A program made the translations under genes and the position numbers. Shown piece by piece: positions 1-64,000 of a DNA stretch of 64,000 bases. The notes under the pieces were generated by a model. It worked only from the letters and a program-made list of their open reading frames with translations, did not search any database and had not been told where the DNA came from. Each line of letters opens with the position of its first letter. Position 1 is the stretch's first letter. The DNA comes from an uncultured delta proteobacterium (lineage in GTDB: Bacteria > Myxococcota_A > UBA9160 > SZUA-336): assembly GCA_963704165.1 (NCBI GenBank), contig CAVPHD010000001.1, positions 637,072-701,071 of the forward strand, given 5' to 3'.

Positions 1-1
1 G

Positions 2-91
2 CTCGCGCCCGCGCGAACGCTCGGTCTCGAGCTTGCGCCGGACACGCGCGTGTCGAAGGGCCACGATCTTGCGGTCCCGAGCGGCTACTGA
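2..91 (+). CDS. 3' end of an upstream CDS (partial, unknown product)
   Basis: Open frame 2 from the window edge (LAPARTLG...VPSGY) ending at TGA 89-91, just upstream of rfbB. Confidence 0.3.
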   Translation, partial: LAPARTLGLELAPDTRVSKGHDLAVPSGY

Positions 92-136
92 GCACGTCTC
101 TCAAGACGCACGTCGGGTTCCGACGATGAGCCAGCC

Positions 137-1164
137 ATGAGAAGAGTCCTGGTCACGGGCGGCGCGGGCTTCATCGGCTCGCACTTCATCCGCATCCTGC
201 TCGCGGAAGAGCCGGACGCGGAGGTCGTCAACCTGGACGTGCTCACCTACGCCGGGAACCTCGCGAATCTGGCCGACGTCTCGGGCTCGAAGCGCTACCG
301 CTTCGTGCGTGGCGACATCCGCGACATGAAGGTCGCGCTGGAGCTGGTCGCGGACTCCGACTGGATCGTGAACTTCGCAGCCGAGTCGCACGTCGATCGC
401 TCGACGAAGGCGCGCGCGGGCGAGTTCATCGACACCAACGTCTACGGCGCGTACGTCATGCTCGAAGCGACACGCCAGGTGAATCGCGACGCGCGCTTTC
501 TCCAGGTCGGCACCGACGAAGTCTACGGCGACGTGCCCTTCCCCGAGTTCCCGGACGAGCAGGCGATGCTGAGGCCCTCGAGCCCGTACTCGGCGGCAAA
601 GGCCGGTGCAGACCACATCGCCCTCGCCTTCCACCGAACGCACCGGATGGACGTGCTCGTCTCGCGCTGCACGAACAACTACGGCCCGAATCAGTACCCC
701 GAGAAGGTGATCCCGGTGTTCATCACCAACTCCCTCGACGGCGTTCCGCTGCCGCTCTACGACGGCGGAACGCAGGTGCGCGACTGGCTGCGCGTCGAGG
801 ACCACTGCCGCGCGCTGCTCCTCTTGCTCCGTCGCGGAACCGCGGGCGAGATCTACAACATCGGCGCGAACCAGACGCCCGAGGTCACGAACGCCGAGCT
901 CACCAAGATGATTCTCGACTCCACCGGTCGCCCCGAGACGCTGATCCGTCCGGTCGAGGGGCTGCGGCCGGGGCACGACCACCGCTATGCCGTCGACACC
1001 GCCAAGGTTCGCGCGCTCGGCTGGCGCCCCGCCGAGGATCTCCAAGCCGGGATCGCCAAGACCGTCGCGTGGTATCGAGAGAACCGCGCCTGGTGGGAGC
1101 CGATCAAATCGGGGAGTACCGCGAGTACTATGAGAAGCACTACGGTGAGGCGGTGCGCCGCTGA
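137..1164 (+). CDS. rfbB: dTDP-glucose 4,6-dehydratase (probable 1-bp deletion at G-run 1111-1114)
   Basis: VLVTGGAGFIGS, LTYAGN, AAESHVDRS, TDEVYG, PSSPYSAAK, RCTNNYGP, RPGHDHRYA. Adding one G gives the typical end KSGEYREYYEKHYGEAVRR*, with TGA at 1162-1164. Confidence 0.93.
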
Positions 1165-2455
1165 CGCGTTGCGCGAGCGCCTCGAGCTCGTAGCGAAGTT
1201 GTGGCTTCTCGACGATTCGTCGCTGCACGACATCGATCGCGTACATCACGCTCGTGTGATCGCGGCTGAAGGCGCGCCCGATCTCGGCCAGTGACGCGTC
1301 GGTGTAGATCCGCGCCAGGTACATCGCGATCTGACGCGGCCGCACGAGACTCTGCTTGCGGGAACGGGCACGCAGATCTTCCTTGCCGATGCCGTACGCT
1401 CGCGCGGTCTCGGCCATGATCTCCTCGAGCGATCGGGCGCGCCCCGGGAGCTCGACCGCGGCGAGCGCCTGTGCGACGAGCTCGGGCGTGATCGCCGTCT
1501 TCATCAGGGATGCGCGCGCGACGACCTGGTTCAAACCTCCGACCAGATCGCGAACCGAGGCGAGCTCGCGCCGCGCGAGCAGCTCGAGGCAGGCCTCGGG
1601 CACGCGCACGCCGCCACGCGCGGCGCGCTCGCGCAGGATCGCCAGGCGCGTTTCCTGCTCGGGCGGCGCGATGCACGCGACCAGCCCGGAGGCCATGCGC
1701 GAGGAGAGCTTCGGGTCGAGCTCGTCGAGCTCCGCCGGCGGGCGATCCGCAGAGAGCACGACCGTCCTTCCGTTCGACATCAGGTGGTCGAGCGTGTGGA
1801 AGAGCTCGACTTGCGTCGCGCGCTTGCCCGCGAGGAACTGCACGTCTTCGAGGATCAGGACGTTCGTCGAGCGTCGGTAGCGATGGCGAATCCGCGGCAT
1901 CTGCCCGGCGCGAATCGCATCGGTCACCTCGGTCGTGAACTGCTCGCTCGACCGATAGGTCGCCGCATTCCCCAGGCGCGTGTGGATCGCGCGGCACAGG
2001 TGCGTCTTCCCCATCCCGGTGTTCGCGTAGAGAAAGAGCGGACTGCAGCGACCCGCCTGGCCGCGCGCGATCAAGCGAGCGGCCTCGAGCGCGAGCGCAT
2101 TCCCCGGCCCCTCGATGAAGCTCTCGAACAACCGCTCCTGCGAGCCCGAGTCCACGGCCGGCTCGAGCGGCGCCGGAGCGGGCTCGGCCGCGGCGGGCGC
2201 GCGCGCGGGCGGAGCCGATGCGACGACCGAGTCGACGCGGTAGTCCACGGAACGCACGCCGCTCGCGCACTCCTCGATCAGCTTGCCGTAGCGGCCGCGC
2301 AGCCAGTCCCGGCTGAAGCGATCCGGACAGCGCAGCACCAGCGTCTCGCCTTCGAGCCGTCCGTCGAGCGCCCGGAACCAGGCCTCGAACACAGCCTCGC
2401 CGACGCGCCGTCGCAGCTCCGTGCGAACGGCCTCCCACCCCCCGAATTTGTCCAT
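1104..2455 (-). CDS. dnaA: DnaA-family replication initiator homologue
   Basis: Domain I (WEAVRTEL...FEAWF), FESFIEGPGNALA, PLFLY..GMGKTHL, LILEDVQFLAGK..TQVELFHT, domain IV RQIAMYLAR...RDHTSV. The stop (TGA, complement 1104-1106) appears only after restoring the same G as in rfbB. Confidence 0.9.
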
Positions 2456-2802
2456 CTCGGCCGAATTACCCCTCAATTCGACCGGATTTCCGGCCGACCC
2501 CCGTGTGAATCGTTCGCGGGACTCTCCCATGGGGTCGCATGGGGGGCAAAGCCGATTCTTTGGCGCGTCGTCTTTCGCCAGCGCCCGACACACTCGCGAA
2601 CACGACCCGGCTCCGAGGGTCTTCCCCGACGGTGGCGCAACTGTGGAGATTCGCGCCGGAGTTTCGGCTTCGCGTGCGACCGGAGTCCTCGCGTTCACGG
2701 CCCCGTGCACAGGCGTACTCACAGCGAAGTGCCACGGAGCGGTGTCTGGCGATCTCCGAATTTCGTCGAGTATCGCGATAATGCGGATCGCCTCGCGATT
2801 TT

Positions 2803-3486
2803 TCAGTTCACGCTCTTGGGTCCCTCGGGAAGCCTCGCTTCGGCGATTCGGAAGATCAGCAGCCGCAGCAGGAGCTCTCCCTGGACGACCGGATCGGCGG
2901 CCTCGAGCAGGCTCTGCTTCTCGAGAGTCGGGCAGTCGAGTCCGAACGCGAGCGCGTTCTGCAGCAGGACGGGGTCGAGCGCGCGCATCCGCTCGGCGAG
3001 CTGCGAAGCCGTGGCAGGCGAGGTCAGCTGTACCAGCTCGAGCATGTGTGTCTCGAGCTCCGGACGCAGCTCGTCGAGTCTTCGCTGTACCGACGGCGCG
3101 AGCTCGGGGAAGCCCGGGTCGGCGAGCAGCTCTGCCGCGACGCTGCGAAACGGCGCCTTCGATTCGATCTCCCGCCGAATCCGGAAGCGCCGCTCGCCGT
3201 GCAGCAGCAGATTGAAGCGCCCATCGGCGTGGCGTTCGGTCTCGACGATCCGGCCCGCGCAGCCGACATCGAAGATCGGCACGCGGCTCTGCATCGGGTC
3301 CTCGTCGCCGCGGACCAGAACCATCCCGATCACCTGATCCCCGTCGAGCGCGGCCTCCGTCATCGCGCGGTAGCGCGGCTCGAAGATGTGCAGCGGCAGG
3401 TAGGTGCCCGGGAACAGCACCACTCCGGGGAGGGGAAAGATCGGAAAGGTCGTCGGGAACTCGAGGGTGTCGTCGGGTTCGGTCAT
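2803..3486 (-). CDS. LON peptidase substrate-binding (Lon N-terminal) domain protein
   Basis: PIFPLPGVVLFPGTYLPLHIFEPRYRAM, VGCAGRI, DGRFNLLLHGERRFRI. Confidence 0.9.
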   Translation of the reverse strand: MTEPDDTLEFPTTFPIFPLPGVVLFPGTYLPLHIFEPRYRAMTEAALDGDQVIGMVLVRGDEDPMQSRVPIFDVGCAGRIVETERHADGRFNLLLHGERRFRIRREIESKAPFRSVAAELLADPGFPELAPSVQRRLDELRPELETHMLELVQLTSPATASQLAERMRALDPVLLQNALAFGLDCPTLEKQSLLEAADPVVQGELLLRLLIFRIAEARLPEGPKSVN

Positions 3487-3528
3487 CCGCAGAAGTTATA
3501 CTTCCGCGGCCCCCCCCGGAGCCAGAGA

Positions 3529-3975
3529 TTGACCCACCCGGAGCGCGAGGCACGCGAGCGCGCGATCGAGCGATTGCGTCGACACGCGACGCTGCTCGCG
3601 GAGGTCTTCGACCTGCCGCTGCGTTCGGTCGAGCCCGAGAGCGAGCGCGTGCGGCGCCGCTATGGGATCTGCTTCTCCGATGGGCGGATCCAGATCCGGC
3701 TCCACCAGCTGCGTTCGACCGATGTGCTGAAGTACTCGGTCATGGTCGACACGCTCTGCCACGAGCTCGCACATCTGCGGCACTTCAACCACGGCCAGCG
3801 ATTCTGGGCGCTCTACCGGCGGATCCTCGCCTACGCGCGCCGCCAGGGGATCTACCGACCCGGACCCGAGACCGTGGTTGCGGCGCCGACTCCGTTTCGA
3901 GCGCTTCCGCAAGCCGTCCTTCGCGCTCGACCACGCCAGGCGTCCGGCCAGCTCGAGCTCTTCCCGGAGGGCTAG
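3529..3975 (+). CDS. Zinc metallopeptidase, WLM/SprT/YgjP-like
   Basis: YGIC..DGRIQIRL, DTLCHELAHLRHFNHGQRFW (HExxH...H); TTG start inferred. Confidence 0.75.
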   Translation: MTHPEREARERAIERLRRHATLLAEVFDLPLRSVEPESERVRRRYGICFSDGRIQIRLHQLRSTDVLKYSVMVDTLCHELAHLRHFNHGQRFWALYRRILAYARRQGIYRPGPETVVAAPTPFRALPQAVLRARPRQASGQLELFPEG

Positions 3976-4175
3976 GCCTCGCGGACCTTGTCGTACTCCT
4001 CGAGGGAGTTCGGTCCGGCCTTCACTTCGACGTCGATGCGCTCGAGCGCGATCGCCTTGTCGAGGACCTGAGTGACGAGTGAACTCACCGTCAGCTCATC
4101 GAATTCCGCCAGCGCGTCTTCGAGGGCGGATTCCTCCACCGAGAGTCTGACCTGCAGAGTGAGTTCAATTGCCAT
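3972..4175 (-). CDS. Small acidic hypothetical protein (67 aa)
   Basis: MAIELTLQVRL...YDKVREA; protein-like composition, GGAG upstream. Confidence 0.65.
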   Translation of the reverse strand: MAIELTLQVRLSVEESALEDALAEFDELTVSSLVTQVLDKAIALERIDVEVKAGPNSLEEYDKVREA

Positions 4176-4375
4176 AACGGGGTCTCCGCCTCCAGCACGG
4201 ACGGTTGGTGATCGGGGGACGCGACTATAACGAAGGAGCCCGGCCGCGCTACGGATTTTTCGGCGAATTCTGACGCCGAGCCAAGGTTTCTCGGCGTTGG
4301 GAGAAGCTCCTGAACCCGGCTCGGGATCCGAACGCGCTGTATCGCCGCCCGGAGAACCGGTACTGTTCCGGCCCC

Positions 4376-4933
4376 ATGCTCCACGGCCTGAATCGGCAGA
4401 TCGCGCTTCTTTCGGTGTTCCTGTTCGGGCTCGCGCCCGGGTGCGATCGGAGGCTCGAGCCCTACGTCGCCCCCGCCGACGAGCCCGCCCCGCTCGAGCG
4501 GCCCGTACGCGTCCCGGGCCTCGAGAACCCCGCGCCGCGCGCACGCATGCCCATGGGCGCAGCCGAGCCTCCGAGCGTCGCCGAGCCCGACGTGGGTGAG
4601 CCGATCCGCGGCCGGGTCGTCGCGGGCGACGGAGTGGGCGATGGCGGTGAAGGCGTGCTCTTCGTCATCGCGCGCGGGCCGGGCGGTGGACCACCGCTCG
4701 CCGTGAAGCGTCTGCCGGTCGGGCCCTTCCCACTCGACTTCGAGATCGGACCCGGCGACGTGATGATCGCGGGACGGCCATTTCGAGGCCCGATCTCGCT
4801 CACCGCCCGGATCGATCGCGACGGCAACGCGATGACGCGCGGTCCGGACGATGCCGGCGCCGAGCTGGCGTCTCCGGTCGAGCCGGGGGCGACGGGCCTC
4901 GAGCTCCGCCTCGAGCGCCCCGACCCGAGCTAG
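4376..4933 (+). CDS. Lipoprotein with CcmI/CycH C-terminal Ig-like domain
   Basis: Lipobox-like LAPGC; LFVIAR..GGPPLAVKRL...FPLDFEIG..DVM..ARIDRDG. Confidence 0.75.
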   Translation: MLHGLNRQIALLSVFLFGLAPGCDRRLEPYVAPADEPAPLERPVRVPGLENPAPRARMPMGAAEPPSVAEPDVGEPIRGRVVAGDGVGDGGEGVLFVIARGPGGGPPLAVKRLPVGPFPLDFEIGPGDVMIAGRPFRGPISLTARIDRDGNAMTRGPDDAGAELASPVEPGATGLELRLERPDPS

Positions 4934-6234
4934 GGCAGACAGCCGCCGCGGTCCCGGCAGACGGACTCGTAGAGCCAGTACGCGACCAGGTAGTCCAGGC
5001 CCGTGTACTCCGTGTTCGGCCTCGGATGCGCGTGCAGCCGGTACGGGCTCGATTTCCACTCGAACGAGCTCGCCGGGCGAAGCTCGATCGGAACGACGTC
5101 GCGCGCGAGGATCTTCCACTTGCGCCCGGGCAGGAGTCGCACCGGAGGGTCCGCCACCTCCGCGCTCGGACCGCGCTTGCGCTTCTCGAGCGGGAACGCT
5201 CCGAGCTGCGCGCGCGCCCGCGCGAGGAGCGGCGCGTCGCACGACGCCGGCTCGAGCGAACAGAACACGAGATCGAAGTAGGCGTTGCCGTCGCTGCGCA
5301 CGCGCAGCCAGCTGCGCCAGAGCCCGTGGCGCAGGTCGGCCGCGGCCGGGTCGTTCGTCTCGCGAGCGAGCGGAAGCAGCACGCGATAGAGGTCGAAGGC
5401 CATCAGGTCGTTCGAGTGCCCGGTGATTCCGAGCACGCGCAGGTTCGTCGTTCGCGCGCGCGCGATCGCGCGGTAGCGGACGCGCAGGCGGTCGCGCGTC
5501 TCGAGCCAGCGCGGCTCGGCCGGGTCGAGCGCCGCGGCCAGCGACAGGATCGCGTAGCTCGTGAGCTGCGCGATCGAGTTGAAGCCGTAGCCGGAGCGAT
5601 GGGAGAGATCGCCGAAGCGCGTGCGCTCTCCGTCCGGATCCGTGAGCTCGAAATCGTTCTCGAGCAGATGTGTCGCGGCATCGACCGCGAGCTGCCGCGC
5701 TCGTTCGGGGAAGAGCCTTCGGCACAGGCCGATCGCGGGCACCAGACCGTTGGCGTACTGGTCCATCGACACGTTTCCGCGCCAGAACCAGCCGGCGTAC
5801 TCACCCTGTCCGGCGTGCCACTCTCCCTTGGCCCTGGCCCGCGGCGGCTGGCGTCGGAGGGTGCGCGCGAGCAGGCCGCGAATTCCAGTGACCCGCATCT
5901 GCAGCTCGATCCCGCCGAGCGCGACTTCTGCATCCGCGAGGGCGTCCGCGCGTGCGCTCCCCTCGCTCGATTCGGCGCGCGCGCAGGCGCCGCCGGCAAA
6001 CAGACCCGTGAAGGTCGGCCCGTCGGCGTTCTCGGGGTAGGCGCCGGTGACGAGATCGCGTTCGATCGTGTCGAGCTCGACGCGATAGAGAAACAGTCCC
6101 TCGGGTGAGAGATGGCGCGCGTGGATCTGTGCACGGAATGCGGTGGCCTTGGCGTCGAGCGCGCTCGATTCGCTCGCGCCGAGGCGCGGCGCGAGCCCGA
6201 AGGCGAGGACCAGGAGGAGTGCGCGAGCGCGCAT
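4930..6234 (-). CDS. Secreted hypothetical protein (434 aa)
   Basis: N-terminal signal peptide; long protein-like ORF with W/Y/D-rich motifs (WRGNVSMDQY, GLDYLVAYW). Confidence 0.7.
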   Translation of the reverse strand: MRARALLLVLAFGLAPRLGASESSALDAKATAFRAQIHARHLSPEGLFLYRVELDTIERDLVTGAYPENADGPTFTGLFAGGACARAESSEGSARADALADAEVALGGIELQMRVTGIRGLLARTLRRQPPRARAKGEWHAGQGEYAGWFWRGNVSMDQYANGLVPAIGLCRRLFPERARQLAVDAATHLLENDFELTDPDGERTRFGDLSHRSGYGFNSIAQLTSYAILSLAAALDPAEPRWLETRDRLRVRYRAIARARTTNLRVLGITGHSNDLMAFDLYRVLLPLARETNDPAAADLRHGLWRSWLRVRSDGNAYFDLVFCSLEPASCDAPLLARARAQLGAFPLEKRKRGPSAEVADPPVRLLPGRKWKILARDVVPIELRPASSFEWKSSPYRLHAHPRPNTEYTGLDYLVAYWLYESVCRDRGGCLP

Positions 6235-6252
6235 GCCTAGCTCATCGGCGCG

Positions 6253-7185
6253 CTATGGCGTGAATCTCGATGCCGCGAGCCGGGCCGCGGGCGAGATGTC
6301 TTCGCTCGCGTATTCGCCGCGATACTCGGGCGGGAGCAGGTCGGCGATCAGGAAGCCCAGCGCGTCCGCGACCACCGGGCGCTTGCCGCCCGCGCACTCG
6401 AAGAGATCACCCGCATCGATCGCGCGGCCGACGCGAGCGTGCACCTCCGTCGGCATCACCGTCTCGGTCTCCGGCCGCATCAGGCGTTCGGTACCCCAGA
6501 GACCGAGCGGCACGATCTGCGTGCCGGGCGCCTCGAAGTAGCGCGCCGCCGCGGGCAGCACACGCTGCATCGTCGCGGCCCGGCTGCGCGTGCCCTCGAC
6601 GAAGACCAGCAGCTGGTCGCCCTTCTGGCGCCGCTCCTCGACCGTCGCGAGCGTCTCGAGCGCCAGGCGCGCGACTTCGCGCCGCGGCATCACGGCTTCG
6701 CCGGAGGCGGTGCTCTGGCTCTGCGGCATCTTGATCGTCCCGAAGCACAGGCTCGCCAGGCGGCGGATGGGCAGCGCGAAGACCTTCGGCCCGGCGAGCA
6801 CCGTCAGCCCGTCGGCAACATCTTCGAAGCCGGCGCCGACGAGCAGGGCGTCGATCACGTTCGCGTCGATGTACGACAGGTGGTTCGCGACGAAGAAGAC
6901 GGGCTGTCGGCGCGCGTGAGACAGGGCGTCGCTCGAGTCGAGCCCCGACCCGGGTAGCAGCACGAGCGTGTGGGCGAGCCGCGAGAGCCTGCGACAGATC
7001 CGGTCGTGCGGGTGGTAGCCCCAGGTCTGTCCCGTCGTCGCTAGGCGCTCGCCGAAGGTCGCGAGCTCGGCGTCGTTCGCGTCCGAAACCAGCTCGGTGA
7101 CTCGGACTTCGAGCGCTTCGCGTTCGCCCGCACCCCATTCGGCGAGCAGATCCGCGATCCTGGCGATCAAGGCTGCACGATCCAC
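6253..7185 (-). CDS. Lysophospholipid acyltransferase (PlsC family)
   Basis: NHLSYID (HxxxxD), FVEGTRS; GTG start inferred. Confidence 0.85.
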   Translation of the reverse strand: MDRAALIARIADLLAEWGAGEREALEVRVTELVSDANDAELATFGERLATTGQTWGYHPHDRICRRLSRLAHTLVLLPGSGLDSSDALSHARRQPVFFVANHLSYIDANVIDALLVGAGFEDVADGLTVLAGPKVFALPIRRLASLCFGTIKMPQSQSTASGEAVMPRREVARLALETLATVEERRQKGDQLLVFVEGTRSRAATMQRVLPAAARYFEAPGTQIVPLGLWGTERLMRPETETVMPTEVHARVGRAIDAGDLFECAGGKRPVVADALGFLIADLLPPEYRGEYASEDISPAARLAASRFTP

Positions 7186-7341
7186 GCGGCCGAGAATAGA
7201 ACATCGCGGCAGCGATCGCGGGCGGCTCCGGCGCGCCCGGCTCGCTCCCTGTCTTCGCCCGTACGCGCGTGGCGCACGTTGTCCGGGCGCCGAGAGCGGC
7301 GATTTGCGCGGCTTGGGGCGTCTCGCGAGATTCGCCGCGAC

Positions 7342-8100
7342 ATGCAGACGAGAGCCTCGGCCGAAAAGCAGTACGCGGAGTTCTACAGCCTCTGGGTGGC
7401 GGACTTCCGCAAGGACACCACGCTCTACCTCGATCTTGCCGGCAAGTACGCGGGGCAGGTGCTCGAGATCGGCTGCGGCACGGGCCGCGTGCTCGCGAAG
7501 TTCGGCGAGGCCGGTTACGAGGCGCTCGGCGTCGATGTCTCGAGGCCCATGCTCGAGGTCGCGCGCCGCACGCTGGAGCCCTGGCAGGACCGGGTCCGCA
7601 TCGCCGACTTCGACTTCCGCAGCAACGCGCTCTTCGAGAAGTTCCACGTCGCGATCGCGTCGCTCTACACCTTCAACAACCTGATCGACGTCGCCGAGCA
7701 ACGCCTCTTCCTGCGGCACATCACCCGCTGTCTGAAGAGCCCGGGCGTACTCGCGATCGACTTCTTCTGCCCGCTGCCGATGATGCGTCCGGAGACCAAC
7801 GGCCGCTGGCGCGAGATCGAGCGCACCGTGGCGGGCCGCGAGCTTCGGCTTCGCGACAAGCGCGAGATGCTCACACCGCTGCTCGAGCGCAGGACGCAGG
7901 AGTTCAGCGTGGACGGCAGCCTGCCCATCGAGCACGTCTCGCACCGGCGCTTCCTGCCCGCCCAGCAAGCCGAGCAGCTTCTGATCGAGGCTGGCTTCGA
8001 GAGCGTTCGCTACCTGCAGGACTACGATCTGGCCGGCGCGCGTGCGATCGGCGAGGGCGAACGACCGCTCGGGCCGTATCAGCTGATCGCGGAGCTCTGA
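7342..8100 (+). CDS. Class I SAM-dependent methyltransferase
   Basis: VLEIGCGTGRV, GVDVSRPML, LKSPGVLAID. Confidence 0.88.
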   Translation: MQTRASAEKQYAEFYSLWVADFRKDTTLYLDLAGKYAGQVLEIGCGTGRVLAKFGEAGYEALGVDVSRPMLEVARRTLEPWQDRVRIADFDFRSNALFEKFHVAIASLYTFNNLIDVAEQRLFLRHITRCLKSPGVLAIDFFCPLPMMRPETNGRWREIERTVAGRELRLRDKREMLTPLLERRTQEFSVDGSLPIEHVSHRRFLPAQQAEQLLIEAGFESVRYLQDYDLAGARAIGEGERPLGPYQLIAEL

Positions 8101-8152
8101 GCGCGAGGCCATTTTGCTCCCGCGGGCCGGGCTGGGTTAGCCTCCCGCCGCG

Positions 8153-9556
8153 ATGGGACGAAGCCTTCTCGACAAGGTCTGGGATCTGCACAGCGTTCGA
8201 ACGCTTCCGGGTGGGCAGACGCAGCTCCTGATCGGGCTGCACCTGATCCACGAAGTGACCAGCCCCCAGGGCTTCCAGATGCTCGAGGACGCCGGCCTGT
8301 CGGTGCTCTGCCCCGAGCGAACCTTCGCCACCGTCGATCACATCGTGCCGACGGACCGGCGCCGCAGGCCTCTCGCCGACGCGCAGGCCGAAGAGATGAT
8401 GCAGGCGATCGAGGAGAACACGAAGCGCCACGGCATCTCGTTCTTTCCGATCGGCTCGGGCGATCAGGGAATCGTGCACGTGATCGGGCCGGAGCTCGGG
8501 TTGACGCAGCCGGGTCAGACGATCGCCTGTGGCGACTCGCACACCTCCACTCACGGCGCCTTCGGCGCGATCGCGTTCGGCATCGGCACCAGCCAGGTGC
8601 GCGACGTGCTGGCGTCTCAGTGTCTCGCGCTCGCTCGACCGAAGGTCCGACGCATTCGTGTGTCGGGCGAGCTCGGGTTCGGCGTCTACGCGAAGGACGT
8701 GATCCTCCACATCATCCGGCGGCTCGGGGTGAACGGCGGGGTCGGTTACGCGTACGAGTATGCGGGGCCGGTGATCGAGCGCTTCTCGATGGAGGAGCGC
8801 ATGACGATCTGCAACATGTCGATCGAGGGCGGCGCGCGTGTCGGCTACGTGAATCCCGACGAGACGACGTTTGCCTATCTGCGTGGCCGGCGCTTCGCTC
8901 CAGCGGGAGACGCCTTCGAGCGCGCGGTTGCGTGGTGGCGCGGCATCGCGAGCGATGCGGACGCGGCTTTCGACGACGACGTCGAGATCGCGGGCGGAGA
9001 GATCTCGCCCACGGTCACCTGGGGGACGAACCCGGGTCAGGCGATCGGCGTCGCCGAACGTCTGCCGCGCGTCGAGGAGCTGCCGGAACAGGATCGCTCC
9101 GCGGCCGAAGACGCGTATCGCTTCATGGGTCTCGTTCCCGGGCGACCTCTCGCGGGTACACCGATTCAGGTCGCCTTCATCGGCTCGTGCACGAACGGGC
9201 GGATCAGCGATCTGCGCGAGGCGGCGCGCGTGGCACGCGGCGGCAAGGTGGCGCCCGGCGTGCGGGCCTTGGTCGTGCCGGGGTCCGAAGCGGTTCGCGT
9301 CGAGGCCGAGCGCGAGGGTCTGCACGAGATCTTCGAGAGCGCCGGCTTCCAGTGGCGCGAGGCGGGCTGCTCGATGTGTCTGGCGATGAATCCCGACAAG
9401 CTCGTCGGACGCGAGCTCTGCGCGTCGAGCTCGAACCGAAACTTCAAGGGCCGGCAGGGCAGCCCGACCGGGAGGACGCTCTTGATGAGCCCGGCGATGG
9501 TCGCCGCCGCGGCGCTCGCCGGGTGCGTCGCCGACGTGCGCGAGGTCTCGCGATGA
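8153..9556 (+). CDS. leuC: 3-isopropylmalate dehydratase large subunit
   Basis: [48 protein letters not shown]. Confidence 0.97.
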
Positions 9557-10167
9557 GCGCGCCCAAGGGAGAGAGCGTCACCGGACGCCGGGGCCGCGGC
9601 GTGGTCGTGCGCGGGAACGACATCGACACCGATCAGATCATTCCCGCGCGCTACATGACCTCGATCCGCTTCGCGGGTCTCGAGGAGTTCGCGTTTCGCG
9701 ACGTGCGATTCAACGCGGACGGCGAGCCGAAGGGCCATCCCTTCGACGATCGGCGCTTCCGCGGCGCGTCGATCCTGATCGTGAACCAGAACTTCGGCTG
9801 CGGAAGCTCGCGTGAGCACGCGCCGCAGGCGCTGCAGCGTTGGGGGATCCAGGCGCTCGTCGGCGAATCGTTCGCCGAGATCTTCTTCGGCAACTGCGTT
9901 GCGCTCGGCATGATCGCGGTCACCGCTTCGCGCGAAGACGTCGCACGGCTGATGGACGCGGTCGAGCTCGATCCCGCGCAGGAAGTGCAGATCGACCTCG
10001 AGAAGCTCGTCGTGACCTGGCGCGGCGGAAGCGCGCCCGTGCAGATGCCCGACGGAGCGCGAAAGCGGCTTCTCGACGGCAGCTGGGACGCGATGCGCAC
10101 GCTTCTCGAAGCGCGCGAGCAGATCCTCGCCAAGGTCGCGTCCCTTCCGTACGCGACGCGCTTCTAG
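9553..10167 (+). CDS. leuD: 3-isopropylmalate dehydratase small subunit
   Basis: [40 protein letters not shown] overlap with leuC. Confidence 0.96.
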
Positions 10168-10634
10168 AGCACGAGCCGCACGCCCCGCCCCGCCCGCCAG
10201 GCGCTGTGGAAGAGGTCGATCAGCCGCAGCAGCGCTCGCTCGAATTCGCGCCGATCGAAGCGCAACCGGTACTCGACACCCGGGGACGCCTCGGGCGTCC
10301 CGACCGCGAACTCGAGCGCGCCGTAGTCCCGCGATCCGTTCCAGAGTTCGTTCTCGAGCGCGTAGAGGATTTCGATCGCGCGCTCGAGCGCGCCCGGGAA
10401 GAGGACCGCCTCGCGTCCCGGCGCGATCGGCCCGATCTCGAGGGGGAGCAGGTTCAAGCGAGAGACGGCCCCGAGGCTCTCGAGCGCGTGGCAGGCGTTC
10501 GGCGGGATCCCCACGCGTGCGAGCCGCGCCTGCGCCTCGTCGTCCTGCGTGAAGTCGACGATCGAGGCCTCGCCGCAGCGAAAGCCCGGCTGCTCGTCGA
10601 GCGGCCGCGCGGGATCGAAGTAGACGATCGTCAC
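10164..10634 (-). CDS. Hypothetical protein
   Basis: 156-aa protein-like ORF directly downstream of the ybgA-like gene. Confidence 0.6.
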   Translation of the reverse strand: MTIVYFDPARPLDEQPGFRCGEASIVDFTQDDEAQARLARVGIPPNACHALESLGAVSRLNLLPLEIGPIAPGREAVLFPGALERAIEILYALENELWNGSRDYGALEFAVGTPEASPGVEYRLRFDRREFERALLRLIDLFHSAWRAGRGVRLVL

Positions 10635-10643
10635 GACCGCAGC

Positions 10644-11616
10644 CTACACGTGGTTGCGAAGCATCAGTTCCTTCGGGTGCGGGTCGAGGTAGATCTGATC
10701 GCGCAGGTAGGCGACCTCGAGCCTGCGCACGTGGTGGCGCAGCAGCGAGACTGGGACGACGAGCGGCACGAGCCCGAGCCTGTAGTCCTCGACCAATTCA
10801 GCGAGCTCGGCGCGGTCGGATGAATCGAGCCCGTCGCGCAGGTAGCCGACCATGTGCTGCAACACGTTGGTGTGTCGGCGTGAGGTGGCGATCTTCGCGA
10901 GGGCGCTCCATGAAGCCCCGCTCGTAACGGTCGCGCAGCTTCGGGCGCGCGAGCTTCTTCGCACCTGCGACGAGTCGGCCGAGGCGACGGTACTCGACCT
11001 CGGAGTGCGCCAGAAGCAGCAGCTTGTGCGCGGTGTGGAAGGCGATCAGCTCGCCCAGCGTCCAGCGCGCGCGAAAGAGCGCGCGCAGCCGGCGGTAGGC
11101 GAAGATCCGCTCGATGAAGTTCTCGCGCAGCGAGGCGTCGGTGAGCCGGCCCTCCTCCTCGACCGGCAGCGTTCCGAGGCGCGCGATCAGCGCCGAGGCG
11201 AACAGGCCGCGTCCGTTCCGTGTCGCCTGCCCGCCCTCGTGCCAGACCTTCACTCGCTCCATGCCGCAGCTCGGCGAGTCCTTCTTCAGCACGTAGCCGC
11301 ACAGCTCGAGCGGCTCGAGCTCGCGGGTGCGCCTGGTCGAGAACGACGTCATCGCGCGCGTGTGGTCGGCGCCGGTACGCGGCTCGATCAGGCGCAGGCC
11401 ATCCCCGTCATCGACGAGCCGGATCGACGGGCGCGGCACGCTCAGACCCATCTCGACCTCGGGACAGACCGGCACCCATTCGACGAACTCACCGAGCAGC
11501 TCGGTCAGGAACGCGTTGCGCTTGTGAGCACCGTCGTGGCGCACCTTGCGCCCCAGCAGGCAAGAAGATGCTCCGAGGCGAAGAGGTGCGTCGTCCGCGA
11601 GCCAGCGTGCCGTCAT
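10644..11616 (-). CDS. DUF523/DUF1722 (YbgA / 2-thiouracil desulfurase family) protein, frameshift near 10905
   Basis: SSCLLG..VRHDG, VCPEVEMG, KDSPSCG, LPVEEEGRL; the C-terminal NVLQHMVGY...PKELMLRNHV is in another frame. Confidence 0.9.
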
Positions 11617-13010
11617 CGAGAGAGCGCCGCACGGTAGCGCGCCAGCGCGCGCTCGCGCGCCAGCGCGTGATCGACAATCCGTGCCGGGTAGCCCCTCGAT
11701 TCAGCGGGGTGATCCCAGGGCCGGTGCACGCGCGCGCCGGGGAGCCGGCGGAGCTCGGGCAGCCAGCGCCTCACGTACCCGCCTTCGGGATCGAAGCGCT
11801 CGCCCTGGCTGACCGGGTTGAAGATCCGGAAGTACGGCTGCGCGTCGCTACCCGTCGAAGCCGCCCACTGCCAACCGCCGTTGTTGTTCGCCGGATCCCC
11901 GTCCACGAGGTGCTGCATGAAGAACCTCTCGCCGTGTCTCCAGTCGATCAGCAGATCCTTGCAGAGAAAGCTCGCGACGACCATGCGCACGCGGTTGTGC
12001 ATGAAGCCCGATTCGAGAAGCTCGCGCATGCCCGCGTCGACGAACGGGTAACCAGTGCGGCCCTCGCACCAGGCGCGCAGTCCCGCTTCGTCGTCCTCCC
12101 ACTCGATCCGATCGAGCGCGGGCCGGAACGCGCCGCGCAGCACGCGCGGGTGATCGGCGAGGATCGCGTGGTAGAACTCGCGCCAGACCAGTTCGTCCGT
12201 CCACTTCGCGACGCCGGGCACGAGTCGCCGATCCGCACGCGCGGCCGCGAGTGCGCGATCGAGGCATTCGCGCACCGAGATCGTGCCGAAGCGCAGGTGC
12301 GGCGAGAGACGCGACGTGCCCGCGACGGCGGGAAGCTCCCGCTGCCAGGCATAGTCCACGACCGCGCTCGCGAGGAATCGGTCGAGCCGCCTGCGCGCGG
12401 CGCCGCTGCCGCCGGTCGGAACTCGCGTGTCGTCCACTTCGATCTCCAGGTTCGGTGTGGATTCGACGCGCCGTGCGCGCGCCGGCAAGGGCGGAAGTCG
12501 CGGCCCGGCCAGGATCTTCGGCGGCGCCGCGCGGAAGTGCTCCCACCAGCTTCGCCGGTACGGGGTGTACACCGAATAGGGTCGGCCCGCGCGTGTGCGG
12601 ATCTCGTCCGGTTCGAACACCACGCGGTCCTTGCAGGTTTCGACGGCGATGCCGGCATCGTGCAGCGCGCGCGTCACCGCGGCGTCGCGCTCGCGGGCGA
12701 ACGGACTGTAGTCGCGGTTCCAGGTCACGCGCTCCGCGCGGACCTCGCACGCCAGTCTCGCGATCTCGCGAACCGGATCGCCGTGTCGCACGAGCAGTCG
12801 CGAGCCGCGCCGCTCGAGATCGCGGGCCAGCCGCGCCACGCAGTCGGCCAGGAAGTGCACGCGCGGCGCTCCGGCCGCCTCGAGCAGCCGTGGGTCGAAC
12901 ACGAATACGCACGCGAGCCGGTCCGAGCCGAGCGCGGCCGCGCGCAGCGCGGTGTTGTCGCGCGTGCGCAGGTCACTGCGGAACCAGTGCAGTGTGCAGG
13001 CGCTAGCCAT
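11613..13010 (-). CDS. phrB: Deoxyribodipyrimidine photolyase (class I CPD)
   Basis: [63 protein letters not shown]. Confidence 0.95.
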
Positions 13011-13047
13011 GGCCGCGCCCGCTTTCGTTTGCGACTTTGCACTGACG

Positions 13048-13458
13048 ATGAATGCCACGCCCGAGAAGTTCGCGATCAAGGTCCTGTTCGACGGTGATTG
13101 TCCGCTGTGCGCGCGCGAGATCTCGTTCCTGCGCCGTCGCGACCGCCGAGGGCTGATCGCATTCGAGGACATCGCCTCGCCGGACTTCGACGCCGCGCGC
13201 TACGGGCTCGACCGCGAGGCGGTCATGAGCCGCATCCACGGCGTGCTGCCGGACGGCGCGCTGATCGAGGGCGTCGAGGTCTTTCGGCGCCTGTACGCTG
13301 CGATCGGCCTGGGCTGGCTCGTGGCGCCGACGCGCTGGCCGCTTCTGCGCGGGCTCTTCGACCGGGCGTACCGTGTCTTCGCGCGCAATCGCTTGCGCTG
13401 GACCGGCCGCGAGGACGCGGTCTGTACCCCCGAGCGCTGCGAGCGCGCGGATCCCTGA
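13048..13458 (+). CDS. DCC1-like thiol-disulfide oxidoreductase (DUF393)
   Basis: [19 protein letters not shown]. Confidence 0.9.
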
Positions 13459-13472
13459 ACGTGCGCGCGCCT

Positions 13473-14270
13473 TCAACTCGAGCGCGGCGCGCGCGGCGGG
13501 CCGGGCACAAACGGGCGAGTGCGCGCGACGTATTCCGCGTAGCCCGGCCGGCGCTTCACCAGTGAGCGCTCGAGCAGCGCCACGCCGGAGACGCGGCGCA
13601 GCAGGATCGTCATCACGATCGGACCGACGACGGTGTAGGCACCGCCCGGCGTCGAGAGCGCGAGCGCGAACAGTCCCCACCAGACCAGGCAGTCACCGAA
13701 GTAGTTCGGGTGTCGCGTGTAGCGCCACAAGCCGCGGTCCATCACGCGCCCGGCGTTGGCCGGGTCCGCCTTGAAGCGCACGAGCTGCAGGTCGCCGATG
13801 CTCTCGAAGAACATGCCCACGAGCCAGAGCGCGATGCCGACCGCGTCGAACCAGGCGAAGTCCGCGCTCGCCGATGCACGCTGCGCGACCTGCAATGGCA
13901 GCGACACGATCCACATCAGTACGCCCTGCAGGCCGAACACGGTGAACAGGCTGATCAGCGGGAATCGCGCGCCCCAGTACCGGCGCATCGCCTGGTAGCG
14001 GAAGTCCTCGGCCTTGCCCAAGGCGCGCCAGAGCAGGTAGCCGCCGAGCCGGACGCCCCAGATGACCGCGAGCGCCGTCACCAGCGCGCGCCGGGCGAGA
14101 GGTCCTTCCGCGACCGCGAACGTGACCAGCGCGATTCCCGCGAAACCCAGCCCCCAGCTGATGTCGACGATGCTCGCGTCGCGCTTCCACAGCGAGACCA
14201 ACCAGACCGAGACCATGAACGATGCGACGAACGCGCCGGTCGCCGAGAAGATCGAGCCGAGATCGCCCAT
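13473..14270 (-). CDS. DUF1295 membrane protein (steroid 5-alpha-reductase-like)
   Basis: DASIVDISW, EDFRY, GLWRYTRHPNYFGD. Confidence 0.92.
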   Translation of the reverse strand: MGDLGSIFSATGAFVASFMVSVWLVSLWKRDASIVDISWGLGFAGIALVTFAVAEGPLARRALVTALAVIWGVRLGGYLLWRALGKAEDFRYQAMRRYWGARFPLISLFTVFGLQGVLMWIVSLPLQVAQRASASADFAWFDAVGIALWLVGMFFESIGDLQLVRFKADPANAGRVMDRGLWRYTRHPNYFGDCLVWWGLFALALSTPGGAYTVVGPIVMTILLRRVSGVALLERSLVKRRPGYAEYVARTRPFVPGPPRAPRSS

Positions 14271-14750
14271 TCACGAACCTCCCGTGCGCGCGAAGTGCGC
14301 GCGAACGCGTGCGAAGCGGAAGTCGAAGATGCGCGCGAGCAGCCCGCGCACGAGCAACGCGTGGGCCGCCACGCCGATCGGCCCGAACGGCAGGGCGTAG
14401 CGCACCACGTCGCGCATCAGCACGCCGTCGCCGAGCGCCGTGAACTCGTGCGTGTGCTCCCAGTGCGCGTACGGGCCGCGCTCCTGCAAGTCGACGAAGC
14501 GTGCGCAGGGGCTCCCCTTCGGCTCCCAGACGCTGATCCGGGTGCGCCAGCCGATCGGGATGGGGCCGAGCTGGATCCGGTAGTCGATCCGCGCATCCGG
14601 GCCGATCTCGATCGGAAGCGGCGTGCGAATCCGGAAGCCGAGCCAGGGCGGCGTGATCGCCTCGAGGTTCGAGGCGTCCGCGAAGAACGAGACGACACGA
14701 TCCAGTGTCGCCGGAAGCCACTGCTCGCGCTCGAGCACGTGGAGCCTCAT
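14271..14750 (-). CDS. SRPBCC family protein
   Basis: FFADASNLEAITPP, FVDLQERGPYAHWEHTH, IFDFR. Confidence 0.9.
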   Translation of the reverse strand: MRLHVLEREQWLPATLDRVVSFFADASNLEAITPPWLGFRIRTPLPIEIGPDARIDYRIQLGPIPIGWRTRISVWEPKGSPCARFVDLQERGPYAHWEHTHEFTALGDGVLMRDVVRYALPFGPIGVAAHALLVRGLLARIFDFRFARVRAHFARTGGS

Positions 14751-15757
14751 CGCGTGCCCGCCGAGACGAACGCGTCCACCCGCGCCCACTCGTCGAAGAG
14801 CCACTCGATGCGCGCCGCCCGCGCGACGGGGATCGACGCGCGCGGCACGCGCCGGACCCGCACGCGGATGATCCGCTCGTGCGCCCCGAGCCGCAGGATC
14901 TCCGCGGCGGTAGAGAGGTTCTCGAGCCCGGTGTGCGCGACGATGAGCACGTCCGCCGTCGGGTTCGCGTCGAGCAGCGCGAGAGTTCCGGCGCTGCGCG
15001 GCGGAAGCACCGAGCGGAGCGCCTGTGCGCGCGCCAACAACTCCGGTCGTTCCGATGCGGCGATCCGTGTCAGCGCGCGTTCGCGTTTCGCGCGCGTGAA
15101 GCGCGTGCCCTCGGGATAGATCAACACACCCTCATCGGGCTCGAGATCGCGCGCGAGCGCCGCGATCGCGCCGACTTCGCTCTCGCCACTGCCGCGCCGG
15201 ACGAATGCGTTGGGCAGACGTTGCCCGACGATGTCGAGGCAGGGATCCCAAAGCAGTTCGCGCTTCAGCACGTAGCGCAGTCGGATCCCTCGGGCGGAGA
15301 TCACGACGGCGGGCAGGAGTGTATCGGCGAGGCTCGCGTGTCGGATCAGCACGAGCACGGGGCCCGGCTTCACCGCATCCGCGCCCTCGACCGAAAGGCG
15401 CAGCCGCAGGATCCGACTCGCCGCGCGAAACAGGCCGAGCGCCCACCAGTTCTGCAGGCTCCGATGCGCGGCCTGGTACCGCTCACCGGTTCGACCCGGC
15501 GCCGTGAGTCGCGCGAGCCAGAGCCCTCCCGCGACGCTCAGGCCCGCGAGCTCATAGGAGAGGAAGACGATTCCGAACACCCCCAGTCGGGCGCGCGCTC
15601 TGCGCTCGCCGCCGAGTCGATCCGAGAGCCAGAGCAGCGGTAGACCGACCGGTGCAAGCGCGACGGCGGCGAGCCAGAGGAGCGCATAGGCCGGGATCGT
15701 CAGGCTGCGCCGAAGCGCTCGAGTGCACCCGGCCTCTGCGACGATCGGCGCATTCAA
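14747..15757 (-). CDS. Membrane acyltransferase (PlsC family)
   Basis: RHASLAD, LKRELLWDP, YPEGTRF; N-terminal TM segments; start uncertain. Confidence 0.85.
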   Translation of the reverse strand: MNAPIVAEAGCTRALRRSLTIPAYALLWLAAVALAPVGLPLLWLSDRLGGERRARARLGVFGIVFLSYELAGLSVAGGLWLARLTAPGRTGERYQAAHRSLQNWWALGLFRAASRILRLRLSVEGADAVKPGPVLVLIRHASLADTLLPAVVISARGIRLRYVLKRELLWDPCLDIVGQRLPNAFVRRGSGESEVGAIAALARDLEPDEGVLIYPEGTRFTRAKRERALTRIAASERPELLARAQALRSVLPPRSAGTLALLDANPTADVLIVAHTGLENLSTAAEILRLGAHERIIRVRVRRVPRASIPVARAARIEWLFDEWARVDAFVSAGTR

Positions 15758-15929
15758 CGCCGCACATCGTGATTCGCTTCCATCGAACCACGCTCCCTGA
15801 CGCCCCCCTCACGCCCAGCGTACCTCGTCGATCGAGTCGCGCCGAGCGGGACGCGGGTGCCGCGGAGCGAGTGGGGGAGAGGGGCTCGGCGGTCCCCGCG
15901 CCCCGCATCGGCGCGCAAGGTCTGCCGGA

Positions 15930-15950
15930 TGTCTAGATATTATCTAGACA
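15930..15950. promoter_or_regulatory. Putative CarH operator (perfect palindrome, 11-bp periodic TCTAGA repeats)
   Basis: TGTCTAGATA-T-TATCTAGACA, an AT-rich island just after the carH stop and upstream of the plsC-SRPBCC-DUF1295 genes. Confidence 0.7.
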
Positions 15951-15954
15951 AATA

Positions 15955-16860
15955 TCAAGTCGACTCGGCGCGCGCGGCCTCGGCCAGCAGTGCCAGCCGG
16001 GTGTCGAGTGCCGCGAGGTCGAGCACGGTGCGAACTCCGGTCGGTGGAGCGCCGAGTCGGGCGCTACCGGCGCCGCCGAGCCAGAGCTCGATCGATCGCG
16101 GCAGGCGGCGGCGCAGTGCCCGCACCTCGCCGGTCGCGCTGTGCGGATCGAGCGACACGATCCCGAGACCCACCGCGCGCGTGCGCACGCGCAGCGCGGC
16201 TTCTGCGATCTCGTCTGCGGGCAGATCGCAGCCGAGATAGACGACGCCCAAACCGTGCTCCTGCGCGCAGAGCGAGACCATCAGGATTCCGAGCTCGTGC
16301 AGCTCACCGGCCGGGGTCGCGAGCACCAGACTGCACGCGTGCGCTCCACCCGGTGCGTGTCTCGCGCGCGAGAGCACTCCCCGCAGCGCCGCACTCGCGA
16401 CGTGTTCCTCGTTCGGCCTGAGCGCCCCTCTCTCCCAGCGCGCGCCGATCTCCGAGAGCAGCGGCAGGGCGATCCGCTCCAAGAACGCGCGAAGGCCGAG
16501 CAGCGAGAGCTGCATCCCGAGCTGGCGCTCGAGCTCCGCAGCTTCGAGGCCCGACACCGCGTGAAGGATCTCCTCGAGGCTGGCGCTCGGCGCCGGACGT
16601 GTGCGCGCGAGGCGCTCGGCGAGATCCCCGTTCGAGCGCGCGACGGCGTCGCGAATCGGATCGCCCGCCGCGACCGAGGCCGCAAGCAAGCGCAGGCGCG
16701 CGATGTCGTCGGCGCTGTAGCGGCGTGTGCCGCCGGCCGATCGCGTGGGCACCACCGCGCCGTAGCGGCGTTCCCACGCGCGCAGAGCGTGCTCGGACAG
16801 GCCCGTCAGTCGGACCACCGCCGCGATCGGAAAGCCGCCGCTCACACCCCTGCGCGGCAC
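15955..16860 (-). CDS. carH: MerR-family adenosylcobalamin-binding photoreceptor/repressor (CarH/LitR type)
   Basis: LRAWERRYG, GGTRRYS; W-x9-EH (WERGALRPNEEH) and B12-binding GELHELG. Confidence 0.88.
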   Translation of the reverse strand: MPRRGVSGGFPIAAVVRLTGLSEHALRAWERRYGAVVPTRSAGGTRRYSADDIARLRLLAASVAAGDPIRDAVARSNGDLAERLARTRPAPSASLEEILHAVSGLEAAELERQLGMQLSLLGLRAFLERIALPLLSEIGARWERGALRPNEEHVASAALRGVLSRARHAPGGAHACSLVLATPAGELHELGILMVSLCAQEHGLGVVYLGCDLPADEIAEAALRVRTRAVGLGIVSLDPHSATGEVRALRRRLPRSIELWLGGAGSARLGAPPTGVRTVLDLAALDTRLALLAEAARAEST

Positions 16861-16878
16861 GATCGCACCGTCGTGGAC

Positions 16879-17322
16879 TCAGGCATCTCGCATGCGCTCT
16901 CTGAAGTCCCAACTCGTGATGCGCTCCGGCGCGATCCGGATCGCGACCTCGGGCACGCGGCGCCCGAGCAGCCAGCGCGAGAACGCCGACGGATCGTTGC
17001 CCAGGTAGCGCTGCGCGAGTCGCCTCAGAACCGCGTCGCCCTGGTCCGGGATCAGCGTCGCCCGACCCCGACCTCGCACTCCGAAGTACGGCCGCTCGTT
17101 CGGCGCGATCTCGAAGGCGCAGCGCGGCTCGCGCGCGAGCCAAGCGGCTGCGCGCGCGGCCGCCGGCGTCGCGCACCAGAGTGCGGAGTCCTCGAACTCG
17201 AACCAGAGCGAGAAGACGCTCGGCCAGTTCGCGTCGTCCAGGCACCCCAGCCGGACGGGAATCACGCTCCGCTCCAGATGTCGCACCACCTGTTCCTCGT
17301 CCCAAGGGCCGTTCAATCGCAT
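16879..17322 (-). CDS. Pyridoxamine 5'-phosphate oxidase-like flavin-binding protein
   Basis: IPVRLGC...WPSVFSLWF...LWCAT, PYFGVRGRG, IAPERITSWDF. Confidence 0.82.
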   Translation of the reverse strand: MRLNGPWDEEQVVRHLERSVIPVRLGCLDDANWPSVFSLWFEFEDSALWCATPAAARAAAWLAREPRCAFEIAPNERPYFGVRGRGRATLIPDQGDAVLRRLAQRYLGNDPSAFSRWLLGRRVPEVAIRIAPERITSWDFRERMRDA

Positions 17323-17371
17323 CGTTTCGGGCTCCTCGTTGCAGCGCTCCGCGTCCGAGCATAGCCAGATT

Positions 17372-17381
17372 TTGTCTAGAC
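17372..17381. promoter_or_regulatory. Second TTGTCTAGAC site (candidate CarH autoregulatory half-operator)
   Basis: Same TGTCTAGA core as 15930-15950, about 50 bp upstream of the PNPOx-like/carH genes. Confidence 0.5.
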
Positions 17382-17466
17382 GTGTGCGTCCCGGACGGTG
17401 CGCCTCTCGTCCTCGGAGCGCGACGCGGTACACTGCAGAACTGCACGAGGAGGAGATCGAAGAATC

Positions 17467-17835
17467 ATGAGTGACGCGCGACGTGTGGTCGGAGAGCTTT
17501 CAGTCGACGCAAAGAACCTCTACCGCGAGGAGAGCTACACCGATCTGAAGGTCGCGTCGCTCAAGCGCCTCGTGCCGGTCACGGCGACCGGAGAGCCCGA
17601 CCCGAGCCGGGAGACTCGCTGGATCGCGCAGACCCAGCTCATGTCGCAGGTCGGCCCGGTGCCGGTCTCGTGCCTGATCGAAGCCGCCACGCTGCAGGAA
17701 GCGATCGCGAAGTTCCCCGACGCCGTCGGCCGTGCGGTCGAGGAGATGATCGAAGAAGCGCGCGAGCTCCAGCGCAACGAGGCATCGCGGATCGTCGTCC
17801 CGGATGCCGCCTCGATGCGAAAGATCATCAGCTGA
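17467..17835 (+). CDS. Conserved hypothetical cytoplasmic protein
   Basis: GAGGAG RBS; NLYREESYTDLKVA..KRLVPV..GEPDPSR..SRIVVP. Confidence 0.75.
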   Translation: MSDARRVVGELSVDAKNLYREESYTDLKVASLKRLVPVTATGEPDPSRETRWIAQTQLMSQVGPVPVSCLIEAATLQEAIAKFPDAVGRAVEEMIEEARELQRNEASRIVVPDAASMRKIIS

Positions 17836-17840
17836 ACGCC

Positions 17841-18170
17841 ATGGTTCTCGCACGCAGCCGCCACGCACTCGCTCTGTTCGCCTGCGTGACTCTGCTCACG
17901 GCCTGCATGAACGTCGGTCGGCCATTTCCGACCGAAGCGGTCGGCCGGATCCAGATGGGACAGACCACACGCGACGAGATCCACCGGATGTTCGGCGAGC
18001 CGTGGCGCGCGGGCGTCGAGGACGGGCGGCGTACCTGGACCTACGGGCACTACCGCTACAAGCTCTTCGGGACGACCGAGACACGCGACCTCGTGGTCCG
18101 CTTCGACGCCAAGGGCGTCGTCGTCTCGTACACGTTCAACGCCGCGCCGCCGCTCGCGGGCAGCCTCTAG
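17841..18170 (+). CDS. BamE/SmpA-like outer-membrane lipoprotein
   Basis: Lipobox LTAC; GQTTRDEIHRMFGEP, WTY, LVVRFD. Confidence 0.8.
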   Translation: MVLARSRHALALFACVTLLTACMNVGRPFPTEAVGRIQMGQTTRDEIHRMFGEPWRAGVEDGRRTWTYGHYRYKLFGTTETRDLVVRFDAKGVVVSYTFNAAPPLAGSL

Positions 18171-19009
18171 CGCCGACCGAGCTGCTCGAGCGCCTTCTCG
18201 ACGGAGCCACCCGCGGCGTCGAGCGCGCGCTCCGCCTCGGTGGGTGAGACGCCCGCGAGCTCGCACAGGATGCGCACGCCGCGCTCCTGCAGTTTGGTGT
18301 TCACGGCGCGCAGTCCCGTCATCAGGTTTCCCTGGACCCGGCCGAGCTTCACCATGACGGCGGTCGAGAGCGTGTGAAGGATCATCTTCTCGGCGAGCCC
18401 GCCCTTCATCCGCGTCGAGCCCGCGATCACCTCGGGACCCACGACGGCGACGATCGCGATCTCGGCGCTCGATGCGAGCGGCGAATCGGGCACGCAGGTG
18501 ATCCCGATCGTGCGCGCGCCGACGCGCCGAGCGTGCTCGATCCCGGCGAGCGCGTACGGTGTGCGACCGCTCGCCGAGAGCGCGACCAGCGCATCGCCGC
18601 TGCACAGCGTGAGCTTCTCGAGGTCGCGCACCGCCGCTCCGACATCGTCCTCCGCGCCTTCGACCGCGCCGGTCAGCGCCCTCGAACCGCCGGCGATCAG
18701 CGCCTGCACGCGATCCGGCGCGAGGCCGAAGGTCGGCGGGATCTCGGCCGCATCCAGCGCCCCGATCCGGCCGCTCGTTCCAGCGCCGAGGTTGATCCAG
18801 CGTCCGCCGGCCTCGAGCGTCTCGACCAGGGCCTGGCAGCCGCGTTCGAGCGCGGGACGGATCTCGCGCACGGCGACCGAGACGCGCGCATCCTCGTCCA
18901 GGATGCGTGCGACGAGCTCGGAGATCGACAGGCGGTCGAGATCGCGCGTGTTCGGATTGGGCGCCTCGGTCACCGGTCCCGCAGGTGCGGGCTTCTTCGC
19001 ATCCGCCAT
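18167..19009 (-). CDS. murQ: N-acetylmuramic acid 6-phosphate etherase
   Basis: TEAPNP, GAGTSGRIG.LDAAEIPPTF, EGAED, SASGRTPY, GPEVIAGSTRMKGG. Confidence 0.95.
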   Translation of the reverse strand: MADAKKPAPAGPVTEAPNPNTRDLDRLSISELVARILDEDARVSVAVREIRPALERGCQALVETLEAGGRWINLGAGTSGRIGALDAAEIPPTFGLAPDRVQALIAGGSRALTGAVEGAEDDVGAAVRDLEKLTLCSGDALVALSASGRTPYALAGIEHARRVGARTIGITCVPDSPLASSAEIAIVAVVGPEVIAGSTRMKGGLAEKMILHTLSTAVMVKLGRVQGNLMTGLRAVNTKLQERGVRILCELAGVSPTEAERALDAAGGSVEKALEQLGRR

Positions 19010-19024
19010 CTAGAATCCCGATCC

Positions 19025-21442
19025 GTGGGCTTCCGCTGCGATCCCGCGACCCTGGCGCGTCTCGAGTGGCAGCGTCTGCTCGATTGTCTCGCCGCCCAAG
19101 CTGCGACCGCGCGCGGCGCCGAATCGCTGCGCGCCGGTACCTTCGCCGCTACGCACGGAAGTGTACGCGAGCGGCTCGCGGAGACCAGCGAGGCGAGGGA
19201 GCTCGTCGATCTGGGACGCGAGCCGGGCTTCGGCGGCGTCGCCGACCTGCGCGCCGAGATCAGCGATCTCGCACGCGGACGCACGCTTCACGCGGGCGAG
19301 CTCGCGAAGCTCCTCGCGACGCTCGAGGCCTCGCGGCGCGTCCGCGAATCGCTCACGGCGAGTGCCGCGATCGCCCCGCGCCTCGCATCGCTCGCCGGTA
19401 CGCTTCCCGATCTGCGCGCGCTCGAACACTCGATCGCGCGCGTCATCACGCCCGCGGGCGAGATCCGCGAGGACGCGAGCCCGGACCTGCGCCGACTGCG
19501 CCGCCACGTCCGCGATCTCGAGGGCGAGATCGAGCGCCAGATGGCCCGACACCTGCGGGATCCCGAGCTGCAGGCGCATTTCCAGGACTCCTACTCGACG
19601 TTCCGTGAGGGCCGGCCGGTTCTGCCCGTTCGCGTCGATGCGCGCCAGCGGGTGCGAGGGATCGTACACGACGTCTCATCGAGCGGAACGACGGTCTTCA
19701 TTGAGCCGGCCGAGGTGGTCGAGGTCGGCAATCGCCTGCGTCTCGCGCAGACCGAGCTCACGCGTGAAATCGAGCGACTCCTGCGCGAGCTCTGCGAGTC
19801 GGCGCGTGCGTGCCGGCTCGAGCTCGAGGGCATGGGCGCCACGCTCGAGGCGCTCGACGTCGCGCTCGCGCGCGGGCGTCTGTCGCGGAAGTCGCTCGGA
19901 GTCGCGCCCGACGTATCGCCGGACGCGGAGCTCGACCTGCGCGGATTTCGCCACCCACTGCTCCTGCTCGAAACCGGGCTCGCGCCCGAGGACGTCGTTC
20001 CGAACGACCTCGCGCTCGTCGGTGGCGCGCGCTGTCTCGTCATCTCGGGACCGAATGCGGGCGGGAAGACCGTCGCGGCCAAGGCCGTCGGCCTCGCCGT
20101 CCTCTCGATCCGGGCCGGCCTGCACGTCGCCTGCGATCCGGGCAGCCGCGTGCCGATTCTCGACGCCGTCTTCGCGGACATCGGCGACGAGCAGGACCTG
20201 CGCTCGGGGCTCTCGACCTTCTCGGCGCGGATGGCGAACCTCGCTTCGATCGTCGAGCAAGCGGATGCGCGGACGCTCGTGATCGCCGACGAGATCGGTG
20301 AGGGAACCGAGCCCGGCGAGGGTGCCGCGCTCGCGCAGGCGATCCTCGAAGCGCTCGTCGCGAAGGGCACCTTCGTGCTCGCGACCACGCACTTCAACCG
20401 GCTGAAGGAGTTGGCGGGCGCCGAATCCGCGTTCCTGAATGCGAGTGCCGAGTTCGACTTCACCACGCTGCTTCCCACGTTCAAGATCCACCAGGGTCAG
20501 CCGGGCTCGAGCGGCGCGATGTGGGCAGCCCAGCGAATGGGGCTGGCCGATCCCGTGGTCGAACGCGCGCGCGAGCTCCTCGATCGCGAGGACTCGCGCC
20601 TCGAGGCGCTCACGCGCGGCCTCTCGGAGCTGCGCCAGGAGCTCGAGTCGGAGAGGATCGAGGCGCTCCGCATGCGCGCAGAGAGCGAGACCGTGCGCGC
20701 CGCCTACGAATCCCGACTCGCGTCGCTGCGAAGCGCCCGAGAGCAGGCGCTCGCGGCGATGAAGGCGGATCTCGAGAGCGCGTTTGCGCGCGCGCGCGCC
20801 GAGATCGCGCACGTGGTTCACGGGTTGCAACGCGGTGACGGCGCGGCGTCGCCGGAACGCGGTCGCGCAGCCAACGCCGCGCAGAAGGCACTCGGGCGGA
20901 TTCGCGAGCGAACCGCCTCCGTCGAGCGCGCGCACGCGGAGGAGCCAGCTCCCGGCCCGCCGCAGGAGGTCGATCTCGGAGCGCTCGTGACCGGCGTCCG
21001 CGTGGAGATCGCCGGGATCGGCGGCACGGCCGTCGTCATCGAGGCACCCGATCGCCGCGGTCGAGTGGCGGTGCGAATCGGCGGCGTGCGGACGGTCGTC
21101 CCTGCCGCGCGGATCGCGCGCGTGTTCGCGGAGCCGACGGGTCCGGAGCGGACGCCGCTGCGGATATCGGTCGAGCGCGCGAACGAAGACGAGCCGAGCC
21201 GGATCGACTGCGATCTCCGCGGGATGCGCGTCGACGAAGCGATGGAGCGCGCCGACTCCGCGCTGCAGCGGCTGCTCGGACGCGGCGGCGGACGCGTCGT
21301 CTTCATCCACGGACACGGAACGGGCGCATTGCGAAACGCGATCCGCGCGTGGCTGCGGCTCGCGCCCGGCGTCGAGAGCTTCGCGCCCGGCGAACCGCGC
21401 GAGGGCGGAAACGGCGTGACCGTCGCTACGATCGCGGACTGA
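19025..21442 (+). CDS. mutS2: Endonuclease MutS2
   Basis: GIVHDVSSSGTTVFIEP, SGPNAGGKT, DIGDEQ..SGLSTFS, C-terminal Smr (DLRGMR, IHGHGTGALR, GGNGVT). Confidence 0.93.
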   Translation: MGFRCDPATLARLEWQRLLDCLAAQAATARGAESLRAGTFAATHGSVRERLAETSEARELVDLGREPGFGGVADLRAEISDLARGRTLHAGELAKLLATLEASRRVRESLTASAAIAPRLASLAGTLPDLRALEHSIARVITPAGEIREDASPDLRRLRRHVRDLEGEIERQMARHLRDPELQAHFQDSYSTFREGRPVLPVRVDARQRVRGIVHDVSSSGTTVFIEPAEVVEVGNRLRLAQTELTREIERLLRELCESARACRLELEGMGATLEALDVALARGRLSRKSLGVAPDVSPDAELDLRGFRHPLLLLETGLAPEDVVPNDLALVGGARCLVISGPNAGGKTVAAKAVGLAVLSIRAGLHVACDPGSRVPILDAVFADIGDEQDLRSGLSTFSARMANLASIVEQADARTLVIADEIGEGTEPGEGAALAQAILEALVAKGTFVLATTHFNRLKELAGAESAFLNASAEFDFTTLLPTFKIHQGQPGSSGAMWAAQRMGLADPVVERARELLDREDSRLEALTRGLSELRQELESERIEALRMRAESETVRAAYESRLASLRSAREQALAAMKADLESAFARARAEIAHVVHGLQRGDGAASPERGRAANAAQKALGRIRERTASVERAHAEEPAPGPPQEVDLGALVTGVRVEIAGIGGTAVVIEAPDRRGRVAVRIGGVRTVVPAARIARVFAEPTGPERTPLRISVERANEDEPSRIDCDLRGMRVDEAMERADSALQRLLGRGGGRVVFIHGHGTGALRNAIRAWLRLAPGVESFAPGEPREGGNGVTVATIAD

Positions 21443-22721
21443 GCGAGCAGACCTCGGCCGCCGCTCGCAGCCCGGACGCGAGCGCGCCTTCGACGTGCGG
21501 CGCAACGAGCCAATCGCCGGCGAGAAAGACCCGCCGCTCGGGCCTCTGGCTCGCCGCCGTACGAAGGCTCTCGAGCGCGCGGTAGTGGCCGACCGAGAAC
21601 GACGGGAGCGATTCGGGGAAGCGATGCAAGCGCTGCGCATCGATCCCGCGGGCGAGGCCGGGAATCACGCGAGCGGCGGACTCGATCAGGAAGTGCGCGA
21701 TCTCGTCGTCGGACCGAGCACCGTGACGCGCGTGCAGGCTCGGGCGCGCGACGAGCTGCAGGAGCCGCGGACTCGACGGCTCCGCGGGCGTTGCATCGAT
21801 CACTCCCGCGAGCTCGCCGCCTTCGCGTTCGGGAACGCAGACCACGCGGGCGGGCGGATCGACACCGAGTCGTGTCGCGAGCGCGAGCACCAGGGCGGAG
21901 CCGGTTCCGAGACCCGCCGCGGCTGAACGCTCGACGGGCGAGGGCTCGGGCCACAAACGCATCGCCTCGGACGAGCCGACCGCGAGCACGATCGCGTCCG
22001 CCGCCAAGCGCTCGCCGCTCGCGAGCCGAGCACCGCACCCGTCGGCGTCGAGCGAGATGACGCTTTCGCCGAACCGGATCCCGGCAACGCGATCGGCGAG
22101 CGCATCGACGAGTGCGGAGGCACCCCGGAGCTGATCGAGTCCGATGCACGCGCGCCCGTCGAAGAGCGAGAACAAGAGCTGCCGGCTCGTCCGTGCGGCA
22201 TCGACGCCGAAGATCGTCGCGACGAGCGGCGCGAGAAATCGCTCGAGCACACGACGTCCGAGGTACACGCGAGAGAAGTCGGCGACGCTGCGATCGTCGA
22301 GCCGCGTCGCGCGCTCGGGCGCATCCGGATCGATCTCGGAGCCGAGCCAGCTCTGCAGCAGAGCCAGTCGGCGCAGTCGGGGCGCCGCCAGTGGCGAGCC
22401 GCGCATCCGCTCGTAGAGGTCCGTCGATCCAGTCCGCACGCGGCCCTCGCGAAGCCAGCCGACGCGTGCGAGCGGCGTGCGATCGAGAGCGAGGCCGAGC
22501 TCGGCTGCGAGCGCCGAGCACGCGCGGGAAGCTCGCGGCAGGAAGCCCGGCCATGCCTCGTAGGCGACGCCGGCGAGCGTGTCTCGCGCGTGCTTGCCAC
22601 CCGCGCGCGCGCTTGCCTCGAGCACGCAGACGTCATGGCCCGAAGCGCGCAGCCGTTCCGCGGCCGCGAGACCCGCGAGCCCCGCGCCGACGACGAGCAC
22701 ACGGAGGCTCGCTGCGCTCAT
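21426..22721 (-). CDS. FAD-dependent oxidoreductase (HemY/amine oxidase-like)
   Basis: VVGAGLAGL..E....GG, LAGDW...VEGALASG. Confidence 0.8.
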   Translation of the reverse strand: MSAASLRVLVVGAGLAGLAAAERLRASGHDVCVLEASARAGGKHARDTLAGVAYEAWPGFLPRASRACSALAAELGLALDRTPLARVGWLREGRVRTGSTDLYERMRGSPLAAPRLRRLALLQSWLGSEIDPDAPERATRLDDRSVADFSRVYLGRRVLERFLAPLVATIFGVDAARTSRQLLFSLFDGRACIGLDQLRGASALVDALADRVAGIRFGESVISLDADGCGARLASGERLAADAIVLAVGSSEAMRLWPEPSPVERSAAAGLGTGSALVLALATRLGVDPPARVVCVPEREGGELAGVIDATPAEPSSPRLLQLVARPSLHARHGARSDDEIAHFLIESAARVIPGLARGIDAQRLHRFPESLPSFSVGHYRALESLRTAASQRPERRVFLAGDWLVAPHVEGALASGLRAAAEVCSLSPRS

Positions 22722-22754
22722 CGCCGCGTCGAACTCCGCCCGAACCCCACGCGC

Positions 22755-23291
22755 TCAGGCGGGCGCGAGCGATACATCGACGTCGAGCCGCCCGCCGCTC
22801 TCTTCGAGCGCCTTCGCGAGCCGGGCCGGGTCGAGCGACTGCGGCACCTCCGCCAACACGTTCAAGCGATAGAGCGCGGCTCCGGAAGGAGAGGGCACGG
22901 AGCTCGACCGCAGGTCGGCGATGTTCACCTGGAAGTTGGCGAGCGTCCGACAGATCCCCGCCACGATCCCCGCGCGGTCCATGCCCTGCGCCTCGATCGC
23001 GTAGAGCCGCGTACCGGGTGCCGGAACCGGCGGACGTGGCTCGCCTTCGAGCGGTCGCACGAAGACGGTGAGCCGGTTCTCCCACTCGAGCCGCCGTCCA
23101 CCGCTCGTCAAGCGCTGCTCGAGCTCTGGCGATGGCCCCGAGCAGAGAAGGATCGCGGCGAACTCGTTGCCGAGAAGCGTCATCCGCGAGTCTTCGAGGT
23201 TCGCCTCGCAGTCGAAGACGAGCTGGGCGAGATCCGCGACGATGCCCGGCCGATCGCGCCCTACGGCCGAGACGATGAACCACTTCCGCAC
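22755..23291 (-). CDS. GcvR-like double ACT-domain protein
   Basis: GRDRPGIVA..NLEDSRM; second ACT GMDRAGIVA..NIADL. Confidence 0.85.
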   Translation of the reverse strand: MRKWFIVSAVGRDRPGIVADLAQLVFDCEANLEDSRMTLLGNEFAAILLCSGPSPELEQRLTSGGRRLEWENRLTVFVRPLEGEPRPPVPAPGTRLYAIEAQGMDRAGIVAGICRTLANFQVNIADLRSSSVPSPSGAALYRLNVLAEVPQSLDPARLAKALEESGGRLDVDVSLAPA

Positions 23292-23500
23292 GCGCGTTCT
23301 CCCGTGTTCGAGTCGAGGGCGATTGTACGTTACGGCGCGTGCGGTGACGCGCATCGTCCCCGGAAGCCGCAAAAAGGGGCCTTGTTGCGTATCGCACACA
23401 GGTCATTTGCGAGCGGGTGACCTCGGGGTCCGGCCGCGTGTCGGATCGTTCTCTCGCAGGATCCGCAGGCTCCCTCGGGAGCTGCGCGCGCGATCCGCCT

Positions 23501-23516
23501 TGGCACATCGATTGCT
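23501..23516 (+). promoter_or_regulatory. sigma54 (-24/-12) promoter
   Basis: TGGCACATCGATTGCT matches TGGCAC-N5-TTGC with exact GG/GC spacing. Confidence 0.75.
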
Positions 23517-23526
23517 CAACCAAGGG

Positions 23527-23616
23527 GTGCCCGCGGCTCGTTGCCTCGGGCATGGGAGTGCCCGGGCCGGAAACCCCTCCCCTCGCACTGTGCGAGGTTC
23601 CGGCCCGGGCTTTCTC
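23527..23616 (+). ncRNA. Candidate sigma54-dependent small RNA (about 90 nt) or structured leader
   Basis: Starts about 12 nt after the -12 GC. Hairpin TGCCCG..CGGGCA, then a 13-bp stem GCCCGGGCCGGAA/TTCCGGCCCGGGC enclosing an ACCCCTCC bulge and a CCTCGCAC/GTGCGAGG hairpin, followed by TTTCT. Confidence 0.55.
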
Positions 23617-23690
23617 ACCTCAAGAGGTCCGGGGCGCGCGAATCCACGCGCGCTCTCGACCTGCGAGCTCGAAGTGCCGAACCTGTAGGG

Positions 23691-24956
23691 GTGACGACTT
23701 CGGGTTCCGTTCCGCTCGAGGCACGCTCGGACGGCGTGCGACGGGCGATCGTCCTGTCGGGCGGTGGCGCGCGCGGCGCGTACGAAGCGGGCGTGCTGCG
23801 CTTCGTGCTCGGCGAGCTGCCGCGGCGGCTCGGCTGGATGCCGCGCTTCGACGTCTATTCGGGTACCTCCGTCGGGGCGGTGCACACCTGCCACCTCGCG
23901 GCGATGTCCGATGATCCCGAGGCGGGTGTGCGGGCGCTCGTCGAAGTCTGGCGCAAGATGTCGTTCTCGACCGTGTACCGATTCGGTGTCGGGGACGCGT
24001 GGGGTTTCTCGAAGACGTTGCTCGGGTTCGTCACGGGCCGGGCCGTCGGAGTCGGCGAGAACAGCGATCGCGTCCACGGGCTGCTCGACACGGCGCCGCT
24101 CGAGCGCCTGGTCGTCGAGGAGATTCCGTGGCGGCGGCTGCGCCAGAACCGCCGTGCGGGACGCTTCTCTGCGGTCTGCATCAGCGCGACCGAGATCGCG
24201 ACCGGGCGCACGGTCACGTTCGTCGATCACCGCGATCGCTCGGTTCCGACCTGGACGAACGACGAGATGCACGTCGCGGTGCCCGCCCGCATGGCACCCG
24301 AGCACGCGCTCGCCTCGGCGGCCATTCCGTTCCTGTTCCCCGCCGTGCGCATCGGCGAGACGTACTTCTGCGACGGCAGCCTGCGCCAGCAGACACCGCT
24401 CGCGCCCGCGCTTCGCCTCGGCTCGAATCGTGTGCTCGCCATCGGCCTGCGCCACTCGCGGACACCCGCGCTCGACGAGCGGCTGGCCGTGGAGCGCATC
24501 GAGCGCATGCACTCGGCCGGTTTCCTCTTCGGAAAGGTCCTGAACGCGCTGCTGATCGACCGACTCGAATACGACCTCGGCCAGATGCGTGTGATGAACC
24601 GAATGCTGCGCGCCGGGGTCGATCTCTGGGGCGAGGAGTATCTCGATCGGATCAACGTGCAGGTCAGAAAAGAGCGGGGCCTCGGCTTCCAGGTCGTCGA
24701 GGACTGCCTGATCCACCCCAGTGAGGACATCGGCGCGATCGCGGCGCGCCACGTCGAGCGCGTTCGCTCGAGTCCGGGTCGAAGCTGGCTCGGCTCGCTC
24801 GCCTTCAACGCGATGACGCGTGGCGCCCCGTCCGACGAGGCCGACCTGATGAGCTATCTGCTCTTCGACGGAGAATACGCAGCCGAGCTGATCGACCTCG
24901 GCTACCGCGATGCCGAAGCGATGGAAGCCGATCTGTTCCGCTTCTTCAGCTCTTGA
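23691..24956 (+). CDS. Patatin-like phospholipase
   Basis: LSGGGARGAYEAG, GTSVG, LASAAIPFLFP, DGS. Confidence 0.9.
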   Translation: MTTSGSVPLEARSDGVRRAIVLSGGGARGAYEAGVLRFVLGELPRRLGWMPRFDVYSGTSVGAVHTCHLAAMSDDPEAGVRALVEVWRKMSFSTVYRFGVGDAWGFSKTLLGFVTGRAVGVGENSDRVHGLLDTAPLERLVVEEIPWRRLRQNRRAGRFSAVCISATEIATGRTVTFVDHRDRSVPTWTNDEMHVAVPARMAPEHALASAAIPFLFPAVRIGETYFCDGSLRQQTPLAPALRLGSNRVLAIGLRHSRTPALDERLAVERIERMHSAGFLFGKVLNALLIDRLEYDLGQMRVMNRMLRAGVDLWGEEYLDRINVQVRKERGLGFQVVEDCLIHPSEDIGAIAARHVERVRSSPGRSWLGSLAFNAMTRGAPSDEADLMSYLLFDGEYAAELIDLGYRDAEAMEADLFRFFSS

Positions 24957-26046
24957 GCTTGATCTCGAGCGATGCGGTTTCGCGGCGGCGCTCGAGAGCG
25001 TGCTCGATCAGCCGGCTCACCAGTTTGGGCAGCGCAATGCCGGTCGCCTCCCAGAGCTTCGGATACATGCTGCCATTGGTGAATCCCGGAAGCGTGTTGA
25101 GCTCGTTCAGATACGGCTTCCCGGTCTTGCGCTCGAGAAAGAAGTCGACGCGCGCCATGCCCCAGCACTTGAGCGCGCGGAACGCCTGCAGCGCGATCGA
25201 GCGCATCTCGTCACTCTGCGCCGACGTGACGTCGGCGGGGATCTGGAGCTGCGTCGACTCGGAGGCGTACTTCGCCTCGTAGTCGTAGAACTCCGACGCG
25301 AAGCGGATCTCGCCGAGGACCGAAGCCCGGGGCTCGAAACCGCCGAGCACGGCGCACTCGACCTCGCGCGCGTCGATGAACGGCTCGACGAGCACGTCGT
25401 GGTCGTAGCGCGACGCGTCCTTGATCGCCGAGACCAGGTGCGCGCGGGAGTGCACCTTGTGCACGCCCACCGACGAGCCGGTGTTCGTCGGCTTCACGAA
25501 CACCGGGTAGGGGAACGCCTCCTCGATGGCGTCGATGAAGCCGCTGGTCGAGCGCTGCGCCTCGTGGCGCGAGATCTCCCTGCACGGGACGATCGGAAGC
25601 CCGGCGTCGCGAAGCACCGACTTGCTGACCACCTTGTCCATGCACAGCGCGGTCGAGAGCACCCCGCACCCGACGTACGGCACGCCGGCGATCTCGAGCA
25701 GACCCTGAAGCGTGCCATCTTCGCCGCCGCGACCGTGGATGATCGGAAAGACCACGTCGAGCGGCTCCGAGAGCGCCGGACCGGCGTCGTCGCGCCGCAG
25801 CAGCTCGAGCCCGGCGCGAAGACCCGCGAAGCTCGTCCGTGACCGCGGATGTCCGATCACGGTCGCGGGCAGAAGCCCGAGATCAGCTTCGGCCACGTGC
25901 CAGCGCCCATCGTGCCCTACACCGATCAGTACCGGAACGTGGTGCGACGGATCGAGCGCCCCGAGAATCGTCGTCGCCGACGTGACGGAGACCTCGTGCT
26001 CCGTCGATCGCCCCCCGAATATGATGCCGACACGCAGCTTCGACAC
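24946..26046 (-). CDS. ddl: D-alanine--D-alanine ligase
   Basis: FGGRSTEHEVS, HGRGGEDG, GSSVG, FYDYEAKY, NELNTLPGFT. Confidence 0.96.
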   Translation of the reverse strand: MSKLRVGIIFGGRSTEHEVSVTSATTILGALDPSHHVPVLIGVGHDGRWHVAEADLGLLPATVIGHPRSRTSFAGLRAGLELLRRDDAGPALSEPLDVVFPIIHGRGGEDGTLQGLLEIAGVPYVGCGVLSTALCMDKVVSKSVLRDAGLPIVPCREISRHEAQRSTSGFIDAIEEAFPYPVFVKPTNTGSSVGVHKVHSRAHLVSAIKDASRYDHDVLVEPFIDAREVECAVLGGFEPRASVLGEIRFASEFYDYEAKYASESTQLQIPADVTSAQSDEMRSIALQAFRALKCWGMARVDFFLERKTGKPYLNELNTLPGFTNGSMYPKLWEATGIALPKLVSRLIEHALERRRETASLEIKLKS

Positions 26047-26115
26047 GACGCGAGAGTAGCAGCGGGCCTCGCGCTGTCATTGACACTCCTCGTCACGCGT
26101 CCGTACCCTGCGCCG

Positions 26116-26973
26116 ATGAGCCGCGCCGCTTCCGACACCTCCGTCTCTGGCGACACCCGCGCCAAAGAAGTGGAGCTTCTGGCGCGCATCGGCGCATCCG
26201 GAACTCTGATCGTCGCGTACTCCGGTGGCGTCGATTCCGCCTATCTGGCCTGGGCCGCGCACCGGGCGCTCGGCCCTCGTGCCGTCGCCGTGACCGCGAT
26301 CTCGCCGTCGTACCCGCGAAGTCACCGCGAGCAGGCGGAGCGAACCGCCCGAGAGGCCGGCTTCCGGCACGAGTGGATCCATACGAACGAGCACCAGAAT
26401 CCCGAGTACGCGCGGAACGCGCCCGACCGCTGTTACTTCTGCAAGAGCGAGCTCTTCGATCTGCTCGAGAAGCTTCGCGCGGAGCGCGGAATCGCGGCGG
26501 TGGCCTACGGGATCAACCGCGACGACACCTCGGACTTCCGTCCCGGTCATCGCGCGGCGCAGGAGCACCACGTGATCTCGCCTCTGCTCGACGTGGGACT
26601 CGGCAAGCTCGAGATCCGGGCACTCTCTTCGGCTGCGGGTCTTTCGACCGCGGACCTGCCCGCGTCGGCGTGTCTCTCGTCGCGCATTCCGTACGGCATG
26701 GAGGTGACGCCCGAGAAGCTCGCGCAGATCGATCGCGCCGAGGATGCGCTGCGCGTGCTCGGGTACCGCCAGCTTCGAGTGCGTCACCACGGAGACCTCG
26801 CGCGCGTGGAGATCGCCCCCGACGAGATGCCCCGCGCGCTCGCGCCCGACGCGCTGCGCGAGATCTCGCGGCGGGTTCACGAAGCGGGCTTTCGCTGGGT
26901 GTCTCTGGACGTGGACGGGTATCGCTCCGGCTCGGCGAACGAGATCCTGCAGATCGCGCCACCCGGCTCATGA
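26116..26973 (+). CDS. larE: ATP-dependent sulfur transferase LarE
   Basis: AYSGGVDS, RCYFCK, DFRPG, ACLSSRIPYG, RVRHH, GYRSGS. Confidence 0.9.
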   Translation: MSRAASDTSVSGDTRAKEVELLARIGASGTLIVAYSGGVDSAYLAWAAHRALGPRAVAVTAISPSYPRSHREQAERTAREAGFRHEWIHTNEHQNPEYARNAPDRCYFCKSELFDLLEKLRAERGIAAVAYGINRDDTSDFRPGHRAAQEHHVISPLLDVGLGKLEIRALSSAAGLSTADLPASACLSSRIPYGMEVTPEKLAQIDRAEDALRVLGYRQLRVRHHGDLARVEIAPDEMPRALAPDALREISRRVHEAGFRWVSLDVDGYRSGSANEILQIAPPGS

Positions 26974-27746
26974 TCGTCCGCGAGCTCACGGCCGAGGGTG
27001 CACCCGTCGAGCAGGGACGCGCTCAGGGTCAGGTCTTCGCCGCTCCGATCGCGCGCGAGCTCGCGCGGCAGCGGCGCACGCTCCCATGGCTCGCGCGGCG
27101 CGCGCTCGTCCGCCGTGTGCGCGAGACGAGCGCCCGTGCGGTCGCGACGCAGCTGCCCTGGCAACGCGAGCGAATCGAGGGAATCGCCTTCGCCGCTCGG
27201 GTGCCGCTCGCCGGGCTCGAGCTCGCCGAAGCGTTCGATCGCGTCCCGGGCGCGGCCTTCGCGGACGGAACGACGCTGCGGGCGGTCTTCGATCTTCCCC
27301 GCGAGCTTCGGGATCTGCTCGTGCTGCGCACGAGCCGGCCCGACGCCGGGGGTTTCCCGAGCGTCGAGCTCGGGCTCGCGCACCTCTCGGGCTGTCTCTG
27401 TGGCGTGAACGCCGAGGGAATCGCCGCGATCTGCGTACGCGACCGTGCGGGAGACGAGCCGTCGCTGCGATTTCTCGCCCAGGAGATCGTGTTCCGCGCC
27501 CGCGACCTCGGTGCCGGCATCGACCACCTGCGCCGGCGTGCGTCCTACACCGGCGGTACCGGCACGCTCGTCGTGGCGGATTCGGGGGGAGAGGCGCGCG
27601 TGCTCGAATTCGAGCGCGGCGCGCTCGAGGTGCGCGACGCACGAGAGCTTCCCAGGCACGCCGCGTCGGCGACGGTCGAGATCGACACCGCATTACGTCG
27701 ACTGACCTGGTCGGGTGAGGAGCGCCGCGAAGCATCGGCGCGCTAG
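26970..27746 (+). CDS. C45 peptidase/acyltransferase-like protein (degenerate)
   Basis: GAPVEQGRAQG, IEGIA.AA, GVNAEGIA; ATGA overlap with larE. Confidence 0.55.
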   Translation: MIVRELTAEGAPVEQGRAQGQVFAAPIARELARQRRTLPWLARRALVRRVRETSARAVATQLPWQRERIEGIAFAARVPLAGLELAEAFDRVPGAAFADGTTLRAVFDLPRELRDLLVLRTSRPDAGGFPSVELGLAHLSGCLCGVNAEGIAAICVRDRAGDEPSLRFLAQEIVFRARDLGAGIDHLRRRASYTGGTGTLVVADSGGEARVLEFERGALEVRDARELPRHAASATVEIDTALRRLTWSGEERREASAR

Positions 27747-27755
27747 AGTCGCGGG

Positions 27756-29147
27756 ATGGGGAAGAGCCCATACCTCGAGGGAAACTTCGCGCCCGTCGAG
27801 CGCGAGATCGAAGCCGAGGACCTGACGATCGCCGGCAAGCTGCCGCCCGAGCTCGACGGGTTCTACCTGCGCAACGGCCCGAACCCGCAGCTCGGCCCGC
27901 TCGGTCGGTATCACTGGCTCGACGGCGACGGCATGCTGCACGGGATCGAGCTACGCGACGGACGTGCGAGCTACCGGAACCGCTGGGTGCGTACGAAAGG
28001 GTTCGAGCTCGAGCGCAAACGCGGCCGAGCGGTCTGGACGGGCATACTCGAGCGCCCGCAGTACGACAGCCCCGACGGCCCGGTCAAGAACACCGCCAAC
28101 ACCGCGCTCGTCGCGCATCACGGGCGCCTGCTCGCACTGCAAGAGCAGGGCGAGCCGTACGAGATCGCGGTACCCGGGCTCGAGACGCGCGGGCCGTACA
28201 CGTTCCGGAAGAAGCTCCGCCACGCGTTCAGCGCGCACCCGAAGATCGACCCGCGCACCGGTGAGATGTTCAGCTTCGGCTACAGCCCGGTCGCGAAGCC
28301 GCACCTGCAGTACTCCGCGATCTCCGCGGACGGCGCGCTCTCGCACACGACCGCGATCGAGCTTCCGATCGGCGTGATGATGCACGACTTCGCGATCACC
28401 GAACGCTTCGCGGTGTTCATGAATCACCCGTACACCTTCGACATCCGTCGCATGCTCCGGGGCGAGCCGATCGCGGCATTCGAGCCGGATCGAGGCTCGC
28501 ACCTGGGCTTGCTGCCGCGGCGCGGATCGGGTGCCGCGATCCGCTGGTTCGCGATCGCGCCCTGCTTCGTCTACCACACCGTGAACGCCTGGGACGACGG
28601 CGACGCGGTCGTGCTCGAGGTCTGTCACCGCCGTTCCCTGCGGATCTCGGGAGAGGACGACGGACCGATCCCGATGAACGAGACCCCCGTTCTGCTGCGC
28701 TGGCGGATCGACCCGGGCCGGGGCGTCGTGCGCGAGGAGCAGCTCGACGACGAGAGCGTCGACCTGCCGCGGATCCACGAGGGCTACGTCGGCCGCCGCG
28801 CGCGCTTCGCGTACGCGGCGCGCTTCCGCCGCGACATCGGCCTGCCGCTCGCTTCGGGGTTGCTGAAGTACGATCTGGTCGCCGGTACGTCGCAGCGCCA
28901 CGAGTACGGTCGCAATCGCAACGGTGGCGAGGCCGTCTTCGTGCCACGGCCAGACGCGCGGGGCGAGGACGACGGCCACCTGCTCTCGCTCGTGCACGAC
29001 GAGGCCGAGGGGCAGAGCGAGCTGCTCGTGATCGACGCGCGCGACTTCGAAGCGGGACCCGTCGCGAGGGTGCTCCTGCCGCAGCGCGTGCCCTACGGCT
29101 TCCACGGCCTCTGGCTCCCGCGCGCCGACCTGGAACGGCAGACCTAG
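27756..29147 (+). CDS. Carotenoid/lignostilbene cleavage dioxygenase (RPE65 family)
   Basis: GNFAPV, RNGPNP, DGDGMLH, SAHPKID, MHDF, RVPYGFHG. Confidence 0.93.
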   Translation: MGKSPYLEGNFAPVEREIEAEDLTIAGKLPPELDGFYLRNGPNPQLGPLGRYHWLDGDGMLHGIELRDGRASYRNRWVRTKGFELERKRGRAVWTGILERPQYDSPDGPVKNTANTALVAHHGRLLALQEQGEPYEIAVPGLETRGPYTFRKKLRHAFSAHPKIDPRTGEMFSFGYSPVAKPHLQYSAISADGALSHTTAIELPIGVMMHDFAITERFAVFMNHPYTFDIRRMLRGEPIAAFEPDRGSHLGLLPRRGSGAAIRWFAIAPCFVYHTVNAWDDGDAVVLEVCHRRSLRISGEDDGPIPMNETPVLLRWRIDPGRGVVREEQLDDESVDLPRIHEGYVGRRARFAYAARFRRDIGLPLASGLLKYDLVAGTSQRHEYGRNRNGGEAVFVPRPDARGEDDGHLLSLVHDEAEGQSELLVIDARDFEAGPVARVLLPQRVPYGFHGLWLPRADLERQT

Positions 29148-29248
29148 CTTTCGCGCGACCTTCGGCGCGAGATCGCCGCGCACTCAAGCTTCGGCCGATT
29201 CGACCGTAGCGAGAACAACGGACGGCCCGACGCCGTCCAAGAGCCCCC

Positions 29249-29572
29249 ATGACACCCTCGACAGCCAGCCACGCATTCGCCGAATTCCTCGGCCGTTTCC
29301 GCGCCGCGCTCGTGCTCCTCTCCGGAGACGCGCGCGGCTTGGAGTACCGACTCGATCAGCCGCGCACCGCCCTCGGCCGCGGCCCCGGCGTCGATCTCGC
29401 GCTCGACGACGAAGCGCTGCGCTGCCGGCATGCCCTGGTCGAGTTCCGCTCCGGCCATTTCGTCCTGCGCGACTTCGACGGGGACGATCCCGAAAGCCTC
29501 GAGCTGAAGGACGGCGACCGTTTCCGTCTGGGTGCGCACGAGTTCGCCTTCGTCCTCGAGCCGAAGCCCTGA
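29249..29572 (+). CDS. FHA-domain protein (degenerate)
   Basis: LGRG..VDLALDD...RHA...VLRD..LKDGDRFRLG. Confidence 0.7.
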   Translation: MTPSTASHAFAEFLGRFRAALVLLSGDARGLEYRLDQPRTALGRGPGVDLALDDEALRCRHALVEFRSGHFVLRDFDGDDPESLELKDGDRFRLGAHEFAFVLEPKP

Positions 29573-29579
29573 CGCGCGC

Positions 29580-29831
29580 TCAGTAGCTCCGGAAGTCCTT
29601 CGCGGCCTGGTAGGCGAAGTACACGCCCGCCACGTGGATCAGGAAGCCCGGCACCAGGATCGCCCAGTAGCCGAATCCCGTGGCCAGGAACCAGAGCAGT
29701 CCCGCGCCGAGACGCCCCGCGTACACATGGCCGAGCCCCGGAACCAGAACCGAGAGCACCGCGGCGACACCGGGGCTCGGTATCCGCTCGACCGATCGAT
29801 ATCGATCTAGGTCGCGATCGTCCGCCATCAT
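29580..29831 (-). CDS. Small membrane protein
   Basis: SPGVAAVLSVLVPGLGHVYAG motif plus TM helices. Confidence 0.7.
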   Translation of the reverse strand: MMADDRDLDRYRSVERIPSPGVAAVLSVLVPGLGHVYAGRLGAGLLWFLATGFGYWAILVPGFLIHVAGVYFAYQAAKDFRSY

Positions 29832-29983
29832 TCGAGAACCTCCTCTGGAATGGCTGTGAGAGCAAGGGCCATGCCGCGTTCATGGCTTCGCAGCACGGCG
29901 CGGGCTGCCGCGCGACGCAGCGATCCGGCGACAGGGCATGACCGCGCTTGCGCCCGGGGGCGCGTCTTCGCCAAGCTCGGACG

Positions 29984-30883
29984 GTGCCGGAGCTTCCCGA
30001 CGTCGATGTCTACATCGAGGCGCTCGACCGGCGAATCCACGGAGCGCGCCTCGAGGGGATGAGGATCCTCTCGCCCTTCGTGCTGCGCTCGGTCGCCCCC
30101 GCGCCGGCGGAGTTCCCGGGCCGCAGCGTCGTCGGGCTGCGCCGGATCGGCAAGCGCATCGCGATCTCGCTCGACGGCGAGCTCTTCATCGTGATTCACC
30201 TGATGATCGCCGGGCGACTGCACTGGTTCGAGAAGGGAAGGAAGACGACCGGACGCAAGCCGCTCGTCGCGTTCGACTGGAGCACCGGCACGCTGACGCT
30301 CACCGAAGCGGGCTCGAAGCGGCGCGCATCGCTTCACCTCGTGCGCGGAGAAGACGCGCTCGCTTCGCACGATCCCGGCGGCGTCGAGCCGCTCGAGATC
30401 GGCTCCGAGACATTCGCGGTGACGCTGCGAAGCGCGAACCACACGCTGAAGCGCGCGCTCACCGATCCGCGCCTGATCTCCGGCATCGGCAACGCGTACT
30501 CCGACGAGATCCTGCACCGCGCGCGCCTCTCTCCGATCGCGCTCACGCAGAAGCTCTCGGACGAAGAGCTCGCGCGGTTGCACGCCGCGACGCAGCTCGT
30601 GCTGAACGAGTGGCGTGCGCGCCTTCGCACCGAGGCCGGCGAGGGATTTCCCGAGAAGGTGACCGCGTTTCGCCCCGAGATGGCCGTGCACGGCCGCTAC
30701 CGCGAGCCGTGTCCGGACTGCGGCTCACCTGTGCAGCGCATCGTCTACGCCTCGAACGAGACCAACTACTGCGCGCGCTGTCAGACCGGCGGAAGGCTGC
30801 TCGCCGATCGGGCGCTCTCGCGCCTTCTCAAGGCGGATTGGCCGCGCACGCTGGAGGAGCTCGAGGCTCTGCGCGGGCGCTGA
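29984..30883 (+). CDS. Fpg/Nei family DNA glycosylase
   Basis: PELPDV, HLMIAG, GIGNAYSDE, zinc finger CPDC..CARCQ. Confidence 0.93.
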   Translation: MPELPDVDVYIEALDRRIHGARLEGMRILSPFVLRSVAPAPAEFPGRSVVGLRRIGKRIAISLDGELFIVIHLMIAGRLHWFEKGRKTTGRKPLVAFDWSTGTLTLTEAGSKRRASLHLVRGEDALASHDPGGVEPLEIGSETFAVTLRSANHTLKRALTDPRLISGIGNAYSDEILHRARLSPIALTQKLSDEELARLHAATQLVLNEWRARLRTEAGEGFPEKVTAFRPEMAVHGRYREPCPDCGSPVQRIVYASNETNYCARCQTGGRLLADRALSRLLKADWPRTLEELEALRGR

Positions 30884-32123
30884 ATCCCGCGAGCGAGATC
30901 GCGAGCCAGAGCCCGGGCACGGCGGCGAGCGCGGTCGCGGCGAAGAAGAGCGGCCAGCCGAGCTGCTCCGCGAGCCAGCCCGCCGACGACGCGAGCACGG
31001 TACGGCCGGTCGCCGCGAGAGAGGAGAGCAGCGCGTACTGCGTGGCCGTGAACTCCGCGTTGCAGAGCTCCGAGAGGTACGCGACGAACGCCGCCGACAC
31101 GAGACCGCTGGTGAAGTTCTCGACCGCGACCACGGCGCCGAGCGCCGTCAGGTCGTGTCCGGCGTAGGCGAGCGCCGTGAACGCGAAGTTCGAGAGCGCG
31201 GCGAAGATGCCGGCGCCGACGAGCGCACGCCCGATCCCGCTGCGAAAGACGAGCGCGCCGCCCGCCGCGATGCCCGCCATCGTGGCCACCACGCCGAAGA
31301 CCTTCACGACGCTCGCGATCTCGAGCTTGCTGAAACCGAGCTGCACGTAGAACGCGCTCGACATCCCGCCCGCGAGCGCGTCGCCGAAGCGGTAGAGCAC
31401 GACGAAGAGCAGGACCACGCCCCAGCGTGGACGCGAGCTGAATTCCGCGAACGGGCGCAGAACGGCGTCGCGAAGGAAGCTCGCGTCCCCCGGCCCCGCA
31501 TCAGACCGCGGGTGGGAGGGCTCGGGCGTGAGCAGCACCGCCGCCAGGCCGACACCGACCAGTGACGCCATGACCAGGTACGCGCGCGGCCAGCCGAAGA
31601 GCTCGGCCAGGGCCATCGCTCCCGCGCCGGACGCGATCACGCCGAACCGGTAGCCCCACTGGGTCGCTGCGGCCCCCGCGCCCTGCTCGTCCGCGTGGAG
31701 GAGCTCGATGCGATAGGCGTCGATCACGATGTCCTGACTGGCGGAGAGGAACGCGACCAGAGCCGCGAGAAGGGCCGTGCGCCAGACATCGCTCGCCGGG
31801 TCGGAGGCGCCGAGCGCGACGATCGCACCCGCCAGCGCGAGCTGGATGGCGACCGACCAGGAGCGCCGTTGTCCGAGCCGGGCCGTGAGCCACGGAATCG
31901 GCGCGCGATCGATCACGGGCGACCAGACGAACTTCGCGCTGTAGGCGACGCCGACCAGCGCGAACAAGCCGATGTCCACGAGCGAGACCTGCGATTCGGC
32001 GAGCCAGACCTGGAGCGTCGCGCCCGTGAGCGCCAGCGGCAGACCACTCGCGAAACCCATGGCCAGGATCGCCAAGAGGCGGGGGTTGCCGTACACGCGC
32101 AGCGCTTGCGCCCACGTGTTCAA
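30828..32123 (-). CDS. ampG: AmpG muropeptide MFS permease
   Basis: GFASGLPLAL, KFVWSP, SASQDIVIDAYRIE, TATQYALLSS. Confidence 0.93.
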   Translation of the reverse strand: MNTWAQALRVYGNPRLLAILAMGFASGLPLALTGATLQVWLAESQVSLVDIGLFALVGVAYSAKFVWSPVIDRAPIPWLTARLGQRRSWSVAIQLALAGAIVALGASDPASDVWRTALLAALVAFLSASQDIVIDAYRIELLHADEQGAGAAATQWGYRFGVIASGAGAMALAELFGWPRAYLVMASLVGVGLAAVLLTPEPSHPRSDAGPGDASFLRDAVLRPFAEFSSRPRWGVVLLFVVLYRFGDALAGGMSSAFYVQLGFSKLEIASVVKVFGVVATMAGIAAGGALVFRSGIGRALVGAGIFAALSNFAFTALAYAGHDLTALGAVVAVENFTSGLVSAAFVAYLSELCNAEFTATQYALLSSLAATGRTVLASSAGWLAEQLGWPLFFAATALAAVPGLWLAISLAGFSARAEPRAPPACAANPP

Positions 32124-32177
32124 GGCTCGGTCGCTCCGGGTACACGAGGACGCATCTCCGTCCTCATCGGCCTGCGC

Positions 32178-32819
32178 TCACTGCGAATTGACGAGAAAGG
32201 TCCCCAACCGGAATCCGCGGCCGAACGCGATCGCGGCCGCCGCGGTCACCGGCTTCTCGAGCGAGGCGAAGGCGCCGCCATCCACCACGAAGCGCGCAGC
32301 GCCCGCGGCGTCGGCGGCGTCGAACTCGACGCACTGCGACTCGCGCACGTCGTCGTGCTCGTAGGTCGCCACGTACCACGCGCGACCGGGCGTGAGCGGT
32401 ACGGCCTTCACCACGAGCGCATCGTGGCGCACGATCGCGAGCCAGCCGGTCTCGCCCACGAGCGGAACCACACCCGCGACCCGTGGCGTCGAGAGCGAAT
32501 CCTTCTCGTAGTCGAGCGCCAGCAGCGACGCGGCGAGCGCGTCCCGTGGCGGTATGCCCATGGCGATCTTCTCCGCGATCGGATCCGTGTGGCTGCCGTT
32601 GGTCGCCACCGCGTACTCGCCCGCGATGCGCACGGCGTTGTAGGCGATGTACGGATTCTTGTGCAGGTCTCCCTCGTGCCCGGGACGGGGAACGATCGCG
32701 AGCCGCCCATCGACCTCGATGGCCATCCGGTTCGGGAACGAGCGCGAGGAAACCCGGTACAGCGCCGCGTTCGAGCCTGCCCGCGTGCGACCCACCGCGA
32801 CGATTCTGCCGATGTACAT
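32178..32819 (-). CDS. purO: IMP cyclohydrolase, archaeal PurO type
   Basis: MYIGRIVAVG, YRVSSRSFPNR, NPYIAYN, NGSHTD, DYEKD..TPR, ATYE. Confidence 0.92.
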   Translation of the reverse strand: MYIGRIVAVGRTRAGSNAALYRVSSRSFPNRMAIEVDGRLAIVPRPGHEGDLHKNPYIAYNAVRIAGEYAVATNGSHTDPIAEKIAMGIPPRDALAASLLALDYEKDSLSTPRVAGVVPLVGETGWLAIVRHDALVVKAVPLTPGRAWYVATYEHDDVRESQCVEFDAADAAGAARFVVDGGAFASLEKPVTAAAAIAFGRGFRLGTFLVNSQ

Positions 32820-32895
32820 GCGCTAGCCTCGTGCTCGAGAGTACGCATCGATCATAGCCGGAGCCGCCGACGCGCGCGCCCCGGCCGGAGGATCC

Positions 32896-34629
32896 ATGAC
32901 CACGTACCTTCACGACGGGATCGCGCTCTACCTCGACCGGCTGATCGACTGGGACGACTACTTCCGGCTGCGGAAGGGCGACGCGGTCGATGTCGCCGCC
33001 GAACGCGCGGCGCTTCGCGGTGTGCTCGAGACCTGCGCGGAGATCTGCGCGTCGATCGAGCCGGCATCGCGCGCCGGATGGTGGGAGTCCGCGGTTCTCG
33101 AGGACGGACGCGTCGTGCAGCCGGCGCACGTGCGCGAAGGCTACGCGAAGCTCGCCGAGGCGGGTTTGGTGGCCTTCGGTGTCGCCGAGCGTTTCGGTGG
33201 CTTCGAGCTTCCCACGATGATCGCGAACGTGATCCTGCAGATGATCTCGCGTGCCGACGCAGCCCTGATGACGGTGATGGGGCTTCAGGCGGGCGTCGCC
33301 GAGGACATCCAGCGCTACGCGCCCGAGGATCTCTGCCAGCGCTACCTGCCGCGCTTCGTCTCGGGCGAGCTCCAGGGCGCGATGGACCTGACCGAGCCCG
33401 GCGCCGGATCGGATCTCGGCGCGATCCAGACCCGCGCCGTCGAAGACGCGGGCCGGTACTTCCTCGACGGCCAGAAGATCTTCATCACCAACGGCGGAGC
33501 CGAGATCCATCTCGTGCTCGCGCGCGACGCCGACACCTTCGAGCTCTCGAAGGGGACGACGAAGGGGCTCTCGCTCTTTCTCTGCCCGGCGACGTTGCCC
33601 GATGGAAATGCGAACCAAGTGCGCGTCGAGCGGCTCGAGCACAAGCTCGGCATTCACGGCTCGCCGACGGCGGTCGTGCGCTTCGAGCGCGCCGAGGCCT
33701 GGCGGATCGGCGTGAAGGGCGATGGCTTTCGCGCCATGCTCGATCTGATGAACAACGCGCGCCTCGGTGTGGCGGCGCAGGGCGTGGGCATCGCCGAGGC
33801 CGCGGTCGCCGAAGCGATCCGTTACTCGCGCGAGCGCAAGCAGTTCGGCATGCCGATCGGCGACCAGCCGCTGATGAAGAGCCTGCTCTCCCGGATGGTC
33901 ACGAGCCTCGAGGGAAGCCGAGCGCTCTTGTACCGGGTCTCGGCGCTCGTCGATCGGAACACCGCGATCCAGGCGTCGCTCGCGCGAGAGACTTCGCTCT
34001 CGGAAGGTGAGCGCGCGGAGCTCGGCCGGGTCTTCGAACGCAACCAGACACAGATCCGCCTGTTCACGCCGCTCGCGAAGTACCTCGCGACCGAGAGCTG
34101 CGACGCGATCACGCGCTCCGCGATCCAGGTCCACGGCGGCCTCGGCTTCATGGCCGAATCGACGGTGGGAAAGCTCCACCTCGACGGGATCATCACCACG
34201 ATCTACGAGGGCACGAGCGAGATCCAGGTCAGCTTCGCGCTGAAGGAGATCGGCAAGGGCGCGCTCACCATCGTCTTCGACGAGCTGCGCAAGGAGCTCG
34301 GATCGCTCGGTCAGGTGACGCTGAAGCCGTTCATCGCGAGGGTTCTCGAAGGAATCGAGCGGATCGAGGAGTCGTCCGTCGCGCTGATTCGCGACTTCGG
34401 CTACGCGCTGCTCTCCGCTCAGGCCGTCGCCGAAATGGTGATCGCCGTGATCGTGTCGACGGAGCTGCTGCGTCAAGCCGAGACTTCACCGGATCGGACC
34501 GAGCTTGCAGCGCGATGGGTGCACACGAAGATGCTGGAACTCGAGAGTCACGCGCGCCGTGTGATCGAAGGTGACGCCGGTCGCATCGAGCGTTGCGAGA
34601 AGATCGTTCGACTCTGGAGTGAGGACTGA
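32896..34629 (+). CDS. Acyl-CoA dehydrogenase
   Basis: MDLTEPGAGSDL, GQKIFITNG, EHKLGIHGSPT, RKQFG, QVHGGLG, IYEGTSEIQ. Confidence 0.93.
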   Translation: MTTYLHDGIALYLDRLIDWDDYFRLRKGDAVDVAAERAALRGVLETCAEICASIEPASRAGWWESAVLEDGRVVQPAHVREGYAKLAEAGLVAFGVAERFGGFELPTMIANVILQMISRADAALMTVMGLQAGVAEDIQRYAPEDLCQRYLPRFVSGELQGAMDLTEPGAGSDLGAIQTRAVEDAGRYFLDGQKIFITNGGAEIHLVLARDADTFELSKGTTKGLSLFLCPATLPDGNANQVRVERLEHKLGIHGSPTAVVRFERAEAWRIGVKGDGFRAMLDLMNNARLGVAAQGVGIAEAAVAEAIRYSRERKQFGMPIGDQPLMKSLLSRMVTSLEGSRALLYRVSALVDRNTAIQASLARETSLSEGERAELGRVFERNQTQIRLFTPLAKYLATESCDAITRSAIQVHGGLGFMAESTVGKLHLDGIITTIYEGTSEIQVSFALKEIGKGALTIVFDELRKELGSLGQVTLKPFIARVLEGIERIEESSVALIRDFGYALLSAQAVAEMVIAVIVSTELLRQAETSPDRTELAARWVHTKMLELESHARRVIEGDAGRIERCEKIVRLWSED

Positions 34630-34748
34630 CTTCGAGCGCGCCGTCGGGTCGAGACTCGCGGCTCGGTCCACGGGAGCCACTTCGAGGCGCGTGGAGCCCC
34701 GGAGCTTCTCGAGTACCGTGAAGAGATCTCGGACTTCGTCTACGAACG

Positions 34749-36545
34749 TCAGCGCCAGGTCGAGTAGCGCTCGAGCAGCGGATGCTGCGGGAACGTGCCC
34801 GCCAGCAGCTCCACACGGCGTCGTGTCTCGTCCGCGTCTCCCGACGCGATCGCCTCTTCGATGTAGCGCTCGTAGGCCCGGTCGAGCCGTCCCCGCCATT
34901 CGTTCAGCAGCGGCCCCTCCTCGCTGCCTTGGGCGACGAGGTATCCGGTTCCGGTGAAGCTCAGGACTTCGTAGAGGTCGGCTTGGTGCCGGGCGATCAG
35001 CCGATCGAGCACGCGAAGCAGCGCGTCGCGGTTCTCGAGATCCGTGGGATCGAAGAGATAGAACGAGGTGCGCCGATCGAGGGCCGAGTCGAGCTCACCC
35101 GACGCCTCTTCGAGCGCGGCGACCTGGCGCAGACTCGTGGTCGTCGGCCGTTCATCGAGCGCCGCGCGCGAAAGCGCGAGCGCGCGCTCCAGCATCGGGG
35201 CGTCGGGCTTCTCGCCGAGCTCGCGCAGAAGCTCCGTGACCAGGCCCGTCTTCGCGATGTGCCCGCTGTACCGTCCATGCGCGACCGAGTTCTCGTGCAG
35301 CGTGCGGGCGTCGGTCCAGACCGCCGCTCGCGTGCCGGAGAGCGCGGTGAAGGCTGCGATCGCGAGCAGTGGCAGGGCGAGCCAGCGTCGATCGCGCGCG
35401 AGCATCGGCGCCAGTCCCGCCGTGGCCAGGCCCGCGAGCGCCACCGACGGCAGATACAGGACGCGCTCGGCCATCACGATGCCGCTCGCGAAGAAAAGGT
35501 TCGACGTCGGCAGCCAGGCGAGCGCGAAGAACGCGAGCCAGAAGAGCGGGTCGCGCCGACCGCCGCGCCAGGCCAGACACGCGGCGAGCATCACCACGCC
35601 GATCAGTCCCGCGGAGCGCGCGACTTCCGGTGTGAGCCGCGTCGCGTGGGGAAAGCCCGAGTAGTCGGCCGAGAGCGAGAGCGGCGCGACCAGCAGGCGA
35701 AGGATCTCGCCGAGCGCGTGGGTCATCGTCAGTCCGATCTCGAACGGCGCGGGGTCGGGGAAGGCCAGGTACTGCAACGGCGCGTGGAGTGCGAAGGCGA
35801 CCGGCGGGTTCGAGCTCGCGCCCAGAGCGATGCCGCGAAGCGCGATGAAAAGCGCCAGCGCGAGGGCCTGCGGCGCGAGCTCGACGGCCTGGCGGCGCGC
35901 GAACGAGAGGGCGCTCACGTCGCTTCGACCGAGCCAGGCTCCGACGAAGAGCACCCCGGGCAGCACGACCGCCGACTCCTTGCAGAAGCACGCGAGCAGG
36001 TACAGCCCCGACGCTGCCCAGCGCGCGCCCGCGCCGCGCGAGTGCAGCGCGAACGCAGCCAGGAAGAAGACCGTCATCAAGAGGTCCGCTCGTCCGACCA
36101 TGTGCGACACCGCCTCGACGTGCACCGGGTGCACGGCGAAGAGCGCCGCACCGAGAAATGCGGCGAACGAGTCGCCGGAGCGCACGCGCAGGATCCCGAA
36201 GAGCAGGAGCACCGCGATCGCGTTCAGGATCAGATTGCCGACGTGGACGCCGACGCGTGACGGCGCGCCGGTCGCATCGACGCCAAAGACGACCCGGTCG
36301 ATCGCGTAGCTCGCCATCGTCAGCGGCCGGTACAACCCGCCGGGGAGCTCCCTCGGCCAGTACGTCTGCGCGAACAGGGCCGGGATGTTCGACGGGTCGC
36401 GTAGCTCGATCCGGTCGCGAATGATCGTGCGGTCGTCCTCGATGAAGTCGCCCGCGACGGACGGTAGGAACGGCAGCACCGCGAGCAGGATCAGCGCGAG
36501 CGGCAACGCGCGAGCGGCTCGCTCAGCCCCGATCGGCACTCGCAC
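34749..36545 (-). CDS. TMTC-like GT-C membrane glycosyltransferase
   Basis: DFIEDD, LYRPLT, LFAVHPVHVEAV..GRADLL, KESA, LSADY, AERVLYLP. Confidence 0.82.
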   Translation of the reverse strand: MRVPIGAERAARALPLALILLAVLPFLPSVAGDFIEDDRTIIRDRIELRDPSNIPALFAQTYWPRELPGGLYRPLTMASYAIDRVVFGVDATGAPSRVGVHVGNLILNAIAVLLLFGILRVRSGDSFAAFLGAALFAVHPVHVEAVSHMVGRADLLMTVFFLAAFALHSRGAGARWAASGLYLLACFCKESAVVLPGVLFVGAWLGRSDVSALSFARRQAVELAPQALALALFIALRGIALGASSNPPVAFALHAPLQYLAFPDPAPFEIGLTMTHALGEILRLLVAPLSLSADYSGFPHATRLTPEVARSAGLIGVVMLAACLAWRGGRRDPLFWLAFFALAWLPTSNLFFASGIVMAERVLYLPSVALAGLATAGLAPMLARDRRWLALPLLAIAAFTALSGTRAAVWTDARTLHENSVAHGRYSGHIAKTGLVTELLRELGEKPDAPMLERALALSRAALDERPTTTSLRQVAALEEASGELDSALDRRTSFYLFDPTDLENRDALLRVLDRLIARHQADLYEVLSFTGTGYLVAQGSEEGPLLNEWRGRLDRAYERYIEEAIASGDADETRRRVELLAGTFPQHPLLERYSTWR

Positions 36546-36659
36546 GAACCCACGTCTGAAGCAGCTCGAGATCCGAGCGGGGCGCCCAGCCCTCGTGCAG
36601 CCAGAGCTCGCGCACTCTCCCGCGGACGCAACTCGACATCGCCGCTAGATTTCCTGGCC

Positions 36660-37235
36660 ATGAGCACAAAAGCAATCGTCTCCGTCGTCGCCGGTCTCGC
36701 GCTCGCGTGTGTGTCGGGCGGATCCACGTCACGCGCGCCCGCGCCCGACCTGCGCACGTCGTCGAACTCGCGCGGCGTCGCCGAACGCATGTTCTATCCC
36801 GAGCGCGGGGTGTCCTGCGACCGCGCGACGCAGGTCTGCTACACGGGCACCCGAGCGGACGTCGCGCAGACGCGCGCCTACTTCGGCGATTCCGCCGCAC
36901 GCCGCGTTCAGGGTGACGCCAAGGACGCGCGGCGCGAACCCAAGTGGGTCTTCGAGCCCGACGGCGACACGAGCTGCGACATGCGAACCCAGGTCTGCTA
37001 CGGGCAGAGGGGTCCGAACGTGAAGCAGACGCGCAGGTACTTCGGCGACGCGGCCGCCGCGCGCCTCGAGCAGAGTCTGGGCGCGGCCGGCGGCGTCAGC
37101 CGAGAGAAGCGCGGTGTCGGCTGCGATCAGAACGTCCAGGTCTGTTACGACGAGAACGGCCCGAACGTGAAGCAGACCCGGAAGCACTTCGGCGACGCGG
37201 CGGCGAAGAAGCTCGAGAAGCAGCTTCGACGCTGA
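36660..37235 (+). CDS. Lipoprotein with three YcgJ/Fels-1-like Cys repeats
   Basis: LALAC lipobox; three repeats of CD...QVCY...G...QTR.YFGD.AA. Confidence 0.75.
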   Translation: MSTKAIVSVVAGLALACVSGGSTSRAPAPDLRTSSNSRGVAERMFYPERGVSCDRATQVCYTGTRADVAQTRAYFGDSAARRVQGDAKDARREPKWVFEPDGDTSCDMRTQVCYGQRGPNVKQTRRYFGDAAAARLEQSLGAAGGVSREKRGVGCDQNVQVCYDENGPNVKQTRKHFGDAAAKKLEKQLRR

Positions 37236-37775
37236 TCACGTCACGCGCTCACGACGCAGAAGGGTGTAGACGGCGAGGTCGACGTAACCGTCCGGCAGCC
37301 GCTCCGCCTCGCGGATCACGCCGTCGAAGTGGAACCCGAGCCGCACGGGGATCCGCCGGCTCCGCTCGTTGCCCGGCGCGGCCGAGATGCGCACCGAGTT
37401 CAGGCCGATCTCGTCGAAGGCGTGTCGGACGAGCTCCCGGCAGCACGCCGTCACGATTCCGCGCCCCTGCAGGTCCTCGCGCAGCCAGTAGCCGATCTCG
37501 CAGCTCGAGTTCGCGTCGTCGATCCAGTTCATGCCCGCCGTGCCGCAGGGCCCGCCCTCGTGCTCGATCACGAGGATCAGCGACTTCCCTTCCGAAGCAC
37601 CGGCGATCGCGCCGCGCAGGAACTCGCGCGTGTGCTCGGCCGACTCGCTGCCATCGACCCAGGGCAGCCAGCGGCGGAGGTACGCGCGACTCGCGTCGAT
37701 CGCGGCGAAGAGCGGCTCTGCGTCTTCGAGACGCGGAGAACGAAGCATCGTCCGTTCGTCGCAGACGAGAACCAT
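37236..37775 (-). CDS. RimJ/RimL-family GNAT acetyltransferase
   Basis: YLRRWLPWV, EIGYWL..QGRGIVT, NERSRRIPVRLGF. Confidence 0.88.
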   Translation of the reverse strand: MVLVCDERTMLRSPRLEDAEPLFAAIDASRAYLRRWLPWVDGSESAEHTREFLRGAIAGASEGKSLILVIEHEGGPCGTAGMNWIDDANSSCEIGYWLREDLQGRGIVTACCRELVRHAFDEIGLNSVRISAAPGNERSRRIPVRLGFHFDGVIREAERLPDGYVDLAVYTLLRRERVT

Positions 37776-37833
37776 TCCCGACGATCGTAGTCGAAAATGT
37801 GGCGGGTTCCCTGCGCGAAGCCCGTCGGTTCCA

Positions 37834-38388
37834 TCAGCCGAGAAGTCCGGCCTCGGCCTCCGCGGCCACCTGATCGAAATGCCGTTCGAGCGCGGCGTTG
37901 GCGCCGCGGCAGCCGGCAACGACCGAGCGCGCCCACTCGATGTATTCGCGCCGTCGCTCGAGTGGCCAGCCGTCGGGGGGCGAGGCCGAGATCTCGCGCA
38001 CGTTCGAGATCTTGTCGCCGAGCTTGATCTGCTTCGCGTCGTTCGAGAGCACGGGGGCGTGCTCCCGCTGCAGCCGCTTGCGCTCGGCCTTCGGCAGGCT
38101 CTTGTCGTCGGTCACCTCGGCGACCAGCCCCCGTACGCGCGCACCGAAGGCGTGCTCGAGCTCTTCGGGAGTCGTCTCCGTGTCCTCGATCGTGTCGTGC
38201 AGGATCGCGGCCGCGAGCACCTCGACGTCGCGCACCCCGCCGACGCGCGCGAGCAGCTCCGCGACCTCGATCGGATGGTTGATGTACGGTGAGGCGTCGG
38301 TCCCCTTGCGGCGCTGGGTCCGATGCTTCTCGGAGGCGAGCCGGAGTGCGGCGAGAAGTGGCGCGACCGCGTCGAGATCAGTCTGCAT
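37834..38388 (-). CDS. HD-domain small alarmone hydrolase (Mesh1-like)
   Basis: [35 protein letters not shown]. Confidence 0.88.
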
Positions 38389-38394
38389 CTCGAG

Positions 38395-39000
38395 TCAGTC
38401 GGCGCCGCCCTCGGCGCTGACGCCCAGGTCGCGGAGCAGTCCGTCGTGCAGGTCGTAGACCCAGCCGTGAACGGCGAGCGCTTGTCCGCGATCCCACGCA
38501 TCGACGACGGTCTGGACCCGGCTGACGGCGCGCACCTGCGTCATGACGTTCAGCTCGCAGAGCCTGCGCGTGCGCGCGGTGTCGTCGGGCAGCGACTTCA
38601 GCTCGTCCTCGTGAGCGCGGCGCACCGCGCGGATGTGCTGGAGCCAGCTCTCGAGCGGTAGCTCGAGCGGTGGACCGAACGCCGCCGCGACGCCGCCGCA
38701 GCCGTAGTGGCCGCAGACGATGATGTGCTTGATCCGCAGCACGTCCACCGCGTACTGGACCACGGAAAGGCAGTTCGAGTCGTTGGGCGCGACGACGTTG
38801 GCGATGTTGCGGTGCACGAACATCTCTCCCGGCGCCAGGCCGCAGATCTCGTTCGCGGGAACGCGGCTGTCCGCGCAGCCGATCCACAGGTGTTCCGGCG
38901 CCTGCAGACCGCAGAGTCGCTCGAAGAACTCCGGGTCCTCGGCGACGTGGGCGGCCGCCCATTTCCGGTTGCTCTCGAAGAGCCGTGGCAGGAATTTCAT
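38395..39000 (-). CDS. can: Beta-class carbonic anhydrase
   Basis: IGCADSRV, FVHRNIAN, GHYGCGG. Confidence 0.94.
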   Translation of the reverse strand: MKFLPRLFESNRKWAAAHVAEDPEFFERLCGLQAPEHLWIGCADSRVPANEICGLAPGEMFVHRNIANVVAPNDSNCLSVVQYAVDVLRIKHIIVCGHYGCGGVAAAFGPPLELPLESWLQHIRAVRRAHEDELKSLPDDTARTRRLCELNVMTQVRAVSRVQTVVDAWDRGQALAVHGWVYDLHDGLLRDLGVSAEGGAD

Positions 39001-39016
39001 CGCGGTCTCCGTGCGG

Positions 39017-40474
39017 CTACGACGCCACGTCGAACTCGTCGAGCTTGGGGCGGCGCGTCTTCCACCAGTACTTGACCGTGAAGCTCGACCAGTTGTTGGT
39101 GACCTTCCCCGATGCCGTCTTGTACCAGCTCTTGCAACCCGCGGCCCACGCCGTGTGCGAGAGGTCGCGCTGCAGCTCCGCGTTGGAGCGCTCCTGCACG
39201 TCGGGCTTCACGTCGAGGTACCGCAGGCCGCGCTTCGCCAGCGTCTGGATGCAGCGAAGCGCGTAGTGAACCTGCGCCTCGATCATGAAGATGATCGAGT
39301 TGTGGCCGAGGTTCGTGTTCGGTCCGTACATCATGAAGAAGTTCGGGAAGCCCGAGACGCAGAGCCCGAGGTGCGCTTCGGCGCCCTGCTCCCAGACTTC
39401 GGCGAGCTTCCTCCCGGATCGACCCTCGATCTCGATCGGTGCGAGGAACGTCGTGGTCTCGAATCCCGTCGCGAGAACGATCACGTCGGCCGGGTGCGTG
39501 TGGCCGTCCTTCGTCTCGATCGCATTTCGCGTGATGCGCGCGATCTCGCTGGTCTCGACCGAGACGTTCGGCCGGGCCAGCGCCGGGTAGAAGTCGTCGT
39601 CGATCAGGATGCGCTTGCAGCCGACGCGGTAGTCGGGCGTGAGAATCGCGCGGAGCTTCGGGTCGGGAATCGCCGTCTCGAGCCAACCGCGAGCGGCCGT
39701 CTCGAAGGTGCGGGCGATCCGGCCCTCGCTGCCGAACGCGAGGAAGTTCTTCTCGAGCTGCCAGTAGAAGTACCAGCGGTACACGCGAAGCAGAAGCGGG
39801 AAGGCGCGGAAGATCCGCTTCGCGCGCTCGCTGTACGCGTAGTCGCCGCGCGGCACGATCCAGTTCGCCGAGCGCTGGTAGATGGCGACGTGCCTGGCGG
39901 TCTTCGCGACCGGCGGAATGAACTGGATCGCGCTCGCGCCGTTCCCGATCACCGCGACGTTCTTGCCCGCGAGATCGTGTTGGTGCTGCCAGCGCGCGGA
40001 GTGGAACGACACGCCCCCGAAGTCGGAGAGCCCTGGCAGGTCGGGAACGTGCGGGCGGTTCAGCTGGCCGACGCCGCTCACCAGCACGTTCGCGCCGACC
40101 TCTTCCCCGTCGGTCGTGCGGACGCGCCACATCCCGGCGCGTTCGTCGAACTTCGCGCTCGCGACCTCGCGACCGAAACGGATGTGCGGAAGCAGCCGGT
40201 ACTTCTCGGCGCAGCGCTCGAGATAGCGCTGGATCTCGGCCTGGCCCGAGAACTTCCGGCTCCAGTCGGGGTTCGGCTCGAACGAGTAACAGTAGAAGTG
40301 CGAAGGGACGTCGCAAGCTGCGCCCGGATACTGGTTGTCGTACCAGGTGCCGCCGACCTTGTCGGACTTCTCGAGGATGGTGAACGACGAGATCCCCGCC
40401 TTCAGCAGCTGGATGCCCATACACAGACCGGAGACACCCGCGCCCAGGATCACGACCGTCGGGGACTTGGACAT
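39017..40474 (-). CDS. Flavin-containing (Baeyer-Villiger type) monooxygenase
   Basis: GAGVSG, GGTWYDNQYPG..CD, FHSARW, GNGASAIQ, ATGF. Confidence 0.92.
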   Translation of the reverse strand: MSKSPTVVILGAGVSGLCMGIQLLKAGISSFTILEKSDKVGGTWYDNQYPGAACDVPSHFYCYSFEPNPDWSRKFSGQAEIQRYLERCAEKYRLLPHIRFGREVASAKFDERAGMWRVRTTDGEEVGANVLVSGVGQLNRPHVPDLPGLSDFGGVSFHSARWQHQHDLAGKNVAVIGNGASAIQFIPPVAKTARHVAIYQRSANWIVPRGDYAYSERAKRIFRAFPLLLRVYRWYFYWQLEKNFLAFGSEGRIARTFETAARGWLETAIPDPKLRAILTPDYRVGCKRILIDDDFYPALARPNVSVETSEIARITRNAIETKDGHTHPADVIVLATGFETTTFLAPIEIEGRSGRKLAEVWEQGAEAHLGLCVSGFPNFFMMYGPNTNLGHNSIIFMIEAQVHYALRCIQTLAKRGLRYLDVKPDVQERSNAELQRDLSHTAWAAGCKSWYKTASGKVTNNWSSFTVKYWWKTRRPKLDEFDVAS

Positions 40475-40974
40475 CAGCGCTTCTCCTCGCGGTTCGGCTC
40501 CGTCGTCGAGTATGCCACGGAAGGGATCGTGCGCCCGCGAGAAGCGAGCGCGTCGGCGACGCGACGCACGAAATCGGCGTGGGTTTCGCGCGCGAATCGC
40601 GGCGCCAGCGCCCAGTCGTGCAGCCAGACCGGCGCGCGTCGCGTGGCCTCGGGCTCGGATTCCCGCCGCGGGAAGAGATGCGCGTGCAGGGCGCGCTCCG
40701 AGTTGCCGAGGATCTCGTAGTTGATCCGCGCGGCCCCGGTCACCTCGAGAAGCGCGTCGCCGAGCGCGGCCATGTCGTCGAGGAACTCGAGCCGCGAGCG
40801 GCCTTCGAGCGCGTTCAGATCGGTGACCACGGGGTCGGGCACGAGCAGGCAGTATCCGGCGACGACCTGCTGCTCCCCGACGAGTGCCCAGCCGGAACGC
40901 ACCCGCGCGACGACGGCGGGGTTCGCGCCCGCGCGCGCGGCTTCGACCCAACGGTGGATCTGTGTTTCGGCCAT
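40474..40974 (-). CDS. HIT family protein
   Basis: GYCLL, RINYEILGN, LHAHLFPR. Confidence 0.85.
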   Translation of the reverse strand: MAETQIHRWVEAARAGANPAVVARVRSGWALVGEQQVVAGYCLLVPDPVVTDLNALEGRSRLEFLDDMAALGDALLEVTGAARINYEILGNSERALHAHLFPRRESEPEATRRAPVWLHDWALAPRFARETHADFVRRVADALASRGRTIPSVAYSTTEPNREEKR

Positions 40975-41038
40975 GCGCGCGAATGATCGCACGAAGTGGC
41001 ATGCTGACAGGGAAGCGTTTTCGAACGGAGGCGGGAAC

Positions 41039-41932
41039 ATGCCGCTCGAGCACCTCGATGCGTCCAGCAGCGGCGAGAAGGTCGCCGAGGTCCTCGCTCG
41101 CGACGGCGCCTGCGTGGTCGATCGGGTGCTCGATGCACGGATCCTCGCGAAGCTGCGCTCCGAGCTCGCGCCGTATCTCGACGCGACCGCGACCGGAACC
41201 GACGAGTTCAGCGGCCGACGCACACGGCGCACCGGCGGTCTGGTCGCGCGCTCGCAGACCGCGCGCGAGATCGTGCAGCACCCGCTCATCCTCGACACCG
41301 TGAAGGCGACACTCGTCGGCGCCACGGGCTTCCACCTGCACCTGACGCAGGTGATCGCGATCGGCGCCGGCGAGCCCGCGCAGATGATCCACCGCGACCA
41401 GTGGGCGTTCGATTTCTTCCCGTTCCCGAAGGGCTACGAAGCCCAGTGCAACACGATCTGGGCGCTCTCCGATTTCACCGAGGAGAACGGCGCGACGCGC
41501 GTGATTCCGGGAAGTCACCGCTTCGACGATGGACTGAAGTTCCAGCCGAGCGACACGGAGCCCGCGGAGATGTCGGCCGGATCCGTGCTCGTCTACACGG
41601 GATCCATCTACCACGGCGGCGGCGCGAACCGCTCCGACGCGACGCGCTACGGGCTCAACATCACGTACGCGCGCTCCTGGCTGCGCCAGGAGGAGAACCA
41701 GTATCTGTCGGTGCCGCACGAGATCGCGCGCGAGCTGCCCGAGAAGCTTCTGCGTCTGATCGGCTACGCGCGCGGCGCGTACGCGCTCGGCTATGTCGAC
41801 GATCTTCGCGATCCGCTCGAGGTGCTGCGTCCCGGGTCCGCGTCGTCCGGTCTCGGTGACCTCTCCGCCACCCGCGGAGCGGCGGATGCGCAGGCCAGGG
41901 TCCTCGACGCGCCCGAGAAGCGACGTTCGTAG
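41039..41932 (+). CDS. Phytanoyl-CoA dioxygenase family protein
   Basis: QMIHRD, DFTEENGATRVIPGSH, HGGGAN, WLRQEEN. Confidence 0.92.
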   Translation: MPLEHLDASSSGEKVAEVLARDGACVVDRVLDARILAKLRSELAPYLDATATGTDEFSGRRTRRTGGLVARSQTAREIVQHPLILDTVKATLVGATGFHLHLTQVIAIGAGEPAQMIHRDQWAFDFFPFPKGYEAQCNTIWALSDFTEENGATRVIPGSHRFDDGLKFQPSDTEPAEMSAGSVLVYTGSIYHGGGANRSDATRYGLNITYARSWLRQEENQYLSVPHEIARELPEKLLRLIGYARGAYALGYVDDLRDPLEVLRPGSASSGLGDLSATRGAADAQARVLDAPEKRRS

Positions 41933-41943
41933 GTTCGCCGCGC

Positions 41944-43431
41944 GTGGGAATCGAGATCGATCGCGACGAGTTCGAGCCGGCCGAGTTCGCGCGCTTCGAC
42001 GCGCGCCTCGCGCGCTGCCTCGCCGCGCTCGAGACCCTGCTCGCACGACCGGGCTTCGGCACGGGCGAGCCGTCGCTGGGCGCGGAGCTCGAGGTCACGC
42101 TCGTCGATGCGCAGGGCCGCCCGCTGCCGCTCAACCACGAGGTCCTGGATCGGACGCTCGACCCGCGCATGACCTACGAGCTCGACCGCTTCAACCTGGA
42201 GTGCAACCTGCGCCACACGCGGTTGGCGGGAAATCCGTTCGCGCACCTGCGAAGCGAGTTCGCGAGCGCGCACCGCGAGCTCTCGCGCGCCGCGTCCGCC
42301 GTCGGCGGGCGCATCGCCATGATCGGCATCCTGCCGACGCTCGAGGAGTCGGACCTCGAGCCCGGCGCGATGACGGAGTCCGCGCGATTCCGCGCGCTCT
42401 CCCGCGCGCTGCGCACCGCGCGTCACGGCGCGTTCCGTCTCCACATCGACGGTGACGATCCGCTTCGACTCGACTGCGAGGACGTCACCTTCGAGGGCGC
42501 CGCGACCTCGTTTCAGGTTCACCTTCGCGTCGATCCGCACCGGTTCGCGAGCGTCTTCAACGCCGCGCAGCTGGTCACCGCCCCGGTTCTCGCCGCTGCG
42601 GGAAACTCGCCGATCTTCCTCGCGCATCGGCTCTGGGCCGAGACGCGCGTCGCGCTCTTCAAGCAGTCGGTCGACGCGCGGCTCGACGCGGAACGCCAGG
42701 GTCGCCGCGAGCCCCGCGTCAGCTTCGGCAGTGACTGGAACCACGGCGGCGCGCTCGAGCTCTTCAAGGAGGCGGTGGCTCGATTCCCGGCGCTGCTGCC
42801 GATGCTCGGCGACGACGATCCCGACGCGAGCCTGCGCGAGGGCCGCGTCCCGAAGCTCGAAGAGATGCGCCTGCACCAGGGCACCGTCTGGCGCTGGAAC
42901 CGGCCGGTCTACGATCCGCACGACGGCGGTCACCTGCGCATCGAGATGCGCGCGCTGCCCTCGGGTCCGGGCATCGAGGACATGCTGGCCAACGCGGCGT
43001 TCCTGGTCGGCGCGACGCTGGGACTCGCTCCGCAGATGCACGCGGTGGTGCGCGAGTTCGACTTCGCACTCGCGCACGCGAACTTCTACCGCGCCGCGCA
43101 GCTCGGTCTCTCGGCCGAGCTCTACTGGCCGCGCAGTCTCGGTGGCAGCGACGCGCCGATGTCCGCGCACGCGCTGCTTCCCAAACTTCGCGACACCGCA
43201 TTGCGTGGGCTGCTCGACGCGGGCGTCGCGGCGGACGAGGCGACGCCGCTGATCGATCTCTTCACCGAACGCGTGCGGCGGCGCCGGACCGGAGCGAGCT
43301 GGCAGCGCGAGACGCTCGAAGCGCTCGAATCGCGTGGCCGGACCCGACGCGAGGCGCTCGTCGAAATGCTGGAGCGCTATCTCGAACTCTCACGAGCGGA
43401 TGCGCCCGTCCACGCCTGGCCCGTGCCCTGA
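41944..43431 (+). CDS. Glutamate--cysteine ligase family 2 (GCS2) protein
   Basis: LGAELE, ELDRFNLE, GILPTL, SFQVHL, GTVWRWNRPVY, HLRIEMRALP. Confidence 0.88.
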   Translation: MGIEIDRDEFEPAEFARFDARLARCLAALETLLARPGFGTGEPSLGAELEVTLVDAQGRPLPLNHEVLDRTLDPRMTYELDRFNLECNLRHTRLAGNPFAHLRSEFASAHRELSRAASAVGGRIAMIGILPTLEESDLEPGAMTESARFRALSRALRTARHGAFRLHIDGDDPLRLDCEDVTFEGAATSFQVHLRVDPHRFASVFNAAQLVTAPVLAAAGNSPIFLAHRLWAETRVALFKQSVDARLDAERQGRREPRVSFGSDWNHGGALELFKEAVARFPALLPMLGDDDPDASLREGRVPKLEEMRLHQGTVWRWNRPVYDPHDGGHLRIEMRALPSGPGIEDMLANAAFLVGATLGLAPQMHAVVREFDFALAHANFYRAAQLGLSAELYWPRSLGGSDAPMSAHALLPKLRDTALRGLLDAGVAADEATPLIDLFTERVRRRRTGASWQRETLEALESRGRTRREALVEMLERYLELSRADAPVHAWPVP

Positions 43432-44473
43432 TGCCGCCCGACGCGACGCTCGCGCTGCGCGAACTGCGCATCGGAGAGGATCTGCTACCCGGCGCGCTTC
43501 CCGACGACGCGCTGGAGTTCCTGCGCCGGCTCGAAGGCCCGTGCCTGCTGCGGCTGGCCGGCCGCGATCGCACGCGCTGCCGCGTGGTCACCACGCTTCT
43601 GCACGGCAACGAGCCTTCGGGTCTTCGCGCGGTTCTGCGCTATCTGCGCGCGGGGCACGTTCCGGCGGTGGACGCGGTCTTCTTCGTCGGCGCGGTCGGG
43701 ACCGCGCTGGCCGAGCCCGGCTTCGCTCATCGCGCGCTGCCCGGCGCGCGCGACCTCAACCGCTGCTGGCGTGCGCCCTGGGACGGACCCGAGGGCGCGC
43801 TCGCCCGCCGGGTGCTGGAGCGGGTGTTCTCCGCCCACCCCGAATGCCTCGTCGACCTGCACAACAACACCGGACACAATCCGGTGTACGGCGTGGCGTT
43901 CCGCATCGGTCACGCCGAGCTCTCGCTCGTCTCGCTCTTCGGCGAACGCATCGTGCACACGCCGATCGAGCTCGGCACGCTGGTCGAGGCGACGATCGAG
44001 AGCTTCCCCAGCGTCTGCATCGAGTGCGGGCGTGCGGGCGACCCCGCCGCGGACGAGGCCGCCTGGCTCGGACTCCGCCGCTACCTGGACTGGGACCAGA
44101 TCGACTTCGCGAAGCCGCTCGTGCCGATCACCCGCTTCGAGTCACCCGTGCGGATCGAAGTCCGCGAGGGGGTACGGCTCGCGTTCGGCGAGTCGATGGA
44201 CCCCGGCGCGGAGGTCACGATCAATCACGACATCGACCGCCACAACTTCGAGCAGCTCCCCGCCGGAACACCTTTCGGCTGGCTGCGCGACGGCACCGCC
44301 TGGCCCTTCGAGGCGCGCGCGCCCGACGGCGCGCGACGTCTCGCGCGAGCTGCTCTTCGTCGAGAGACGGCGTGCTGCGCGCCGGCCGCTCCTTCGTCCC
44401 GATCATGATGACCACCGACCGCCGCATCGCCCTGTCCGACTGCCTCTTCTACGCAGTGCAACCGGCCGCATAG
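43431..44473 (+). CDS. Succinylglutamate desuccinylase/aspartoacylase-like (M14) protein, frameshifted near 44330
   Basis: LLHGNEPSG, DLNR, DLHNNTG, IECG; the C-terminal MMTTD..IALSDCLFY is in another frame. Confidence 0.85.
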
Positions 44474-44706
44474 AAGGCGAGCGCGACGGCGAGGCCGCTC
44501 AGGATCGCGATCGCCCCGCGGAGCTGGTGGCGCAGCCGGAACCGCACCATCTCGAGCGGAAGGTCCCTGACTTGATCCGGCGGCATGTCCTCGAACAGGC
44601 GGTGACCGCCGTTCCTCCCCACGGTGAAGTGGACGATCAAGGCGGGAACGAAGACCGCCAGAAGCAGTGCCACCAGGACCGCGCCCACCGACCAGTCTCC
44701 CGTCAT
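44449..44706 (-). CDS. Small two-TM hypothetical protein
   Basis: 85-aa ORF with two hydrophobic helices. Confidence 0.55.
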   Translation of the reverse strand: MTGDWSVGAVLVALLLAVFVPALIVHFTVGRNGGHRLFEDMPPDQVRDLPLEMVRFRLRHQLRGAIAILSGLAVALAFYAAGCTA

Positions 44707-44784
44707 GGAAGTCGTATCGGCATCGAGAGGCGGGACTTGGCGTGGCCTTTGCGATCAGCCTTCCGTCCCTTCGCGCCCTGCCAT

Positions 44785-45486
44785 TCACTCTCTCGGCACC
44801 GGCCGCTCGCCCGCGCGCGTCGCGCCGATGACGATCGCGTCGGCGATGGCCGCGATCGCGATGTCGAGGGATTCGAGCGTGGCGCGGCCGTCGCTGTCGG
44901 TCCACTCGCGGAAGGGGCGGGGGTGGGTCTCGTGCTCGACGGCGCGCCATGCGGTGCGGGCTTTGCGCGGGTCCTCGCCGGCGGTCTCGACGCGCGCGGC
45001 GGCGGTGATGCGCAGCGCGACGGCTCCCTCGTCGTGCAGCGTGACTTCGACGGCGTGCAGGCGTATGGCGAGCAGCGTGTCGGCGCGATCCACCGTCGGC
45101 ATGATGCTGCGGCGGCGCGCGAGCCGGCTGGTCACGACCTCGGCGAAGCGCGTCTGAAGCTCGCGCTCCTCGACGAGCGGAGCGAGCGCCTCGTTCAGCC
45201 GCGGGACGGCCGCGGCGGGCGAATCGGCCGACGCCAGGACGGGGACGATCGCGCGGCAGATCGGCCGTGCGAACTCCGCGTTGCCGCGGTTCCCCTCGAG
45301 ACACGTCGCGACGTCGGGCGCGCGCGCGTCAGGGCCTTCGGTGAGTCCGGCACCGGGCGCGGAGCGGATCTCGACCGCGACGCGCTCCTGGGGCTCGATG
45401 CGGCTCTTCGGCGCGACGACCGCGCAGCCGAGCACGAGCGCGCCCGCGGCGGCGATGGCGAAGAACGCGATCGGCCGCGCGTGCAT
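44785..45486 (-). CDS. Hypothetical lipoprotein
   Basis: Signal peptide with VLGC lipobox. Confidence 0.6.
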   Translation of the reverse strand: MHARPIAFFAIAAAGALVLGCAVVAPKSRIEPQERVAVEIRSAPGAGLTEGPDARAPDVATCLEGNRGNAEFARPICRAIVPVLASADSPAAAVPRLNEALAPLVEERELQTRFAEVVTSRLARRRSIMPTVDRADTLLAIRLHAVEVTLHDEGAVALRITAAARVETAGEDPRKARTAWRAVEHETHPRPFREWTDSDGRATLESLDIAIAAIADAIVIGATRAGERPVPRE

Positions 45487-45489
45487 GGG

Positions 45490-46228
45490 CTACGGGTCCG
45501 CGTGCGCGAAGCGACCGCTCGACAGGAACTGCAGCGTCTGCTTCGCGACCTCGTCGGAGCGCATGATGAAGGTGTGCGCCTCGGCGACGGTGATGAAGTC
45601 GGTCATGCCCTCGAGGCGGGTGCTCGCGACGGCAACGGTGCCGTCGCTCGCGCCGTCGATCAGCGCCGCGCCGATCAGGTTTCGGCTCGTCGTGCCCGCG
45701 ATCACGCCGAGCTCGAAGTCGGCGGGGGGAAGCGCGTTGGGAAAGCTCGCCGGATCGGTGCCCAGGCGCGCGGCCGTCGAGCCGAGCAGGAAGCGCAGCA
45801 CGCTCGATCCGGCGACGACGTCGGCGAGCGGGCTGCCGTGATTCGGCGGCGCGAGCATCACGACGCGGCCGAGATTCACCGGCCGATGCGCCGCGACGTA
45901 CGCGCGCGTGACGATGCCGCCGAGTGAGTGCGTGACGAAGTGGAGCTTCGGGGCCTCGAGACAGCAGTCGCGAAGCAGCCGGTCGAGCTGCGAGACCAAC
46001 GCATCGGGTGACTGCGAACGCGAGAGCGTAGTCGAGGTTCACGACGCGGAAGCCGGCTGCCGAGACGGGCGCTTCGAGCGGCCGCATCGAGCGCTCGCCG
46101 CGGTACAGGCCGTGCAGCAGGACGACGATCTCGGCGTTCGCGCTCGCGAATCTCGGCGCGAGCAGCGTGGCGCAGAGAACCGCGACGGCCGCTCCGATGC
46201 GCCGATTCCCGCCTCTGCCGTCGCTCAC
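45490..46228 (-). CDS. Secreted alpha/beta hydrolase (frameshift near 46030)
   Basis: VVLLHGL, THSLGG, LAPPNHGS, DGTV, HTF. Confidence 0.85.
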
Positions 46229-46281
46229 GAGCGGATCGTAGGGGGCGCGCGAAAGCGAGTCCAATCTGCGATGATCGCAAG

Positions 46282-47547
46282 ATGACGATCACCGACGGAA
46301 CCGACCTGATCGACCCGCAGCGCTACGCGAGCCACGGCTACCCGCACGAGATCTGGCAGCGGCTGCGCACGGAGTCACCCGTGCACTGGTGCGATCCGGC
46401 CGACAACGTGCCGTTCTGGGCGATCACGAAGCACGCCCACATCTCGGAAGTCTCGAAGCAGCCCGACGCGTTCCTGTCCGCGAAGGGAATCGTGCCGCCG
46501 ACGCGCGACGTCGCGGCGCGAATGGCGCGCGGCGAGAAGGGTCCGTTCGACATGATGCAGACCATCATCACGATGGACCCGCCCAAGCACCGCAAGTACC
46601 GCAAGGTCGCGAGCCCGTGGTTCACGCCGCAGGCGCTCTCGCGCGTGGACGAGGTCGTGACTTCGAGCGCGAAGCGGCTCGTCGACCGGCTCTACGAGGC
46701 GCAGCGCGGTGGCGAAGGCACGTGCGACTTCGTCACCGAGATCGCGGTGCAGCACCCGCTGCGCATCTTGTGCTCGATCCTCGGCGTTCCCGAAGCCGAC
46801 GAGCCGGTGATCCTGCGCCTGACCCAGCAGCTCTTCGCCGCCGACGATCCCGAGTTCAAGCGCTCGGAAGCGGACCGCAACGCGGCCTTCACCGCGCTCG
46901 GGCTCGAGTTCCTGCAGTACTTCGGAAAGATCATCGCGGACCGGCGCGCGAAGCCGAGCGACGATCTCGCCGGCGTGCTCGCCAACGCGCAGGTCGACGG
47001 CGCGCCGATGGGCGACATCGAGACGCTCGGCTACTACCTGATCACCTTCACGGCCGGCCACGACACCACGCGAAACGCCATCGCCGGCGGCATGCACGCG
47101 CTGATCGAGAACCCGGCCGAGCGCGCGAAGCTGCGCAGCGATCCGGCGGGGCGCGTGGCCGACGCGGTCGAGGAGATCGTGCGCTGGACGACGCCGGTCA
47201 ACTTCATGATGCGCACGGCGGCGCGCGACTACGAGCTCGGCGACGTGAAGCTCCGCAGCGGCGATCGCCTGATGCTCTTCTACGCCTCGGCGAACCGCGA
47301 CGAGGACGTCTTCCCCGACCCCTACACGTTCCGCATCGACCGCCACCCGAATCCGCACCTCGGCTTCGGCATCGGCGAGCACTTCTGCCTCGGCTCGCAC
47401 CTCGCGCGCCGCTCGCAGCGTGCGCTGTTCAGCGAGCTGGTCCGCCGGCTCGACGACGTCGAGATCGCGGGCCCCGTCGAGCGCCTGGCCGCGAGCTTCG
47501 TCGCCGGCATCAAGCACCTGCCGATCCGCTACCGGCTCACTGCATGA
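46282..47547 (+). CDS. Cytochrome P450
   Basis: AGHDTT, EEIVR, SANRDE, FGIGEHFCLG. Confidence 0.95.
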   Translation: MTITDGTDLIDPQRYASHGYPHEIWQRLRTESPVHWCDPADNVPFWAITKHAHISEVSKQPDAFLSAKGIVPPTRDVAARMARGEKGPFDMMQTIITMDPPKHRKYRKVASPWFTPQALSRVDEVVTSSAKRLVDRLYEAQRGGEGTCDFVTEIAVQHPLRILCSILGVPEADEPVILRLTQQLFAADDPEFKRSEADRNAAFTALGLEFLQYFGKIIADRRAKPSDDLAGVLANAQVDGAPMGDIETLGYYLITFTAGHDTTRNAIAGGMHALIENPAERAKLRSDPAGRVADAVEEIVRWTTPVNFMMRTAARDYELGDVKLRSGDRLMLFYASANRDEDVFPDPYTFRIDRHPNPHLGFGIGEHFCLGSHLARRSQRALFSELVRRLDDVEIAGPVERLAASFVAGIKHLPIRYRLTA

Positions 47548-48936
47548 CGATCCGCATCGTCGCGCTGGTGGTCCTGACCCTGGCGGCGACGGTGAAGGCG
47601 CAGACGGTCAGCGACCCGGAGCTCGTGGTCGAGCAGGTTCTGGCGCCCGGATCGCTCAGCCAGCCGACCACGCTCGCGTTCCTCGGCGCCGACGACTTCC
47701 TGGTGCTCGAGAAATCGACCGGCTCGGTGCGGCGGGTCGTCGGCGGGACGCTCTTGCCCGCGCCGGTGCTGACCGTCGCGGTGAACGCCGTGAGCGAGCG
47801 CGGACTGCTCGGGATCGCGATCAACACCGAGAACCCGCCGGCCGTCTTCCTGTACCTGACCGAGGCCGCGACACCGGGCGGTGCCGCGATCGCGAACCGC
47901 GTGTACCGGTACGTCTGGAACGACGCGACCGGAACGCTCGTCAGCCCGACGCTGATCCTCGATCTGCCGGTCACGACCGGGCCCGAACCACGATGGCGGC
48001 GTGCTGGTGCTCGGCACGCCCGGCGAGTTCCCCGGCGTCGGCGACGGTGCGGAGCTCTACGCGGTGATCGGCGATCTCAACCGAAGCGGTCAGCTGCAGA
48101 ACAACGCCGCGGGCGCCGCGCCCGACGACACCGGCGTGATCTTCCGCGTCCTGCAGGACGGCTCCGCGGCGCCGGGCAATCCCTTCGCGCCGTACTGCGG
48201 CGCGACGACGACGCAGACCTGCACGATCGACGCGAACTGTCCCGGCGGCCGAGACCTGCCGCACGCAGGTCGCGCGCTACTGGGCGTATGGAGTCCGCAA
48301 CAGCTTCGGGCTCGCGATCGATCCCGTGACCGGCGACCTCTGGGACACCGAGAACGGCCCCGGCGACGATGGACGAGGTCAACCGCGTGACGGCGGGATT
48401 CAACAGCGGCTGGACCGACCTGATGGGCCCCGACGCGCTCGACCCGCAGGGCGTCGCGGACCTCTTCCACATGCCGGGCGCGGGCATCACGTACGGCGAT
48501 CCCGAGTTCTCGTTCCTCGACACGAACGCCCCGACCGCGATCGTGTTTCCGAGTGGCAGCTCGCTCGGTCCCCACTACGACGACGTCGCGATCGTCGCCG
48601 ACAGCAACCTCGGCCAGCTCTACGCGCTGCCGCTCGATGCGCCGCGCACCGGCTTCGCGCTCGCCGGCGCGCTCGCCGACCGGGTCGCCGACACGCAGAC
48701 CGAGGCGAACGCGCTGCGCATCGGTCAGGGCTTCGGCTCGATCACCGATCTCGAGATCGCGCCCGACGGAGACCTGTACGTCGTCTGCGATCGCGGGCGG
48801 GACCGTGTACCGGATCTCCGGCCCGCTGCCCGCGGTGCCGACGCTTCCCGGTGTCGCAGAAATCGCCGTCGCCGCGCTGCTCGCCGCGGCCGCCATCTCT
48901 TCAGGCCGCGCCCGCCGCCGCCGATCCGGGGGCTGA
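47544..48936 (+). CDS. PQQ-dependent glucose/sorbosone dehydrogenase family surface protein (several frameshifts)
   Basis: Signal peptide, SERGLLGIA, HDGG, YGVRNSFG, TENGP..DEVN, ITDLEIAPDGDLY; C-terminal VPTL-TM-RRRR. Confidence 0.82.
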
Positions 48937-48953
48937 ACCGCGAGGAGCCCGCG

Positions 48954-49535
48954 TTGTCCAAAGTCCCGTCGATCAAGGCCACCGGTTTTCAGTCCGCGGG
49001 CGACGACCTGTGCAAGCTCGTCGAGACGGGCGTGATTCCGCGCGCCGAGCTCGAGGCCAAGCTCGAGCCGGGCGACCTGCGTTACCTGGACAAGCAGCTC
49101 GCGGCGAGCATGTGGGTGCCGATCGACACCTACCGCCGGGTCGTCGAGCTCCTGGTCGAGTACGAGGCCCCGGGCTCCGCCGAGGCGTACCTGCACGAGC
49201 GCGGCATGCGCGCCGGCGAACGCCTGCACAAGGCCGGACTCTACCGCCAGTTCGAGGCCTCGACCGAGGTCTGGGGCAATCGCGTCGGCAGCATCGCGAC
49301 CACCATGTCGGCGGTCATCTACAACTTCACGCGCTGGACCTTCGAGATGGCCGGGGACGAGCGCAGCTTCCGCATCATCGTCGACGACGCGGAGCACTTC
49401 CCCGAGATCTCGCGCTTCACCACCCAGGGCTTCATCGAGTACACCTCGCGCGCGGTCTCGGGCAACTTCGACCGCGTGAAGAGCGAGCGCGTCAAGCCCG
49501 GCCGGATCGTCTTCACGGGCACCCGCGCGAAGTAG
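48954..49535 (+). CDS. Hypothetical protein (weak DUF2378/V4R-like resemblance)
   Basis: GAGGAG RBS, TTG start; ASMWVPIDTY..., IYNFTRW; family not certain. Confidence 0.65.
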   Translation: MSKVPSIKATGFQSAGDDLCKLVETGVIPRAELEAKLEPGDLRYLDKQLAASMWVPIDTYRRVVELLVEYEAPGSAEAYLHERGMRAGERLHKAGLYRQFEASTEVWGNRVGSIATTMSAVIYNFTRWTFEMAGDERSFRIIVDDAEHFPEISRFTTQGFIEYTSRAVSGNFDRVKSERVKPGRIVFTGTRAK

Positions 49536-49813
49536 GCCGCGCGCGTCGCGCCACAGCGGGGTGTTCGAGATCAGCCGCTCGATGCCGCTCCGCTCGAAGT
49601 CGAGCTGCTGCATGATCTGGTAGAAGCCGCGGTCGAGCTCGCCGATCATGTCCGTGATCGGGCGCACGCCGATGCCCTTGCGCTTGGGCGCGCCGGGAGT
49701 CGTGTGCGCGCTCAGGTAGCAGTAGTCGGCGTGCTCGGCGAAGCTGGTCGAGGTCCTCTGGCCGCGGATCACGAACTCGTCGCCCGAGATGTCGGCGCGG
49801 GTGGCGAGGCCAG
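49536..49813 (-). pseudogene. Internal fragment of the 56866-58024 acyl-CoA dehydrogenase with two internal deletions
   Basis: [61 protein letters not shown], near-identical to about 57245-57610. Confidence 0.88.

Positions 49814-64000: not shown

Follow-up and report, generated by a model that had tools for sequence, protein, structure and literature searches.

We found that a short intergenic segment in the genome of an uncultured bacterium carries a hairpin that is conserved nearly throughout its class; the hairpin is very probably transcribed as an RNA. The class is apparently UBA9160, for which the name Vahlivitia is proposed in a preprint (10.64898/2026.07.10.737566). The original prediction for the locus was a free-standing sRNA dependent on sigma54, and conservation, covariation, and the co-occurrence of promoter and enhancer strongly support it. 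Our preferred reading, to which we give a probability of about 0.6, is that the RNA is a trans-acting sRNA of 65-110 nt whose bulge pairs with G-rich ribosome binding sites (RBSs) and represses translation; in some lineages pilB may be among the genes it acts on. That the candidate RNA acts by base pairing is itself probable.

The window, i.e., the whole stretch of 64,000 nucleotides that was analyzed, comes from the source genome (G000), which has a single copy of the hairpin and belongs to family f1 of the class. The features at the locus are listed below. Counts of neighboring genes, here and later, rest on a simple gene caller written for this analysis.

22755-23291, minus strand: ACT-domain (GcvR-like) gene, divergent neighbor; the upstream neighbor in 17 loci
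23343-23360, plus strand: upstream box 1, GTGACG-N5-CGTCCC; putative binding site for an activator, of the type seen in family f1
23366-23381, plus strand: degenerate copy (GCCGCAAAAAGGGGCC) of the class-wide enhancer palindrome GACRCAAWTTGYGTCAC; 3.7 bits, at the usual position in f1, about -135
23500-23516, plus strand: sigma54 -24/-12 promoter TTGGCAC-ATCGA-TTGCT; GG at 23502-3, GC at 23514-5; RpoN is encoded in the genome
23527-23553, plus strand: predicted 5' end (+1 = 23527) and hairpin 1; specific to f1, variable in sequence, covarying
23554-23559, plus strand: GGGAGU linker; invariant in 22/22 family f1 sequences, predicted to pair with the tail
23560-23610, plus strand: hairpin 2, the class-wide core; a lower stem of 13 bp, then the bulge and an upper stem of 7 bp
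23573-23580, plus strand: one-sided 8-nt bulge ACCCCUCC; predicted seed, complementary to GGAGGGGU
23611-23621, plus strand: pyrimidine-rich tail and predicted 3' end; begins UUUCU
23691-24956, plus strand: patatin-like phospholipase gene, neighbor; the downstream neighbor in 14/134 loci

This layout agreed with what had been described. The gap is about 400 bp, between the start of the minus-strand ACT-domain gene (about 23291) and that of the plus-strand patatin gene (about 23691), and it contains the consensus -24/-12 promoter, TTGGCAC-N5-TTGCT, at 23500-23516. The second hairpin has the expected unpaired segment complementary to a Shine-Dalgarno (SD) sequence, the ACCCCUCC bulge, and the TTTCT ending is present as UUUCU directly after hairpin 2. 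The folding check that had been proposed was also favorable. The region 23520-23625 folded at -67.6 kcal/mol (z -5.83), a stability reached by 0/200 shuffles, and the bulge was unpaired with a probability of 0.99-1.0 in the fold predicted from 23527. The promoter match in the window is not significant alone because YTGGCAC-N5-TTGCW, with at most one mismatch, matched once (0.28 expected) and was also present in 27/100 shuffles of the window. The consensus applied here agrees with the Desulfovibrio sigma54 elements tGGcacg/tTGCt (PMC4641369). Between 18374 and 29147 the window also encodes MutS2, a flavin oxidoreductase, D-Ala-D-Ala ligase, and an RPE65-family dioxygenase, all of them ordinary genes.

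The structure of hairpin 2 is conserved by compensatory change. We aligned 58 copies picked to span families (alignment A1) and built a covariance model (R1) from them. In A1, 96.7% of cells were paired and 16 of the 22 pairs had two-sided changes, a favorable outcome of the covariation check in relatives that had been suggested. None of 500 shuffles reached these values, in a test that sequence kinship inflates; slid controls on the same alignment were 30-48% paired. All seven pairs of the upper stem covaried, and this fixes the register of the bulge. The CCCUCC within it was invariant in 85/85 copies that had been found by BLAST or R1 without use of the bulge pattern. Three pairs of the lower stem never varied in A1, and several others were nearly invariant. 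G-U pairs were frequent, which assigns the structure to the plus strand, as RNA. Hairpin 1 was also covarying (7/8 consensus pairs with two-sided changes in 22 family f1 sequences). However, the prediction of two strong hairpins was right for the window locus and its family and not for the class: the 5' arm folded at -8 kcal/mol or better in 23/23 f1 copies and in only 40/128 others.

We found that the sequence following hairpin 2 was rich in T: over 155 loci, the first 12 nt beyond the stem contained a mean of 5.8 T, versus 1.8 thirty bases further on. Hairpin 2 thus probably ends the transcript, doubling as its terminator, and the tail in the window fails a strict terminator scan. Taken together, the element has its own promoter and a predicted terminator, a conserved seed that is predicted to be unpaired, no dependence on neighboring genes, and no conserved open reading frame.

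We searched 131 class genomes with R1, i.e., those at least 90% complete plus the source genome, and 124 of them had the hairpin, as did 111 of the 118 high-quality ones; the training sequences of A1 come from among these genomes. In family f5, 45 of 46 R1 hits were absent from the training set. The hits covered all 10 families represented and were mostly single-copy, with two hits in 6 genomes. A BLASTN search with a 126-nt query matched 100/225 class genomes. Outside the class, 123 genomes from sister classes in the phylum gave no full R1 match. Five of these 123 had weak hits (E 0.002-0.009), and the three that were inspected were plain terminators without bulge or promoter, so we rejected them as homologs. 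A pattern scan of all GTDB species gave at least 120 matches. Among the matches listed, most titles named Myxococcota or Deltaproteobacteria MAGs, isolates UBA9160 and UBA4427 among them, and a minority named Spirochaetales, Opitutales, Gammaproteobacteria, or Proteobacteria. Four loci titled Spirochaetales, Opitutales, or Gammaproteobacteria (L100, L102, L124, L152) have full copies with the promoter, and their labels or bins may be wrong. A hit titled Acidimicrobiaceae was set aside as a chance match. Viral contigs contained no match to the hairpin pattern and no relative of the neighboring ACT gene.

An Infernal/Rfam search, suggested along with the prediction, placed no Rfam family at the locus, and class-wide relatives were recovered with our own model R1. 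The Rfam 15 covariance models gave 0 matches at gathering level in the 64-kb window, and the best E-value in 23400-23720 was 0.89. Among the papers listed in searches of the openly accessible literature, none describes an sRNA from this class.

Several copies depart from the simple form. Five loci (L092, L093, and L094 of family f13; L232; L061) have tandem or partly duplicated hairpins behind one promoter, with the C-rich bulge kept each time, and one genome (G019) has two copies on different contigs. In family f5 (L102, L233, L235, L242, L244), the 5' arm often has CGAGGAGCGG, a copy of the 3' strand of the hairpin, which may be left over from a duplication or may form a second element. Some f1 copies (among L097, L029, L026) have a changed stem base (GTATCCGGG) or are without a nearby promoter.

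The promoter is linked to the hairpin across the class. We found GGCAY-N5-TTGC 19-107 nt before the stem in 151 of the 155 loci with sufficient upstream DNA, compared with 0/5490 control windows. The distance was freely variable within that range. These data bear on whether the conserved segment might be a DNA-level element or a mere terminator, with no functional RNA product. The stem does resemble GC-rich terminators, and R1 hits such terminators weakly in other classes. However, neither an invariant bulge nor strand-specific G-U pairs would be expected of such an element, nor would a promoter at this range in nearly all loci or the dedicated enhancer described below, and we consider this explanation very unlikely.

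A motif search upstream of 146 promoters revealed the palindrome GACRCAAWTTGYGTCAC in about 130 loci, mostly 110-155 nt upstream. We also searched 61 genomes for GACRCAAWTTGYGTCAC as a pattern with at most one mismatch. It was present in 25, each time no more than 300 nt upstream of the RNA, and there was one extra site away from it. In G030 (2.0 Mb searched), the sole strong GACRCAAWTTGYGTCAC site with a promoter was the RNA locus. This near-exclusive occurrence suggests that the RNA has a dedicated activator. In family f1, the window included, the palindrome is degenerate (0/19 match the pattern). A GACR-N5-YGTC box was upstream in 8/23 f1 loci (0.3 expected). This second box, with its 5-nt spacing, often precedes the palindrome in f1, and its shape is that of the box found before pilA in G000 and G012. 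A site resembling what we take to be the IHF consensus was 30-60 nt upstream of the promoter in 21/146 loci (1.9 expected), and helical phasing of the enhancer was weak (R 0.24 at 10.5 nt, n=123). The source genome encodes RpoN and about 14 sigma54 activators, so that a -24/-12 motif, an upstream activator site, and the proteins to use them are all present. We suppose that one enhancer-binding protein would bind the palindrome, loop to the sigma54 holoenzyme, and switch the RNA on, with IHF-like sites lying between palindrome and promoter in a subset of loci.

The annotated neighbor families (flanks of 1.5-2 kb) included no sigma54 activator. One candidate elsewhere, which we presume to be FleQ-like, had a clear ortholog in just 3 of the 5 genomes in which it was sought. 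A GTGACG-N5-CGTCAC box shared in family f1 points weakly to PilR. In G000, pilA (C11:84570-84740, minus strand; L528) has a sigma54 promoter, an upstream GTGACG-N5-CGTCAC palindrome, and a second half-site, and from its sequence this palindrome is likely the PilR box in f1. The pilin promoters seen in families other than f1 were without the palindrome. Some activator genes of G000 deserve mention. Two of them, one being pilR, are each split over several frames (C11:85189-86025, C1:427174-427674), with breaks that are probably sequencing indels. The FleQ-like gene (C11:118283-120029) is beside a 79-aa ORF, presumably FlgM-like, and back to back with a second activator gene. At C10:111841-116604, an NtrY/NtrX-like pair precedes a RimI-like GNAT gene and then an oxidoreductase gene. 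This order is reminiscent of pxrK-pxrR-(pxr)-pxrA-MXAN_1080, although G000 leaves no gap there for an RNA; in G030 the regulator gene is followed by a gap of 528 bp (L379).

We found that the genes around the RNA change from lineage to lineage. It had been proposed, as an alternative to an sRNA, that the transcript is a cis-acting attenuating leader of the patatin gene. Within the window's genus, patatin does follow on the same strand; one RNA-library contig spans hairpin and patatin, and the tail is short and fails the strict terminator scan, as a leader's might. Across the class, however, patatin was the next gene in only 14/134 loci, and the nearest downstream gene was convergent in 62. Commoner neighbors were, on the upstream side, a gene with a homocysteine-methyltransferase domain and, on the downstream side, a GH20 gene or folC, and there was no consistent same-strand downstream gene of one function. 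There was also no alternative antiterminator fold, and a 6-bp match to the patatin RBS was not conserved within the genus. The leader proposal is scarcely credible on these grounds.

RNA-library contigs from relatives, from 7 distinct runs, cover the element. Two of them (X3, X5) end within 4 nt of the tail, and the others continue. All extend past the promoter, and contigs that span it may be DNA. Thirteen RNA runs contained 4% of the words.

The original prediction had pointed to Pxr, the sigma54-driven sRNA of myxobacteria. The likeness in promoter type held, and homology did not, so the comparison is one of analogy only. The Pxr model RF01812 gave no hit at the locus; its best score in the source genome, elsewhere, was 16.7 bits (at least 80 was required), and it had 0 hits across 151 genomes of the phylum. 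As a positive control, we fetched 15 loci with the probe printed in PMC5568312; 12 of the 15 were Pxr by Rfam, and these scored 87-129 bits with RF01812. On the same true Pxr loci, R1 scored at most 22 bits, like a terminator.

The two RNAs do resemble each other. Both have a sigma54 promoter with an upstream enhancer region and a length of about 100 nt (PMC5684412), both have a C-rich single-stranded stretch (by the Rfam consensus for Pxr), and both have tandem paralogs in some lineages, as in Cystobacter (PMC5568312). The SL3 stem of Pxr and hairpin 2 also share a GCCCGG/CCGGGC core. These likenesses would fit remote homology to Pxr, with the RNA remodeled over time and no longer located beside the genes of its regulators. 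Against this, besides the scores, Pxr has three stem-loops with its C-run in the apical loop of SL1, whereas the C-run here is a one-sided bulge of one hairpin; the region upstream of Pxr has a different repeat, without the GACRCAAWTTGYGTCAC palindrome as judged by eye. Pxr adjoins pxrK/pxrR and is confined to Cystobacterineae. In contrast, the RNA here has changing neighbors in another class, with no pxrK/pxrR upstream and no enhancer-binding protein gene among the annotated neighbor families (flanks of 1.5-2 kb). We regard common descent with Pxr as highly improbable.

Sigma54 activators that have a noncoding RNA as their principal or sole target are familiar from Proteobacteria, in LuxO-Qrr, CbrB-CrcZ, and GlrR-GlmY. 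Dedicated activators are also described for Pxr, with PxrR (PMC5684412), and for Desulfovibrio ncRNAs, with DVU0679/Dv_sRNA2, DVU0653, and DVU2359 (PMC3333781, PMC4641369). In these accounts the ncRNAs of DVU0679 and DVU0653 lie downstream of the regulator gene, whereas no regulator is adjacent here; the Desulfovibrio ncRNAs were compared by sequence through Rfam and the phylum-wide R1 search only. The 6C sRNA of Actinobacteria is a parallel in its pairing region: it is kept across a high-GC group, and its C-rich unpaired seeds pair with G-rich mRNA without Hfq or other chaperones (PMC6486639). The seeds of 6C differ in being the apical loops of two hairpins, and the RNA here has no Rfam match. 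We know of no sigma54 control of 6C. Cuckoo/CcsR RNAs (CCUCCUCCC) and Xanthomonas sX13 have anti-SD-like C-rich motifs in repeated hairpin modules. Theirs are terminal-loop motifs, in several modules, in Proteobacteria, whereas the RNA described here has a single one-sided bulge in its terminal hairpin. An alignment of the sX13 Rfam model over the C-run was at chance level (E 4.6, 12.6 bits versus a cut-off of 50). The RNA would work like Pxr, 6C, and the cuckoo RNAs, yet it belongs to none of them. What is new is that it spans a whole class, has an enhancer of its own, and presents its predicted seed as a one-sided bulge in the terminal hairpin.

In G000 the 16S rRNA has the usual 3' end, GAUCACCUCCUUU, and GGAGG shows an eightfold enrichment ahead of start codons, and therefore the bulge can cover an SD sequence. 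Hfq (PF17209) was matched in 0/41 genomes, with the control positive in 5/14, and neither CsrA nor ProQ was matched in G000 (84% complete), which encodes two KH proteins of the KhpA/B type. In the trans-acting sRNA that we favor, hairpin 2 would be both terminator and a scaffold that keeps the 8-nt seed open, pairing this rich in G-C would require no Hfq, with possible help from KhpA/KhpB, and pairing across GGAGGGG(U) would exclude the 30S subunit.

GGAGGGG was present at SD distance in 26 genes of G000, three of which were traced (pilB, rplO, amtB). Comparison of G000 with 2.0 of the 4.5 Mb of G030 (44%) yielded 769 ortholog pairs, none with GGAGGG at both SDs (0.63 expected), and no conserved complementary site; pilB is outside the searched 44%. 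The motif was kept in 2/30 rplO orthologs and in 1/21 amtB orthologs, the latter with badly placed starts, and both were dropped as targets. A shared GGAGGGGTAGGGGAACATG in four genomes was likewise dropped. It opens just a 4-codon frame within a conserved coding stretch, which we take to be the antisense strand of leucyl-tRNA synthetase.

We found a partial signal at pilB. This pilus motor gene (TIGR02538 above cut-off) is the first of a pilB-pilT-pilC-pilS-pilR-pilA cluster, as read from the G000 sequence. GGAGGGG preceded the start in 14/30 orthologs, and the full GGAGGGGT in 13/30; GGAGGGGT was found in 0 cases in 7 control ortholog sets (rplO, amtB, and five neighboring genes). Outside the genus, seed pairing was in the top 5% in 15/28 orthologs, and anti-SD pairing in 3/28. 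Class-wide, by hand count among the matches listed, 42 of 122 pilB starts had GGAGGGG (150 listed minus 28 other genes, with 26 further rows outside the count). Among the matches listed, these were in families f1 (10/18), f5 (29/50, 24 of the 29 in one genus), and f3 (3/23), with 0/14 in f4, 0/10 in f6, 0/3 in f2, and 0/4 in four single genomes. In other classes, which are without the RNA, 0 of the 30 best pilB orthologs (80 genomes) had GGAGGGG at the RBS. The start codon was ATG in all 30 of these, and TTG or GTG almost throughout this class (L252); such a start may by itself select a G-rich RBS. Moreover, there were 26 candidates, among which pilB was singled out only afterward, and orthologs from kin are not independent. 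pilB is a lead and not a result because the match is patchy compared with a universal RNA, the choice was post hoc, the start is TTG/GTG, and no site was shared in 769 pairs. Judged from such sequence matches, pilB as a true target is a tentative proposal that we hold at well under even odds.

The target data leave a competing role to be weighed, in which the bulged hairpin would be a decoy, or sponge, that titrates an RNA-binding protein or nuclease adaptor, and the SD complementarity would be incidental or a mimic of the 16S 3' end. Sigma54-driven CrcZ and GlmY act as protein decoys, and a dedicated enhancer, as found here, is typical of sponge RNAs. The paired regions of hairpin 2 are conserved in sequence, and the three invariant lower-stem pairs fit recognition by a protein; the bulge is invariant while no universal mRNA partner was found, and KH-domain proteins are present. 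We keep a decoy in play because those three pairs never vary and tandem hairpins occur in some genomes. However, there is usually one hairpin per genome, whereas sponges tend toward many sites. The folds have no GGA loops and no CsrA was matched in G000, unlike a Csr/Rsm sponge, and no Hfq was detected. The enrichment at the pilB RBS fits pairing. A decoy function is on balance unlikely, though with a real share of the probability, and repression by base pairing is the reading with which we continue.

A more specific proposal joins these parts into a module as old as the class, in which one sigma54 activator, at its sole strong site, would switch on one sRNA whose anti-SD bulge, set in the terminator, shuts the pilB RBS and with it type IV pilus assembly. 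We consider this speculative and doubtful in its full form. If true, the module would be to this class what Pxr is to its own hosts, a lifestyle switch.

Our results overturn no principle, as sigma54-driven C-rich sRNAs were already known. Few bacterial sRNAs are conserved class-wide, whereas 94% of the high-quality genomes have this one, in a class that is uncultured and comes from soil, sediment, and marine datasets. The RNA can serve as a class-diagnostic marker. It is also a small and testable example of regulation independent of Hfq, in which the seed is displayed unusually, in a bulge of the terminal hairpin. The defined activator site is a handle for finding the regulator, and type IV pili are a candidate link to physiology. 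The conservation of promoter, enhancer, and seed together points to a core regulatory switch of these bacteria.
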